Shown: positions 1 to 64,000 of the stretch, piece after piece | How positions within the stretch are numbered: position 1 is the first letter of the stretch | Layout: every line of letters begins with the position of its first letter | Source: Rebecca billardiae RCC1528 | Taxonomy: Eukaryota > Protista > Haptophyta | Length of the DNA stretch: 64,000 bases | Reading direction: 5' to 3' | Assembly (NCBI GenBank): GCA_965240325.2 | Contig: OZ251224.1 | Coordinates: forward strand, 806,001-870,000 | Notes under the pieces: model-generated | Told to the model about the DNA's origin: nothing | The model's input: the letters and a program-made list of their open reading frames with translations, nothing else | Databases searched by the model: none | Made by a program: the position numbers and the translations under genes

Positions 1-2421
1 ATCGAGACGAGCGAGCGCGAGGGCGGCGCGGGCGTCGATCTCGACGGTTCCGTTGCGGATGGCGTCTTCGTCGGGGTGATCGCGCTCGTGGACAACGACG
101 AGGTGCCCGCGCTGGAGGGCGCTTGGCTGTGCACGCGCGCCGCGCCCTGCTCGACGCTGCCGCCCGCCGTGCCCGTGCACGCGGTGCGCGACTACTTCGG
201 CGAGAAGTACGCGCTCTACTTCGAGTACCAGCGGCTATACACCGTCTTCCTCGCCTGGCTCTCCGTTGCCGCGCTGCTCGCCACCGCCGTGCAGATCACG
301 CTCGCGCTCGTGCCAGCCGACGGCACCTTCCACCTCGAGGCTGCGCTCGGCTCGCCGCTGTTTGGCCCGTACTGCCTCGTGCTCGCGGCGTGGGGCACGC
401 TGCTCGGCGAGATGTGGAAGCGGCGGCAGTCCGAGCTGGCATTCCTCTGGGGCACCACCGACTTCGAGGAGGAGGAGCCCTCGACCGCGCGCTTCGTGCG
501 CTCGGCCGGGGTCGGTCTCGCGCGCGGGCAGTACACGCCGTCCGGCCAGTTTGTGAGCCTGGCCGATTTGGACTCGGCCGAGTACGTGCCGCACTTCGCC
601 GAGTCGGAGCAGCGCAGGCGCGCGCTCGCCTCCGCGGCGAGCGTGATCCTGCTCATGGGCTTCATCGTCGCGGTGACCCTCGCGATCGCCGCCATCAAGA
701 TCATCCTGCAGCGCACGTGCTGCACGGAGTGGGGCGCGGTGTACGGCGCGATTCTCAACTCGGCCTTCATCGCGATGATGGGGTACATCTGGGAGCCGTT
801 CGCGCGCTGGGTGAACGACCTGGAGATGCACCGCACGAGGACGGCGTACGAGGACCACCTCATCCTCAAGACCTTCGCCTTCCAGTTCGTCAACAACTAC
901 GCGTCGCTCTACTACATCGCGCTGGTGCAGGGCACGCGCGCGCCGCTGCTCGGGCTGCGCCACGGCGGTGAGCTCGTTCGCGACGAGTGCCCGCGGGGCG
1001 ACGACGGCGAGCCGTCGTGCATGCGCGCCTTCTTCATCCAGCTGGTCACGCTCGTGCTGATGCGCCAGGTGTGGCGGCAGGTCCTGGTCTTCGCGCGCTA
1101 CGCCATTCTGCCGCGCGCGAGCGCCGCGCTCCGACGACGCCGCACCGCCGAGGCAGCCGCCGTGGCCGACGGCGCCGACACCGACGAGGTGACGCGCCAC
1201 TGCGCTCAGCAGCTCGAGCTCCCCGAGCACGGCGGCACCGCGGAGGAGTACGCCGAGATGATCATCCAGTTCGGCTACGTGTCGCTCTTCTCGAGCGTCT
1301 TCCCCTTCGCCGCGTGCCTTTGCCTCGCGACCAACGTGCTCGAGATGCAGACAGACGCGCGCAAGCTCCTGCGGCTGTGCCGAAGGCCGCGCTACCTGGG
1401 CGCAGAGGACATCGGAGTCTTCATGCCGATCCTCTCGTTCCTCTCGTACGCGTCGGTGGTGACGAACGCGCTGCTCGCGTACCTGCTCTCCGAGACGGTC
1501 GTCACAGACATCTTCCCGCACGTGAGCGGCGCGCGGCGCCTCGCCATCATCGTGGGCGCGGAGCACGTGATGCTCGGGCTCAAGCTCGTCCTCGCGCACC
1601 TCGTGCCCGACGCGCCGCGCTGGGTGGTGCACGCGCAGGCGCGGCGCGCGTACGCGCTGCAGCTGCGCGAGGAGCGCGCGTCGGCGGGCGCGTACGCGCA
1701 GATGCGCGCGAGCCAGGCGGAGGCCGACTTCGCCACCGGCGCCGCCATGGGCCCTGGCGGCTCCGCCAAGCACGCCCAGGCGCGCGGCGGCGCGGAGGAC
1801 TTGGAGACCGAGTTTGACGACGACAGCCCAGAGGCGTGGCGGCACTTCCTCGAGGACCCGTTCGATGGTCTCACGCCGCTCGACGAGGACGAGGCGGCGG
1901 GGCTGCTGCGCGATGAGTGGCTCTCGGGCACGCCGCCGCTCGCCCAGCAGGACGAGGCCGTCCCCACGCACGTGGCCAGCAGCGCCGTGCGCGAGCGGCG
2001 GCGGCTGGTCGCGCTGCACGCGCACGCCGGGTTCGCTGACGGGGAGGACGCGCGCGGCCCGCGCCGTCGCGGCGCTCGGCCCGGGCAGTGGGCCGGTGGC
2101 ATGAGCGGCGGTGGTGGACCGCCGTTCGACGATTTCCTCTACGATGACGAGGACTACTTTCGCAGGCACGACGACGTCGATGCAGCGGATGATGCCGACG
2201 CGCACTCAGCTGTGGAGCCCTCAGCCTGCGGCAACAGCGGGCTGGCGGCAGCGGTCGCAGGGATCAGCCCTGCCGAAGACGGTGACGACGACGATGACCA
2301 CGATCTGCGTCGACGCCGGCACCAACCGGTTGGCGTGGAGGCGGGAGGCTACGACTCGGCTGCTGCCATCAATCCGGCACGCAACGTTCGGCTGGACGCC
2401 ACTCGGCAGCTGCGCGTGTGA
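1..2421 (+). CDS. Anoctamin/TMEM16 family Ca2+-activated chloride channel or scramblase (5' end lies upstream of the window)
   Basis: Frame is open from base 1. Motifs: VRDYFGEKYALYF, WKRRQSELAFLWG, E.HRT...YEDHLILK.FAFQFVNNY.SLYYIA, EYAEMIIQFGYVSLFS..FP, NVLE..TDA.KL...RRP, AEDIG, EH. Multiple TM segments. Confidence 0.93.
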   Translation: METSEREGGAGVDLDGSVADGVFVGVIALVDNDEVPALEGAWLCTRAAPCSTLPPAVPVHAVRDYFGEKYALYFEYQRLYTVFLAWLSVAALLATAVQITLALVPADGTFHLEAALGSPLFGPYCLVLAAWGTLLGEMWKRRQSELAFLWGTTDFEEEEPSTARFVRSAGVGLARGQYTPSGQFVSLADLDSAEYVPHFAESEQRRRALASAASVILLMGFIVAVTLAIAAIKIILQRTCCTEWGAVYGAILNSAFIAMMGYIWEPFARWVNDLEMHRTRTAYEDHLILKTFAFQFVNNYASLYYIALVQGTRAPLLGLRHGGELVRDECPRGDDGEPSCMRAFFIQLVTLVLMRQVWRQVLVFARYAILPRASAALRRRRTAEAAAVADGADTDEVTRHCAQQLELPEHGGTAEEYAEMIIQFGYVSLFSSVFPFAACLCLATNVLEMQTDARKLLRLCRRPRYLGAEDIGVFMPILSFLSYASVVTNALLAYLLSETVVTDIFPHVSGARRLAIIVGAEHVMLGLKLVLAHLVPDAPRWVVHAQARRAYALQLREERASAGAYAQMRASQAEADFATGAAMGPGGSAKHAQARGGAEDLETEFDDDSPEAWRHFLEDPFDGLTPLDEDEAAGLLRDEWLSGTPPLAQQDEAVPTHVASSAVRERRRLVALHAHAGFADGEDARGPRRRGARPGQWAGGMSGGGGPPFDDFLYDDEDYFRRHDDVDAADDADAHSAVEPSACGNSGLAAAVAGISPAEDGDDDDDHDLRRRRHQPVGVEAGGYDSAAAINPARNVRLDATRQLRV

Positions 2422-3946
2422 ACCCTCGCCGGCGGGCCCGCCCTCCCGCCGACCGTGCGCGTCACCGAGTCACCGGGTCACTGCTCAGCCAGTCACCGTC
2501 AACGACGTTTATTCGACGGTCCTTGGGCCTTGTCACTCGTACGGTTGTCACCGATGCTAAGATTCTATGCGCCGCAGCATCAGATCATCACTACTATCGA
2601 TATAGACAATATTTGGTTAATATTTGAATTATGGCGCACGGCCCCCCCCCGAAAGGTCTGAGCGTGAGCGAAAGCCGGGGGGGGGGCGGCGCACGTGCTC
2701 CGCAAAATCAAAAAGAGGATGCGCGCAGGATTTTGGGGATTTTTGTGGGTGGCCTTACCGTACGTATGAGTGGATTTCGCTGCCAATGATTGCGTTTGTA
2801 GTAGATGCTAATTTTAACGATAGTAACACTTAGGGGAATGCCGGGTGGAATAGCATATAACACCAGCCGTGTGTTCGAACATTCCGTCATAGTAAGATGC
2901 TTGAATTGTAAGAGCCTGAAACAGCTCGCCAACCATAGAAAAGAGAGGTTGAGTCAGATTTTATGTCGCTTGAAGTAAAGAATTATTATGCCGGCATCTG
3001 AAGTCATGATTCATGAACCGTCGCTTCTCAGTGGCGGATATCATCAGGTTAAGGCCGTTAACTCGTTAAGCCCCTTGTTAAAAGCCCCTTGATTACCCTT
3101 GATTCATACACGGGTAATATCTTTTAAAGCCGGAAGGCGCTCAAAATACCCAAGTGGGTGCGCACTGGGTGCCGGGTGGCCCGCGAAGTAAAGTACAGTT
3201 TACTATTATTAACGTGCACACTTGGTTAACATTTTATCGGTGACTAGAATCAAGAGATCTTCAACTGAAACGTGATTTGGACGTCGAAGAGGCACGCACG
3301 GCCCAAGGCCGAAGAGGCACGGCTCGTTGCTTGCGGTTGGCAATGCGGGGTGCTGCACTGCACAGGCGCGGTGCGACGGGGAGCATTCCTTCTCCCGGGC
3401 GGCCACCACGGCCTCGGAGGTGGTGAGGAACGCGTCGGCGACCACGGCGTGGACCACCTCCGTCGCGCCGGACACCCCGGTCGCCCCTCACCGGACTCCA
3501 CCCTCGCCGCGCGCTGACCGTTTGCCGGTCGAGCCGTGCTTGCTGTGCTGCCTGCGCGGCCCGGCGCGTGCCCCCGCGTGGTGCCACAAGGCGGGTGCAG
3601 ACGTGGCGGCGCGGTGGTGCGTGCGATCGGGGGACCCCACCTGAACTACGACACGGCTGCGCGCGCTCATCCGTGCTCATCACGGTGGTGGACGCGCGAC
3701 TCGACGCGCGCATCGAGCGCGGCAGGCCGGCACGGCTCGGCTCGGCAGCCTGCTCGAGGCGCGAAGGCGCGCACCGCGCGCTGCCCGTGGGCGCGACGAG
3801 ATGGTGCATCATCGCGCTACTTGCCATCTTCCTCTCGCCACGCCTTCGACACGATGGCTGCGACTGCTGCTCGGAGGCGCGCTCCGGGGGGCTCACGCAC
3901 GCGTTCAGAATTCGAGCTCGGCGGTGACCGCGTGGACGAGGGGCAG

Positions 3947-4409
3947 CGCGGTGCACGGTGGCGGAGCGCGTGCGGAGCGCAGCCTACACCTACTACACGC
4001 TCCATCCAGACACATCGCGCATGCTCGCGCGACCTCCTCGGTCCATCACGCGCGCGTGCGCGCGCGAGCAGGTTTCGGCAGCTGCCGGGCGCGAGCGAGC
4101 ACGGCGCGCCGCGTTGGCGCGCGCGCACCGATACCCGTGCGCAGCTCGACGAGCGAGCGCGGTGTGTTTCGACGCGTATGGAGAGACGCGGTGCATCGGG
4201 GTGGAGCGCGTGCGGAGCGCAGCCTACACCTACTACACGCTCCATCCAGACACATCGCGCATGCTCGCGCGACCTCCTCGGTCCATCACGCGCCCGTGCG
4301 CGCGCGACGGCAGGTGTGCACTCAGTGCAGCCGCCGGGCGCGAGCACGGCGCGCCGCGTTGGCGCGCGCGCACCGATACCCGTGCGCAGCTCGACGAGCG
4401 AGCGCGGTG
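3947..4409 (+). repeat. Imperfect tandem duplication, ~240 bp period
   Basis: The block ggagcgcgtgcggagcgcagcctacacctactacacgctccatccagacac... occurs at ~3964 and ~4204. The block gagcacggcgcgccgcgttggc...gagcgcggtg also occurs twice. Confidence 0.9.
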
Positions 4410-4663
4410 GGGTTCGATGCCGCCGACCACCTCTGGCTCGGTCGCGCTCACGAGGCTGGTCGCGGGCCTAATCGTGCCGTGTATTGGCTGCCTGCTCGGT
4501 CATTGGTGAACTCGCGACGCTGACTACAAGTACAACCGCGAGTACGGTTACACGTATTCTGGTAGGCATGCTGTGATTGTGAGTTTATGCAACTGTGATA
4601 TTCTGTACATAGGGCCGTGCGCCCTCAACTTCGTTGTTCACTACCCGAAGATCGGCGTAGCCG

Positions 4664-4666
<3 letters not shown>

Positions 4667-4746
<80 letters not shown>
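4667..4746. repeat. (AT)n microsatellite, ~40 units
   Basis: Direct reading. Confidence 0.98.
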
Positions 4747-4749
<3 letters not shown>

Positions 4750-5409
4750 TCGGCTGATGTCGATCATCATCGGCAAATAAGTAATAATCATCATGACGAT
4801 GATGTCGATCATCATCGACGGCCGAGTACTACGGCGTCGAGTATACGGTGTAATACTCTGTACTACGGTTGCCCGCGTACTCGGCGTAGTGCGGACCGCG
4901 GCGCGGCCGGCGCGCGGCCCGCGGCTGGGCGGCTGCCGGCGCTGCCGCGGCCGCGGTCCCGCCGCCCAACCGCCCGGGCCGGCGGCCGGCGCGCCCGCCG
5001 CGCCCGGTGCCGCCCGCCCGGCGGCTCAGCCCGAACGCGCTGCCCAACGTGATGGTCGTGATCATGATGCGGCGCCCGCGCCGCACGCGGCACGGCCTGA
5101 CGTGCTCGTGGAAGACGGCGGTCACGGCGGAAGTCGCAGTGGAGAATTTGAGCCTCGCGTCCGAAGGCGGGCGAAGCTGCTAGACGACTGCCGCCTAATC
5201 TCTGACTCATGGGCTCTAGCCGTTGCGACTGCGGGGCCTGCAGCCTGGTGTTCCAGTCTCAGCAGTGCCCCCGAGCCGCCCGACCGTCGTCGACAGACAG
5301 ACCGTCGTCGTCGATGTCCATGGTGCCACGTCGACTGCGGCAGCAGACGCAGCAGTTGCCAGAATCAGAGTGGGCCTGAGACTGTCATCTCGGACACCAC
5401 CGCCACTAG

Positions 5410-6957
5410 TTACGCCGTACAGCCGGGAGCGCGTAGGCGTGGCACATGCGTGACCAGCTTCGGCGTGGTCTCGTTGGCGACGCCAGTGATGCGATCTGGA
5501 GTCATGGGATCGGGGACGGGCCAGGCTGTGCTTGCGCCGTGGCCAACTCCGCCAAGCGCGACGGACTGCCGCTCGCCGCATGAGTACACGCCACCGCTCG
5601 CCGTCACAAACAGCGTGTGCTTGGGGCCAACGACGACAGCCATCACACGCTCATGGGCGAGAGCGACCACGCGGGCCGGTAGCGCGTGCACGCCCTTCCC
5701 CCCGAGGCCCAGCTGTCCACTCCAGTTGATCCCGAAAGTGTGCACGCTGCCGTTCGCGTCCACCACCGCGCTGACATTATCGCCTGCCGTTGCGCGAATG
5801 GCGCGCACGCCAGCCAGCGCCTTGACGGGCTTGGGCACGTTCGTGAAGGTGTCCAGACCGTGCCCAAGACAGCGTACTCCTGAGCCTGTGGAGTACACGC
5901 CGCCCGCAGCGTCTACCACGAGGCTATGCCGACCGCCGCCGCTCACGTACACAGCGCGCACGCCCGCGAGCGCCTCGATGCGCCTGGGCGCGTGCTGATG
6001 CTGCTGGTCGCCGTGCCCGAGCGCGCCTCCCCAGCCATTTCCGCACGAATAGACGACGCCGGCGGTCGAGAGCAGTAGCGTGTGCTGACGCCCTGCTGCA
6101 ATGGCCCCCACGCGCACGTCGTCCAGCGTCTCTACGCGCTGCGGCTGCTGCCGCGCCTCCGTGTCACCATGACCGAGCTGGCCCCAGAGGTTTGCCCCCC
6201 AGCTGTATGCACACCCAGCAGCGCTGAGCGCGATGCTGTGGCCGCCACCAGCGGCTATGCCCACCATGGCCTCGCCCGGGGTGAACAGGACCAGCTGGAA
6301 CGACCTGCGCGCTCCCGTGCCCCCCGCCCCCGGCTGGCGCCACGGATGCCTGCCGCACTCGTACACGGCCCCGTTGTCGGCGAGGGCGAGCACGTGCCCC
6401 CCGCCCCCAGCCACGGCGCACACGCGGACTGCTGAGAGCGCGGCGACACGCGCCGGCTGCACGGCGCTGCTGGTCGAGTGATGGCCCCCAGCAGTAGGCG
6501 GGCCAACGTCGCCGGTTCCGATGCCATGCGCGTGGCGCACCGCCTCCTCGCCGCAGGTGTGCAACCCGCCTGCCGCGTCCACAAACGCGCTGACCCGCCC
6601 CGCGAGGCCTTCAGCCGCGGCTACGACGTGCGTGTGCGCTCGTGCGAGCTCGAGCACACGCTCGCACACGAGCAGCTCGACAGTCCACGTGGACGCCGCT
6701 GGCAACACCGTCGGTAGCGCGCACTCGTGCCCACGCATCCGCACGCGCTCGCGCAGCACGCTCTCGATCGGTGAGCGGCCTCCCGGCGCGCCGCGGAACA
6801 GGCGTGTGGTTGCATTCGCGGCGGCGAGATCTCTCGCCTCGAGGTACGTGAGCACATGCTCGACCAATTCGGCCGGAAGGTCGGCTAGCAGCCGCTCCGC
6901 TGAGGCAGCGCGAGCCGCGAGCGCACTTCCCGTGGTGGGCGTCGGCCGGAAAACCAT
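5410..6957 (-). CDS. F-box protein with RCC1/UVR8-like repeats
   Basis: N-terminal LADLPAELVEHVLTYLEARDL (F-box). Repeats of the type IAAGGGHSIAL...YSWGANLWGQLGHGD and GRQHTLL...YSCGNG..GALGHGD. Confidence 0.85.
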   Translation of the reverse strand: MVFRPTPTTGSALAARAASAERLLADLPAELVEHVLTYLEARDLAAANATTRLFRGAPGGRSPIESVLRERVRMRGHECALPTVLPAASTWTVELLVCERVLELARAHTHVVAAAEGLAGRVSAFVDAAGGLHTCGEEAVRHAHGIGTGDVGPPTAGGHHSTSSAVQPARVAALSAVRVCAVAGGGGHVLALADNGAVYECGRHPWRQPGAGGTGARRSFQLVLFTPGEAMVGIAAGGGHSIALSAAGCAYSWGANLWGQLGHGDTEARQQPQRVETLDDVRVGAIAAGRQHTLLLSTAGVVYSCGNGWGGALGHGDQQHQHAPRRIEALAGVRAVYVSGGGRHSLVVDAAGGVYSTGSGVRCLGHGLDTFTNVPKPVKALAGVRAIRATAGDNVSAVVDANGSVHTFGINWSGQLGLGGKGVHALPARVVALAHERVMAVVVGPKHTLFVTASGGVYSCGERQSVALGGVGHGASTAWPVPDPMTPDRITGVANETTPKLVTHVPRLRAPGCTA

Positions 6958-6970
6958 GATTGACCGCGTG

Positions 6971-7249
6971 GATCATCCAAGGGGTCTTACAAATAACCCA
7001 CTGGGGAGGAAGCCCCCAGTGCGAGCTTGGACCCATGCTCTGTACCCTGGGGTTTTAGAGTCCGGTGTTTTTGCAGGCTTCAGCGGTACTTTTCTCGCTG
7101 AAACGCCTATTCTGGGCGATCTCCGGACAAAAAGCCACAGTGGCCAGCCTTCCAAAACACCGGACACTCGAACCCCAGGGTACGGAGCATGGGTCCAGTT
7201 GGCAGTTGCCTTCCTCCCCAGTGGATTTTTAAAGTCTCCTTGGATCATC
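6971..7249. repeat. Long imperfect inverted repeat (foldback/MITE-like), arms ~105-110 bp, spacer ~66 bp
   Basis: 6971-7079 (gatcatccaagg...ccactggggaggaag...tggacccatgctctgtaccctggggtt...gtccggtgtttt..aggct) aligns with the reverse complement of 7146-7249. Confidence 0.9.
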
Positions 7250-7689
7250 TCCCTTTTCAATCTCTTCATCCTCTTTCTTCTCCCGCCCTGGTCCGGCTCG
7301 GTCCGGCCACCGCTCCGGCTGGGGGAGTGGGGGCCGCTCACCGGACCAGGTCGGCTGGAGAGCTGCTGGTGAGCAGTTTCGGAGTATCCATAGCAAGGGG
7401 GTTCAATTCCAAGTAGTAGATTATTGGTGAGCATGCGCTCGGCCCTGGCTCGGCAAGATTACTACTCAAGTATGGGGGTACAGTTTACTATGATTTAACG
7501 TGCACACTTAGCAGTACCAAGCCCCTTGACAGTACTAGCAAAATAATATGAACTATGAAAAATCAGATGCTCAACTCAAAGGAATCAAGGGGGGTCAACT
7601 CGCGCCTCAAGCCCTCAACGGCCGCCGCATTCTTCCCGACCAGCGCATCGGTCGCTTGCCGTTTGCGTGCCCATCCTCCTCACCTCCCC

Positions 7690-10351
7690 ATGCGACCCCG
7701 CGGCATCACCGTCGTCGCGCTCGCCGCCTTGGCTGCGGCCCCGGCGACGTGCTTTGAGTTCGTCATGGGCGGCTGCGGCGGCCCTGCCTGCGCCATCCTC
7801 GACACGGGCGAGACCAAGTGCTGGGGCACTGGCACGCACGGACGGACCGGCCACGAGGACACCGAGACGCGAGGCGACGACCCCGGCGAGATGGGCAACA
7901 ACCTGCCGACGATCGACCTGGGCACGGGGCGCACGGTGAGCCAGATCTACTCGACGATGGAAGACAGCGCCTGCGCGCTCCTCGACAACGGCGACTTCAA
8001 GTGCTGGGGCAAGGGGCAATACGGCCGTCTCGGGCTCGGCGACGCCGTCAACCGAGGCGACTTGCCGGGCACGATGGGCGACAAGCTGCCGGCCATCGAG
8101 CTACCGTCGGGCACGGCCATCGTGAAGGCGGCCGTCGGTGAAGACTCTCGCTGCCTCCTTCTCGACGACACCACCACCCGGTGCTTCGGCCGAGCCAACT
8201 GGCTCGGCCTTGGCCTGGGCTCAACCGCGCAGAGCGTCGGCGATGACCCGGGCGAGATGGGCAACAACCTGATGGCCATCGACTTCGGGGCGGGGCGGTA
8301 CGCCGTGGACATATTCGCGGGCTCGGACGCGTACTGTGTCATCCTCGACAACCAGGCCCTCAAGTGCTGGGGCGACAACCCGAAAGGCAATCTCGGCTAC
8401 GACGACAAGAAGGACCGCGGCGCGGGTCCGCAGACTGGGTGCGACGACTGTCATCTCATGGGCGACAAGCTCCCGGCCGTCAACCTCGGGACCAGCGAGC
8501 TGGTGCGGACAATGGAGCTCTCTCAGCAGCACACCTGCGCGATCTTCGACAACGGCGGTCTCAAGTGTTGGGGGAGCAACTGCGCCGGCGAGCTCGGCTA
8601 CGAGGACACGCTCGATCGCGGCGACGGCGACGAGGACGCGCTGCCCAACCTGATGGGCGACAAGCTGCCGTTCGTGAATTTGGGGACGGGCAGGACGGCC
8701 GCCGCGGTGAGCCTTGCGGCGCCCAGCTGTGGCACCACGTGCGTGCTGCGCGACGACGGCTCCTACGTGTGCTGGGGCGACAACCCCTACAGCCTGGTCA
8801 TGGACGGTACGACCGTCGACTACGGCGAGGAGGCTGGGACGATGGGCGACAACCTCAAGCCCATCTACCTGGGCAGGCACCCGGACGACCCGGCCAACCG
8901 CAACCGGACGGTCTGCAAGTTCGAGATGGGCGAGGAGACGAACTGCCTGCTCCTCGACGACTGCACCTTCACGTGCATCGGCTACTGGCCGCACCTCGCC
9001 CAGGGCGACGATGAGAGCCGCGGCGACGAGCCGGGCGAGCTCGGCGACGGCCTGCTGCCCATCGACCTGGGCGACGGCGCCCTCAGCAAGTGCTTGGCGG
9101 GTACGGAGACGTGCTACCTCACGACGGCGGCAGTGCCGCCGCCCAGCCCACCGACCCCGCCCAGGCCGCCGCCCAGCCCGCCGCCCGAGCCGACGCCGCC
9201 GCCGAGCCCGCCGCCAACCCCGCCGCCAACCCCGCCGCCAAATCCACCGCCACCACCCCCGCCGCCACCCAGCCCGCCGCCCAGCCCGCCGCCCAGCCCT
9301 CCGCCGCCGCCGAGCCCACCGCCGAGCCCGCCGCCTCCGCTGGAGCCGCTGCCGCCCCCATCCCCTACGCCGCCACCGAGCCCGCCGGCGCCACCCCCGA
9401 TGCCGCCGCCCTCACCTCCGCCGTCGCCGCCGCCCTCGTCGCCACCAAGTCCGCCACCATCGCCGCCGCCAAGTCCGCCGCCATCGCCGCCGCCATCGCC
9501 GCCCCCATCGCCGCCACCGCCGCCAAGTCCGCCGCCATCGCCGCCGCCATCGCCGCCGCCATCGCCGCCGCCGCCATCGCCGCCGCCATCGCCGCCGCCA
9601 TCGCCGCCGCCATCGCCGCCGCCATCGCCGCCGCCATCGCCGCCGCCATCGCCGCCGCCATCGCCGCCGCCGAGTCCGCCGCCATCGCCACCGCCATCGC
9701 CGCCGCCAGCGCCGCCGCCGCCATCGCCGCCGCCATCGCCGCCGCCGCCAACCCCACCACCATCGCCACCGCCGCCACCATCGCCATCGCCGCCACCGCC
9801 GTCTCCACCTCCAAGCCCGCCACCCAACCCACCGCCGAGCCCACCGCCACCTCCTCCACCGCCAAGCCCACCGCCAAGCCCGCCCTCGCCGCCGCCGAGT
9901 CCACCGCCGCCCGCGCCGCCGCCAAGCCCGCCGAGCCCGACGCCGCCGCCGCCGTCGCCGCCGCCCCCTAGCCCGCCGCCGTCCCCGCCGCCGCCGCCGC
10001 CGCCGTCGCCGTCACCTCCTCCGCCGCCGCCGAGCTCGCCACCGCCACCGCGATCGCCTTCGCCGCCACCAAGCCCGCCACCACCGCCGCCACCGCCAGC
10101 TCCACCGCCGAGCCCGCCGCCGCCGCCACCACCACCGCCGTCCCCTCCGCCCTCCCCGCCACCCGCGACGCCACCCGCCCCGCCGACTCCACCGTCGAAT
10201 CCTCCATCGCCGCCAACGCCGCCGCCGAGCCCGCCGCCGCCGTCGCCGCCGCCGTCTCCCTCGCCCGAGACTGCGTCTCCACCGCCGCCCTCGCCCTCGC
10301 CGCCTCCGCCGAGCCCGCCACCGTCGTACGACGAGCCGCCCAACCCCCCGA

Positions 10352-10382
<31 letters not shown>

Positions 10383-10530
10383 ACCCACTCCACCACCAGT
10401 GCCGCCGCCAAGCCCGCCGCCGCCACCGGCGCCGCCGTCGCCGCCGCCGAGCCCGCCGCCACCGCCATCGCCGCCGACGCCGCCGCCAAGCCCGCCGCCG
10501 CCACCGACGCCGCCTTCGCCGCCACCGAGC

Positions 10531-10561
<31 letters not shown>

Positions 10562-12369
10562 CGCCCACGCCGCCAGCTCCACCGCCGGGCAGCACGTACT
10601 CGACTTCAACCGACTTCACGCACTGCCTGTACGAGGCGGCGCAGGGCGGCGCGCTGTGCAAGAGCATCGCCGACTGGCCGAGCGTGGGCGGCACCGTGCC
10701 GACCGAGCTGGGCAAGATCAGCGGCCTCGAGGCGCTGCGGCTCAGCGACGGCCGCACCTCGGGCTCCATCCCCACCGAGATCGGGGCGCTCACGCGGCTG
10801 CACACTCTGCAGATCGAGTGCGACGGCACCGCGTGCGGCGCGATGAGCGTGGGCCGGCTGCTACCCACTGAGATCGGCCAGCTCAGCGCGCTGAACGACC
10901 TCATCCTGTCCAAGCTGAGCTCGCCGGGCTCGACGATCCCCACCGAGATCGGCAGCTGCACCGACCTCGAGCTGGTCGACATTGCTGACTCGACGATCGG
11001 CGGCACCATCCCCACGCAGCTGATGCTCGCCAGCCTCACACAGCTCCAGCTGAACGACCTCGCAGGCCTCGGCGGCACGATCCCCACGACGATCGGCAAC
11101 GTCCTCACCGAGCCGAGCCCGACGGTGCCGCACGAGGCTGCGACGGTCGAGCTCAGCAACCTGCCAGGTCTGACGGGCACGCTGCCGACCGAGCTGGGGC
11201 GCATGAGCGGGCTGAGCGAGCTGCACGTGAGCGGCGACTACAACCTGATCGGCTCGCTGCCGACCGAGGTGGGCATGATGGCGAAGCTCGCCAAGCTGGA
11301 CACGTTCAACAATGACCTCGGCGGCGCCCTGCCGACCGAGCTCGCGCGCATCGCATCGAAGGCGTACGTGCTGAAGGGCGATGGCTCGATCAAGCCCAAC
11401 TCCGGCGGTCAGCTCACCTCGGTGGACGTGTCCGGCAATCGCATGGGCGGCGTGCTGCCGACCGAGCTTGGCCGCGTGACCGACCTGGCGTGCACGCTGG
11501 ACAACACAGCCAACACCTTCTTCACCGACCTCGGCCTCGCCACGCGCGACAACTTCTTCCTGCCAAACCCGACCGCCACGTTCGCCGCGCCGTCCAGCTG
11601 CCAGCCGAACGAGCAGTACTCGTCGCCCCCCTCGCCACCGCCTGCGCAGACGGAGGCGCCGGCCGAGGGGCTGGACGTGGAGGGCGAGCTGCAGATCAGC
11701 GCCGACCTGTCGCTGTGCGGGAGCCAGCCGTTCAAGGACGCTGTGTGCAACGGGCTCGCACGCGGCATCGGTGTGCAGAAGAACCGGTGCGAGGTGACCG
11801 GCTGCCGCAGCGGCTCGGTGGTCGTCTCGTACCGCATCAAGCAGGTGGCGGGCGAGTACACGGACACCATCCCGATCTCGGAGAAGCTGTCCGACATCAA
11901 GACAAAGATCCTGATCGCTGACTCCGTCTCGCAGAACACGGGCTTGCTCGTGGCGGCCCACTCGATCGTCTTGGTCGGCGTGTCCGAGTTTGGCTTCAAC
12001 CCACCACCACCGCCGAGCCCGCCGCCGTCGTCGCCGCCGCCCGAGCCCGAGATACAGTCGGCGCAGACACTCACCGATGGGGAGCTCGCCGGCACGGTCA
12101 TCGGCGCAGTGCTCGGCTGCTGCTGCCTCGTCGGCCTCGTGTACTTCATCATCTTCTTCTTGTGCAAGGGCAAGCGTAAGGACGAAGCAGCAGGCGGGGA
12201 CGAGCCCACCTTGCTCCCGGACGAAGCAGCAGCACGCGGCAGCGAGCCAGCGCCGCGGGATTCCAGCCAGCCCGTGTCGCAGGACAGCAGCGAGCCCGTT
12301 TCGCGAGTGTCGCCCGTCTTGCGCCCAGGTGCAACAGGCGACGTGAACGTGACCGTTATGCGCGCGTAA
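7690..12369 (+). CDS. Type I membrane surface protein: signal peptide, RCC1-like repeats, (SPPP)n extensin-like stalk, plant-type LRRs, SEA-like domain, TM, short tail
   Basis: ATG 7690 gives the signal peptide MRPRGITVVALAALAAAPATC (upstream in-frame ATGs at 7555 and 7567 are less likely). ~7 repeats of C.....G..KCWG...G.LG....RGD.PGEMGD.LP.IDLG. ~490 aa Pro/Ser tract. G.IPTEIG.L LRRs. GSVVVSYRI. TM LAGTVIGAVLGCCCLVGLVYFIIFFLC. Confidence 0.85.
9136..10590 (+). repeat. Coding low-complexity repeat (tcgccgccgcca)n encoding SPPP
   Basis: Direct reading. Nearly pure 12-bp units at ~9480-9750. Confidence 0.95.
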
Positions 12370-12672
12370 GTTTATTTTAATATAATTACAGCTGCCGACT
12401 ACAGCTGCCGACTGCTACGACGACACTGCTCTCGCCAGTCAATATATATTGACGACGACAAATTAGAATATATATATAATATAGCAATAACGCGACTGTG
12501 ACCGTAGTACAGCTAACAGTAATTACGGCGGTTAGACTGAAACGACTGAGTTATCAGTGACGCGACTAACGATGACGCGGTAGTATAATTTATTGTATTC
12601 TGATCGGTCATCCGCCATAATTATTATCTGCTGATGTCGTACGTACGGTAGTGCAGTTGTGGTGATGTCTGA

Positions 12673-12827
<155 letters not shown>

Positions 12828-12932
12828 GTTCTACACTGTGCCGATGAATTATTGGTTCGCGTCGCGATAATATCGCGATTATTGCTGACAGCAGATATGA
12901 CATGACGAATATAATAATAATTAAACTTAGAC

Positions 12933-12968
<36 letters not shown>

Positions 12969-13185
12969 ATATATATATTGTAACCGTTCGTGCGCTTATA
13001 TAGTTTAATCAAATTATATACCGTAATCCGTATGAACTAATCGTCATCGTTATTCAGTAGTGCGCCTTTTCGGAAATAACTCGGTATAGTAACTACTTTG
13101 CGCTGATACTGATAACTAGTCGTAAATTCTAATTCTATCCGTGAAGTAGTCGGCGTCCATAACTTCGGGGTGTGCTGTCACGCTG

Positions 13186-14238
13186 TCATTCCTTTTCCAA
13201 GCCGGGCGAAGCCGCGTCCGACTGCGAGTCGTGATCGCCGGCCGTTGGGTTAAGCAGCGCAGTGAGTAGCATGGCGTCCTCGTCAGGCAGGCCGAGCTCC
13301 CGCAGGTTGGCTCGCGCACCGTCGAGCTGGCGCTCGTCCTCCTTGCGATTGTGCTCGCTCGCGTGTCTCAGCGAGGCAGCTAGCAGCCGCGTGTCCACCC
13401 TAGGACGCGCACACTTCGGCTCGGCGGCAGGCGCGGGCTCGGCACCCGCCGGTGCCTCTTCTTCCGGGGCGTCGAGGTCATGGCGGACGAGAGCGTCAGC
13501 GCCGTCAGTGCGCAAGGTGTCCGCCAGCGCGCTGATGCCTTGCACGCGATGCGCCGTCCCGGCCTGCAGCCGACTCGTCACCCGTTGCTCGTCATTTCTG
13601 CGGTTGTGCTCGTGCACCTGGCGCAGCGAGATGCTCAACAGGCGCGGATCGGCCTGAGCAGCCACACGTTGCCCACCCGGCCCGCTCGACGCCTGCTCCC
13701 GCGGTGCGCTGGGAGTTGGATGATCGTCATTGCAGGGCTCAGTGCTGCGCCCTGCACTCCCAGCGTCGCCGCTATTTAGCATGGTCGTGAGTAGGCGTAC
13801 CTCGTGCTCCGCAATCGGTGCAGACTCGGGCAGGAGCCCACGCAGGTTTGCGCGAGCACCCTCGATTTGCCGCTCGTCTGCTGTGCGGTTGTGGATCTGC
13901 GCGTCCTGGATGGCATGCTGCAGCGCAAGCGTGTTGATCTTCTGCGAGCGGACGCGCTCACCACTGCTCTCCAGCTTGCGCTTCTTGATGATGTAGTCGA
14001 TGATCGGGTTGTCGTCCTCGCGCGGCCCGCGGATGAATGGCACACGATCCTTGGCGTCTCGCTGGAAGCGGCGGCTCCGCTCAACGTAGTCCTCTTCGTC
14101 CGCCGCCGCCTCCTCTCCCTGCTCGTATGAGGGCTGACGCAGGCGCGCGGCACGGTGACGGTGGTAGCCTTCCTCCTCGATGGCCTCGTCCTCCGCCGTG
14201 CGCGCAAACACGCTGTCGATCAGGCGGCCGCCCAGCAT
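13186..14238 (-). CDS. Hypothetical protein with three copies of a helical ...HNR..DE motif
   Basis: 350-aa ORF, charged composition, KKRK NLS-like motif. Repeats: NTLALQHAIQDAQIHNRTADERQ, DPRLLSISLRQVHEHNRRNDEQR, DTRLLAASLRHASEHNRKEDERQ. Confidence 0.65.
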   Translation of the reverse strand: MLGGRLIDSVFARTAEDEAIEEEGYHRHRAARLRQPSYEQGEEAAADEEDYVERSRRFQRDAKDRVPFIRGPREDDNPIIDYIIKKRKLESSGERVRSQKINTLALQHAIQDAQIHNRTADERQIEGARANLRGLLPESAPIAEHEVRLLTTMLNSGDAGSAGRSTEPCNDDHPTPSAPREQASSGPGGQRVAAQADPRLLSISLRQVHEHNRRNDEQRVTSRLQAGTAHRVQGISALADTLRTDGADALVRHDLDAPEEEAPAGAEPAPAAEPKCARPRVDTRLLAASLRHASEHNRKEDERQLDGARANLRELGLPDEDAMLLTALLNPTAGDHDSQSDAASPGLEKE

Positions 14239-14454
14239 CAAGCTCAGCGCTTGCCCAGCAAGTCCGGTGTATTACCATACACTCCGGTTCCTGAGCTAGT
14301 AGCCGCGCGCCGGCGCGCGGCCGCGCGCGCTGCGAAGGCCGAAGGCCGCACCGGCAGGCCGCAGCGCCCAACCGGAATGTTACGGCCACGCCAGCCGGGA
14401 GCGCTGGCGGGCTGCCACTTCGCGAGCCGGCACATCTTAACCTGAGCGGACGCG

Positions 14455-16209
14455 ATGTCGCCGTCGGTGACGCACGTGCATCAGTGGTCGGGGCCGCGCT
14501 CCATGTCGACCGCCGCGATGTACTCCTGGTACGCACGCGGCGACTGCACCTGCGTCGACGAGCCTCTGTACGCACACTTTTTGCGCGAGACGCCGCGCGC
14601 GTACCGGCCGTACCGCGACGAGCTGATGCGCGTGCAGTCGCCCGATGGCGAGAAGGTGGTGAAGGAGGTGCTGACAAAGGCGTACCCGACGCCGCTCGCC
14701 TTCTTCAAGCACATGGCCAAGCAGGCCATGAGCCTCAACATGTCGTGGGCCGTCGCGCCGACGACTCGGCACATCATCCTCATCCGCGACCCGATGCGCC
14801 AGCTCGCGAGCTTCGCCTCCGCGCCGTTCATCGAGAACCCGTCGGTGGACGAGCTCTCGCTCCCTCAGCTGGTCGCCCTGCACACTCAGCTTACCGAGCT
14901 GTGCGACCACGCTCCGGTCGTGATCGACGCGGACGACCTCTCCAAAAACCCGGTGGGCATGCTGCACGCGCTGTGCGCAGAGCTCGGCGTGCCGTACAGC
15001 GCGGCGATGCTGGCGTGGTCGGAGGGGCCGAAGCCGTGCGACGGGATGTGGGCGAAGCACTGGTACGACTCCGTCCACCGCACCACCGGCTGGCTGGGCA
15101 AGCACTCCGCCACCGCGTACCGCACGCTCTCGACCGACCTGCTGCCCGTGCTGCGCGCCGCCGAGCCGTTCTACAACTACCTGCGCACGTTTGCGATCCG
15201 GCCAAAGGCGGAGGGCGGCGCGGAGGGCGGCGATGCGCCGACGGCGGTGATCGACCACGGCGTGGTGCGCTCCCTCCTCCCCGACCCTCGCAACGCCGAC
15301 CTGCTCGTCTGGATCGGCCCGCCCGGCCGCGGCCGGCTCGTGCCTCGCGAGCTCGCGCGCGTGTCCGTGTTCGACTCGGCCGTGCAGGGCGGCGACGCGG
15401 TGTGGGAGGGGCTGCGCGTGTACCGCGGGCGTGTCTTCAAGCTCGAGACGCACCTCTCGCGCCTGTACGCCTCGGCGCGCGCCATGGACTTCGCGCACGT
15501 GCACACGCCCGAGGAGGTGCGCGACGCCATCTTCCAGACCCTCGCGGCCAACGGCATGCGCGACGGCGTGCACATCCGGCTCACGCTCACGCGCGGCGAG
15601 AAGACGACGTCGAGCATGAACCCAAAGTTCAACGTGTACGGGTGCACGCTCATCGTCCTCGCCGAGTGGAAGCCGGCCGAGAGCGTCGCCACCTACGACA
15701 ACGAGAAGGGCATCGAGCTGATCACCGCGGCGAACCGGCGCAACCCGCCGTCGTGCGTCGACTCCAAGATCCACCACAACAACCTGATCAACAACATCCT
15801 GCCCAAGATCCAGGCCAACTACGCGGGCGCAGCGGACGCGATCATGCTCGACGTGGACGGCTTCGTCGCCGAGACGAACGCCACGAACCTCTTCATGTTC
15901 AAGGACGACACGCTGCTCACGCCCGCCGCCGACCACTGCCTGCCCGGCATCACGCGCGCCACCGTGCTCTCGCTCGCCGAGGAGCTGGACATCGCAGCCG
16001 TCGAGCGCCGGATCAGCCTCGCTGAGTTCCACGCGGCGGACGAGGTGTTCACGACCGGCACGATGGGCGAGCTCACGCCGGTCGTGCGCATCGACGGCCG
16101 GGCCATTGGCGACGGCGCAGTGGGGAAGCGCACCACCCAGATGCGCCAGGCATTCGCCCAGCTGCCGGACAGGGACGACCCCGAGCACGCCGAGCTGCCC
16201 GAGTTCTGA
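14455..16209 (+). CDS. Sulfotransferase-like domain fused to a class IV PLP aminotransferase (branched-chain aminotransferase-like)
   Basis: N-domain: WSGPRSMSTA.MYS, DEPLYA, FFKHMAK, LIRDP, GMWAKHWY. C-domain: SVFDSAVQGGDAVWEGLRVY, H.SRL, SKIHHNNL, ETNATNLF, LPGITR, ADEVFTTGTMGE. Confidence 0.92.
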   Translation: MSPSVTHVHQWSGPRSMSTAAMYSWYARGDCTCVDEPLYAHFLRETPRAYRPYRDELMRVQSPDGEKVVKEVLTKAYPTPLAFFKHMAKQAMSLNMSWAVAPTTRHIILIRDPMRQLASFASAPFIENPSVDELSLPQLVALHTQLTELCDHAPVVIDADDLSKNPVGMLHALCAELGVPYSAAMLAWSEGPKPCDGMWAKHWYDSVHRTTGWLGKHSATAYRTLSTDLLPVLRAAEPFYNYLRTFAIRPKAEGGAEGGDAPTAVIDHGVVRSLLPDPRNADLLVWIGPPGRGRLVPRELARVSVFDSAVQGGDAVWEGLRVYRGRVFKLETHLSRLYASARAMDFAHVHTPEEVRDAIFQTLAANGMRDGVHIRLTLTRGEKTTSSMNPKFNVYGCTLIVLAEWKPAESVATYDNEKGIELITAANRRNPPSCVDSKIHHNNLINNILPKIQANYAGAADAIMLDVDGFVAETNATNLFMFKDDTLLTPAADHCLPGITRATVLSLAEELDIAAVERRISLAEFHAADEVFTTGTMGELTPVVRIDGRAIGDGAVGKRTTQMRQAFAQLPDRDDPEHAELPEF

Positions 16210-16956
16210 CCTTCGGAGTCTCCTCAGACACTCGGAGGCGGTTGGGGCTGAGGGCCGGTGGCGTCCGTATGTGCGACGGCGCGGGTGCCGGGTTGCTTGT
16301 GCGCACCGATGAGGGTGCAGCTGTTGTGCTGAAGGAAGCGACGCAACGGGCTGCGCGGGGGGTTGCGCTGTCAGGCCATCCCGAGTTTGAGCAGGCCACG
16401 CAGGTGGCTGGTGCCACTCAGCCCAGCTTTGCGAGGACTGAGAGTGAGTGCTGCGGAGCCGGCTGAGGCTGAGGCAGAGTGGGTTCCGCCGGCGGACGGC
16501 GGTGCGGCTGCGCCGGGTGCGTCGAGCGTGGCTGCGTGTGTCATGACGCGAGTCACAGTCATCGTCGTATATCGTCATGAGTTTCTTTCTGCTCGCGCGC
16601 GTCGATCAGCATCGATTCATCTGCTCGTCGGATGAGTCCGATCACGCGCGCGGTCGGCCGGGCCGCTGGCACTTGGCAGCGCCGCCTGCGCGCGCGCGCA
16701 CATATGGTCATCATATGATTATAGTAGCAGTAGTACGTATATACGTATATAGCACCTATATTTATTCGTCGTCATCATCAGAGTCAGCATGCATAAATCC
16801 AGCTGACGACATCATCAATAATTCGTCCTTATTTGGTGTCAGACAGTCACTAGCTTAGTCAGTGTCGTCATCACGGCGACTGAAAACGTTCGTTCGGAAT
16901 GCCGCCCGTGCATGCTCACTGCTCAGTCGAAAGCAAATAGCAATATTGCTGCTAGC

Positions 16957-19952
16957 TTACTTGTGCGCAAGGGTGAATTCGCCGCCGACGAACTCAAGCT
17001 TTTCCTCCTCCACCATGGTCATCAGCAGCGCCTGGAGCTGCTGCTCCGTCTTGTCGTACTTGAGGGGCTGCGGGGAGAACGCGCGGTCCGCGCGCGCGGC
17101 ACGCGCACCGGTCGCGGCTCCGTTGATGTCAGAGACGCGCAGGCGCGGGGCGCGCGGCGCAGCGCGCGAGTGCGTGCGCGGTGGCGCCCGCGCGGCTCGC
17201 GGCGGCTCGCGTGGGCGCACCTCCGTCACGAACATCTTGAGCATGTTGTGGATGCGCGCGAGCGTGAGCTTGCCCAGGTTGGTGAGCATGTTGGTCACGT
17301 ACGAGGCGTAGATCTCCAGGTCCTTCTCCGAGGCGGCGGCGCTCGTCATCACCGACGAGCGCGCGCCGTCCTCGTCGTGCGGCTGGTGGTGCTCGAGCGC
17401 GGCGGCGCGGCCGAGGGAGGAGACCACCTCGAACGTCGGCTCCTGCGCCGACTCAAGCTCCGTGATGTACCTGCCACAGGCACGGCCGCAGCGGCGGGGC
17501 GACGGTCGCGGAGCAGGCGGCGCCGCGCGGGCGCGCGCGCGGGGCATGGGCGCGCTTGCTCGCGGTCGGCCGTCCGGCCGCGCGCCGCGCCGCGCCGCGC
17601 GACGCGACGCGGCGGCGTGCGCGCGGCGCACCCGCGAGCGACCCAGTGCGCGATGCGCTTTCGCAGCGTCGCCGGCGCGAGGTCCATCTTCGCCGCGAGC
17701 CCCGCGAGCGTCCAGCGCGGCGCGTCGCCAAAGTGCAGCATCACAGTCGCCTGCGCGGGCGTGCACACAACGTCTGCGACGAGCTGCCCGCCGATCTCGA
17801 GGTCGAGGGTGACGGAGCCGAGCCCGCCCTTCCAGACGAGCTTGCGCGGCGACTTGAAGTGCGCGTACTGCTTCTCGAACCGCTTGAGCGAGCGCTCGAC
17901 CAGCGGGTGGTTCTTGAACGGCTCGTCCGAGAGCGCGGGCCAGCACATGCGTGAGATGATAGTGACGCTCAGCGCGCCGTCCAGGCCGAGCGGCGAGCGC
18001 GAGATCGCCTCGGAGATGGTGCGGCCGATGCGGCGCGAGTCGGTGAGGTCCTTGAGCATGATCTCGCACATGTGCAGCGCGCTCTCGCCGAAGCGCACCT
18101 TGAGCATCTCGAGGTGCCGCCGCTCACGGTCGATGTCGAACTCGGCGACGTTGGCCGCGCCCAGCAGCTTGTCCGCCAGCATCGCGCGGTACTCGTTCAC
18201 AAACAGCTCCTTCGAGCCGTACACCGAGACGAGGATGGAGAGGACGTCGCCGCGGGCGCGCGCGGCGGCTGAGCCGGTCGGGTCGGCCTCGATCGGCAGC
18301 GGCGTCCACAGCTTCGCCGCCTCCACCAGGCTCAGCCCCGCGTGCGCGCCGCCGTCGGCCATCGGCTCGGCGCCGTCGACCGCCGTCACGATCGCCGCCG
18401 CGTCCGCGCCGCCGAGCGCGTCGGCGAGGTCGGTGGCGGAGTCGTCGGTGAGGCCGGTGACGATCTGGCGCACGGTGTCCGGCCTGCGCTTGAGGTACTC
18501 GCACACCGGCGCGGACACGCGCTGCAGCAGCACGCCGCTCGGGTCGAGCAGCTGCAGCGCCCTGATCGTCGCCATGTACACCTGGAGTACCTGCGCCGTG
18601 TTGGCGCCCGGCCGCAGCAGCCGCGCGCCCAGCGCGGCGCGCACCGAGCTGGTGAGCTCGGCGTGCTGGTGCGTGTGCTTGAGGCTCTCGGCGAGGTCCT
18701 CCAGCGCAGGCGTCGACTCGGGGAAGTCCGTGATGATCTCGAACAGCTCGCCGATCCGCAGCGAGCCGAACGTCTCGTACACAAACAGGCGGAGCTGCTG
18801 AGACCAGTCGGACGCGCGCGCGCGCGGCGCGCTGCTGCCCGCGCGGTCGAGCTCCGCGACGCCGGGCGCGGCGGTGGGCGCGGGCGCGGCAGCGGTCGCG
18901 CGCGCGCCGCGGCCGATCGGCTCGAGCCACGGCAGCAGCTGCGTCGAGAGCCAGCGCAGCACGCGGCTCAGCAGCCGCGCGTCGAAGCGGGTGGCACACT
19001 TGGCGTGCACGTGTGCGTACAGCCGCATGTTGAGCATCATCGAGAGCGGGCCCTCGGTGTGGCGCAGCCAGCTGAGCGCGCGCAGCTGCTCGCAGCAGAG
19101 GGCGAACGAGCCGAGCAAGACCTCGAGCGCGGCCGCGCCCGCCGACGCGCGCGTCGCGCTCTCCACCTCCATCGCCGTGCCGCCGCCGTGGGCGGCCGCC
19201 TCGGCCGCGGCGCGCTGCACAAAGGCGCGCGCGGCGTGCATCTGTTCAGCACTGAGCACACTCGCGCCTTCCAAGTCGTCGTCGGCACCGATGTCGGCAC
19301 CGGCGTCGCTCTCGGCATCATCGTCAGCCCCGTCGTCCGCCTCCTCCTCGTGGGCGCCCCCGGACCCTGCGCCCGCGCCCTCGCCCCTGCTCGCGCGCGC
19401 TCCGCCCAGCAGGCAGCTGAGCGCAGGCGGCAGCGCGCCGTGCTGCCGGCGGTAGCTGAAGTGGTCGAGGAAGGAGCGGTCCCAGAAGGTGACCATCAGC
19501 GCGTACAGGTCACAGCCTGGAGGCACGCGCACCACGAGCTGCGAGTACGCCGCGAGCAGCAGCGCGTCCGACCGCGACGTCGCGCCCGGCGGCACCGCCG
19601 CCGCGGGCCCGAGATGTGTCTCAAGCGCTTGCAGCGCGCGCGTGTGTGCCATCATGTCGCGGTGCATCTCGTGCACGGCGTTGAGCATAGCGCACTGCGT
19701 GCGCCGCGCAGACATCGGCACGCCATCGCCCTCGCCGGCGAAGTGCGCCCAGAAGCGCGGGATCAGCCTCGAGTCGATGTCGGCGCGCACCTGCTCGGCG
19801 CAGAAGTCGACGAGCAACGCCTCGGCGCCCAGCTCGCTCAGCACGTGGAGCGCCGCGGGATCGAAGGCGGAGGTCGCGTGCTCGTCGCGCTGCGCGAACG
19901 ACGCGAGGACTGAGTTCCACGCGCTGTCGAGCGCCGCGTCCGAGTGCGGCAT
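16957..19952 (-). CDS. APC2: Anaphase-promoting complex subunit 2 (cullin family). Exons 19952-17632, 17470-17221, 17067-16957
   Basis: LRIGELFEIITDFPES.PALEDL, RLLRPGANT, YLKRRPDTVRQIV, WTPLPIEADP, LVSVYGSKELFVNEYR, CEIMLKDL.DSRRI, RKLVW, and a C-terminal winged helix (Y.TNMLTNLG.L.L.RIHNMLKMF). GT-AG introns 17471-17631 and 17068-17220 restore the frame. Confidence 0.93.
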
Positions 19953-20076
19953 CGCGAGGGCGCGCACGCGCACGCCAACCTCCGTGCGTGCGCGGTGCGC
20001 CGTGCGCTTCGACCGGCAAGCGGAGCGCCGGCGGCACGATGGCGGCTGCGCTTGCCAACGGCAAGATCTTCCGACC

Positions 20077-21288
20077 ATGCAGCATTCGATCGGCGTGTGC
20101 TGGATGCTTGCCCTGTACAAGCACGAGTGCCGGAGTACCAACGACTTCCTCGAACACCGCCTCGCACGCGCGACGCTCTTCAACATGCAGCGCTCCCTCG
20201 CGCAAAACCCGCACGTCCGCGCGTGTCTCATCACGACGATGGCCGAGGCGCAGATGCGGCCGTTGACAACCGAGTTCCTCGACCGGCGGTACGGCGGCCG
20301 AACACTGGAATGGTTTGCGCATGTCGATGTGATTCACCTCCCGTGCACGCTCCCACCCGTTGACGCGAATCTGCGCGCCGCACTGCCGGGCACTCGCTGG
20401 CCGGCCAGTGCGCTGCCAATCGCGCGACCATGCGCATACTGCGCGCTCGCCGAGCGCTACGCCGAGAACGGCACGCGCGCCGGAGACGAGCACGCCGAGA
20501 AGGCGCGCGCGATGAGGTACGCGCGCTACCTGAAGATCGCCGCGCTCGCCGCCGCGCCGTACGAGACCACGCTGCTCCTCGATGCTGATGTCTCGCTGTG
20601 TGCGCACGCGCTCGACGCGCTGGCGGGCGTGGCCGCGGCGATGCGCCGACTAGGCGCGTCGGTTGGCGCCCGGCTGCTACGGCCGAGCCCGCGTAAGCAC
20701 CTGTCGCAGAACTGTGATGACGAGTGCGCGCGCCTGGTGCCGCGGGGCGCCGCGCGGCTCGACACCTCTGCACTCGGCCGCGCCACCGAGCGGCACATGC
20801 GGTGCGTGACGGGCTGCCTCAACCGCGGCGGGCGCGACGGCGTGTGCGGCGCCAACACGGGCGTGATGGTCGTGCGCCGCTCGGCGCGGGTGGAGCAGCT
20901 GAGCGCGGCATGGCACTGGCGGTACGCGCTCGGGCTTTACACGCGCTCCCTCGCGCGCTCGCCTGCGGGGCGACCGCCGTTCCGTGACCAGACCGCTTTT
21001 GGCGACCATGGGCTGAGCAGTCCAAGCCGGTCACTGTGCGCTGGCGTGGCCAACCTGCCTCTCAACCTGCACCTTGGGCGCAGCCCGCGGGAGGTGGGGC
21101 AGGGGCAGGTGCGCGTACGGGGGGAGCCGATCGCGGTGCACGCGTGCAAGAAGGGTAGCAGGCAGGAGGGCTGCATCATGGAGTACGAGTGCTGCTTAGA
21201 GCGTGCCGCCGCGTGTGTCGGCAACGCAACACAACCGCTCACGCCGCAGTTTTGGGCCCGCGCGCACGGCAAGTCACTGCGGGCCTAG
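20077..21288 (+). CDS. Putative GT-A fold glycosyltransferase (start uncertain)
   Basis: LKIAAL...PYETTLLLDADV (DxD), NTGVMV and RDQ.AF motifs in GT-A order. Confidence 0.5.
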   Translation: MQHSIGVCWMLALYKHECRSTNDFLEHRLARATLFNMQRSLAQNPHVRACLITTMAEAQMRPLTTEFLDRRYGGRTLEWFAHVDVIHLPCTLPPVDANLRAALPGTRWPASALPIARPCAYCALAERYAENGTRAGDEHAEKARAMRYARYLKIAALAAAPYETTLLLDADVSLCAHALDALAGVAAAMRRLGASVGARLLRPSPRKHLSQNCDDECARLVPRGAARLDTSALGRATERHMRCVTGCLNRGGRDGVCGANTGVMVVRRSARVEQLSAAWHWRYALGLYTRSLARSPAGRPPFRDQTAFGDHGLSSPSRSLCAGVANLPLNLHLGRSPREVGQGQVRVRGEPIAVHACKKGSRQEGCIMEYECCLERAAACVGNATQPLTPQFWARAHGKSLRA

Positions 21289-22230
21289 CATCAGACTTCA
21301 TCGTGCATAAGCACTTGATGATGCGACGAGGCTTCACTGATGAGCAGGCTGCGCGATATGTATATATACACACATATATATATATATATCAGCGTCGCGC
21401 AATATTATTGCAAGCAGGCGGCAGACGGGCAGTGCCGCAGTGCGCTTCCACCGCGCGGTCCGCGCGCTGCTTAGTCATAGTGCTTGTCGTCATCAACGTC
21501 CGAACCACCGCCAAGTCAGGGCTCGCACGAACAGTTCGACATCAGTAGCTCGGTCAGGCGGCACAGTGATCGGCGCGGTCGTGGCCTGGGGGCGACCGAC
21601 ACCTCGCATGGATGCACCGTTTCACGCAACCGGCGCTCGCGGGCCGTGGGGGACTCAGCCAGCCAGCGTGCCGTGGCGGCGTGCGCCCCCTGCGGGCGGC
21701 GGCCGATGGCGGGCGAGTCGCCGCTGCCCGCAGAAGACGTGCGTCGGAGGCAATGAAGCGGGCAGATGGCGCGTCGAGCGTGTCGTGAAACTCGGTCGCG
21801 ACGCTCACCAGCCTCAGCGCGCGCGGCGAAGCCACGTTCATGGGCGCCCCGCGTGCAGGCGGCATGGCCACCCCACTCGGTCGAGCGACCGGCCTCGCCC
21901 GCGTTCTTGCGGCTCGGAAGGGCATCCCAGCTGCGGTCATTCGACTTGTGCGTTGAGAGCTGTGTGCCAGCTAGCCAAAGCGCACGCGCGCGAGCAGCAC
22001 GGCGCGCGCACACGTCGCCCGCCGCACCGGCCGAGCGTGCGCCGAAAGCGGCACAGCGGGCGAGAGAGGGCCCCGATCCGAAGGCGGGTCTCGTCGAGGG
22101 CCTTCCAGCACCCAGGATCCTGGATGCTGGGTCCTCGCGTTGTCCAGCTGGCGCAACGCTCCGATTGGGGATCCGACGGGGATCCGCGGCCGCGTCGCCC
22201 CAGTTTGCGTGAGCGGCTGGGTTTGGCGTA

Positions 22231-23308
22231 TCAATAAGGGTGGCTGTGATAGCACCAGCCCGCGTACCCGCCCGAGCCCGGCGCCTTCGCCATCACCTCC
22301 TGCGGCGCGGTCGTGTCCGCGGTCACAGCCCACAGGACCTTGTCCACAGGCGCTGCCGGCCAGACCATGTCGTGAACCGTCTTGCCGCCGTGCGTCCAAA
22401 AGTCGACGTACGTTGGCCACCCGGCCACCATGGCCCTATCCTCCCCGACTGCGGGCAAGCCAGGCAGGGATGAGACGGTGTGCGCGCGCATGCCAGCTCA
22501 GCGTGGCGCGTGAGCGCGGGAGAGCGTGCGGCGCACGTGCTCGGGTCAGCGGGCGACGCAAGCACGCGGCGCGCACCGAGGCGGGGCACAAATAGGTCGA
22601 CCGTGTTCCAATCCAGGAGCGACCAGTCGAGCGTGCTCCCAGAGGCCTGAGACGGGCCATCTGCAGGCACGGTGAGGCACGTCGTCAGCCCGACCGCCTG
22701 CGCAAGCCGAAGCACCGTGTCCAAGCCGCCGAGCGTCATGGGGTCTGTCGCGGCCAAATGATTCAAGTCAAAGCAGATACCATCCCACCCCAGATGCGTC
22801 TTGATCCACTCCATTTGGCCGTCGTCTCCGAAGATCCTGGCTTGTGCAGCCGTCCACGCCGAGTCTATGCCCCCGAAGACGAGGATCTTGGTGTTGTAGA
22901 CCATCGCGATCGGCTCGACGTACTCGTCCACCTTGATGAAGCATTCTCCCGGGTCTTGGCCCGGAAACGCGAAGAGATGGCTGGCACGGGCCGGGGGCGG
23001 GAACGGAAGGCGAGGACACAATGCGCGGCCGGAAGGCGGTACAGGGTCGATCCAATCGGAGTAGAAGAAGCCTGGACGCGTGGCACGATGGTGCGCGACG
23101 CGTGCGCGTGGGTGTGAGGCGCCGATTGCGCCTCGAGACACTCGCTGCTGCAGGCTCGGGGGCGCATACCCTGGATAGGAGGGTCGTCAGGAGTGTCCTC
23201 GGTGAGTGCACCCACCGAATCCAGTGCGACCACGCTGAGGGCGACGAGCGCCACGGCCGCGAGCGCGGCGAGCGCGCCCCACACGAGGCGCTTGGAGACC
23301 GCCAACAT
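22231..23308 (-). CDS. Secreted or membrane-anchored GH18-like (chitinase-fold) protein, probably non-catalytic. Exons ~23308-23170, 23071-22577, 22448-22231
   Basis: Hydrophobic N-terminus MLAVSKRLVWGALAALAAVALVALSVVAL. Phase-1 introns 23072-23169 (GTATGC..CAG) and 22449-22576 (GTGCGC..CAG) join three ORF pieces. Motifs KILVFGG, GWDGICFDLN, VDLFVPRL, GY.GW. One further intron near 22957-23045 is possible. Confidence 0.55.
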
Positions 23309-23346
23309 TTCGCCTGGCCACCGGCAGGCCGGACGGCCGGCGACGG

Positions 23347-23610
23347 GTGCCCGGATAAAAAAAATCGAAAAAGGACGCGAAGAATTCCCCCACGACGCAC
23401 GGGTGCGCACTGCCGACTGCGCAGCTCCCACTGAGTGACTGGCGAGGGTCGGCCGAAAACAACTGGGTGGCGCGGAGCGCGTGGGCCGCGCGCGCCAGCT
23501 CCAACGCCGGCGCGGACATCGCGCGGGGATTCCCGAGACGTGTGTTCGCCTGATTCGCGATTGCTCCCCCGTCGTCTTCTCGCGTGCAGGTGCCAGGTCG
23601 AACGGGGGCC
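23347..23610. repeat. Diverged copy of dispersed repeat family A
   Basis: Shares gcagctcccactg, tcggccgaaaa, tggcgcggagcgcgtg, tccaacgccggcgcggacatcg, ttcgcctgattcgcgatt, ctcgcgtgcaggt and tcgaacgggggcc, in the same order, with 42627-42916. Confidence 0.85.
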
Positions 23611-24387
23611 CACTTGATCCAATAATCGACCGCGCCGAAATTCGGAATTATAATATTATTGCGGCCTGATAGCTAATAATATATATGTCGTAAGAGTTAG
23701 CTAAGCGGCTGTACGTGTACCGCTGTACAGCCTGAGCCTGACTCGCCCTGAGCCTGTAGTGAGCCTGTACTCACAGAATAATCGTGCATGATCCCGCCGC
23801 CGTGACAGCCTCCGGCCCGCGCGGAACAGCTGTCACTGTCTGTTCGGACTGCCGGCGAAGTTCAAATTCCGAACGACCGAACCGACGGGCAGGCTATGCC
23901 AGGCTGCGGTCCTAAGTCGGATTCGTCGGGCGGCCGTCGATATTCGGGATTCCGGAATTGCCGGGATTCCGCGAGTATACTAAGTACTAACTTACTGTAG
24001 CTACTACCGGCGTAGCCGTACCGGACCGTGCTGCTGTGATTGATGACTGGAGTCAGAGTACGGCCTGAAGTACTAGGTCTAGTCAAAGGAATCAAGGGTC
24101 TAGTAGTAGGCCGGGCCTGTCGGACCGGGCGGAGCACGGCCCGGGACTGACTCAGCGGTAGTCCGACTCATGTCTCATCAGTGACAGTGACCGTTACGCG
24201 GGAGTGAGCCGCTAGCAAGGCTGTGACTTGATCTCACTGAGTCTGCTGAGCCGTCATCATCGCTGATAGAGTGATAGCGTGCGCGCATGGCACCACAGCG
24301 CTGCGCATCAGATGCCGCGCCGGACGCGGCGCGCCGATGCGGAAAATCAGCAGGCGCTTGGGTTTCTGCTACATGGAGGACAGCTGC

Positions 24388-26084
24388 TCATGGCGACTTG
24401 AGCCCGTTGGGGTTGTCCTTGAAGAACTTCTCGATCCACTCGGGCGTCACCGACTTGGGGCGCTCGAGCGGCAGGCCGAGCGCGCGGTCCCAGAAGAGCT
24501 GCGACATCACGCCAAACGCACGTCCGACGCCAAAGAGCACCGTGTAGTAGTCGTGCTCGTGGAAGCCGTAGTGCGTGAGCAGCACGCCCGAGTGCGAGTC
24601 GACGTTGGGGAACGGGTTCTTCGTCTTGCCGTGCTCCGTGAGCACGTCGGGCACCACCTGGTAGATCGTCTCGACGATCTTGAACAGCTCGTCATCCGGC
24701 AGGTGCTTGAGCGCGAACTCGCGCTGGCACGTGTACCGCGGGTCCGTCTTGCGCAGCACCGCGTGGCCGTACCCGGGGATCACCTTGCCCGACTTGAGCG
24801 TCTCCCACGCGAACTCGCGGATCGTGTCCTGGTTCACCGGCAGGTTGCGCTCCTTGAACGTCTTCTGCAGGTCGAGGATCCAGCCGAGCACCTCCTGGTT
24901 CGCCAGGCCGTGCAGCGGGCCCGCGAGCGCGTTGAGGCCGCCGCTGAACGCGAGGTACGGGTCGGAGAGGGTCGAGCCCACCAGGTGCGTCGCGTGCGCG
25001 CTGGCGTTGCCGCCCTCGTGGTCGGAGTGGATGGTGATGTACAGCCGCATGAGCTCGTCGAAGCTCGGGTTGTTGTCGAACCCCAGCATCCGGTTGAAGT
25101 TCGCCGAGTAGTCGAGGCTCGGGTCCTTCTTGCCGATCACGCCGTCGTGGTACTTGCAGCGGTAGATGAGCGCCGCAACCTCCGGCAGCCGCGCGAGCAG
25201 GTTCATCGAGTCCTCGTAGACGAACTCCCAGTACTGCGACTTGGGCGCGCCCTCGTGGTACTTCTTCGCGAACATGCTGTCCGTCTGCATCGACAGCACC
25301 GCGATCGAGAACTGCGTCATCGGGTGCATCGTCTTTGGCAGCGAGCGGATCAGCGGCTCCACGTGCGAGGGGAGCGTGGCGCGGTCGTTCAGATCCTTCG
25401 TCACCATGTCCACCTGCGCCTTGGTGGGGATGGTGCCCGTGAGGAGCAGCCACAGCAGGCCCTCCGGCATCGGCTCGTCCTTCGTGACGCCCGAGTACGT
25501 CGGCAGCAGCTCCTGCAGCTCAGGGATCGTGTAGCCGCGGAACCGGATGCCCTGCGCGAACAGCGGGGCACGCGCGCGCGCGTGCACGTGTGCGGGTGTG
25601 TCAAGGGTGGGCACGCATGGGGGTACGCGGCATGCGAGAAGAGGGTGGCGTGCTGGCTAAAACGTGCACGCCGATGCGTGCGACGCCCGCCGGCGAACAG
25701 GCTGCACGGCCGCGCGCACGCCGCGCCGCGCGCACCTCCTGCGCATCGAGCAGCGACGTCTCCCACACCATGCACTTGACGCTCCGCGCGCCGCCGAGGA
25801 CCTGGTCCAGGGTCACTGTGTCGACGATCTTGTCGCCGTGCTCCACCTTCATCTTCTTCCAGGCCTCCTGCTTCGCCGGGATCAGCCCTGCCAGCGTCTC
25901 CTTGAGACCCTGCGCGCATACGCGCGCGCCGACCGCCAGAGGGTTGTGACTATCCACGCCAAGGTGCGCGACATCCGATGGCACGCAGCTGGCCGCTCGA
26001 GAGCAGCGGGGCACGCACCGGTGATGACAAGGCGCGCACGCCCAGCGGCGTGCGCACGCACACGCGTCGGGCTGACGTAAGCAT
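24388..26084 (-). CDS. CS: Mitochondrial citrate synthase. Exons 26084-26019, 25909-25736, 25551-24388
   Basis: Transit peptide [22 protein letters not shown]. Motifs [66 protein letters not shown]. Phase-0 GT-AG introns 25910-26018 and 25552-25735. Confidence 0.96.
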
Positions 26085-26267
26085 GGTTGCAGCGTGGCCC
26101 TGGACCCTGAAGCGCCGCCGCCGAACGCGGGCGCGGCCGACCGATTCCCCGCGCGGGTACTGTGTTTTCGACGTTGCGCGACTGCAGCAGTCTGAACCGA
26201 AACCAAGCGTCGTCAAGTTCCCAGGCTCGTTTGGCACAATCATTGGCGCCGGCTCACGGCCGCCATC

Positions 26268-27158
26268 ATGTTCATCGCGCTGCGCGCGGCCGTGCCGCTC
26301 GGCATCGCGGGTGTGTGGGCGTACCGAATCGTTCGGCACCTGCGCGCGCGCGGCGCAGAAGCCTACCTCCCGCCGGCCGCGCGCGCCGCCATATACAACG
26401 CCGAGCACGGCATGGCGCGCGCCGAGCACGGCATCGAGGACCTGCCCGGCACCGTCGGCATGCACCACAAGCACCTCTTTGTCGTGACGGACGAGGCCTC
26501 GCAGTGGCCGTCGCGGTGGGAGGACACGCCGGGGCTGCCGACAGCTCTCAACGCTGCGCTGAAAAACGCCAAGGAAGCCCTCAAGGGCCGCAAGGTCAAG
26601 CTGACCGCCGCCAGCCCGGACGGCCGCGTCGGCGATGTCCCGGGGGACATCTTGGTCTTCCCTGACGGCGTGCGCGTGCGTGGCGTGGCGACGAACCAGG
26701 TGGCGGACGTGATCAGCTGGCTCACTGACGGCGACACGCAGCGCGCTGGCCTGACCGTCCAGCCGTACAGCCGCAACGGGGACGCGGCGCCCGCGCAGAT
26801 CTTTGTGTGCGCGCACGCGGCGCGCGACAAGCGCTGCGGCGTGATCGGGCCGGCGCTGATCGAGATCCTGCGCAACGAGCTCGCGCAGAGCGGGCCCGCG
26901 GGCGAGCGCGTCGCCCTGCGTGCCTGCTCGCACGTGGGCGGGCACAAGTACGCGGGCAACATGCTCGTCTTCTCGCGCGGCGAGGGGCACTGGTACGGCT
27001 ACGTCGACGCGCGCGCGGCCGCTCGGATCGTGCGGCAGCACGTGCTGGGCGGCACGCCGCTGATCGAGCCAAAGCTGTGGCGCGGGATGCTCGGGTGCAC
27101 GGAGGAGCAGCAGCGCGAGAGGTGCAGCAATGCGTGCGCCAGCTGCGGCGCAGCGTGA
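26268..27158 (+). CDS. Sucrase/ferredoxin-like protein (AIM32/Apd1 family, thioredoxin-like [2Fe-2S])
   Basis: GDILVFP, FVCAHAARDKRCG, SHVGGHKYAGN, WYGYV, WRG. Confidence 0.9.
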   Translation: MFIALRAAVPLGIAGVWAYRIVRHLRARGAEAYLPPAARAAIYNAEHGMARAEHGIEDLPGTVGMHHKHLFVVTDEASQWPSRWEDTPGLPTALNAALKNAKEALKGRKVKLTAASPDGRVGDVPGDILVFPDGVRVRGVATNQVADVISWLTDGDTQRAGLTVQPYSRNGDAAPAQIFVCAHAARDKRCGVIGPALIEILRNELAQSGPAGERVALRACSHVGGHKYAGNMLVFSRGEGHWYGYVDARAAARIVRQHVLGGTPLIEPKLWRGMLGCTEEQQRERCSNACASCGAA

Positions 27159-27624
27159 GCCGTGCGCACGTGGTCAGGGGCGCAGCGAACGGCAGAATTC
27201 ACGCGCGTGAGTGCTTCGTGCAGACTCATGAGTCCTGAACTCGCCATCCGACATCCGGGCGGAGCTTGGCGTGTGCGACGGTGTCGGCCGCCGCCGCTGG
27301 CTTGCGTTACCGCGTGGCTTCTAAGGCTGAACGACCACTGAGCCACTCTCAATGGTGTCGCCAGTGTCCAGGTCCGCCCGACCACCTTAGTGTCGAACAA
27401 CCATCCGACAGTCCATCCGTCAGCGTCAGGCCACTCAGGCGTCAGCGCGCCGGCGTGACGCGGCGAAGCACTGGTCACACTTCCAACATGTCCGGTGCAG
27501 ATGTACCCGTGTCCCGGACTTTTGCGCGTCTTGCCGCGGCGCGCACGCCTGGTCGCGCAGCCGCTGCTCGCGCTTTTGCCGCTCTCTCGCCTAGCCTCCC
27601 CACCCCCCAAACCCGTACGACACA

Positions 27625-28382
27625 ATGGTGCGTGGCCGCGGGGCTGCGGCGCGCGCGGCGAAGTTCGCTCGTCGGTGGCGCATCTGCTACTGCCGCCGGC
27701 GCCGCTTGCCCAGCGCGCGCGCTGACTTGCAGCCCCTCCTGCACGCGCACGCGCGCGCGTGCGTGTCTGCCTTGCGCAGGCGGATGACGAGCAGGAGTCT
27801 CCCTTCATCAAGCTGAAGAGCAAGCAGGAGGAGATCTTCGAGGTGGAGCGTGAGGTCGCGTGCCGATCCGTCACCGTGAAGAACATGGTGCGGCTCTGCG
27901 CAGGGCATGTGGCGCGCGCGCGCGGGCCAGCCCCCCCTCCCTCTCTGCCCGGGCGAGTGGGCGCTTGACTCACGCTGCGCGCGGGGCTCCGCGTGGCCCG
28001 CCGCGCGCAGGTGGAGGACACGGGCTCGGACACGCCGGTGCCGCTGCCGATGGTCGACTCGAAGATCCTGATCAAGGTGATCGAGTACTGCAAGTACCAC
28101 AACAGCGCGGAGCAGAACCCGCAGAAGCAGACCGAGGAGGACAAGGCCAACTGGGACAAGGAGTTCGTCAAGGTGGACGACGAGACGCTGTTCAACCTGA
28201 TCCTCGCGGCCAACTACCTCGACATCAAGTCGCTGCTCGACCTCACCTGCAAGACAGTCGCCGACGAGATCAAGGGCAAGACGCCCGAGGAGATCCGCGT
28301 ACGCTTCAACATCAAAAATGACTTCACGCCCGAGGAGGAGGAGGAAGTGAAGCGCGAGAACGCGTGGTGCGAGGAACGCTGA
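27625..28382 (+). CDS. SKP1: SKP1. Exons 27625-27627 (ATG only), 27780-27887, 28011-28382
   Basis: IKLKS..EIFEV...VA.RS.TVKNMVED, VPLP.V...[56 protein letters not shown]. Phase-0 introns 27628-27779 and 27888-28010. Confidence 0.96.
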
Positions 28383-29338
28383 GAGGCTCGCGCGGAGCAG
28401 CGGCGCGCGCGTGGCCCGGTGCGGCCCGACGCGCGGCACGAATTACGTCCTGAAGAGGCAGCCCGCTCCGGCGGGCTGGCTGCACTGGTCTCGTGCCCGC
28501 GGCCGCGCTGGGCTCCGGAGCCAGCACGCAGTGTGCGGAGCTGGCGTCGGTGGCGTACGAGGGGGAGGGTGTTCCGAAGCACCCGCGCATGGAGGCGCGC
28601 GCATGTGGTCGGAGGCAGCACTGCCGTACGCGCGCGTGTGGCAGGTCGAGCCTGGGCGCCACGTGCATGCCGTGATCGGCGTGGTGCGGCGGCCACGGCA
28701 TGAGGGCCAACCGCGGTGCCGCGGTGGCCGCGGAGCCTGCAGGGCCATGGGCCGACGTCGCGATCGGACCTCGGCGTTGCGTCGACACTGACCTCGGGGC
28801 GATCGAGGAACGTCGTAACGGCATGTCTGATGACAGCGTACTTAGAAGCGGTTCAGATACACCTCCACCTGCGCAGCACTCCAGACCGTCACCGGGACAC
28901 GAGCCTCACCGCGCGGGGCGGCGCGGGGCCGCGTTGGCACCGCGCGGCCGCCCCGGGCTGGCCCCCGCCCCGCGCCGGGCGTGCCTCGGCTCGGCTCCTC
29001 GCCATTCGCCCGTGGCCGCCGTCGACGGCAACTCCGGAGTGGGGGGCGAACGTGCGAGCTTGCGTCCACCGCTCGCGCCCGCCGCGCGTCGTGTTCACAT
29101 CACAAATCACTGGTTCACTGGTCAACCGCGCGAGCAAATAGCCATCAGGTGATGAAGAGTAAGACGACGGTTTGTCGCGCGCCCCCGCACAAGGCGCACA
29201 ACGGCTTTTGCGTCACCGAGATCGCATCGAGACACGCGCGAACCGGGGCGATCTCGTCCGGAATAAAAAGTGCGCGGCTTGCGCCGACCACGTGCGCATC
29301 AAGCAGTGCTTGCGACCGCCGTCCGATCGAGCGGCCTC

Positions 29339-30885
29339 ATGGCGCCTGAGCCCGCCGCCGTCGCCCCGTTCGACTTCCCTGACACTGGCCGCGGGCAGCG
29401 CGCGCTTCGGGATGTGCGCAAGGGCGAGGTGCTCGCGCGTGCACCGCTTGCAACGTGCTTCACCGAGTCCGCCGCCCGCGCCGCGCCCGAGCTCGCCGAG
29501 GTCGTGGGCGCGATCGACGCGATGCCGCACCCGCGCGTGCTCAAGACACCGCTCATCGCGATCCACGTGCTCTCGGAGCGGCGGAAGGGCGCGGCGTCGG
29601 CGAGAGCAGCGCACATCGAGAGCCTGCCCTCCGAATTCGACACGCCGCTCCACTGGACGGACGAGCAGCTCGAGGCCCTGCGCGGCACGGCAGGCGGCTG
29701 GCATGCGTTTGCCACGCGCGCAAGGGAGGAGGCGCGCGCCGACTACGCCGAGCTCGAGCGCGCCCTCGGAGCGGCGGCGCTCGAGAGGCTCGGCGTGGAT
29801 CGCGAGGGCTACCTGTGGGCGTCGAGCTGCCTCCAGTCCCGCGTGATGGACGTCGCGGGCGCCGAGCCGCTGATGGCGCCCTTCCTGGACTTGTTCAACC
29901 ACACGGCGGATGCGCGCGCGCGCGGCAGCTTTGGCCTGGACGAGGCGGGCGGCGCGGTCGTGGTGCGCGCGTACCGCGACTTCCGCGCGGGCGAGCAGGT
30001 GTGCATCTCGTACGGCGCGCACACCAACCCGGCGCTCCTCTTCTCGTACGGCTTCTGCCTCCCGCCCGCCGACGCCCCCTCGGACTCACTCGAGCTGGTC
30101 GACGCGCTGCCGTTTGGGCCCGCGTGCGCGGACGCGGCCGGGCGCGCGCGCGCGGCCGTGCTGCTGCGCGCGGCGACGCAGCACGTGTCGGGGGCGGGCG
30201 ACGCGGAGGGGTCGGGTGGCCCCGCCGCTGACGCCGAGAGCGCCCCATCGCCGCCGCCGCTCTCGCTCGACCTGCCCTCCGTCGCCGAGCTGGGCTCGGA
30301 GGCGGAGCGCGCGGCGCTGCGCGTGCGCTGCCGGCACGCGCTCAGCGTGCGCGCGCCGCTGCCCGCCTCTCTGCTCGTGCTCAGCCGGCTGCGCCAGCTG
30401 GACGACGCCGCGCTGGCCGATCTGGAGGAGTCGCCGCCGCTCTTCGACGCCGTCACCCGCGGCGCGCCGATCTCCGCCGACAACGAGCGCGCCGTCCTCG
30501 CCGAGCTGCGCGCGCGGCTGGGCGCGCTGCGCACCGCCCTCGACAGCGAGCGTGCGCCGCCCGATGCGTCGCACACGCCGACGGGCGCGCGGCGCGTGGC
30601 GCTCGCGCAGAGGCTGGTCGACGGCGAGCGCGCCATCTTGTCCGCCGCCGAGGCGGCCCTCGACGAGCTCGCCGCGCGCGCGCCCGACGTCCGTCCGCTC
30701 CTGGCCCCGCGCACGCAGCACGGCGCTCGCCCGGCATTTGCTGCGGCCTCCGGGTCGGCGCCGGCGGCCGGCGCCGCGGCGCCGAGCGCCGAGCGTGCGC
30801 GCGCGGCGGGCGAGCCCGCCGAGCATGCGCGCGGCGACGCCGTGGAGGCGGTCCCGCTCGGGAGCGTGGTCGAATGGGGCGCTCT

Positions 30886-30922
<37 letters not shown>

Positions 30923-33307
30923 TCCGCCTCCGGCCCCGCGGCCGCGCCTGCCACCGCGCGCGCGCTGCGCGTGTGCGCCGAGCGCGGCGTGCGCGCGGGC
31001 GCCGTCGCGCTGGCGGAGCCCGTGGAGGCGTGGTGCCTCACGCCCGCCATGGCGGCGGCGGACGTGCGGCTGCAGGCCGCGGTTGGTGGCGTGGAGCAGC
31101 TGGCGGCGCTGCCCTCGCGCGCGTACATCCCGGCGCTCCTCGCCCTCGTCACCGCGCCGGCGGCCGACGATCCGGCCGCAGCGGCGCGCGCGGACGCGGA
31201 CGGCGCGGACGGCAGCGGCAGCGCGCCGCTCAGCGCGCTCATCCGCGAGCTGCGTGCGCTGGAGCGGGGGGCGCTGCCCGCCGTGCTGTGGCCGGACGAC
31301 GAGCTTCGCGCGCTCGAGGGCAGCCGCTGGCTCGCGGAGATCGCCGACGCTCGCGAGGACGTCGCCGCCGACTTCAGCGCGCTCGAGGCCGCGTGCACGC
31401 GCGCGGGCGAGGCGGGCGCGCGCGCCATGCGCGAGAGGGCGGCGCGCGCCGCGCTCGTGCGCAGCGGCGGCGCGCTCAGCCGCGAGCGGTTCGCGCGGGC
31501 GTGCGCCGCGGTGCGCGCCGCGACGCTGGCCGTGCGCGGCGAGCAGGGGGAGGACTGCGACCTCGTCTGCCCCGCGCTCGTCGGCGGGTGCGTCCACTCG
31601 GACGAGGCGCCCGCGCGCGCGGCGCCCGCGCTCGCGCGCGCCCCGAGCGGCGGCGCGCTGCTGCTAGTCGTGCGCGCGCACACGCAGCTCGAGCGCGGCG
31701 AGCGGCTGCCGGTGCGGCTCGGCGCGGAGCCGTCGGGCGAGCTGCTCGCGCGGCGTGGGTGGGTCCTCGCGCACAACGCGCACGAGCGCGTCGAGCTCTC
31801 GCTCACCCTGCCCTGCAGCAGCGCACACGTCCTCGAGGCGGCCATGCTCTGCGCGCCTGACGCGCCGGTGGACCCGCTCGAGGCGTCGGCCTTCGAGTTT
31901 GTTCGCGTGCCGACGGAGGCGCAGGTGGCGGCGGCGGGCGAGGGCGGCGCGCCGCTCGTCACCCGGCACTCGCTCAGCCGCGCCGCGCCGCTCCCGCCCG
32001 CGCTCCTCGCGCTCCTCCGCCTCGAGCGCTGCACCTCCGCCGAGCTGCGCAAGTGTGGGGCGGCGCTCGCCAAGCGCGGCGCGCCGCTGTGGGCGGCCCT
32101 GCAAAGCGCACAGCCGCTCTCGGCGACCAACGAGCTGCACGCGCTGAACGCGCTCGAGGCCGTCGCCGCGTCGATGCTCGACCAGTACGGCGCGCCCGCG
32201 CGCACCGCGCCCGCGCCCGCGCCCGCAAACACGCACGCCACGCGGCGCGCGCTGCGCGCGCGCGCGACAGACAGAGGTGCGCGCGAGGCGTGCGCCGCGC
32301 TTCTCGTCGGGGCGGAGAGCTCCGTGCTGCGCGCCACGCTGGCGGAGGCGGCGGCGCGCCGGCTGGGGCACTGCGCGCGCACGCTCGAGCGGCTGCACAC
32401 CCTCCCGGGCAAGCAGCCGGGCGAGGCCTCGCCCTGGTCGCGCTACCTGCGCCTCTCGCGCCCGCGGCTCGACGCGCACAGCGCCGCGGTGGGCGTGACG
32501 TGTGCTCGGCTGCACGGCGCGGCAGAGGCGGCGCGCGCGGGCGCGGGCGCGGGCGCGGAGCTCGCCGCGCGCGAGCAGCTCGGGCTGTACTCGCGCGTGT
32601 GCGCCGAGCTCTTCGGCTGGCTCTTCGGCGTCGAGAGCGGCGCGCTGCTCGGCCCGGAGCCCGCGCTCCCGGCGATCTCGTCGATCTCCCGGCCAGCGTC
32701 CGCAGCGGGCGGCGCTCGCGCGGGCGAGTACGGCCGTCTCTTTGCAGACAAGGTGTGCCTGTGGGGCTGCTTCCTGCTCGCGCAGTGGGCGCACGCGACC
32801 ACACTCGGCTTCTCCGAGATGAACACGATGCTGATGGAGTCGGTCGACCTGCGCGCGGCGCACAGCTGGAGCGTGCCGTGCGACGCGGCGCTCGAGCTGC
32901 TCATCAGCGCGCGTGCGCCTCTCGCCCTCGCGGGCGACACGAACGGCGTGTGGGCGGCCGAGCTGCGCGCGCGCGGCGCGAGCGTGCACGTCGTGGCGGA
33001 AGGCGCGCCGCCGCCGCCCGGACACACCCTCGTGCTCGTGTGGCTGGATTCGCGCGGGGCGGGCACGGCGGGCCTCGAGCTCGTGCGCGCGCATCCCGCC
33101 GAGCGCCTCGCGGCGATCGGCGAGTGGCGCGGCGGCCGCACGCTCGGCGCGTACGCGCCCGGCCTGAGCGCGCACGGCCAGTCCTTCTCTGCGCAGATGC
33201 AGGAGCACGTCGAGGCCGAGTACGAGCTCGAGGCGGAGTGCGCGCTGCCCAACTGGCCCCTCACACTCGACAAGCTGCTGCTCTTCCGCAGACGGCGGCC
33301 GCGTTGA
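29339..33307 (+). CDS. Tandem SET-domain protein (Rubisco LSMT/SETD6-like) with a C-terminal methyltransferase-like domain
   Basis: First SET: DTGRGQRALRDVRKGEVL, LP.EFDTPLHW, MAPFLDLFNH, GEQVCISYG...N..LLFSYGF. A degenerate second SET follows (LVCPAL..CVHS, GE......G..PSGELLARRGW). Each is followed by a substrate-binding region (ISADNE / LSATNE). Confidence 0.82.
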
Positions 33308-33569
33308 TACGTCGAGCCGCAGAATACGTGACGATGCCGTGCAGCACGACGTGCACGAGGCCGAGCCATAAGCCCATATGACCGGATATGTACACGCTGT
33401 AGTAAAGCTCACTCAGAGGCCGGCCACTCAGTCAGAGGGCGTCAGAGGCGCTGGCGGTAGTTGTCGGCGGTAGCAGTAGCGAGTCTGCGCAGTCTGCGCT
33501 GAGATCCAGCGCCGCCAGCGCGTGCGCACGCCGCGCACGCTCTCATGTCTACCGCGGCCGACGCGATGG

Positions 33570-34551
33570 ATGGAGGACGCCGACACCGCCGCGGCCGACG
33601 GCGACGCCGATGCCGCCGGCGGCGCCGGCGGCGCCGGCGGCGCCGACGCGCGTGGCTCGCGGTTCGGCCGCGGGCCGTGGGCGGCGATTGCAAGCCGGCT
33701 GTACCACTCGCACGGGCAGCAGCACGCGGCCGTGCCCGCGCGCGCAAACGGCAGCGACAAGCGCGCGCGCCGTGCGAACGGCGCGCACACCGTCGGCGAG
33801 GGCGGCGACGGCGCGGCGCCACACCGCGCGCGCGCCTCCGAGCCCGCGCGCCCGCCGCGCCTCGCGCCGGGGCCCCTCTCACGGGGCGCGCGCTCGGCCT
33901 CGGACGACGAGGAGCTTGGGCTGGTGGGACCGGAGTGCAGCGCGGACTCGGCGTCGCTCGCGTACCTCGAGCATGGCGCGCACGCGCACTCGGCGTTCGC
34001 CTCCCACGCAGACCTCCCCGTCGCAGAGGGCGGCGACGACGCCCTGCTGATGCACATCGACGGCGACGAGGGCGACACGCTCGGCGGCGCGGCCGAGGGC
34101 ATGGGCGGCGCGGGCGGCCTGCAGGACATGGGCGTCGGAAGCGAGGGCGAGCCCGAGCGCGACGGAGGCCGGCTCCTCTCGCCGTGCGCCACGCTTGCGG
34201 GCTCGTTTGAGCGCATCCACGTCTCGCCCGAGGCGGGCATGCGCCGGCGCAACAGCGATGGCAACATGCGCGCGCGATTTGTCGTGAGCGAGCGCAGACG
34301 GTGCGCGCGGGGCGCACTTCGGCCAGCAGGCGGGCGCGGACGTCGAGTCGTGGACGGGCCCATCGCGCGTCAGTGTCGACACGCAAGGCAGCCGCGGCGT
34401 GTCGGCGTCCAACCTCGCGCTCCTCGACGCGCAGCTTGGGCTCGTGCGCTCGGCGTCCGACCTCGCGCAACGCATGTCGGGCGGCGCAAACAACGACGAG
34501 GCCTCAGGCGATGGCGGTGACATCATGGTGCGCTTCCCCGCGCTCGTCTGA
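33570..34551 (+). CDS. Hypothetical low-complexity protein. Possible intron 34301-34373; 3' structure uncertain
   Basis: Coding-like acidic/Gly-rich ORF from ATG 33570. A GTGCGC..TCAG intron would join it in phase to VDTQGSRG...MVRFPALV*. No family motif recognised. Confidence 0.4.
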
Positions 34552-34907
34552 CCGCATCGTGGCGACGCGCAGGCGACCTACGGCATGCGGCTGCGCACGC
34601 ACCGTCACACAATCCTGATCATCGTCACGTCGTCGAGCGCCGCCATCTGCGCATCTCCACGGCCGACCGTTCGCTGGAAGCCTGGCACCAAGATCTATTC
34701 TTAGATCTGGTCCATCCTCATGAAGATCGACCGACCAGGCGACCACTCCGACTCTGAACTCCGGCCTGGCAAGACTGAAAGTTCCACCTTCATCAATCTC
34801 GCGGACTTGTCGGATCAAACGGACGTTCCCGACGCAAGCTGACGCAACGCAATCGCGCCAGCCGCCAACGGAACGACGATCGGCAGTCGGCACCGCCAAC
34901 TCGCAGC

Positions 34908-37900
34908 ATGCTCTCGCTCCTCCTCGCGCTCGCCGTCGCGGCGGGCAAGGACAACCTCAACGGCCAGGCCGAGGTGACCGGGTACATCGTGAGCTTTGGC
35001 AAGGGCAAGCCCGGCGGCGGCTCGTCGACGGCCGTCGCCACCGCTCTGAGCGCGCTGCCCGCCGGCTCTGCGAGCGTCAAGCACGAGTTCTCGAACGTGA
35101 TCGAAGGCTTCAGCGGCACGCTCACCAAGGAGGCCAAGGCGATGCTCGAGAAGATGGGCGCGACGATCGAGGAGGACCTACCCGTGTACGCCCTCGCCAA
35201 CGACGACCAGGACGAGCGGCAGCAGGGCAAGGGCAAGTACAGCGTCGGCATCCTCGAGGCGCTGCCGTGGGGCCTCGACCGCATCGACCAGACCAACCTG
35301 CCGCTCGACGGCTCGTTCGAGACGCCCGGCCTGGGCGAGGACGCGCACGTCTTTGTGGTGGACACGGGTATCAACCTGGGCCACAACGAGTGGACTGGTC
35401 GCATCGGCGACGGCTACGACTTCATCGACAACGACGACGACCCGACGGACTGCGGCGGTGGGTTGCGCTCGAGCTGCACGCGCATGCACGCTCGCGCCCG
35501 CACCGCGGCGGCACGCATTGACCATCCCCGCCTCCCGCGTGCCCTACCCGCGCGCGAACGCAGGCCACGGCACGCACTGCGCGGGCACCGTGCTCGGCAC
35601 GCACTACGGTGTGGCGAAGGGCGCGACGCTGCACGGCGTGCGCGTGCTCGGCTGCTCCGGCTCCGGCTCGACCTCGGGAATCATCGCCGCGCTCGAGTGG
35701 GTGGCGGAGCGCGAGGAGTCCATCAAGATCGTGTCGATGTCGCTCGGCGGCGGCTTCTCCAGCACCTTCAACGACGCCGTCAACAACCTCGTCAACGCGG
35801 GCGTGACCACCGTCGTCGCGGCGGGCAACGACAACGACGACGCATGCACCACGAGCCCGGCGTCCGCGCCGCTGGCGATCACCGTCGGCTCGACGACGAG
35901 CAGCGACGCGCGCTCCGGCTTCTCGAACTACGGCAGCTGCGTGGACATCTACGCGCCAGGCAGCAGCATCCTCAGCGCGTGGATCGGCGGCCCCGACGCG
36001 ACCAACACCATCTCGGGCACCTCTATGGCTTGTCCGCACGTGGCCGGCGTCGTCGCGCAGTGGGCGAGTGCGCTCGGGGCCTCCGCGACGCCGGCGCAGC
36101 TGCTCAGCTTCATCCTCGCCGAAGCCGTTCCCGACATCGTCACGGGGGTGCCCGCGCCGGAGGAGCCAAAGCTGCTCCAGGCGTACACGATGGCGCCGCC
36201 AAGCCCGCCGCCCGCGCCGCCTTCGCCGCCGCCCTCGCCACCGCCGCCCTCGCTGCCACCCTCGCCGCCCTCGCCTCCGAGCCCCCCACCGCTGCCGCCC
36301 TCGCCGCCGAGCCCGCCGCCGAGCCCGGCGTGCATCAGCGGCCACATCCGCTGCGGCACGCCGCGTACTGGCACGACGGCCGGCGCTCCAAACAACTGGG
36401 GCAACCCGTCGGGCGAGGTCTTCTTCGGGATCGACGGCTGGGGCTCGGCGCTGCGCCTCGACACGTGCGGCTCGAGCTACGACACGTACCTGCGCGTGTA
36501 CGACAAGTGCCCGGAGGTAGGCGGCGTGCAGCTCGCGGCGAACGACGACGGCAGCTGCGGGTTCGCCTCGCTCATCACGCTCGACGTGCCGCTCGACAGC
36601 GGGTACGTGGTGATGGTCGAGGGCTACTCGAGCAGCGAGGGCGCGTACACGCTCGCGATGACGGGCTGCGACAACCCGAGCCTGCCGCTGCCGCCGTCTC
36701 TGCCGCCGAACCCGCCGACGTCGCTTACGTCGCCGCCGGCCCCTCCGCCAAGCCCGCCGCCACCGTCGCCGCCCTCGCCACCGCCTGCTCCGCCGCGCCC
36801 GCCGTGCACCGTCGGCACGATCACGTGCGCAGCTCCCGCCACCGGCTCGACCGCCGGCGCGCCGAACAACTGGGGCAACCCGTCGGGCGAGCACCTGTAC
36901 GCGATCAGCGGGCACGGCACGCTGCGCCTCGACACGTGCGGCTCGAGCTACGACACGTACCTGCGCGTGTACGACAAGTGCCCCGACGAGGGCGGCGTGC
37001 AGCTCGCGGCGAACGACGACGGCAGCTGCGGTCTCGCCTCGCTCATCACGCTCGACGTGCCGCTCGACAGCGGGTACGTGGTGATGGTCGAGGGCTACTC
37101 GAGCAGCGAGGGCGCGTACACGCTTGCGATGACGGGCTGCGAGGTGCCGAGCCCGTCGCCCTCGCCGGGCCCCCTGCCGACACCCCCGCCGACACCCCCG
37201 CCGAGCCCCTCGCCGACGCCCTCGCCGATGCCCTCGCCCAGCCCCCCGCCCAGCCCGCCACCGCCCTCCTCGCCTCCGCCACTTTCGCCCTCGCCGCCCC
37301 CCTCACCACCGCCGCCGCCGCCCGAGCCGTGCGCCGTTGGCCGGCTCACGTGCGCCACGCCCGCCATCGGCTCCACAATCGGCCTGCCCAGTGTCTGGGG
37401 CGCGCCGAGCGGCGACGCGCTGTACCGGCTGTCGTTCGGCGAGGCCGGCGGCACGGCGAGGCTCACGGCCTGTGGCAGCGACTTTGACACGGTCCTGCGC
37501 GTGCTCGACGGCTGCCCGGGCGCGCCTCACGGCGCCACGGAGCTCGCGGTCAACGACGACAGCGGCGAGTGCGGCGACGCTTCCGCGCTCACGGTCGACG
37601 TGCCGCCCGGCGGCTCTGTGATTGTGCTGGTGGAGGGCTTCGTGACGAAGGAGGGGCAGTACAAGCTGACGGTGGAGGGCTGCCCCGATGAGGACGAGGG
37701 CAGGATCGCGCCGCCCTCGCCGCCGCCCTCGCCCTCGCCACCGCCCGCGCCGTGTGTCCCTGCGGGCGCGCTGCCGCTCAGCTGCGGCACGACTGTGCGC
37801 GGCGACACACGCGACGGCTCTGGGGACGCCAACTTTGGCAACCCGGCGCGCGAGCACTACTACACGATCAGCGCGCCCACCGCGACGACCGTCACCCTCG

Positions 37901-39180
37901 ACACGTGCGGCTCCGAGTACGACACCTTCCTCCGCGTGTACGACGGCTGCCCGCGCGACGCGGACGCGCAGATCGGCAGCGACGACGACAGCGGCTGCGG
38001 CGTGATGGCGCGGCTCTCGCTCGAGCTCGAGGGCGGCGTGGAGTACCTGGTGCTGCTCGAGGGCTTCGGGGCGAACCAGGGGCCGTACTCGCTCGAGATG
38101 AGCTGCGACGGCGGCGGCGAGTCATCCGTGCCCGACGATAACGGCGGCGGCGACGAGCTGCCGGGTGTCGAGCCCCCCACCGACGCGGCGCGCATCCACT
38201 GCTCACTCGGGCTCGAGGCTGACCTCGCAGACTGGGCTGACGGCGCGGCGGGTGCAGCAGACAAGCGCGCGGCGCTCGGCGCTTCGATCGCGCAGGTGGC
38301 CGAGGTCCCGACGTCGGACGTCCTCATCACGAGCGTGGTCGGCGGGAGCGTCACTGTCCACTTCGAGGTGGTGCGCGCGGACGAGGACGAGCAGATCGAC
38401 AAGGTGATCGAGAACTTGGAGACACGCGCCGCCCAGCTCGCGGCGAGCGTCGAGGCGAGCACGGGCTCAAGCGTGACCTCCGGCGTGGTCGTGCAGGAGG
38501 TGGTCCACCCGCTCCAGCCGACGCCGACGCCGACGCCGGCCAGCGGTGACGAGGCGGTGGGCGTTGTTGTCGACGGTGTCAAGGCGAATGACGACGGGGC
38601 CGGTGCGGACGGCGGCGACGACGACGACGACGACGACAACGACGACGACGACCTGGGTTCGCAGGCGCGCGTCGGCGGCGCGGCCGGAGCCGCCGACACG
38701 GCGACGGGCGGCGGCGTCGGCGGCTCGTCGCTCAGCCTCGCCGCGCTCATCGGCATTGTCACCGGCGCCGTCGGCGCGCTAGTGGTCGCGCTGTGCGCGT
38801 ACGCCGGCTGGAAGCGCTGGAAGTACGACTCGAAGCTGACCCACTCCGCCCGCGCCGTGTCCTACCAGGCCGCCGGAGACCAGGCGCTGCCGACGGCGGA
38901 CGAGTCGGCTCCGAGCGCGGCGAGGCCTGCCGCTGAGTTCCAAGAGTTCCATGCCGTCGCGCTCAACGCAGCGCCCCAGCCGTCGACGAGCGCCGCGGGG
39001 CTGTGGACGACGGTCGTGGCTACTGCTTCGTCCTGGTTCTCCCCAAGCTCGAGCCAGACGGCAGCACCGGCACGCGAGAGCGTGGCGGACGTCGACGAGC
39101 TTGGCCCTCCGCGTCGTGCGTCGCGCACGATGGCGGCGCGCCCGCCGGCCCCTGGCGCCGGCTCGGCAAACATGGCCTAA
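34908..39180 (+). CDS. Membrane-anchored subtilisin (S8A, proteinase K-like), copy 1; intron 35458-35563
   Basis: Signal peptide, I9-like propeptide, PWGLDRIDQ, VVDTG (Asp), DCGG|HGTHCAG (His; motif restored by a phase-1 intron), AAGN, GTSMACPHVAG (Ser). Then four Cys-containing PPC-like repeats with Pro linkers, SEA-like GSVTV, poly-Asp and a TM helix. Confidence 0.93.
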
Positions 39181-39691
39181 GGCGAGCATGCCCACGACTG
39201 CTGCACCTGCATGGTGCCACCGATCGGCACGCTGCTGCGCCGCTCGACCGCGCGCATGCGACGCGCTGCTTTGGGGCCTTTGTTTGACGACGTCGTCCTC
39301 GTGACGACGGCGTCCTCCTCGTCTCACAACGACGACAACTTTATGTCGTCGCGTCAACTTCGCGGCAGCATCGCGGTCCCGGATGCGTTGGGGCTTGGGC
39401 GTATCCCGCCTGTCGCCAACCGGTACGGCACGCACCCACTTCGTCTACTGTCGTGTGCGCCTCGTTATTATATACTGAGCTATAGTCAATGCTGATCGGT
39501 CGTCGTGCAGCACGTAGCCACGGTCTCTGCTACTGCCAATCTGACGATTAGTAGCGGCGGTGACGGGTGAGGTCTGGTGAGTGGTGACGGCGTCGCCGTC
39601 GGCAGTAGGCGTAGCCTATACGAACTGCATTAGCTCGGCATAGTAGTTATAGCTATATAGCTAGCTATTATATAGCTTATAAATGTGTGTG

Positions 39692-39694
<3 letters not shown>

Positions 39695-39778
<84 letters not shown>
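39695..39778. repeat. (AT)n microsatellite in the array unit (other copies ~53269-53372 and ~61949-62000)
   Basis: Direct reading; length differs between units. Confidence 0.97.
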
Positions 39779-39781
<3 letters not shown>

Positions 39782-40478
39782 TAGCCGTCCTCGGAGCGCC
39801 TGCGCCATCCAGATGCAGTGAGGAGGCGAGGCACACGCCGGGCAGGGCGGAGCCACGCGGCGAGAGACCAGACTCTATACATTGTATGGGATTTTTGTTC
39901 CTCGAAACAAAGTGCGAGCGGCAGCCAGCGCTCGGGCCGAGCGCGCGGCAGGACTGGCCGCTCAACGCCGACAGACGCGCGGTGTGAGATGGAGCAGCTT
40001 GGACGACGCAGCTCGAGAGCCGCCAAGCCGCACGACAGCGAGGCACGAAGGACATCGCGCGCAGGGCGCCTCGAAGCTGCGGGCCGCCGGAAACAGCTGC
40101 AGCCATCAGGACAGTGGGCGCTTCCGACGGGTGCTCGCTGCGAGTGAGCGGGAGGCATGCAGGCGACGGTAACGGTTGGCTCGGCGCCTGATGAAAACCC
40201 ATTCACGAATTGGCCGTCCTGACCGCCATGCCAACCATGCCTAGTTAGCCTATGGCCCAGGAGCAGCGCAGTGAGTAGGTCGTTCTAGGCCGCCGTGCGT
40301 GCACACAGAGCACGGGCTCGAAAGTCCCTTGTGGCACGAGAAGAGGGTAGTGGCCAAGATGGCAGCCGGACTTGAGCTCGGCCGCCTGGCTCAGGGTGAA
40401 TGGCAGGCAGGTGTTGATACGGCGCATTGCGCTCCCACCGTCCTCTTAGACAATCAGTTATTGTGCCAATAACCCCAC

Positions 40479-40592
<114 letters not shown>

Positions 40593-40762
40593 GATGCGCA
40601 TGATGCGCATTGATTAATGCATAGCTAATAGATGCTGTACATGCATGACTGCTGACGATCATCGTCGTCTCGACGACGTCGATCGATCTGCTTCGAAAAA
40701 TAAATAATCGAAAATGCTCGCGGCAAGGGCGTTCCCGGGATCCTGCCACACGCTCCCGGGAA

Positions 40763-40793
40763 AGCAATGCCCCCCCCTGGGGGGGGCATTGCT
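40763..40793. repeat. Perfect 15-bp-arm palindrome AGCAATG-C8-T-G8-CATTGCT (also 54339-54369 and 62933-62963)
   Basis: Direct reading. Preceded by the inverted repeat ttcccggga/tcccgggaa (40732-40762). Confidence 0.95.
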
Positions 40794-40906
40794 ACCGGAC
40801 TGGCGCGGGCCGTAATCTTAAAATGTACCTGCTTGAAATAGAGGAAGCCTATTTCAATGGGAACGCGGTTCGATTTGGCGCATGACCAATGCGGGGAACG
40901 CCCCTG

Positions 40907-41383
40907 ATGGCGGGCCGTAGGTCCGCCCCTCGGTAGTGCCCGGGGAAAAGATCAGAAAAAGAAAAGAATAAATAAAATCGCCTCGCAAAGAAAAGAAAAT
41001 CGTCTTGCTCACTACCGGGCGCCCTGTAGCTCCCACTGGGGACGCTCGGCCGAAAAAGGGGTCGGCCATGGCGCGGAGCGCATGGGCGGCGCGCGCCAAA
41101 TCCAACATCGTGAGAGGACTCCCGAGGGGGTTTTCGCCCGATTCGCGATTGCTGCCCTCGTCGTCTCGCGTGCAGGTCGAACGAGGGCCAAAGTCGACGC
41201 GTTTGGAGGTACGCTCGGCGCGTCGACACGATCGTGCGACCTGGGGCGGTCCTCGCCCGACTTGCACGTCGAGCGCTCGCACCAGCCATATCATCAAGCG
41301 CTGCGCACGATGGCCGCCTCGCGCGATGCACCGCCGCGCGTCGGGCTCGGTGCGGAAAGGCCCTCATCAGGGCGGGAAGCGCC
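40907..41383. repeat. Dispersed repeat family A, copy A1 (also 54483-54959 and 63077-63553)
   Basis: Colinear similarity to 42573-43122, from atggcgggccgtaggtccgcccc to gggcgggaagcgcc. Confidence 0.9.
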
Positions 41384-42572
41384 ATCGCGCGCGAGGCAAG
41401 ATTTGGCGCGGCCTTCTGAACACGATCGCCGGAAATCCGCGCGCACCGGACTCAGTCCTCGCTCGCGGTCCGGTCCCTCAGCCGACAAGCCCACGTCCGG
41501 CCTGCATGGCGTCGACGGTGACCAATGCGACGGAAGCGCAACGCCAACGGCGTACGACGCGCAGCGGACGCACCTCCCGGGTCTGTCGCCGTGGCAGCAA
41601 CCGTGTCTTCGCGAGTTGGCGACCCTCGTCGCAGCGCGACACAGACAAGCCCGTGATGATGCCATCCGCAGAGAGATGAAACGTCGAGCATGCAAAATCG
41701 CCGCGCCATCCTCGTCCATGGCGCAGGCGCTGCGGGACGAGGCGGAAGTCGTCACGCCGGTGACGGATGCGCTGCGATTCGTGTGCCCGCGTGAGCAGCG
41801 CTTGCCCACTCTCGATCGCGAGTGGCACACGCTGTCGCTGTGCGCGCGCGCGCGCACAACCAACAGCTCCTCGTGCCGCCGAGCACGCGAGCGCCAGACC
41901 TGTCGAAGAGGCGAAGAGCGACGACCGCGTGAACGTCAACGCGCTCGTGCTCAGCGTGGCGGCCGTGTACGACGTCAACGCGACCTGCGCCGAGCCCATC
42001 ATGCCTGGAGCGGACATCGGCAAGCATCCTCGCGACGACCGCTCTCGGCTGGCGGCAGGAGGACATGCACATGATCTACTCTGGCGGCTTCGTCGGCGGC
42101 GAGGCGCTCGATTACGCCATCGCGGTCGACATGCGGCACATACAGCGCCTACCCGCGCTCGCGCGGAGCAACGGGCTACCCGCTCCGCCCCGCGTGCTGC
42201 ACATTCCCTCGTGGGTGTGGGCCTCGCTGATGGAGTGATGCGCATACTACTAAGAGTACACGGACCGTGAGACGTGTGCACACGTCGGAGAGCCAACTTC
42301 ACGTGTCACTGGTCCTTGCACTCGACTGTCCGTCACCCACGGCCACGAGCGAATGTGGAAAGCAGACGCGAACCCGCAAAGGATACATTGCGACAGCACT
42401 GGCACGGCCCGCCGACCCCCCCGCCCGTCAGGGCACAGTTTTAATAATAATATGCTGATGATCAGGGGCGCTTCCAGTTCCGCGGTTCCGCCCGGCTTCG
42501 CCAGGACTCGGTGAAGCCTACTACGACTGTGTCACTGTGAGGACACTCGCGTGCGAATCGCGATGCGACGAA

Positions 42573-43122
42573 ATGGCGGGCCGTAGGTCCGCCCCTTGTT
42601 GGCGGGCCGTAGGTCCGCCCCTTGTAGTGCCCGGGGAAAAAAGATCATCAGAAAAAAGGTAAAATAATGGCGGGCCGTTAAAGAAAATCGCCTCGCAAAG
42701 AAATAACGAAAATCGCTTCCTCACTACCGGGCCGCCCTCGGCGCCTCGCAGCTCCCACTGGGGACGCTCGGCCGAAAAAGGGTTCCTGGATGGCGCGGAG
42801 CGCGTGCGCCAAATCCAACGCCGGCGCGGACATCGTGAGAGGACTCCCGAGGGGTTTTTTCGCCTGATTCGCGATTTCTGCCCTCGTCGTCTCGCGTGCA
42901 GGTCGAACGGGGGCCAAAGTCGACGCGTTTGGAGGTACGCTCGGCGCGTCGACACGATCGTGCGACCTGGGGCGGTCCTCGCCCGACTTGCACGTCGAGC
43001 GCTCGCACGGGCCATAGCATCAAGCGCTGCGCTCGACAACCACCTCGCGCGATCCACCGCCGCGCGTCGAGCTCGGTGCGGAAAGGCCCTCATCACGAGG
43101 TGTCTCGCGGGCGGGAAGCGCC
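42573..43122. repeat. Dispersed repeat family A, copy A2 (also 56149-56698); ends at the array junction
   Basis: Colinear with A1. Begins with a ~26-bp tandem duplication of tggcgggccgtaggtccgccccttg. Confidence 0.9.
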
Positions 43123-43585
43123 TCGTGCGCTCGGCGTCCGACCTCGCGCAACGCATGTCGGGCGGCGCAAACGACGACGAGGCCTCAGGCGATGGCGGTG
43201 ACATCATGGTGCGCTTCCCCGCGCTCGTCTGACCACATCGTGGCGACGCGCAGGCGACCTACGGCGTGCGGCTGCGCACGCACCGTCACACAATCCTGAT
43301 CATCGTCACGTCGTCGAGCGCCGCCATCTGCGCATCTCCACGGCCGACCATTCGCTGGAAGCCTGGCAGGCTGGCACCAAGATCTATTCTTAGATCTGGT
43401 CCATCCTCCGGATGAAGATCGACCGACCAGGCGACCACTCCGACTCTGAACTCCGGCCTGGCAAGAAAAGTTCCACCTTCAATCTCGCGGACTTGTCGGA
43501 TCAAACGGACGTTCCCGACGCAAGCTGACGCAACGCAATCGCGCCAGCCGCCAACGGAACGACGATCGGCACGCCAACTCGCAGC

Positions 43586-46500
43586 ATGCTCTCGCTCCTC
43601 CTCGCGCTCGCCGTCGCGGCGGGCAAGGACAACCTCAACGGCCAGGCCGAGGTGACCGAGTACATCGTGAGCTTTGGCAAGGGCAAGCCCGGCGGCGGCT
43701 CGTCGACGGCCGTCGCCACCGCTCTGAGCGCGCTGCCCGCCGGCTCTGCGAGCGTCAAGCACGAGTTCTCGAACGTGATCGAGGGCTTCAGCGGCACGCT
43801 CACCAAGGAGGCCAAGGCGATGCTCGAGAAGATGGGCGCGACGATCGAGGAGGACCTGCCCGTGTACGCCCTCGCCAACGACGACCAGGACGAGCGGCAG
43901 CAGGGCAAGGGCAAGTACAGCGTCGGCATCCTCGAGGCGCTGCCGTGGGGCCTCGACCGCATCGACCAGACCAACCTGCCGCTCGACGGCTCGTTCGAGA
44001 CGCCCGGCCTGGGCGAGGACGCGCACGTCTTTGTGGTGGATACGGGTATCAACCTGGGCCACAACGAGTGGACTGGTCGCATCGGCGACGGCTACGACTT
44101 CATCGACAACGACGACGACCCGACGGACTGCGGCGGTGGGTTGCGCTCGAGCTGCACGCGCATGCACGCTCGCGCCCGCACCGCGGCGGCACGCACTGAC
44201 CATCCCCGCCTCCCGCGTGCCCTACCCGCGCGCGAACGCAGGCCACGGCACGCACTGCGCGGGCACCGTGCTCGGCACGCACTACGGTGTGGCGAAGGGC
44301 GCGACGCTGCACGGCGTGCGCGTGCTCGGCTGCTCCGGCTCCGGCTCGACCTCGGGAATCATCGCCGCGCTCGAGTGGGTGGCGGAGCGCGAGGAGTCCA
44401 TCAAGATCGTGTCGATGTCGCTCGGCGGCGGCTTCTCCAGCACCTTCAACGACGCCGTCAACAACCTCGTCAACGCGGGCGTGACCACCGTCGTCGCGGC
44501 GGGCAACGACAACGACGACGCATGCACCACGAGCCCGGCGTCCGCGCCGCTGGCGATCACCGTCGGCTCGACGACGAGCAGCGACGCGCGCTCCGGCTTC
44601 TCGAACTACGGCAGCTGCGTGGACATCTACGCGCCAGGCAGCAGCATCCTCAGCGCGTGGATCGGCGGCCCCGACGCGACCAACACCATCTCGGGCACCT
44701 CTATGGCTTGTCCGCACGTGGCCGGCGTCGTCGCGCAGTGGGCGAGTGCGCTCGGGGCCTCCGCGACGCCGGCGCAGCTGCTCAGCTTCATCCTCGCCGA
44801 AGCCGTTCCCGACATCGTCACGGGGGTGCCCGCGCCGGAGGAGCCAAAGCTGCTCCAGGCGTACACGATGGCGCCGCCAAGCCCGCCGCCCGCGCCGCCT
44901 TCGCCGCCGCCCTCGCCACCGCCGCCCTCGCTGCCACCCTCGCCGCCCTCGCCTCCGAGCCCCCCACCGCTGCCGCCCTCGCCGCCGAGCCCGCCGCCGA
45001 GCCCGGCGTGCATCAGCGGCCACATCCGCTGCGGCACGCCGCGTACTGGCACGACGGCCGGCGCTCCAAACAACTGGGGCAACCCGTCGGGCGAGGTCTT
45101 CTTCGGGATCGACGGCTGGGGCTCGGCGCTGCGCCTCGACACGTGCGGCTCGAGCTACGACACGTACCTGCGCGTGTACGACAAGTGCCCCGACGAGGGC
45201 GGCGTGCAGCTCGCGGCGAACGACGACGGCAGCTGCGGGTTCGCCTCGCTCATCACGCTCGACGTGCCGCTCGACAGCGGGTACGTGGTGATGGTCGAGG
45301 GCTACTCGAGCAGCGAGGGCGCGTACACGCTCGCGATGACGGGCTGCGACAACCCGAGCCTGCCGCTGCCGCCGTCTCTGCCGCCGAACCCGCCGACGTC
45401 GCTTACGTCGCCGCCGGCCCCTCCGCCAAGCCCGCCGCCACCGTCGCCGCCCTCGCCACCGCCTGCTCCGCCGCGCCCGCCGTGCACCGTCGGCACGATC
45501 ACGTGCGCAGCTCCCGCCACCGGCTCGACCGCCGGCGCGCCGAACAACTGGGGCAACCCGTCGGGCGAGCACCTGTACGCGATCAGCGGGCACGGCACGC
45601 TGCGCCTCGACACGTGCGGCTCGAGCTACGACACGTACCTGCGCGTGTACGACAAGTGCCCCGACGAGGGCGGCGTGCAGCTCGCGGCGAACGACGACGG
45701 CAGCTGCGGTCTCGCCTCGCTCATCACGCTCGACGTGCCGCTCGACAGCGGGTACGTGGTGATGGTCGAGGGCTACTCGAGCAGCGAGGGCGCGTACACG
45801 CTTGCGATGACGGGCTGCGAGGTGCCGAGCCCGTCGCCCTCGCCGGGCCCCCTGCCGACACCCCCGCCGACACCCCCGCCGAGCCCCTCGCCGACGCCCT
45901 CGCCGATGCCCTCGCCCAGCCCCCCGCCCAGCCCGCCACCGCCCTCCTCGCCTCCGCCACTTTCGCCCTCGCCGCCCCCCTCACCACCGCCGCCGCCGCC
46001 CGAGCCGTGCGCCGTTGGCCGGCTCGCGTGCGCCACGCCCGCCATCGGCTCCACAATCGGCCTGCCCAGTGTCTGGGGCGCGCCGAGCGGCGACGCGCTG
46101 TACCGGCTGTCGTTCGGCGAGGCCGGCGGCACGGCGAGGCTCACGGCCTGTGGCAGCGACTTTGACACGGTCCTGCGCGTGCTCGACGGCTGCCCGGGCG
46201 CGCCTCACGGCGCCACGGAGCTCGCGGTCAACGACGACAGCGGCGAGTGCGGCGACGCTTCCGCGCTCACGGTCGACGTGCCGCCCGGCGGCTCTGTGAT
46301 TGTGCTGGTGGAGGGCTTCGTGACGAAGGAGGGGCAGTACAAGCTGACGGTGGAGGGCTGCCCCGATGAGGACGAGGGCAGGATCGCGCCGCCCTCGCCG
46401 CCGCCCTCGCCCTCGCCACCGCCCGCGCCGTGTGTCCCTGCGGGCGCGCTGCCGCTCAGCTGCGGCACGACTGTGCGCGGCGACACACGCGACGGCTCTG

Positions 46501-47858
46501 GGGACGCCAACTTTGGCAACCCGGCGCGCGAGCACTACTACACGATCAGCGCGCCCACCGCGACGACCGTCACCCTCGACACGTGCGGCTCCGAGTACGA
46601 CACCTTCCTCCGCGTGTACGACGGCTGCCCGCGCGACGCGGACGCGCAGATCGGCAGCGACGACGACAGCGGCTGCGGCGTGATGGCGCGGCTCTCGCTC
46701 GAGCTCGAGGGCGGCGTGGAGTACCTGGTGCTGCTCGAGGGCTTCGGGGCGAACCAGGGGCCGTACTCGCTCGAGATGAGCTGCGACGGCGGCGGCGAGT
46801 CATCCGTGCCCGACGATAACGGCGGCGGCGACGAGCTGCCGGGTGTCGAGCCCCCCACCGACGCGGCGCGCATCCACTGCTCACTCGGGCTCGAGGCTGA
46901 CCTCGCAGACTGGGCTGACGGCGCGGCGGGTGCAGCAGACAAGCGCGCGGCGCTCGGCGCTTCGATCGCGCAGGTGGCCGAGGTCCCGACGTCGGACGTC
47001 CTCATCACGAGCGTGGTCGGCGGGAGCGTCACTGTCCACTTCGAGGTGGTGCGCGCGGACGAGGACGAGCAGATCGACAAGGTGATCGAGAACTTGGAGA
47101 CACGCGCCGCCCAGCTCGCGGCGAGCGTCGAGGCGAGCACGGGCTCAAGCGTGACCTCCGGCGTGGTCGTGCAGGAGGTGGTCCACCCGCTCCAGCCGAC
47201 GCCGACGCCGACGCCGGCCAGCGGTGACGAGGCGGTGGGCGTTGTTGTCGACGGTGTCAAGGCGAATGACGACGGGGCCGGTGCGGACGGCGGCGACGAC
47301 GACGACGACGACGACAACGACGACGACGACCTGGGTTCGCAGGCGCGCGTCGGCGGCGCGGCCGGAGCCGCCGACACGGCGACGGGCGGCGGCGTCGGCG
47401 GCTCGTCGCTCAGCCTCGCCGCGCTCATCGGCATTGTCACCGGCGCCGTCGGCGCGCTAGTGGTCGCGCTGTGCGCGTACGCCGGCTGGAAGCGCTGGAA
47501 GTACGACTCGAAGCTGACCCACTCCGCCCGCGCCGTGTCCTACCAGGCCGCCGGAGACCAGGCGCTGCCGACGGCGGACGAGTCGGCTCCGAGCGCGGCG
47601 AGGCCTGCCGCTGAGTTCCAAGAGTTCCATGCCGTCGCGCTCAACGCAGCGCCCCAGCCGTCGACGAGCGCCGCGGGGCGGTGGACGACGGTCGTGGCTA
47701 CTGCTTCGTCCTGGTTCTCCCCAAGCTCGAGCCAGACGGCAGCACCGGCACGCGAGAGCGTGGCGGACGTCGACGAGCTTGGCCCTCCGCGTCGTGCGTC
47801 GCGCACGATGGCGGCGCGCCCGCCGGCCCCTGGCGCCGGCTCGGCAAACATGGCCTAA
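43586..47858 (+). CDS. Membrane-anchored subtilisin, copy 2; intron 44136-44241
   Basis: Same structure as copy 1; reading frame and catalytic triad intact. Confidence 0.93.
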
Positions 47859-48345
47859 GGCGAGCATGCCCACGACTGCTGCACCTGCATGGTGCCACCG
47901 ATCGGCACGCTGCTGCGCCGCTCGACCGCGCGCATGCGACGCGCTGCTTTGGGGCCTTTGTTTGACGACGTCGTCCTCGTGACGACGGCGTCCTCCTCGT
48001 CTCACAACGACGACAACTTTATGTCGTCGCGTCAACTTCGCGGCAGCATCGCGGTCCCGGATGCGTTGGGGCTTGGGCGTATCCCGCCTGTCGCCAACCG
48101 GTACGGCACGCACCCACTTCGTCTACTGTCGTGTGCGCCTCGTTATTATATACTGAGCTATAGTCAATGCTGATCGGTCGTCGTGCAGCACGTAGCCACG
48201 GTCTCTGCTACTGCCAATCTGACGATTAGTAGCGGCGGTGACGGGTGAGGTCTGGTGAGTGGTGACGGCGTCGCCGTCGGCAGTAGGCGTAGCCTATACG
48301 AACTGCATTAGCTCGGCATAGTAGTTATAGCTATATAGCTAGCTA

Positions 48346-51300
48346 CCATTCAGGCGGGCATTGCCGGGTTGCACCCGGCAATGCTGCATTCACCCCGGTC
48401 CTACCGGAATGCAGGGCTCGCCCCGCTGGCCTACAGCTCTGTGACCAGTCAGCGCCGCGCGCCACATAACAGGCCACCACGACTTCATCAATACTGCTGC
48501 ACGCATGATGGTACCAGTAGTGACAGAGTACTGGCGGTACCGTGCTGCGCGCATGGTATGGTACTGCTGCGTGCATGATGGTATGGTACTGCTGCGCGCA
48601 TGGTATGGTACTGCTGTGCGCATGGTAGTATGGTACTCTGCTGCACGCATGATCAGGTATGTACTGCTGCTGCGCGCATGGTATGGTACTGCCGCGTGCA
48701 TGGTATGGTACTGCTGCACGCATGATGGTATGGTACTGGCGGTACTGCTGCGCGCATGGTATGGCACTGCTGTGCGCATGGTATGGCGGTACTGCTGCGT
48801 GCATGGTATGCCGTACTGCAGTGCACGCAAGAAACAAGCGCGCAGGTGGTGGGAGAAGCAAGCAGAAGCAAGCGCGCAGGTGGTGGGAGTGCTCGCAGGT
48901 GGTGGGAGAAGCAAGAAGCAGCAGCTCGAAGCAGCAGGCACTCCGATGCGGCACCTCCCGAAGCTGCTGCATCCTTCTGACCGCCCGCGGTTTGCGGACG
49001 AAGCGTCCGCGACTGCGAGCCGCACGCGCACGCGGTGCGCGCAGCGGTCATGGCGCTGGGTCCGGCGAGCAGCCGGGGTGAGGTTCAGGTACGAGGGGCA
49101 CACACTATTCCGCATGCGCCTTGGCACCGACCACGCGCCGCATCCACTGGGAGATCTGCGGCCGCAAGAAGCGCGCGCCTTGGCGAGGGCGAAGCATCGT
49201 AGACCCGCCTGCGCGCAGTGCTTCCGCACCGCCGGCCGGGGCGGTCCGGCACTTTAACTTTGCTTGGTGTTTGTCCGGCTTCCTCAGCATCATGACATCA
49301 TCACAGTCCTCACTCCTTCACCGATCACTGTGCACCGATCTCTTGAAGGGAGCGAGCAACGGAGGACGAAGCTGAAGCACCTAGTCATGGGTCCTTGCTC
49401 TCTTGCCGAACCGTGAGGAACCGGAAGCAACCGAGAGGAAGCTGAAAGCAGTGTAAAGCACCTTCACTGGTCCTTGCTCTCTCCAGCTTCTGTTGACCGG
49501 TTTCCAAGCAACCGGGAGGAACCGAAGCATACGGGGAGGCCAAGGGTGGTCAGGGTCGCCGACTCCAGCGGAGTCCGGCGCCGGAACTTCAGCACCGATT
49601 TTTTGCGGCGGCGCGGCGTGCGGGGCCGCTGCCGCTGTGGCGGGCCGCTCGGGGCGTGCACGGCGTGGGCTCGTGCGGCCGCTGCCGCGCACGCCGAGCG
49701 ATCCGGCGCGGGCTCGCGGCTTGTCGATGGCCTCGCGCGCCGCAGCGCGGCGCGCGCCTTGCCTAGCTTCGCCTGTCTCGCGCCTTGGCCGCCGTGCACG
49801 CGTGCGCCGCCAAACCGCAAGCTCGGCATAGCTCTCAGCCGAGCGTGCACGTGCCTTGCGCGACGCGACGCGGGCATTGCCAGCGGGCGATGTAGCCGTA
49901 GTGCGAGCCGACCACGCGCCGCATCCACTGGGAGATCCGCGGCCGCAAGGAGCGCGCGCCTTTGGCGAGGGCGCCCGCGATCCCGCATCCCGGCCCGGGG
50001 CGGTCCGGCACTGCTTGTTTGGTGTTGTCCGGCTTCCTCAGCTCATTCATCACTCCAGCTCATCATCACTGCGCACCGATCTCATGAAGGGAGCGAGCAA
50101 CCGGAGGAGGCTGAAGCACCTTCGTGGCAAGGCGGTCCTTGCTCTCTTGCCGAACCGTGAGGAACCGGAAGCAACCGAGAGGAAGCTGAAAGCAGTGTGA
50201 AGCACCTTCACTGGTCCTTGCTCTCTCCAGCTTCATGTTGACCGGTTTCCAAGCTAAACCGGGAGGAACCGGTTGGAAGCATACGGGGAGGCTCGCTTAT
50301 TAGTCGCTTTCGCCTTTCATGATTCATCGGCTTCCGTGTGTTCATCATCACCAGCTGTTCATCATCGGTTCAGAACTTGATCAGTTGGTGCCCAGTACAT
50401 GTAAGCGGTACTGCCATGATTCATCATCGGCTTCCGTGTGTCATCAGCAAGCTGTTCATCCAAAGATGGTCCTTTTGGTTCGCCCTGCTGGCCTACAGCT
50501 CTGTGACCAGTCAGCGCCGCGCGCCACATAACAGGCTGTAAACAGGCCACCACGACTTCATCAATACTGCTGCACGCATGATGGTACCAGTAGTGACAGA
50601 GTACTGGCGGTACCGTGCTGCGCGCATGGTATGGTACTGCTGGGCTCGTGGTATGGCACTCACATGGTCGCATGGTATGGTACTGAGTGCACGCATTCAT
50701 GATTGGTACTGTAACTGGTACTGCTGCGCGCATGGTAGTATGCGGTACTGCTGAGCGCATGGTATGGTACTGCTGCATGCATGTAGTACGCATGATGGCC
50801 GTAATGGTATGGTACTGCTGCTCGCATGGTATGCAGTACTGCTGCGCGCATGGTATGGTGGGTACTGCTGCGCGCACTGTAGCTAGTGAGTAGTGTGGAG
50901 TACTGATGCGTGACGCATGGTATGGTACTGCATGGTCTATGTTATGGCCTACTGCTGCGCGCATGGTATGGTACTGCTGCGTGCATGATGGTATGGTACT
51001 GCTGCGCGCATGGTATGGTACTGCTGTGCGCATGGTAGTATGGTACTCTGCTGCACGCATGATCAGGTATGTACTGCTGCTGCGCGCATGGTATGGTACT
51101 GCCGCGTGCATGGTATGGTACTGCTGCACGCATGATGGTATGGTACTGGCGGTACTGCTGCGCGCATGGTATGGCACTGCTGTGCGCATGGTATGGCGGT
51201 ACTGCTGCGTGCATGGTATGCCGTACTGCAGTGCACGCAAGAAACAAGCGCGCAGGTGGTGGGAGAAGCAAGCAGAAGCAAGCGCGCAGGTGGTGGGAGT

Positions 51301-53241
51301 GCTCGCAGGTGGTGGGAGAAGCAAGAAGCAGCAGCTCGAAGCAGCAGGCACTCCGATGCGGCACCTCCCGAAGCTGCTGCATCCTTCTGACCGCCCGCGG
51401 TTTGCGGACGAAGCGTCCGCGACTGCGAGCCGCACGCGCACGCGGTGCGCGCAGCGGTCATGGCGCTGGGTCCGGCGAGCAGCCGGGGTGAGGTTCAGGT
51501 ACGAGGGGCACACACTATTCCGCATGCGCCTTGGCACCGACCACGCGCCGCATCCACTGGGAGATCTGCGGCCGCAAGAAGCGCGCGCCTTGGCGAGGGC
51601 GAAGCATCGTAGACCCGCCTGCGCGCAGTGCTTCCGCACCGCCGGCGGGGCGGTCCGGCACTTTAACTTTGCTTGGTGTTTGTCCGGCTTCCTCAGCATC
51701 ATGACATCATCACAGTCCTCACTCCTTCACCGATCACTGTGCACCGATCTCTTGAAGCCTGAAGGGAGCGAGCAACGGAGGACGAAGCTGAAGCACCTAG
51801 TCATGGGTCCTTGCTCTCTTGCCGAACCGTGAGGAACCGGAAGCAACCGAGAGGAAGCTGAAAGCAGTGTAAAGCACCTTCACTGGTCCTTGCTCTCTCC
51901 AGCTTCATGTTGACCGGTTTCCAAGCAACCGGGAGGAACCGAAGCATACGGGGAGGCCAAGGGTGGTCAGGGTCGCCGACTCCAGCGGAGTCCGGCGCCG
52001 GAACTTCAGCACCGATTTTTTGCGGCGGCGCGGCGTGCGGGGCCGCTGCCGCTGTGGCGGGCCGCTCGGGGCGTGCACGGCGTGGGCTCGTGCGGCCGCT
52101 GCCGCGCACGCCGAGCGATCCGGCGCGGGCTCGCGGCTTGTCGATGGCCTCGCGCGCCGCAGCGCGGCGCGCGCCTTGCCTAGCTTCGCCTGTCTCGCGC
52201 CTTGGCCGCCGTGCACGCGTGCGCCGCCAAACCGCAAGCTCGGCATAGCTCTCAGCCGAGCGTGCACGTGCCTTGCGCGACGCGACGCGGGCATTGCCAG
52301 CGGGCGATGTAGCCGTAGTGCGAGCCGACCACGCGCCGCATCCACTGGGAGATCCGCGGCCGCAAGGAGCGCGCGCCTTTGGCGAGGGCGCCCGCGATCC
52401 CGCATCCCGGCCCGGGGCGGTCCGGCACTGCTTGTTTGGTGTTGTCCGGCTTCCTCAGCTCATTCATCACTCCAGCTCATCATCACTGCGCACCGATCTC
52501 ATGAAGGGAGCGAGCAACCGGAGGAGGCTGAAGCACCTTCGTGGCAAGGCGGTCCTTGCTCTCTTGCCGAACCGTGAGGAACCGGAAGCAACCGAGAGGA
52601 AGCTGAAAGCAGTGTGAAGCACCTTCACTGGTCCTTGCTCTCTCCAGCTTCATGTTGACCGGTTTCCAAGCTAAACCGGGAGGAACCGGTTGGAAGCATA
52701 CGGGGAGGCTCGCTTATTAGTCGCTTTCGCCTTTCATGATTCATCGGCTTCCGTGTGTTCATCATCACCAGCTGTTCATCATCGGTTCAGAACTTGATCA
52801 GTTGGTGCCCAGTACATGTAAGCGGTACTGCCATGATTCATCATCGGCTTCCGTGTGTCATCAGCAAGCTGTTCATCCAAAGATGGTCCTTTTGGTTCAT
52901 CATCGGTTCAGAACTTGATCAGTTTGTGCCCAGTACACATGTAAGCGGTACCGCACCAAGGCAGCCCCTGACCGTACAGTAGCTACTCCATCCCTTGAAT
53001 CATCATCATCATCACATTTCTTGCTGTTACCGCGGACGTAGCTGGGGGAGTCGACTGCTGACAGATTGCACGAAAAAACCGTTGGCCCCAATTGGGATCT
53101 GACTAAACTGTATTCCTCGGGATACCTATTGGAAGGCCATCAACTTTGTAAGAATCACCGGACTTCGCGTGTCCTACCGGAAAACTCGCTCCGCTCGCAT
53201 GCTTGTTCTTACAGAACAACCAATGCGAGCGGGGCTCGCGA
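48346..53241 (-). mobile_element. Non-autonomous Helitron-like insertion, 4,896 bp
   Basis: Absent from units 1 and 3, whose empty site reads gctagcta|ttatatagc (39667/39668 and 61921/61922). No TSD. The minus strand starts TC and ends hairpin (48358-48384) + 12 nt ...ATGG. Confidence 0.8.
48491..48822. repeat. ~21-24 bp minisatellite (gcgcatggtatggtactgct-like) inside the insertion; an expanded second copy lies at ~50563-51232
   Basis: Direct reading. Confidence 0.92.
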
Positions 53242-53265
53242 TTATATAGCTTATAAATGTGTGTG

Positions 53266-53375
<110 letters not shown>

Positions 53376-54069
53376 TAGCCGTCCTCGGAGCGCCTGCGCC
53401 ATCCAGATGCAGTGAGGAGGCGAGGCACACGCCGGGCAGGGCGGAGCCACGCGGCGAGAGACCAGACTCTATACATTGTATGGGATTTTTGTTCCTCGAA
53501 ACAAAGTGCGAGCGGCAGCCAGCGCTCGGGCCGAGCGCGCGGCAGGACTGGCCGCTCAACGCCGACAGACGCGCGGTGTGAGATGGAGCAGCTTGGACGA
53601 CGCAGCTCGAGAGCCGCCAAGCCGCACGACAGCGAGGCACGAAGGACATCGCGCGCAGGGCGCCTCGAAGCTGCGGGCCGCCGGAAACAGCTGCAGCCAT
53701 CAGGACAGTGGGCGCTTCCGACGGGTGCTCGCTGCGAGTGAGCGGGAGGCATGCAGGCGACGGTAACGGTTGGCTCGGCGCCTGATGAAAACCCATTCAC
53801 GAATTGGCCGTCCTGACCGCCATGCCAACCATGCCTAGTTAGCCTATGGCCCAGGAGCAGCGCAGTGAGTAGGTCGTTCTAGGCCGCCGTGCGTGCACAC
53901 AGAGCACGGGCTCGAAAGTCCCTTGTGGCACGAGAAGAGGGTAGTGGCCAAGATGGCAGCCGGACTTGAGCTCGGCCGCCTGGCTCAGGGTGAATGGCAG
54001 GCAGGTGTTGATACGGCGCATTGCGCTCCCACCGTCCTCTTAGACAATCAGTTATTGTGCCAATAACCC

Positions 54070-54154
<85 letters not shown>

Positions 54155-57100
54155 ATATATATGTATATGATGCGCATGATGCGCATTGATTAATGCATAG
54201 CTAATAGATGCTGTACATGCATGACTGCTGACGATCATCGTCGTCTCGACGACGTCGATCGATCTGCTTCGAAAAATAAATAATCGAAAATGCTCGCGGC
54301 AAGGGCGTTCCCGGGATCCTGCCACACGCTCCCGGGAAAGCAATGCCCCCCCCTGGGGGGGGCATTGCTACCGGACTGGCGCGGGCCGTAATCTTAAAAT
54401 GTACCTGCTTGAAATAGAGGAAGCCTATTTCAATGGGAACGCGGTTCGATTTGGCGCATGACCAATGCGGGGAACGCCCCTGATGGCGGGCCGTAGGTCC
54501 GCCCCTCGGTAGTGCCCGGGGAAAAGATCAGAAAAAGAAAAGAATAAATAAAATCGCCTCGCAAAGAAAAGAAAATCGTCTTGCTCACTACCGGGCGCCC
54601 TGTAGCTCCCACTGGGGACGCTCGGCCGAAAAAGGGGTCGGCCATGGCGCGGAGCGCATGGGCGGCGCGCGCCAAATCCAACATCGTGAGAGGACTCCCG
54701 AGGGGGTTTTCGCCCGATTCGCGATTGCTGCCCTCGTCGTCTCGCGTGCAGGTCGAACGAGGGCCAAAGTCGACGCGTTTGGAGGTACGCTCGGCGCGTC
54801 GACACGATCGTGCGACCTGGGGCGGTCCTCGCCCGACTTGCACGTCGAGCGCTCGCACCAGCCATATCATCAAGCGCTGCGCACGATGGCCGCCTCGCGC
54901 GATGCACCGCCGCGCGTCGGGCTCGGTGCGGAAAGGCCCTCATCAGGGCGGGAAGCGCCATCGCGCGCGAGGCAAGATTTGGCGCGGCCTTCTGAACACG
55001 ATCGCCGGAAATCCGCGCGCACCGGACTCAGTCCTCGCTCGCGGTCCGGTCCCTCAGCCGACAAGCCCACGTCCGGCCTGCATGGCGTCGACGGTGACCA
55101 ATGCGACGGAAGCGCAACGCCAACGGCGTACGACGCGCAGCGGACGCACCTCCCGGGTCTGTCGCCGTGGCAGCAACCGTGTCTTCGCGAGTTGGCGACC
55201 CTCGTCGCAGCGCGACACAGACAAGCCCGTGATGATGCCATCCGCAGAGAGATGAAACGTCGAGCATGCAAAATCGCCGCGCCATCCTCGTCCATGGCGC
55301 AGGCGCTGCGGGACGAGGCGGAAGTCGTCACGCCGGTGACGGATGCGCTGCGATTCGTGTGCCCGCGTGAGCAGCGCTTGCCCACTCTCGATCGCGAGTG
55401 GCACACGCTGTCGCTGTGCGCGCGCGCGCGCACAACCAACAGCTCCTCGTGCCGCCGAGCACGCGAGCGCCAGACCTGTCGAAGAGGCGAAGAGCGACGA
55501 CCGCGTGAACGTCAACGCGCTCGTGCTCAGCGTGGCGGCCGTGTACGACGTCAACGCGACCTGCGCCGAGCCCATCATGCCTGGAGCGGACATCGGCAAG
55601 CATCCTCGCGACGACCGCTCTCGGCTGGCGGCAGGAGGACATGCACATGATCTACTCTGGCGGCTTCGTCGGCGGCGAGGCGCTCGATTACGCCATCGCG
55701 GTCGACATGCGGCACATACAGCGCCTACCCGCGCTCGCGCGGAGCAACGGGCTACCCGCTCCGCCCCGCGTGCTGCACATTCCCTCGTGGGTGTGGGCCT
55801 CGCTGATGGAGTGATGCGCATACTACTAAGAGTACACGGACCGTGAGACGTGTGCACACGTCGGAGAGCCAACTTCACGTGTCACTGGTCCTTGCACTCG
55901 ACTGTCCGTCACCCACGGCCACGAGCGAATGTGGAAAGCAGACGCGAACCCGCAAAGGATACATTGCGACAGCACTGGCACGGCCCGCCGACCCCCCCGC
56001 CCGTCAGGGCACAGTTTTAATAATAATATGCTGATGATCAGGGGCGCTTCCAGTTCCGCGGTTCCGCCCGGCTTCGCCAGGACTCGGTGAAGCCTACTAC
56101 GACTGTGTCACTGTGAGGACACTCGCGTGCGAATCGCGATGCGACGAAATGGCGGGCCGTAGGTCCGCCCCTTGTTGGCGGGCCGTAGGTCCGCCCCTTG
56201 TAGTGCCCGGGGAAAAAAGATCATCAGAAAAAAGGTAAAATAATGGCGGGCCGTTAAAGAAAATCGCCTCGCAAAGAAATAACGAAAATCGCTTCCTCAC
56301 TACCGGGCCGCCCTCGGCGCCTCGCAGCTCCCACTGGGGACGCTCGGCCGAAAAAGGGTTCCTGGATGGCGCGGAGCGCGTGCGCCAAATCCAACGCCGG
56401 CGCGGACATCGTGAGAGGACTCCCGAGGGTTTTTTTCGCCTGATTCGCGATTTCTGCCCTCGTCGTCTCGCGTGCAGGTCGAACGGGGGCCAAAGTCGAC
56501 GCGTTTGGAGGTACGCTCGGCGCGTCGACACGATCGTGCGACCTGGGGCGGTCCTCGCCCGACTTGCACGTCGAGCGCTCGCACGGGCCATAGCATCAAG
56601 CGCTGCGCTCGACAACCACCTCGCGCGATCCACCGCCGCGCGTCGAGCTCGGTGCGGAAAGGCCCTCATCACGAGGTGTCTCGCGGGCGGGAAGCGCCTC
56701 GTGCGCTCGGCGTCCGACCTCGCGCAACGCATGTCGGGCGGCGCAAACGACGACGAGGCCTCAGGCGATGGCGGTGACATCATGGTGCGCTTCCCCGCGC
56801 TCGTCTGACCACATCGTGGCGACGCGCAGGCGACCTACGGCGTGCGGCTGCGCACGCACCGTCACACAATCCTGATCATCGTCACGTCGTCGAGCGCCGC
56901 CATCTGCGCATCTCCACGGCCGACCATTCGCTGGAAGCCTGGCAGGCTGGCACCAAGATCTATTCTTAGATCTGGTCCATCCTCCGGATGAAGATCGACC
57001 GACCAGGCGACCACTCCGACTCTGAACTCCGGCCTGGCAAGAAAAGTTCCACCTTCAATCTCGCGGACTTGTCGGATCAAACGGACGTTCCCGACGCAAG

Positions 57101-57161
57101 CTGACGCAACGCAATCGCGCCAGCCGCCAACGGAACGACGATCGGCACGCCAACTCGCAGC

Positions 57162-60100
57162 ATGCTCTCGCTCCTCCTCGCGCTCGCCGTCGCGGCGGGC
57201 AAGGACAACCTCAACGGCCAGGCCGAGGTGACCGAGTACATCGTGAGCTTTGGCAAGGGCAAGCCCGGCGGCGGCTCGTCGACGGCCGTCGCCACCGCTC
57301 TGAGCGCGCTGCCCGCCGGCTCTGCGAGCGTCAAGCACGAGTTCTCGAACGTGATCGAGGGCTTCAGCGGCACGCTCACCAAGGAGGCCAAGGCGATGCT
57401 CGAGAAGATGGGCGCGACGATCGAGGAGGACCTGCCCGTGTACGCCCTCGCCAACGACGACCAGGACGAGCGGCAGCAGGGCAAGGGCAAGTACAGCGTC
57501 GGCATCCTCGAGGCGCTGCCGTGGGGCCTCGACCGCATCGACCAGACCAACCTGCCGCTCGACGGCTCGTTCGAGACGCCCGGCCTGGGCGAGGACGCGC
57601 ACGTCTTTGTGGTGGATACGGGTATCAACCTGGGCCACAACGAGTGGACTGGTCGCATCGGCGACGGCTACGACTTCATCGACAACGACGACGACCCGAC
57701 GGACTGCGGCGGTGGGTTGCGCTCGAGCTGCACGCGCATGCACGCTCGCGCCCGCACCGCGGCGGCACGCACTGACCATCCCCGCCTCCCGCGTGCCCTA
57801 CCCGCGCGCGAACGCAGGCCACGGCACGCACTGCGCGGGCACCGTGCTCGGCACGCACTACGGTGTGGCGAAGGGCGCGACGCTGCACGGCGTGCGCGTG
57901 CTCGGCTGCTCCGGCTCCGGCTCGACCTCGGGAATCATCGCCGCGCTCGAGTGGGTGGCGGAGCGCGAGGAGTCCATCAAGATCGTGTCGATGTCGCTCG
58001 GCGGCGGCTTCTCCAGCACCTTCAACGACGCCGTCAACAACCTCGTCAACGCGGGCGTGACCACCGTCGTCGCGGCGGGCAACGACAACGACGACGCATG
58101 CACCACGAGCCCGGCGTCCGCGCCGCTGGCGATCACCGTCGGCTCGACGACGAGCAGCGACGCGCGCTCCGGCTTCTCGAACTACGGCAGCTGCGTGGAC
58201 ATCTACGCGCCAGGCAGCAGCATCCTCAGCGCGTGGATCGGCGGCCCCGACGCGACCAACACCATCTCGGGCACCTCTATGGCTTGTCCGCACGTGGCCG
58301 GCGTCGTCGCGCAGTGGGCGAGTGCGCTCGGGGCCTCCGCGACGCCGGCGCAGCTGCTCAGCTTCATCCTCGCCGAAGCCGTTCCCGACATCGTCACGGG
58401 GGTGCCCGCGCCGGAGGAGCCAAAGCTGCTCCAGGCGTACACGATGGCGCCGCCAAGCCCGCCGCCCGCGCCGCCTTCGCCGCCGCCCTCGCCACCGCCG
58501 CCCTCGCTGCCACCCTCGCCGCCCTCGCCTCCGAGCCCCCCACCGCTGCCGCCCTCGCCGCCGAGCCCGCCGCCGAGCCCGGCGTGCATCAGCGGCCACA
58601 TCCGCTGCGGCACGCCGCGTACTGGCACGACGGCCGGCGCTCCAAACAACTGGGGCAACCCGTCGGGCGAGGTCTTCTTCGGGATCGACGGCTGGGGCTC
58701 GGCGCTGCGCCTCGACACGTGCGGCTCGAGCTACGACACGTACCTGCGCGTGTACGACAAGTGCCCCGACGAGGGCGGCGTGCAGCTCGCGGCGAACGAC
58801 GACGGCAGCTGCGGGTTCGCCTCGCTCATCACGCTCGACGTGCCGCTCGACAGCGGGTACGTGGTGATGGTCGAGGGCTACTCGAGCAGCGAGGGCGCGT
58901 ACACGCTCGCGATGACGGGCTGCGACAACCCGAGCCTGCCGCTGCCGCCGTCTCTGCCGCCGAACCCGCCGACGTCGCTTACGTCGCCGCCGGCCCCTCC
59001 GCCAAGCCCGCCGCCACCGTCGCCGCCCTCGCCACCGCCTGCTCCGCCGCGCCCGCCGTGCACCGTCGGCACGATCACGTGCGCAGCTCCCGCCACCGGC
59101 TCGACCGCCGGCGCGCCGAACAACTGGGGCAACCCGTCGGGCGAGCACCTGTACGCGATCAGCGGGCACGGCACGCTGCGCCTCGACACGTGCGGCTCGA
59201 GCTACGACACGTACCTGCGCGTGTACGACAAGTGCCCCGACGAGGGCGGCGTGCAGCTCGCGGCGAACGACGACGGCAGCTGCGGTCTCGCCTCGCTCAT
59301 CACGCTCGACGTGCCGCTCGACAGCGGGTACGTGGTGATGGTCGAGGGCTACTCGAGCAGCGAGGGCGCGTACACGCTTGCGATGACGGGCTGCGAGGTG
59401 CCGAGCCCGTCGCCCTCGCCGGGCCCCCTGCCGACACCCCCGCCGACACCCCCGCCGAGCCCCTCGCCGACGCCCTCGCCGATGCCCTCGCCCAGCCCCC
59501 CGCCCAGCCCGCCACCGCCCTCCTCGCCTCCGCCACTTTCGCCCTCGCCGCCCCCCTCACCACCGCCGCCGCCGCCCGAGCCGTGCGCCGTTGGCCGGCT
59601 CACGTGCGCCACGCCCGCCATCGGCTCCACAATCGGCCTGCCCAGTGTCTGGGGCGCGCCGAGCGGCGACGCGCTGTACCGGCTGTCGTTCGGCGAGGCC
59701 GGCGGCACGGCGAGGCTCACGGCCTGTGGCAGCGACTTTGACACGGTCCTGCGCGTGCTCGACGGCTGCCCGGGCGCGCCTCACGGCGCCACGGAGCTCG
59801 CGGTCAACGACGACAGCGGCGAGTGCGGCGACGCTTCCGCGCTCACGGTCGACGTGCCGCCCGGCGGCTCTGTGATTGTGCTGGTGGAGGGCTTCGTGAC
59901 GAAGGAGGGGCAGTACAAGCTGACGGTGGAGGGCTGCCCCGATGAGGACGAGGGCAGGATCGCGCCGCCCTCGCCGCCGCCCTCGCCCTCGCCACCGCCC
60001 GCGCCGTGTGTCCCTGCGGGCGCGCTGCCGCTCAGCTGCGGCACGACTGTGCGCGGCGACACACGCGACGGCTCTGGGGACGCCAACTTTGGCAACCCGG

Positions 60101-60863
60101 CGCGCGAGCACTACTACACGATCAGCGCGCCCACCGCGACGACCGTCACCCTCGACACGTGCGGCTCCGAGTACGACACCTTCCTCCGCGTGTACGACGG
60201 CTGCCCGCGCGACGCGGACGCGCAGATCGGCAGCGACGACGACAGCGGCTGCGGCGTGATGGCGCGGCTCTCGCTCGAGCTCGAGGGCGGCGTGGAGTAC
60301 CTGGTGCTGCTCGAGGGCTTCGGGGCGAACCAGGGGCCGTACTCGCTCGAGATGAGCTGCGACGGCGGCGGCGAGTCATCCGTGCCCGACGATAACGGCG
60401 GCGGCGACGAGCTGCCGGGTGTCGAGCCCCCCACCGACGCGGCGCGCATCCACTGCTCACTCGGGCTCGAGGCTGACCTCGCAGACTGGGCTGACGGCGC
60501 GGCGGGTGCAGCAGACAAGCGCGCGGCGCTCGGCGCTTCGATCGCGCAGGTGGCCGAGGTCCCGACGTCGGACGTCCTCATCACGAGCGTGGTCGGCGGG
60601 AGCGTCACTGTCCACTTCGAGGTGGTGCGCGCGGACGAGGACGAGCAGATCGACAAGGTGATCGAGAACTTGGAGACACGCGCCGCCCAGCTCGCGGCGA
60701 GCGTCGAGGCGAGCACGGGCTCAAGCGTGACCTCCGGCGTGGTCGTGCAGGAGGTGGTCCACCCGCTCCAGCCGACGCCGACGCCGACGCCGGCCAGCGG
60801 TGACGAGGCGGTGGGCGTTGTTGTCGACGGTGTCAAGGCGAATGACGACGGGGCCGGTGCGGA

Positions 60864-60906
<43 letters not shown>

Positions 60907-61434
60907 CTGGGTTCGCAGGCGCGCGTCGGCGGCGCGGCCGGAGCCGCCGACACGGCGACGGGCGGCGGCGTCGGCGGCTCGTCGCTCAGCCTCGCCGCGC
61001 TCATCGGCATTGTCACCGGCGCCGTCGGCGCGCTAGTGGTCGCGCTGTGCGCGTACGCCGGCTGGAAGCGCTGGAAGTACGACTCGAAGCTGACCCACTC
61101 CGCCCGCGCCGTGTCCTACCAGGCCGCCGGAGACCAGGCGCTGCCGACGGCGGACGAGTCGGCTCCGAGCGCGGCGAGGCCTGCCGCTGAGTTCCAAGAG
61201 TTCCATGCCGTCGCGCTCAACGCAGCGCCCCAGCCGTCGACGAGCGCCGCGGGGCTGTGGACGACGGTCGTGGCTACTGCTTCGTCCTGGTTCTCCCCAA
61301 GCTCGAGCCAGACGGCAGCACCGGCACGCGAGAGCGTGGCGGACGTCGACGAGCTTGGCCCTCCGCGTCGTGCGTCGCGCACGATGGCGGCGCGCCCGCC
61401 GGCCCCTGGCGCCGGCTCGGCAAACATGGCCTAA
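57162..61434 (+). CDS. Membrane-anchored subtilisin, copy 3; intron 57712-57817
   Basis: Same structure as copy 1; reading frame and catalytic triad intact. Confidence 0.93.
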
Positions 61435-61945
61435 GGCGAGCATGCCCACGACTGCTGCACCTGCATGGTGCCACCGATCGGCACGCTGCTGCGCCGCTCG
61501 ACCGCGCGCATGCGACGCGCTGCTTTGGGGCCTTTGTTTGACGACGTCGTCCTCGTGACGACGGCGTCCTCCTCGTCTCACAACGACGACAACTTTATGT
61601 CGTCGCGTCAACTTCGCGGCAGCATCGCGGTCCCGGATGCGTTGGGGCTTGGGCGTATCCCGCCTGTCGCCAACCGGTACGGCACGCACCCACTTCGTCT
61701 ACTGTCGTGTGCGCCTCGTTATTATATACTGAGCTATAGTCAATGCTGATCGGTCGTCGTGCAGCACGTAGCCACGGTCTCTGCTACTGCCAATCTGACG
61801 ATTAGTAGCGGCGGTGACGGGTGAGGTCTGGTGAGTGGTGACGGCGTCGCCGTCGGCAGTAGGCGTAGCCTATACGAACTGCATTAGCTCGGCATAGTAG
61901 TTATAGCTATATAGCTAGCTATTATATAGCTTATAAATGTGTGTG

Positions 61946-62003
<58 letters not shown>

Positions 62004-62697
62004 TAGCCGTCCTCGGAGCGCCTGCGCCATCCAGATGCAGTGAGGAGGCGAGGCACACGCCGGGCAGGGCGGAGCCACGCGGCGAGAGACCAGACTCTAT
62101 ACATTGTATGGGATTTTTGTTCCTCGAAACAAAGTGCGAGCGGCAGCCAGCGCTCGGGCCGAGCGCGCGGCAGGACTGGCCGCTCAACGCCGACAGACGC
62201 GCGGTGTGAGATGGAGCAGCTTGGACGACGCAGCTCGAGAGCCGCCAAGCCGCACGACAGCGAGGCACGAAGGACATCGCGCGCAGGGCGCCTCGAAGCT
62301 GCGGGCCGCCGGAAACAGCTGCAGCCATCAGGACAGTGGGCGCTTCCGACGGGTGCTCGCTGCGAGTGAGCGGGAGGCATGCAGGCGACGGTAACGGTTG
62401 GCTCGGCGCCTGATGAAAACCCATTCACGAATTGGCCGTCCTGACCGCCATGCCAACCATGCCTAGTTAGCCTATGGCCCAGGAGCAGCGCAGTGAGTAG
62501 GTCGTTCTAGGCCGCCGTGCGTGCACACAGAGCACGGGCTCGAAAGTCCCTTGTGGCACGAGAAGAGGGTAGTGGCCAAGATGGCAGCCGGACTTGAGCT
62601 CGGCCGCCTGGCTCAGGGTGAATGGCAGGCAGGTGTTGATACGGCGCATTGCGCTCCCACCGTCCTCTTAGACAATCAGTTATTGTGCCAATAACCC

Positions 62698-62733
<36 letters not shown>

Positions 62734-64000
62734 CATATACATATATATATGTATATGTATATGATGCGCATGATGCGCATTGATTAATGCATAGCTAATA
62801 GATGCTGTACATGCATGACTGCTGACGATCATCGTCGTCTCGACGACGTCGATCGATCTGCTTCGAAAAATAAATAATCGAAAATGCTCGCGGCAAGGGC
62901 GTTCCCGGGATCCTGCCACACGCTCCCGGGAAAGCAATGCCCCCCCCTGGGGGGGGCATTGCTACCGGACTGGCGCGGGCCGTAATCTTAAAATGTACCT
63001 GCTTGAAATAGAGGAAGCCTATTTCAATGGGAACGCGGTTCGATTTGGCGCATGACCAATGCGGGGAACGCCCCTGATGGCGGGCCGTAGGTCCGCCCCT
63101 CGGTAGTGCCCGGGGAAAAGATCAGAAAAAGAAAAGAATAAATAAAATCGCCTCGCAAAGAAAAGAAAATCGTCTTGCTCACTACCGGGCGCCCTGTAGC
63201 TCCCACTGGGGACGCTCGGCCGAAAAAGGGGTCGGCCATGGCGCGGAGCGCATGGGCGGCGCGCGCCAAATCCAACATCGTGAGAGGACTCCCGAGGGGG
63301 TTTTCGCCCGATTCGCGATTGCTGCCCTCGTCGTCTCGCGTGCAGGTCGAACGAGGGCCAAAGTCGACGCGTTTGGAGGTACGCTCGGCGCGTCGACACG
63401 ATCGTGCGACCTGGGGCGGTCCTCGCCCGACTTGCACGTCGAGCGCTCGCACCAGCCATATCATCAAGCGCTGCGCACGATGGCCGCCTCGCGCGATGCA
63501 CCGCCGCGCGTCGGGCTCGGTGCGGAAAGGCCCTCATCAGGGCGGGAAGCGCCATCGCGCGCGAGGCAAGATTTGGCGCGGCCTTCTGAACACGATCGCC
63601 GGAAATCCGCGCGCACCGGACTCAGTCCTCGCTCGCGGTCCGGTCCCTCAGCCGACAAGCCCACGTCCGGCCTGCATGGCGTCGACGGTGACCAATGCGA
63701 CGGAAGCGCAACGCCAACGGCGTACGACGCGCAGCGGACGCACCTCCCGGGTCTGTCGCCGTGGCAGCAACCGTGTCTTCGCGAGTTGGCGACCCTCGTC
63801 GCAGCGCGACACAGACAAGCCCGTGATGATGCCATCCGCAGAGAGATGAAACGTCGAGCATGCAAAATCGCCGCGCCATCCTCGTCCATGGCGCAGGCGC
63901 TGCGGGACGAGGCGGAAGTCGTCACGCCGGTGACGGATGCGCTGCGATTCGTGTGCCCGCGTGAGCAGCGCTTGCCCACTCTCGATCGCGAGTGGCACAC

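Follow-up and report, generated by a model that had tools for sequence, protein, structure and literature searches.

What is the 4.9-kb segment that lengthens one unit of a tandem array in this haptophyte alga, and how did it enter the array? The host has a GC-rich genome. In the 64-kb window, which is the whole stretch of DNA analysed here, megablast showed that the array spans from 34441 to the window end (34441-64000, plus strand). Three units of 8,681 bp were delimited from direct-repeat families, the third running past the window end. Their start-to-start spacings were 8678 and 13576, unit 2 being longer by 4.9 kb. A subtilase (S8) gene is present in each unit, and that of unit 2 lies at 43586-47858 on the plus strand. 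The insertion point is 487 bp beyond the stop of this gene, in an AT-rich spacer adjoining a (TA)n tract, which is found near the right side of the insert (53269-53372).

The boundaries were determined from the sites that lack the segment. For a 21-mer that bridges the empty site, the window contains exactly two copies, in unit 1 (39656-39676) and unit 3 (61910-61930), both on the plus strand, against 0 expected by chance. When the two empty sites were aligned with both unit-2 junctions, the alignment was base-perfect up to the break, and the array picked up at exactly the next base. These results confirm two claims of the first-pass annotation, namely that unit 2 carries a precise insertion of 4,896 bp (48346-53241) whose site is intact in units 1 and 3, and that target bases were neither duplicated nor lost. 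In the orientation proposed here the element is on the minus strand, with its 5' end at 53241 and its 3' end at 48346.

Since the left flank and the insert both end in A, the junction is ambiguous by one base, and this locus is equally compatible with two registers. In the A|T register the element reads TC...GG, with a 3' terminus of ...GAATGG. In the T|A register it reads CG...GGT, the 3' terminus is ...AATGGT, and the site on the element's strand is TAAT|A. CTRR is not present in either register, and the site is not T|T. The A|T target and the 5'-TC start reported earlier thus hold in the first register, and in the second, equally valid one they are replaced by T|A and CG.

The insertion is younger than the last array duplication, as had been proposed, with units 2 and 3 differing by 5 substitutions in 7,217 bp. 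Judged by sequence divergence, it is very young, because the array units differ by only 0.07-0.25%.

We next describe the two ends, with their hairpins read on the minus strand. The element begins TCGCGAGCC. Its 5' terminus (53223-53241) consists of TCGCGA followed by GCCCCGCTCGCAT; sequence, fold and inverted match point to a terminal (sub)TIR arm here, which is also the outer arm of a 5' hairpin. This hairpin (53188-53235) has stems of 13 bp and 7 bp and begins 6 nt from the end. Its DNA fold gave a z of -4.6 to -5.0, and its stability exceeds that of all 141 GC-matched 70-nt windows of the 64-kb window. The strong fold of the 5' end had been overlooked in the first-pass annotation. At the 3' end, the perfect 12-bp stem with a 3-nt loop that had been placed 12 nt from an ATGG terminus was recovered by stem search and folding at 48358-48384. 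A second hairpin with stems of 7 bp and 5 bp was found by folding at 48385-48413, and the 12-nt tail (48346-48357) reads CCGCCTGAATGG, without CTRR. The 3'-end 70-mer ranked in the top 0.24% of GC-matched windows for fold stability, and the fold z of both ends against shuffles was -3.4 to -5.0. Perfect stems of at least 10 bp with loops of 3-8 nt are represented by four distinct sequences only in the 64 kb.

The ends are also related to each other in sequence. The 5' terminal arm has an inverted match at 48415-48431, a stretch 71-87 nt short of the 3' end that lies upstream of the 3' hairpins; counted from nt 7 the identities are 10/11, and counted from nt 3 they are 13/17 (empirical P 0.01-0.06). 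This inverted relation is short and imperfect, and it was non-significant in a plain 160-nt shuffle test. A subterminal direct-repeat module was found as well. Its right copy (53171-53195) consists of GTCCTACCGGAA, a short gap and CTCGCTCCGCT, and its left copy (48398-48431) of GTCCTACCGGAA, 7 nt and CTCGCCCCGCTGGCC, the second half of the left copy doubling as the stretch with which the 5' terminal arm has its inverted match. The module score of 25 equals the maximum among 300 shuffles, and the exact 12-nt part lies 53-60 nt inside both ends. True terminal inverted repeats were looked for at the element ends and none were found; the exact termini, when compared, were unrelated, with no short direct repeats at them.

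The interior of the insert is a tandem dimer of two ~2.1-2.4-kb halves, together with a 22-25-bp minisatellite; the dimer had been overlooked in the earlier annotation. Half A (48415-50476, 2,062 bp) contains the minisatellite at 48553-48805 and a ~745-bp sub-repeat, and half B (50477-52893, 2,417 bp) contains the minisatellite at 50626-51215. Aligned over 1,939 bp, the halves show 0 substitutions and are set apart by 3 indels, and their junction shows GGTTC microhomology. A greater-than-unit rolling-circle concatemer was considered as the origin of the dimer and rejected, neither terminus being found at the A/B junction, which has plain GGTTC microhomology. The motif GGCAATGCCCGC was likewise considered as an internal 3' end and rejected, since it recurs within each half but without a hairpin. 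The insert is non-coding. It had no match in Pfam or Rfam, and inspection of ORFs and Pfam agreed with the earlier statement that it contains no Rep/Hel ORF. Elsewhere in the 64-kb window, no RepHel was found.

We then compared this layout with known transposons. The published descriptions of HINE/Helentron and Helitron2 elements place the subTIR at 2-4 nt from the 5' terminus and at 38-60 nt from the 3' one, with a palindrome 8-35 nt from the 3' end, and they include a 5' hairpin, no TSD, and central tandem repeats making up as much as half of the length (PMC3627910; PMC4067079; PMC11417382). Terminal repeats in the Helitron2 group are 8-16 nt long and asymmetric or subterminal inverted, the 5' copy lying 0-4 nt from the 5' end, with the 3' copy upstream of the 3' hairpin. 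The group's target is usually T|T, with TTTT|Y and TNAT|A as variants. On its minus strand the insert has a 5'-T, a 5' hairpin, a putative subterminal inverted repeat, a 3' palindrome and central tandem repeats. As in the Helitron2/Helentron-HINE group, hairpins stand at both ends and the 5' one involves the 5' repeat. Against this assignment, the 3' partner at 71-87 nt lies beyond the published ranges and the target is not the group's usual T|T; non-T|T targets are already on record, as TNAT|A in Fusarium (PMC5148889) and as A|T in the Phytophthora proto-Helentron (PMC4067079). Also weighing against it are the short, imperfect inverted relation of the ends, the lack of any second copy or RepHel in the searches described here, and the shallow coverage of the one read run with the element, which leaves out the left junction and the flank.

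The closest parallels differ in which features they share. Helitron2 non-autonomous elements such as Helitron-1N1_CRe of Chlamydomonas (Bao and Jurka 2013, PMC3627910) likewise have hairpins at both ends, a 5'-T, no TSD and no coding content, and in this type too the 5' terminal arm builds the 5' hairpin and has its inverted partner upstream of the 3' hairpin. In those elements, however, the partner is 20-30 nt from the 3' end, whereas here it is 71-87 nt away with two hairpins between; the inverted match here is imperfect, and in place of TTTT|Y the element has A|T or T|A as its target. In the Helentron-derived HINE/DINE-1 elements (Thomas et al. 2014, PMC4067079), the subTIR stands a few nt inside the 5' terminus and tens of nt inside the 3' terminus, as the putative subTIR does here. 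A palindrome 8-35 nt from the 3' end is likewise shared, as are microsatellite or tandem repeats in the centre, which may take up half of such an element. Unlike them, our element has no T-run boundaries or T|T target, is much larger (4.9 kb) and resides in a non-animal host. FoHeli1 and FoHeli2 of Fusarium oxysporum, which are Helitron2-type (PMC5148889), start with TC, have asymmetric terminal inverted repeats and use TNAT|A sites in which a T likewise leaves the position ambiguous by one base, comparable to TAAT|A here in the T|A register. In that register, however, our element starts with CG, and the FoHeli host is a fungus; the likeness considered here is one of features.

Taken together, these comparisons suggest that the insert, oriented on the minus strand, is probably a Helitron-like rolling-circle transposon that is non-autonomous and whose ends are arranged as in the Helitron2/Helentron-HINE group rather than as in Helitron1. 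The earlier call of a Helitron-like rolling-circle element is still the best reading of a precise, TSD-less, non-coding insertion with hairpin-bearing ends. It looks like an ordinary Helitron2-type non-autonomous element and not a new kind of element; we infer its family membership and the existence of other copies. The ATGG 3' end had been interpreted as a variant end specificity, a judgement made by canonical Helitron1 rules. It is no anomaly, because CTRR is not expected in the Helitron2/Helentron-HINE group.

The mechanism we propose starts with a nick at the 5' end, made by a RepHel transposase whose gene would lie at another place in the genome and which would be directed by the 5' terminal arm and its hairpin. 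One strand would be peeled off 5' to 3' as far as the 3' end; the stop may be marked there by the two hairpins together with the subterminal partner of the 5' arm. The strand would then be joined into a single-stranded target in the AT-rich spacer, at A|T or T|A, without target duplication.

Other readings were weighed against the same evidence. It is possible, if unlikely, that the element belongs to a Helitron-like lineage of haptophytes in which an A|T target of Helitron1 type and a 12-nt hairpin-to-end spacing go together with Helitron2-type ends (5' hairpin and subterminal inverted repeat), or that these ends are served by non-Helitron HUH Reps. There is a precedent for mixed features in the Phytophthora proto-Helentron, which has an HLE2-type protein and an A|T target; unlike the element here, it ends in CTAG, is 14-kb long and is autonomous (PMC4067079; PMC11417382). 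If this is true, the Helitron/Helentron intermediate that has been inferred from Phytophthora would have, in the mixed-feature lineage, a counterpart that is alive and active at present.

We consider it quite unlikely that the insert is a canonical Helitron1-type non-autonomous Helitron whose RepHel tolerates ATGG in place of CTRR. The lack of a TSD, the 12-nt distance between the 3' hairpin and the end (~11-12 nt in Helitron1) and the A|T target with a TC start in one register would agree with it. The latter two hallmarks are gone in the other register, however, and the element has no CTRR. Helitron1 elements are described as hairpin-free at the 5' end and devoid of terminal inverted repeats, their single hairpin lying 10-12 nt from the 3' end (PMC3627910; PMC11417382; PMC4067079). 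The strong 5' hairpin and the inverted and direct relations between the end modules are foreign to them (PMC3627910).

An origin without transposition, either by capture of repetitive DNA in double-strand-break repair or as an assembly artefact in a difficult tandem array, is improbable. It draws on the single copy seen, the richness of the insert in tandem repeats and the 1-bp junction overlap (A), which could be microhomology. Both blastn with the insert and a mismatch-tolerant search with its two termini recovered the insert alone in the 64-kb window. The 27-mer of the 3' hairpin was absent from metagenome contigs, and viral contigs and prokaryote genomes gave no match to the element. Ten exact look-ups of translated pseudo-ORFs found none on record, and a protein search by word index gave no match for the 279-aa ORF adjoining the 3' end. 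A gapped pattern of the end module matched six contigs, all with one bacterial gene, and these hits were set aside as chance. Among public reads, one run contains the element; it is shallow, and none of its contigs crosses the left junction or covers the flank. In this run a contig stops one base beyond the 5' terminus (53242), and diverged versions of the element's interior parts are present at ~3x the depth of the unique parts. The depth and the contig end fit, weakly, with several copies, in favour of the Helitron2-type reading. Capture or artefact is disfavoured because the array resumes at the exact next base with no loss and no filler, exceptionally stable hairpins lie 6-12 nt from both breaks, and sequence modules are common to both ends, which would be unexpected for random capture or a chimeric join.

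That another HUH endonuclease mobilised the non-autonomous element, either a Y1 Rep of Replitron type or a CRESS-type Rep, appears very unlikely. Replitrons are found in haptophytes; short direct repeats lie at their termini or close to them, the right end carries a hairpin, and most families make no TSD (PMC10288648). The element here has a 12-nt direct repeat near both ends. Replitron-N1 in particular (Craig 2023, PMC10288648), which is HUH-mobilised, is also non-autonomous, with end-associated direct repeats and a right-end hairpin. However, Replitron repeats are at the termini, and Replitron-1 gives variable TSDs and fuzzy right ends (PMC10288648), whereas the repeat here is 53-60 nt inside unrelated exact termini. 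Neither a CRESS-type nonanucleotide nor a ATTACCAGGTGG-like end was present when searched for in the element. The Helitron2-type arrangement of subTIR and 5' hairpin accounts for the direct repeat equally well.

A non-autonomous tyrosine-recombinase element (Crypton- or DIRS/Ngaro-like) would share the lack of a TSD and the internal direct repeats but is extremely unlikely. The repeats here have the form of a simple tandem duplication with microhomology rather than of split terminal repeats, and the A/B junction contains no second copy of either terminus. No short direct repeats lie at the exact termini, and hairpin-bearing ends are not known to be a feature of these groups.

Returning to the Helitron2-type reading, a filled site beside exact empty sites is the cleanest definition of rolling-circle transposon ends, and both termini of a putative haptophyte family are fixed here in this way. 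Almost nothing on Helitrons in haptophytes was found in the searchable literature. Divergence of 0.07% between array units and 0 substitutions between the element halves argues that the mobilising enzyme may be active now. The genome would thus be a practical place to study Helitron2-type transposition and AT-rich-island preference in a very GC-rich genome. The known transposition mechanism is left unchanged by the finding. In favour of the Helitron2-type reading, the spacer of the insertion also houses an older ~700-bp Helitron2-like element, which splits a (TA)n tract.

The tandem array carrying the element, in which each unit holds one subtilase gene, spans 34441 to the end of the window; the unit is 8,681 bp, and unit 2 has a length of 13,576 bp. 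A 21-mer spanning the empty site occurred exactly twice in the window, at 39656-39676 and 61910-61930. Aligning both empty sites against the pair of unit 2 junctions gave a perfect match as far as the break. These results confirmed the first-pass annotation, which had used the two empty sites to define a precise insertion of 4,896 bp (48346-53241) with no target bases duplicated or lost. Since the left flank and the insert share a terminal A, the break can be read either as A|T, giving an element TC...GG, or as T|A, giving CG...GGT. The A|T target and 5'-TC start proposed previously therefore hold in only one of two equally valid registers; the T|A register gives a CG start. The (TA)n tract adjoining the site (39695-39778, 53269-53372, and 61949 onward) varied in length among the three units, and these differences were the largest inter-unit indels. 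Unit 1 differed from units 2 and 3 by ~0.25% substitutions, and 5 substitutions separated unit 2 from unit 3 over 7,217 bp (0.07%). Because the insert is confined to unit 2, the simplest history is that insertion postdates the youngest array duplication, in agreement with the earlier proposal that it followed formation of a young array. Two independent base-perfect excisions would be less parsimonious. The insertion is real, very recent, and cleanly bounded.

Both ends of the element were folded. The end sequences reported previously were all correct, including the perfect 12-bp stem at 48358-48384 and the 12-nt minus-strand tail ending in ATGG, and the fold of this 3' end was in the top 0.24% of GC-matched 70-nt windows from the 64-kb window. 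We also found a 5' hairpin of 13+7 bp at 53188-53235, the outer arm of which is formed on the minus strand by bases starting at nt 7 from the 5' terminus. The 5' end fold was more stable than 141/141 GC-matched 70-nt windows from the same sequence. A module composed of GTCCTACCGGAA, a short gap, and CTCGCyCCGCT was present as one copy near each end in direct orientation (48398-48427 and 53171-53195), with no further occurrence in the window. Within the 5' hairpin, the right copy supplies the inner arm. A short, imperfect inverted match (10/11 or 13/17) linked the 5' terminal arm to the left-end copy, with an empirical P of 0.01-0.06 and no significance in a plain 160-nt shuffle test. No true terminal inverted repeats were found in the element.

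Canonical Helitrons (HLE1) begin with 5'-TC, finish in 3'-CTRR with a single hairpin 10-12 nt from that terminus, and insert at A|T (PMC11417382, PMC5148889, PMC4067079). Helitron2 elements prefer a 5'-T and carry a hairpin at each end; of their asymmetric terminal inverted repeats, the terminal 5' copy produces the 5' hairpin and the other copy lies immediately upstream of the 3' hairpin (PMC3627910). In Helentron-derived HINEs, the distance of the subterminal inverted repeats (subTIRs) to the terminus is 2-4 nt on the 5' side and 38-60 nt on the 3' side, a palindrome is located 8-35 nt from the 3' terminus, and central tandem repeats often make up as much as half of the element (PMC4067079). 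In the minus-strand reading, all of these structural Helitron2/HINE traits were seen in our element, somewhat stretched and with the imperfect inverted match as a candidate subTIR, whereas it lacks the CTRR end of HLE1. Therefore, the 3' end regarded as non-canonical in the first-pass annotation is normal for a Helitron2-type element, and the suggested variant end specificity is not needed. The T|T target of the Helitron2/Helentron group was not matched. Targets vary among members of the group: Chlamydomonas elements use TTTT|Y (PMC3627910), Fusarium elements use TNAT|A with the identical one-base ambiguity (PMC5148889), and a Phytophthora proto-Helentron uses A|T (PMC4067079). The architecture of the element matches that of Helitron2/Helentron-type non-autonomous elements; we infer its family membership and partner enzyme.

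Mobilisation by another HUH endonuclease, a Replitron-type Y1 Rep or a CRESS-type Rep, has little probability. Replitrons are known from haptophytes and have direct repeats at or near the termini and a right-end hairpin (PMC10288648), but the direct repeat of our element sits 53-60 nt in from each end and can be accounted for equally well by the subTIR and hairpin arrangement, and CRESS-type origins are absent from the element. Repair capture or an assembly artefact is unlikely, because the array continues at the next base after the insert and both breaks carry exceptional hairpins and shared modules. A tyrosine-recombinase element is not supported, since the repeats inside the insert do not correspond to split terminal repeats.

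The element is non-coding and non-autonomous. A Pfam search of the insert gave sub-threshold or repeat-driven matches only, and an Rfam search gave nothing except artefacts from the adjacent TA tract. None of ten insert ORFs was present in the protein collection, and a protein search found no homologue of the 279-aa ORF adjoining the 3' end. The insert ORFs are frame-blind products of repetitive, GC-rich DNA. As noted previously, no Rep/Hel ORF lies inside the insert, and no Rep or helicase gene was found across the whole window, where GC is 0.56-0.80 in 2-kb bins and ordinary eukaryotic genes (anoctamin, RCC1-like, ANAPC2/cullin, citrate synthase, SET domain, and subtilase) account for the remaining long ORFs. 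A 1,604-aa ORF with RCC1-like and LRR domains contains a long stretch of 9-12-nt periodicity with 103 overlapping repeat copies (~9129-10400). The interior of the insert is a tandem dimer of half A (48415-50476) and half B (50477-52893), which are identical across 1,939 bp save three indels and differ in a 22-25-bp minisatellite. A ~745-bp sub-repeat (81% identity) is present in each half. The A/B junction shares GGTTC microhomology with the end of half B, and neither site contains a terminus of the element, indicating a plain tandem duplication. A head-to-tail element pair or rolling-circle concatemer was thus ruled out.

No second copy of the element was found elsewhere in the window, and searching metagenome, viral, and prokaryote contigs by pattern gave no hits or chance matches only. 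The single public run found to contain the element had 56% of the words sampled from it. A 374-nt contig from this run stopped at 53242, one base past the 5' terminus, whereas a contig reaching ~30 nt into the flank is expected for a single-copy insertion here. Another contig tracked 51967-52325 with 9 differences and then diverged, and a diverged version of 48864-49273 had 17x depth compared with ~5x in unique parts. These contigs fit several related element copies, which we count as weak evidence since the run is shallow, leaves the left junction and flank uncovered, and has C where the window has T at 53145. The difference at 53145 and the deeper diverged version may represent either another strain or other family copies.

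In every array unit, a ~700-bp GC-rich segment ~110 bp right of the insertion site splits the (TA)n tract (39778-40479 in unit 1, about 53372-54073, and about 62000-62701). It starts with TGTCTAG at its 5' end and terminates in a 7-bp hairpin (loop TGC) followed by CCCACA. The hairpin is preceded, at a distance of 4 nt, by TTAGACA, the inverse of the segment's 5' end. This segment probably represents a small Helitron2-like element that predates the array. Each unit also has a perfect 14-bp palindrome, AGCAATGCCCCCCC, with loop CTG (40763-40793, 54339-54369, and 62933-62963). It lies within a strongly folding stretch of ~100 nt (z -5.5), and 11/13 positions of its arm agree with the 4.9-kb element's 3' hairpin arm and tail. 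In addition, a pair of 470-508-bp direct repeats, ~85% alike and ~1.7 kb apart, was found at 40899-41369 and 42590-43095 and at the equivalent places in units 2 and 3, and could represent the ends of an older element.
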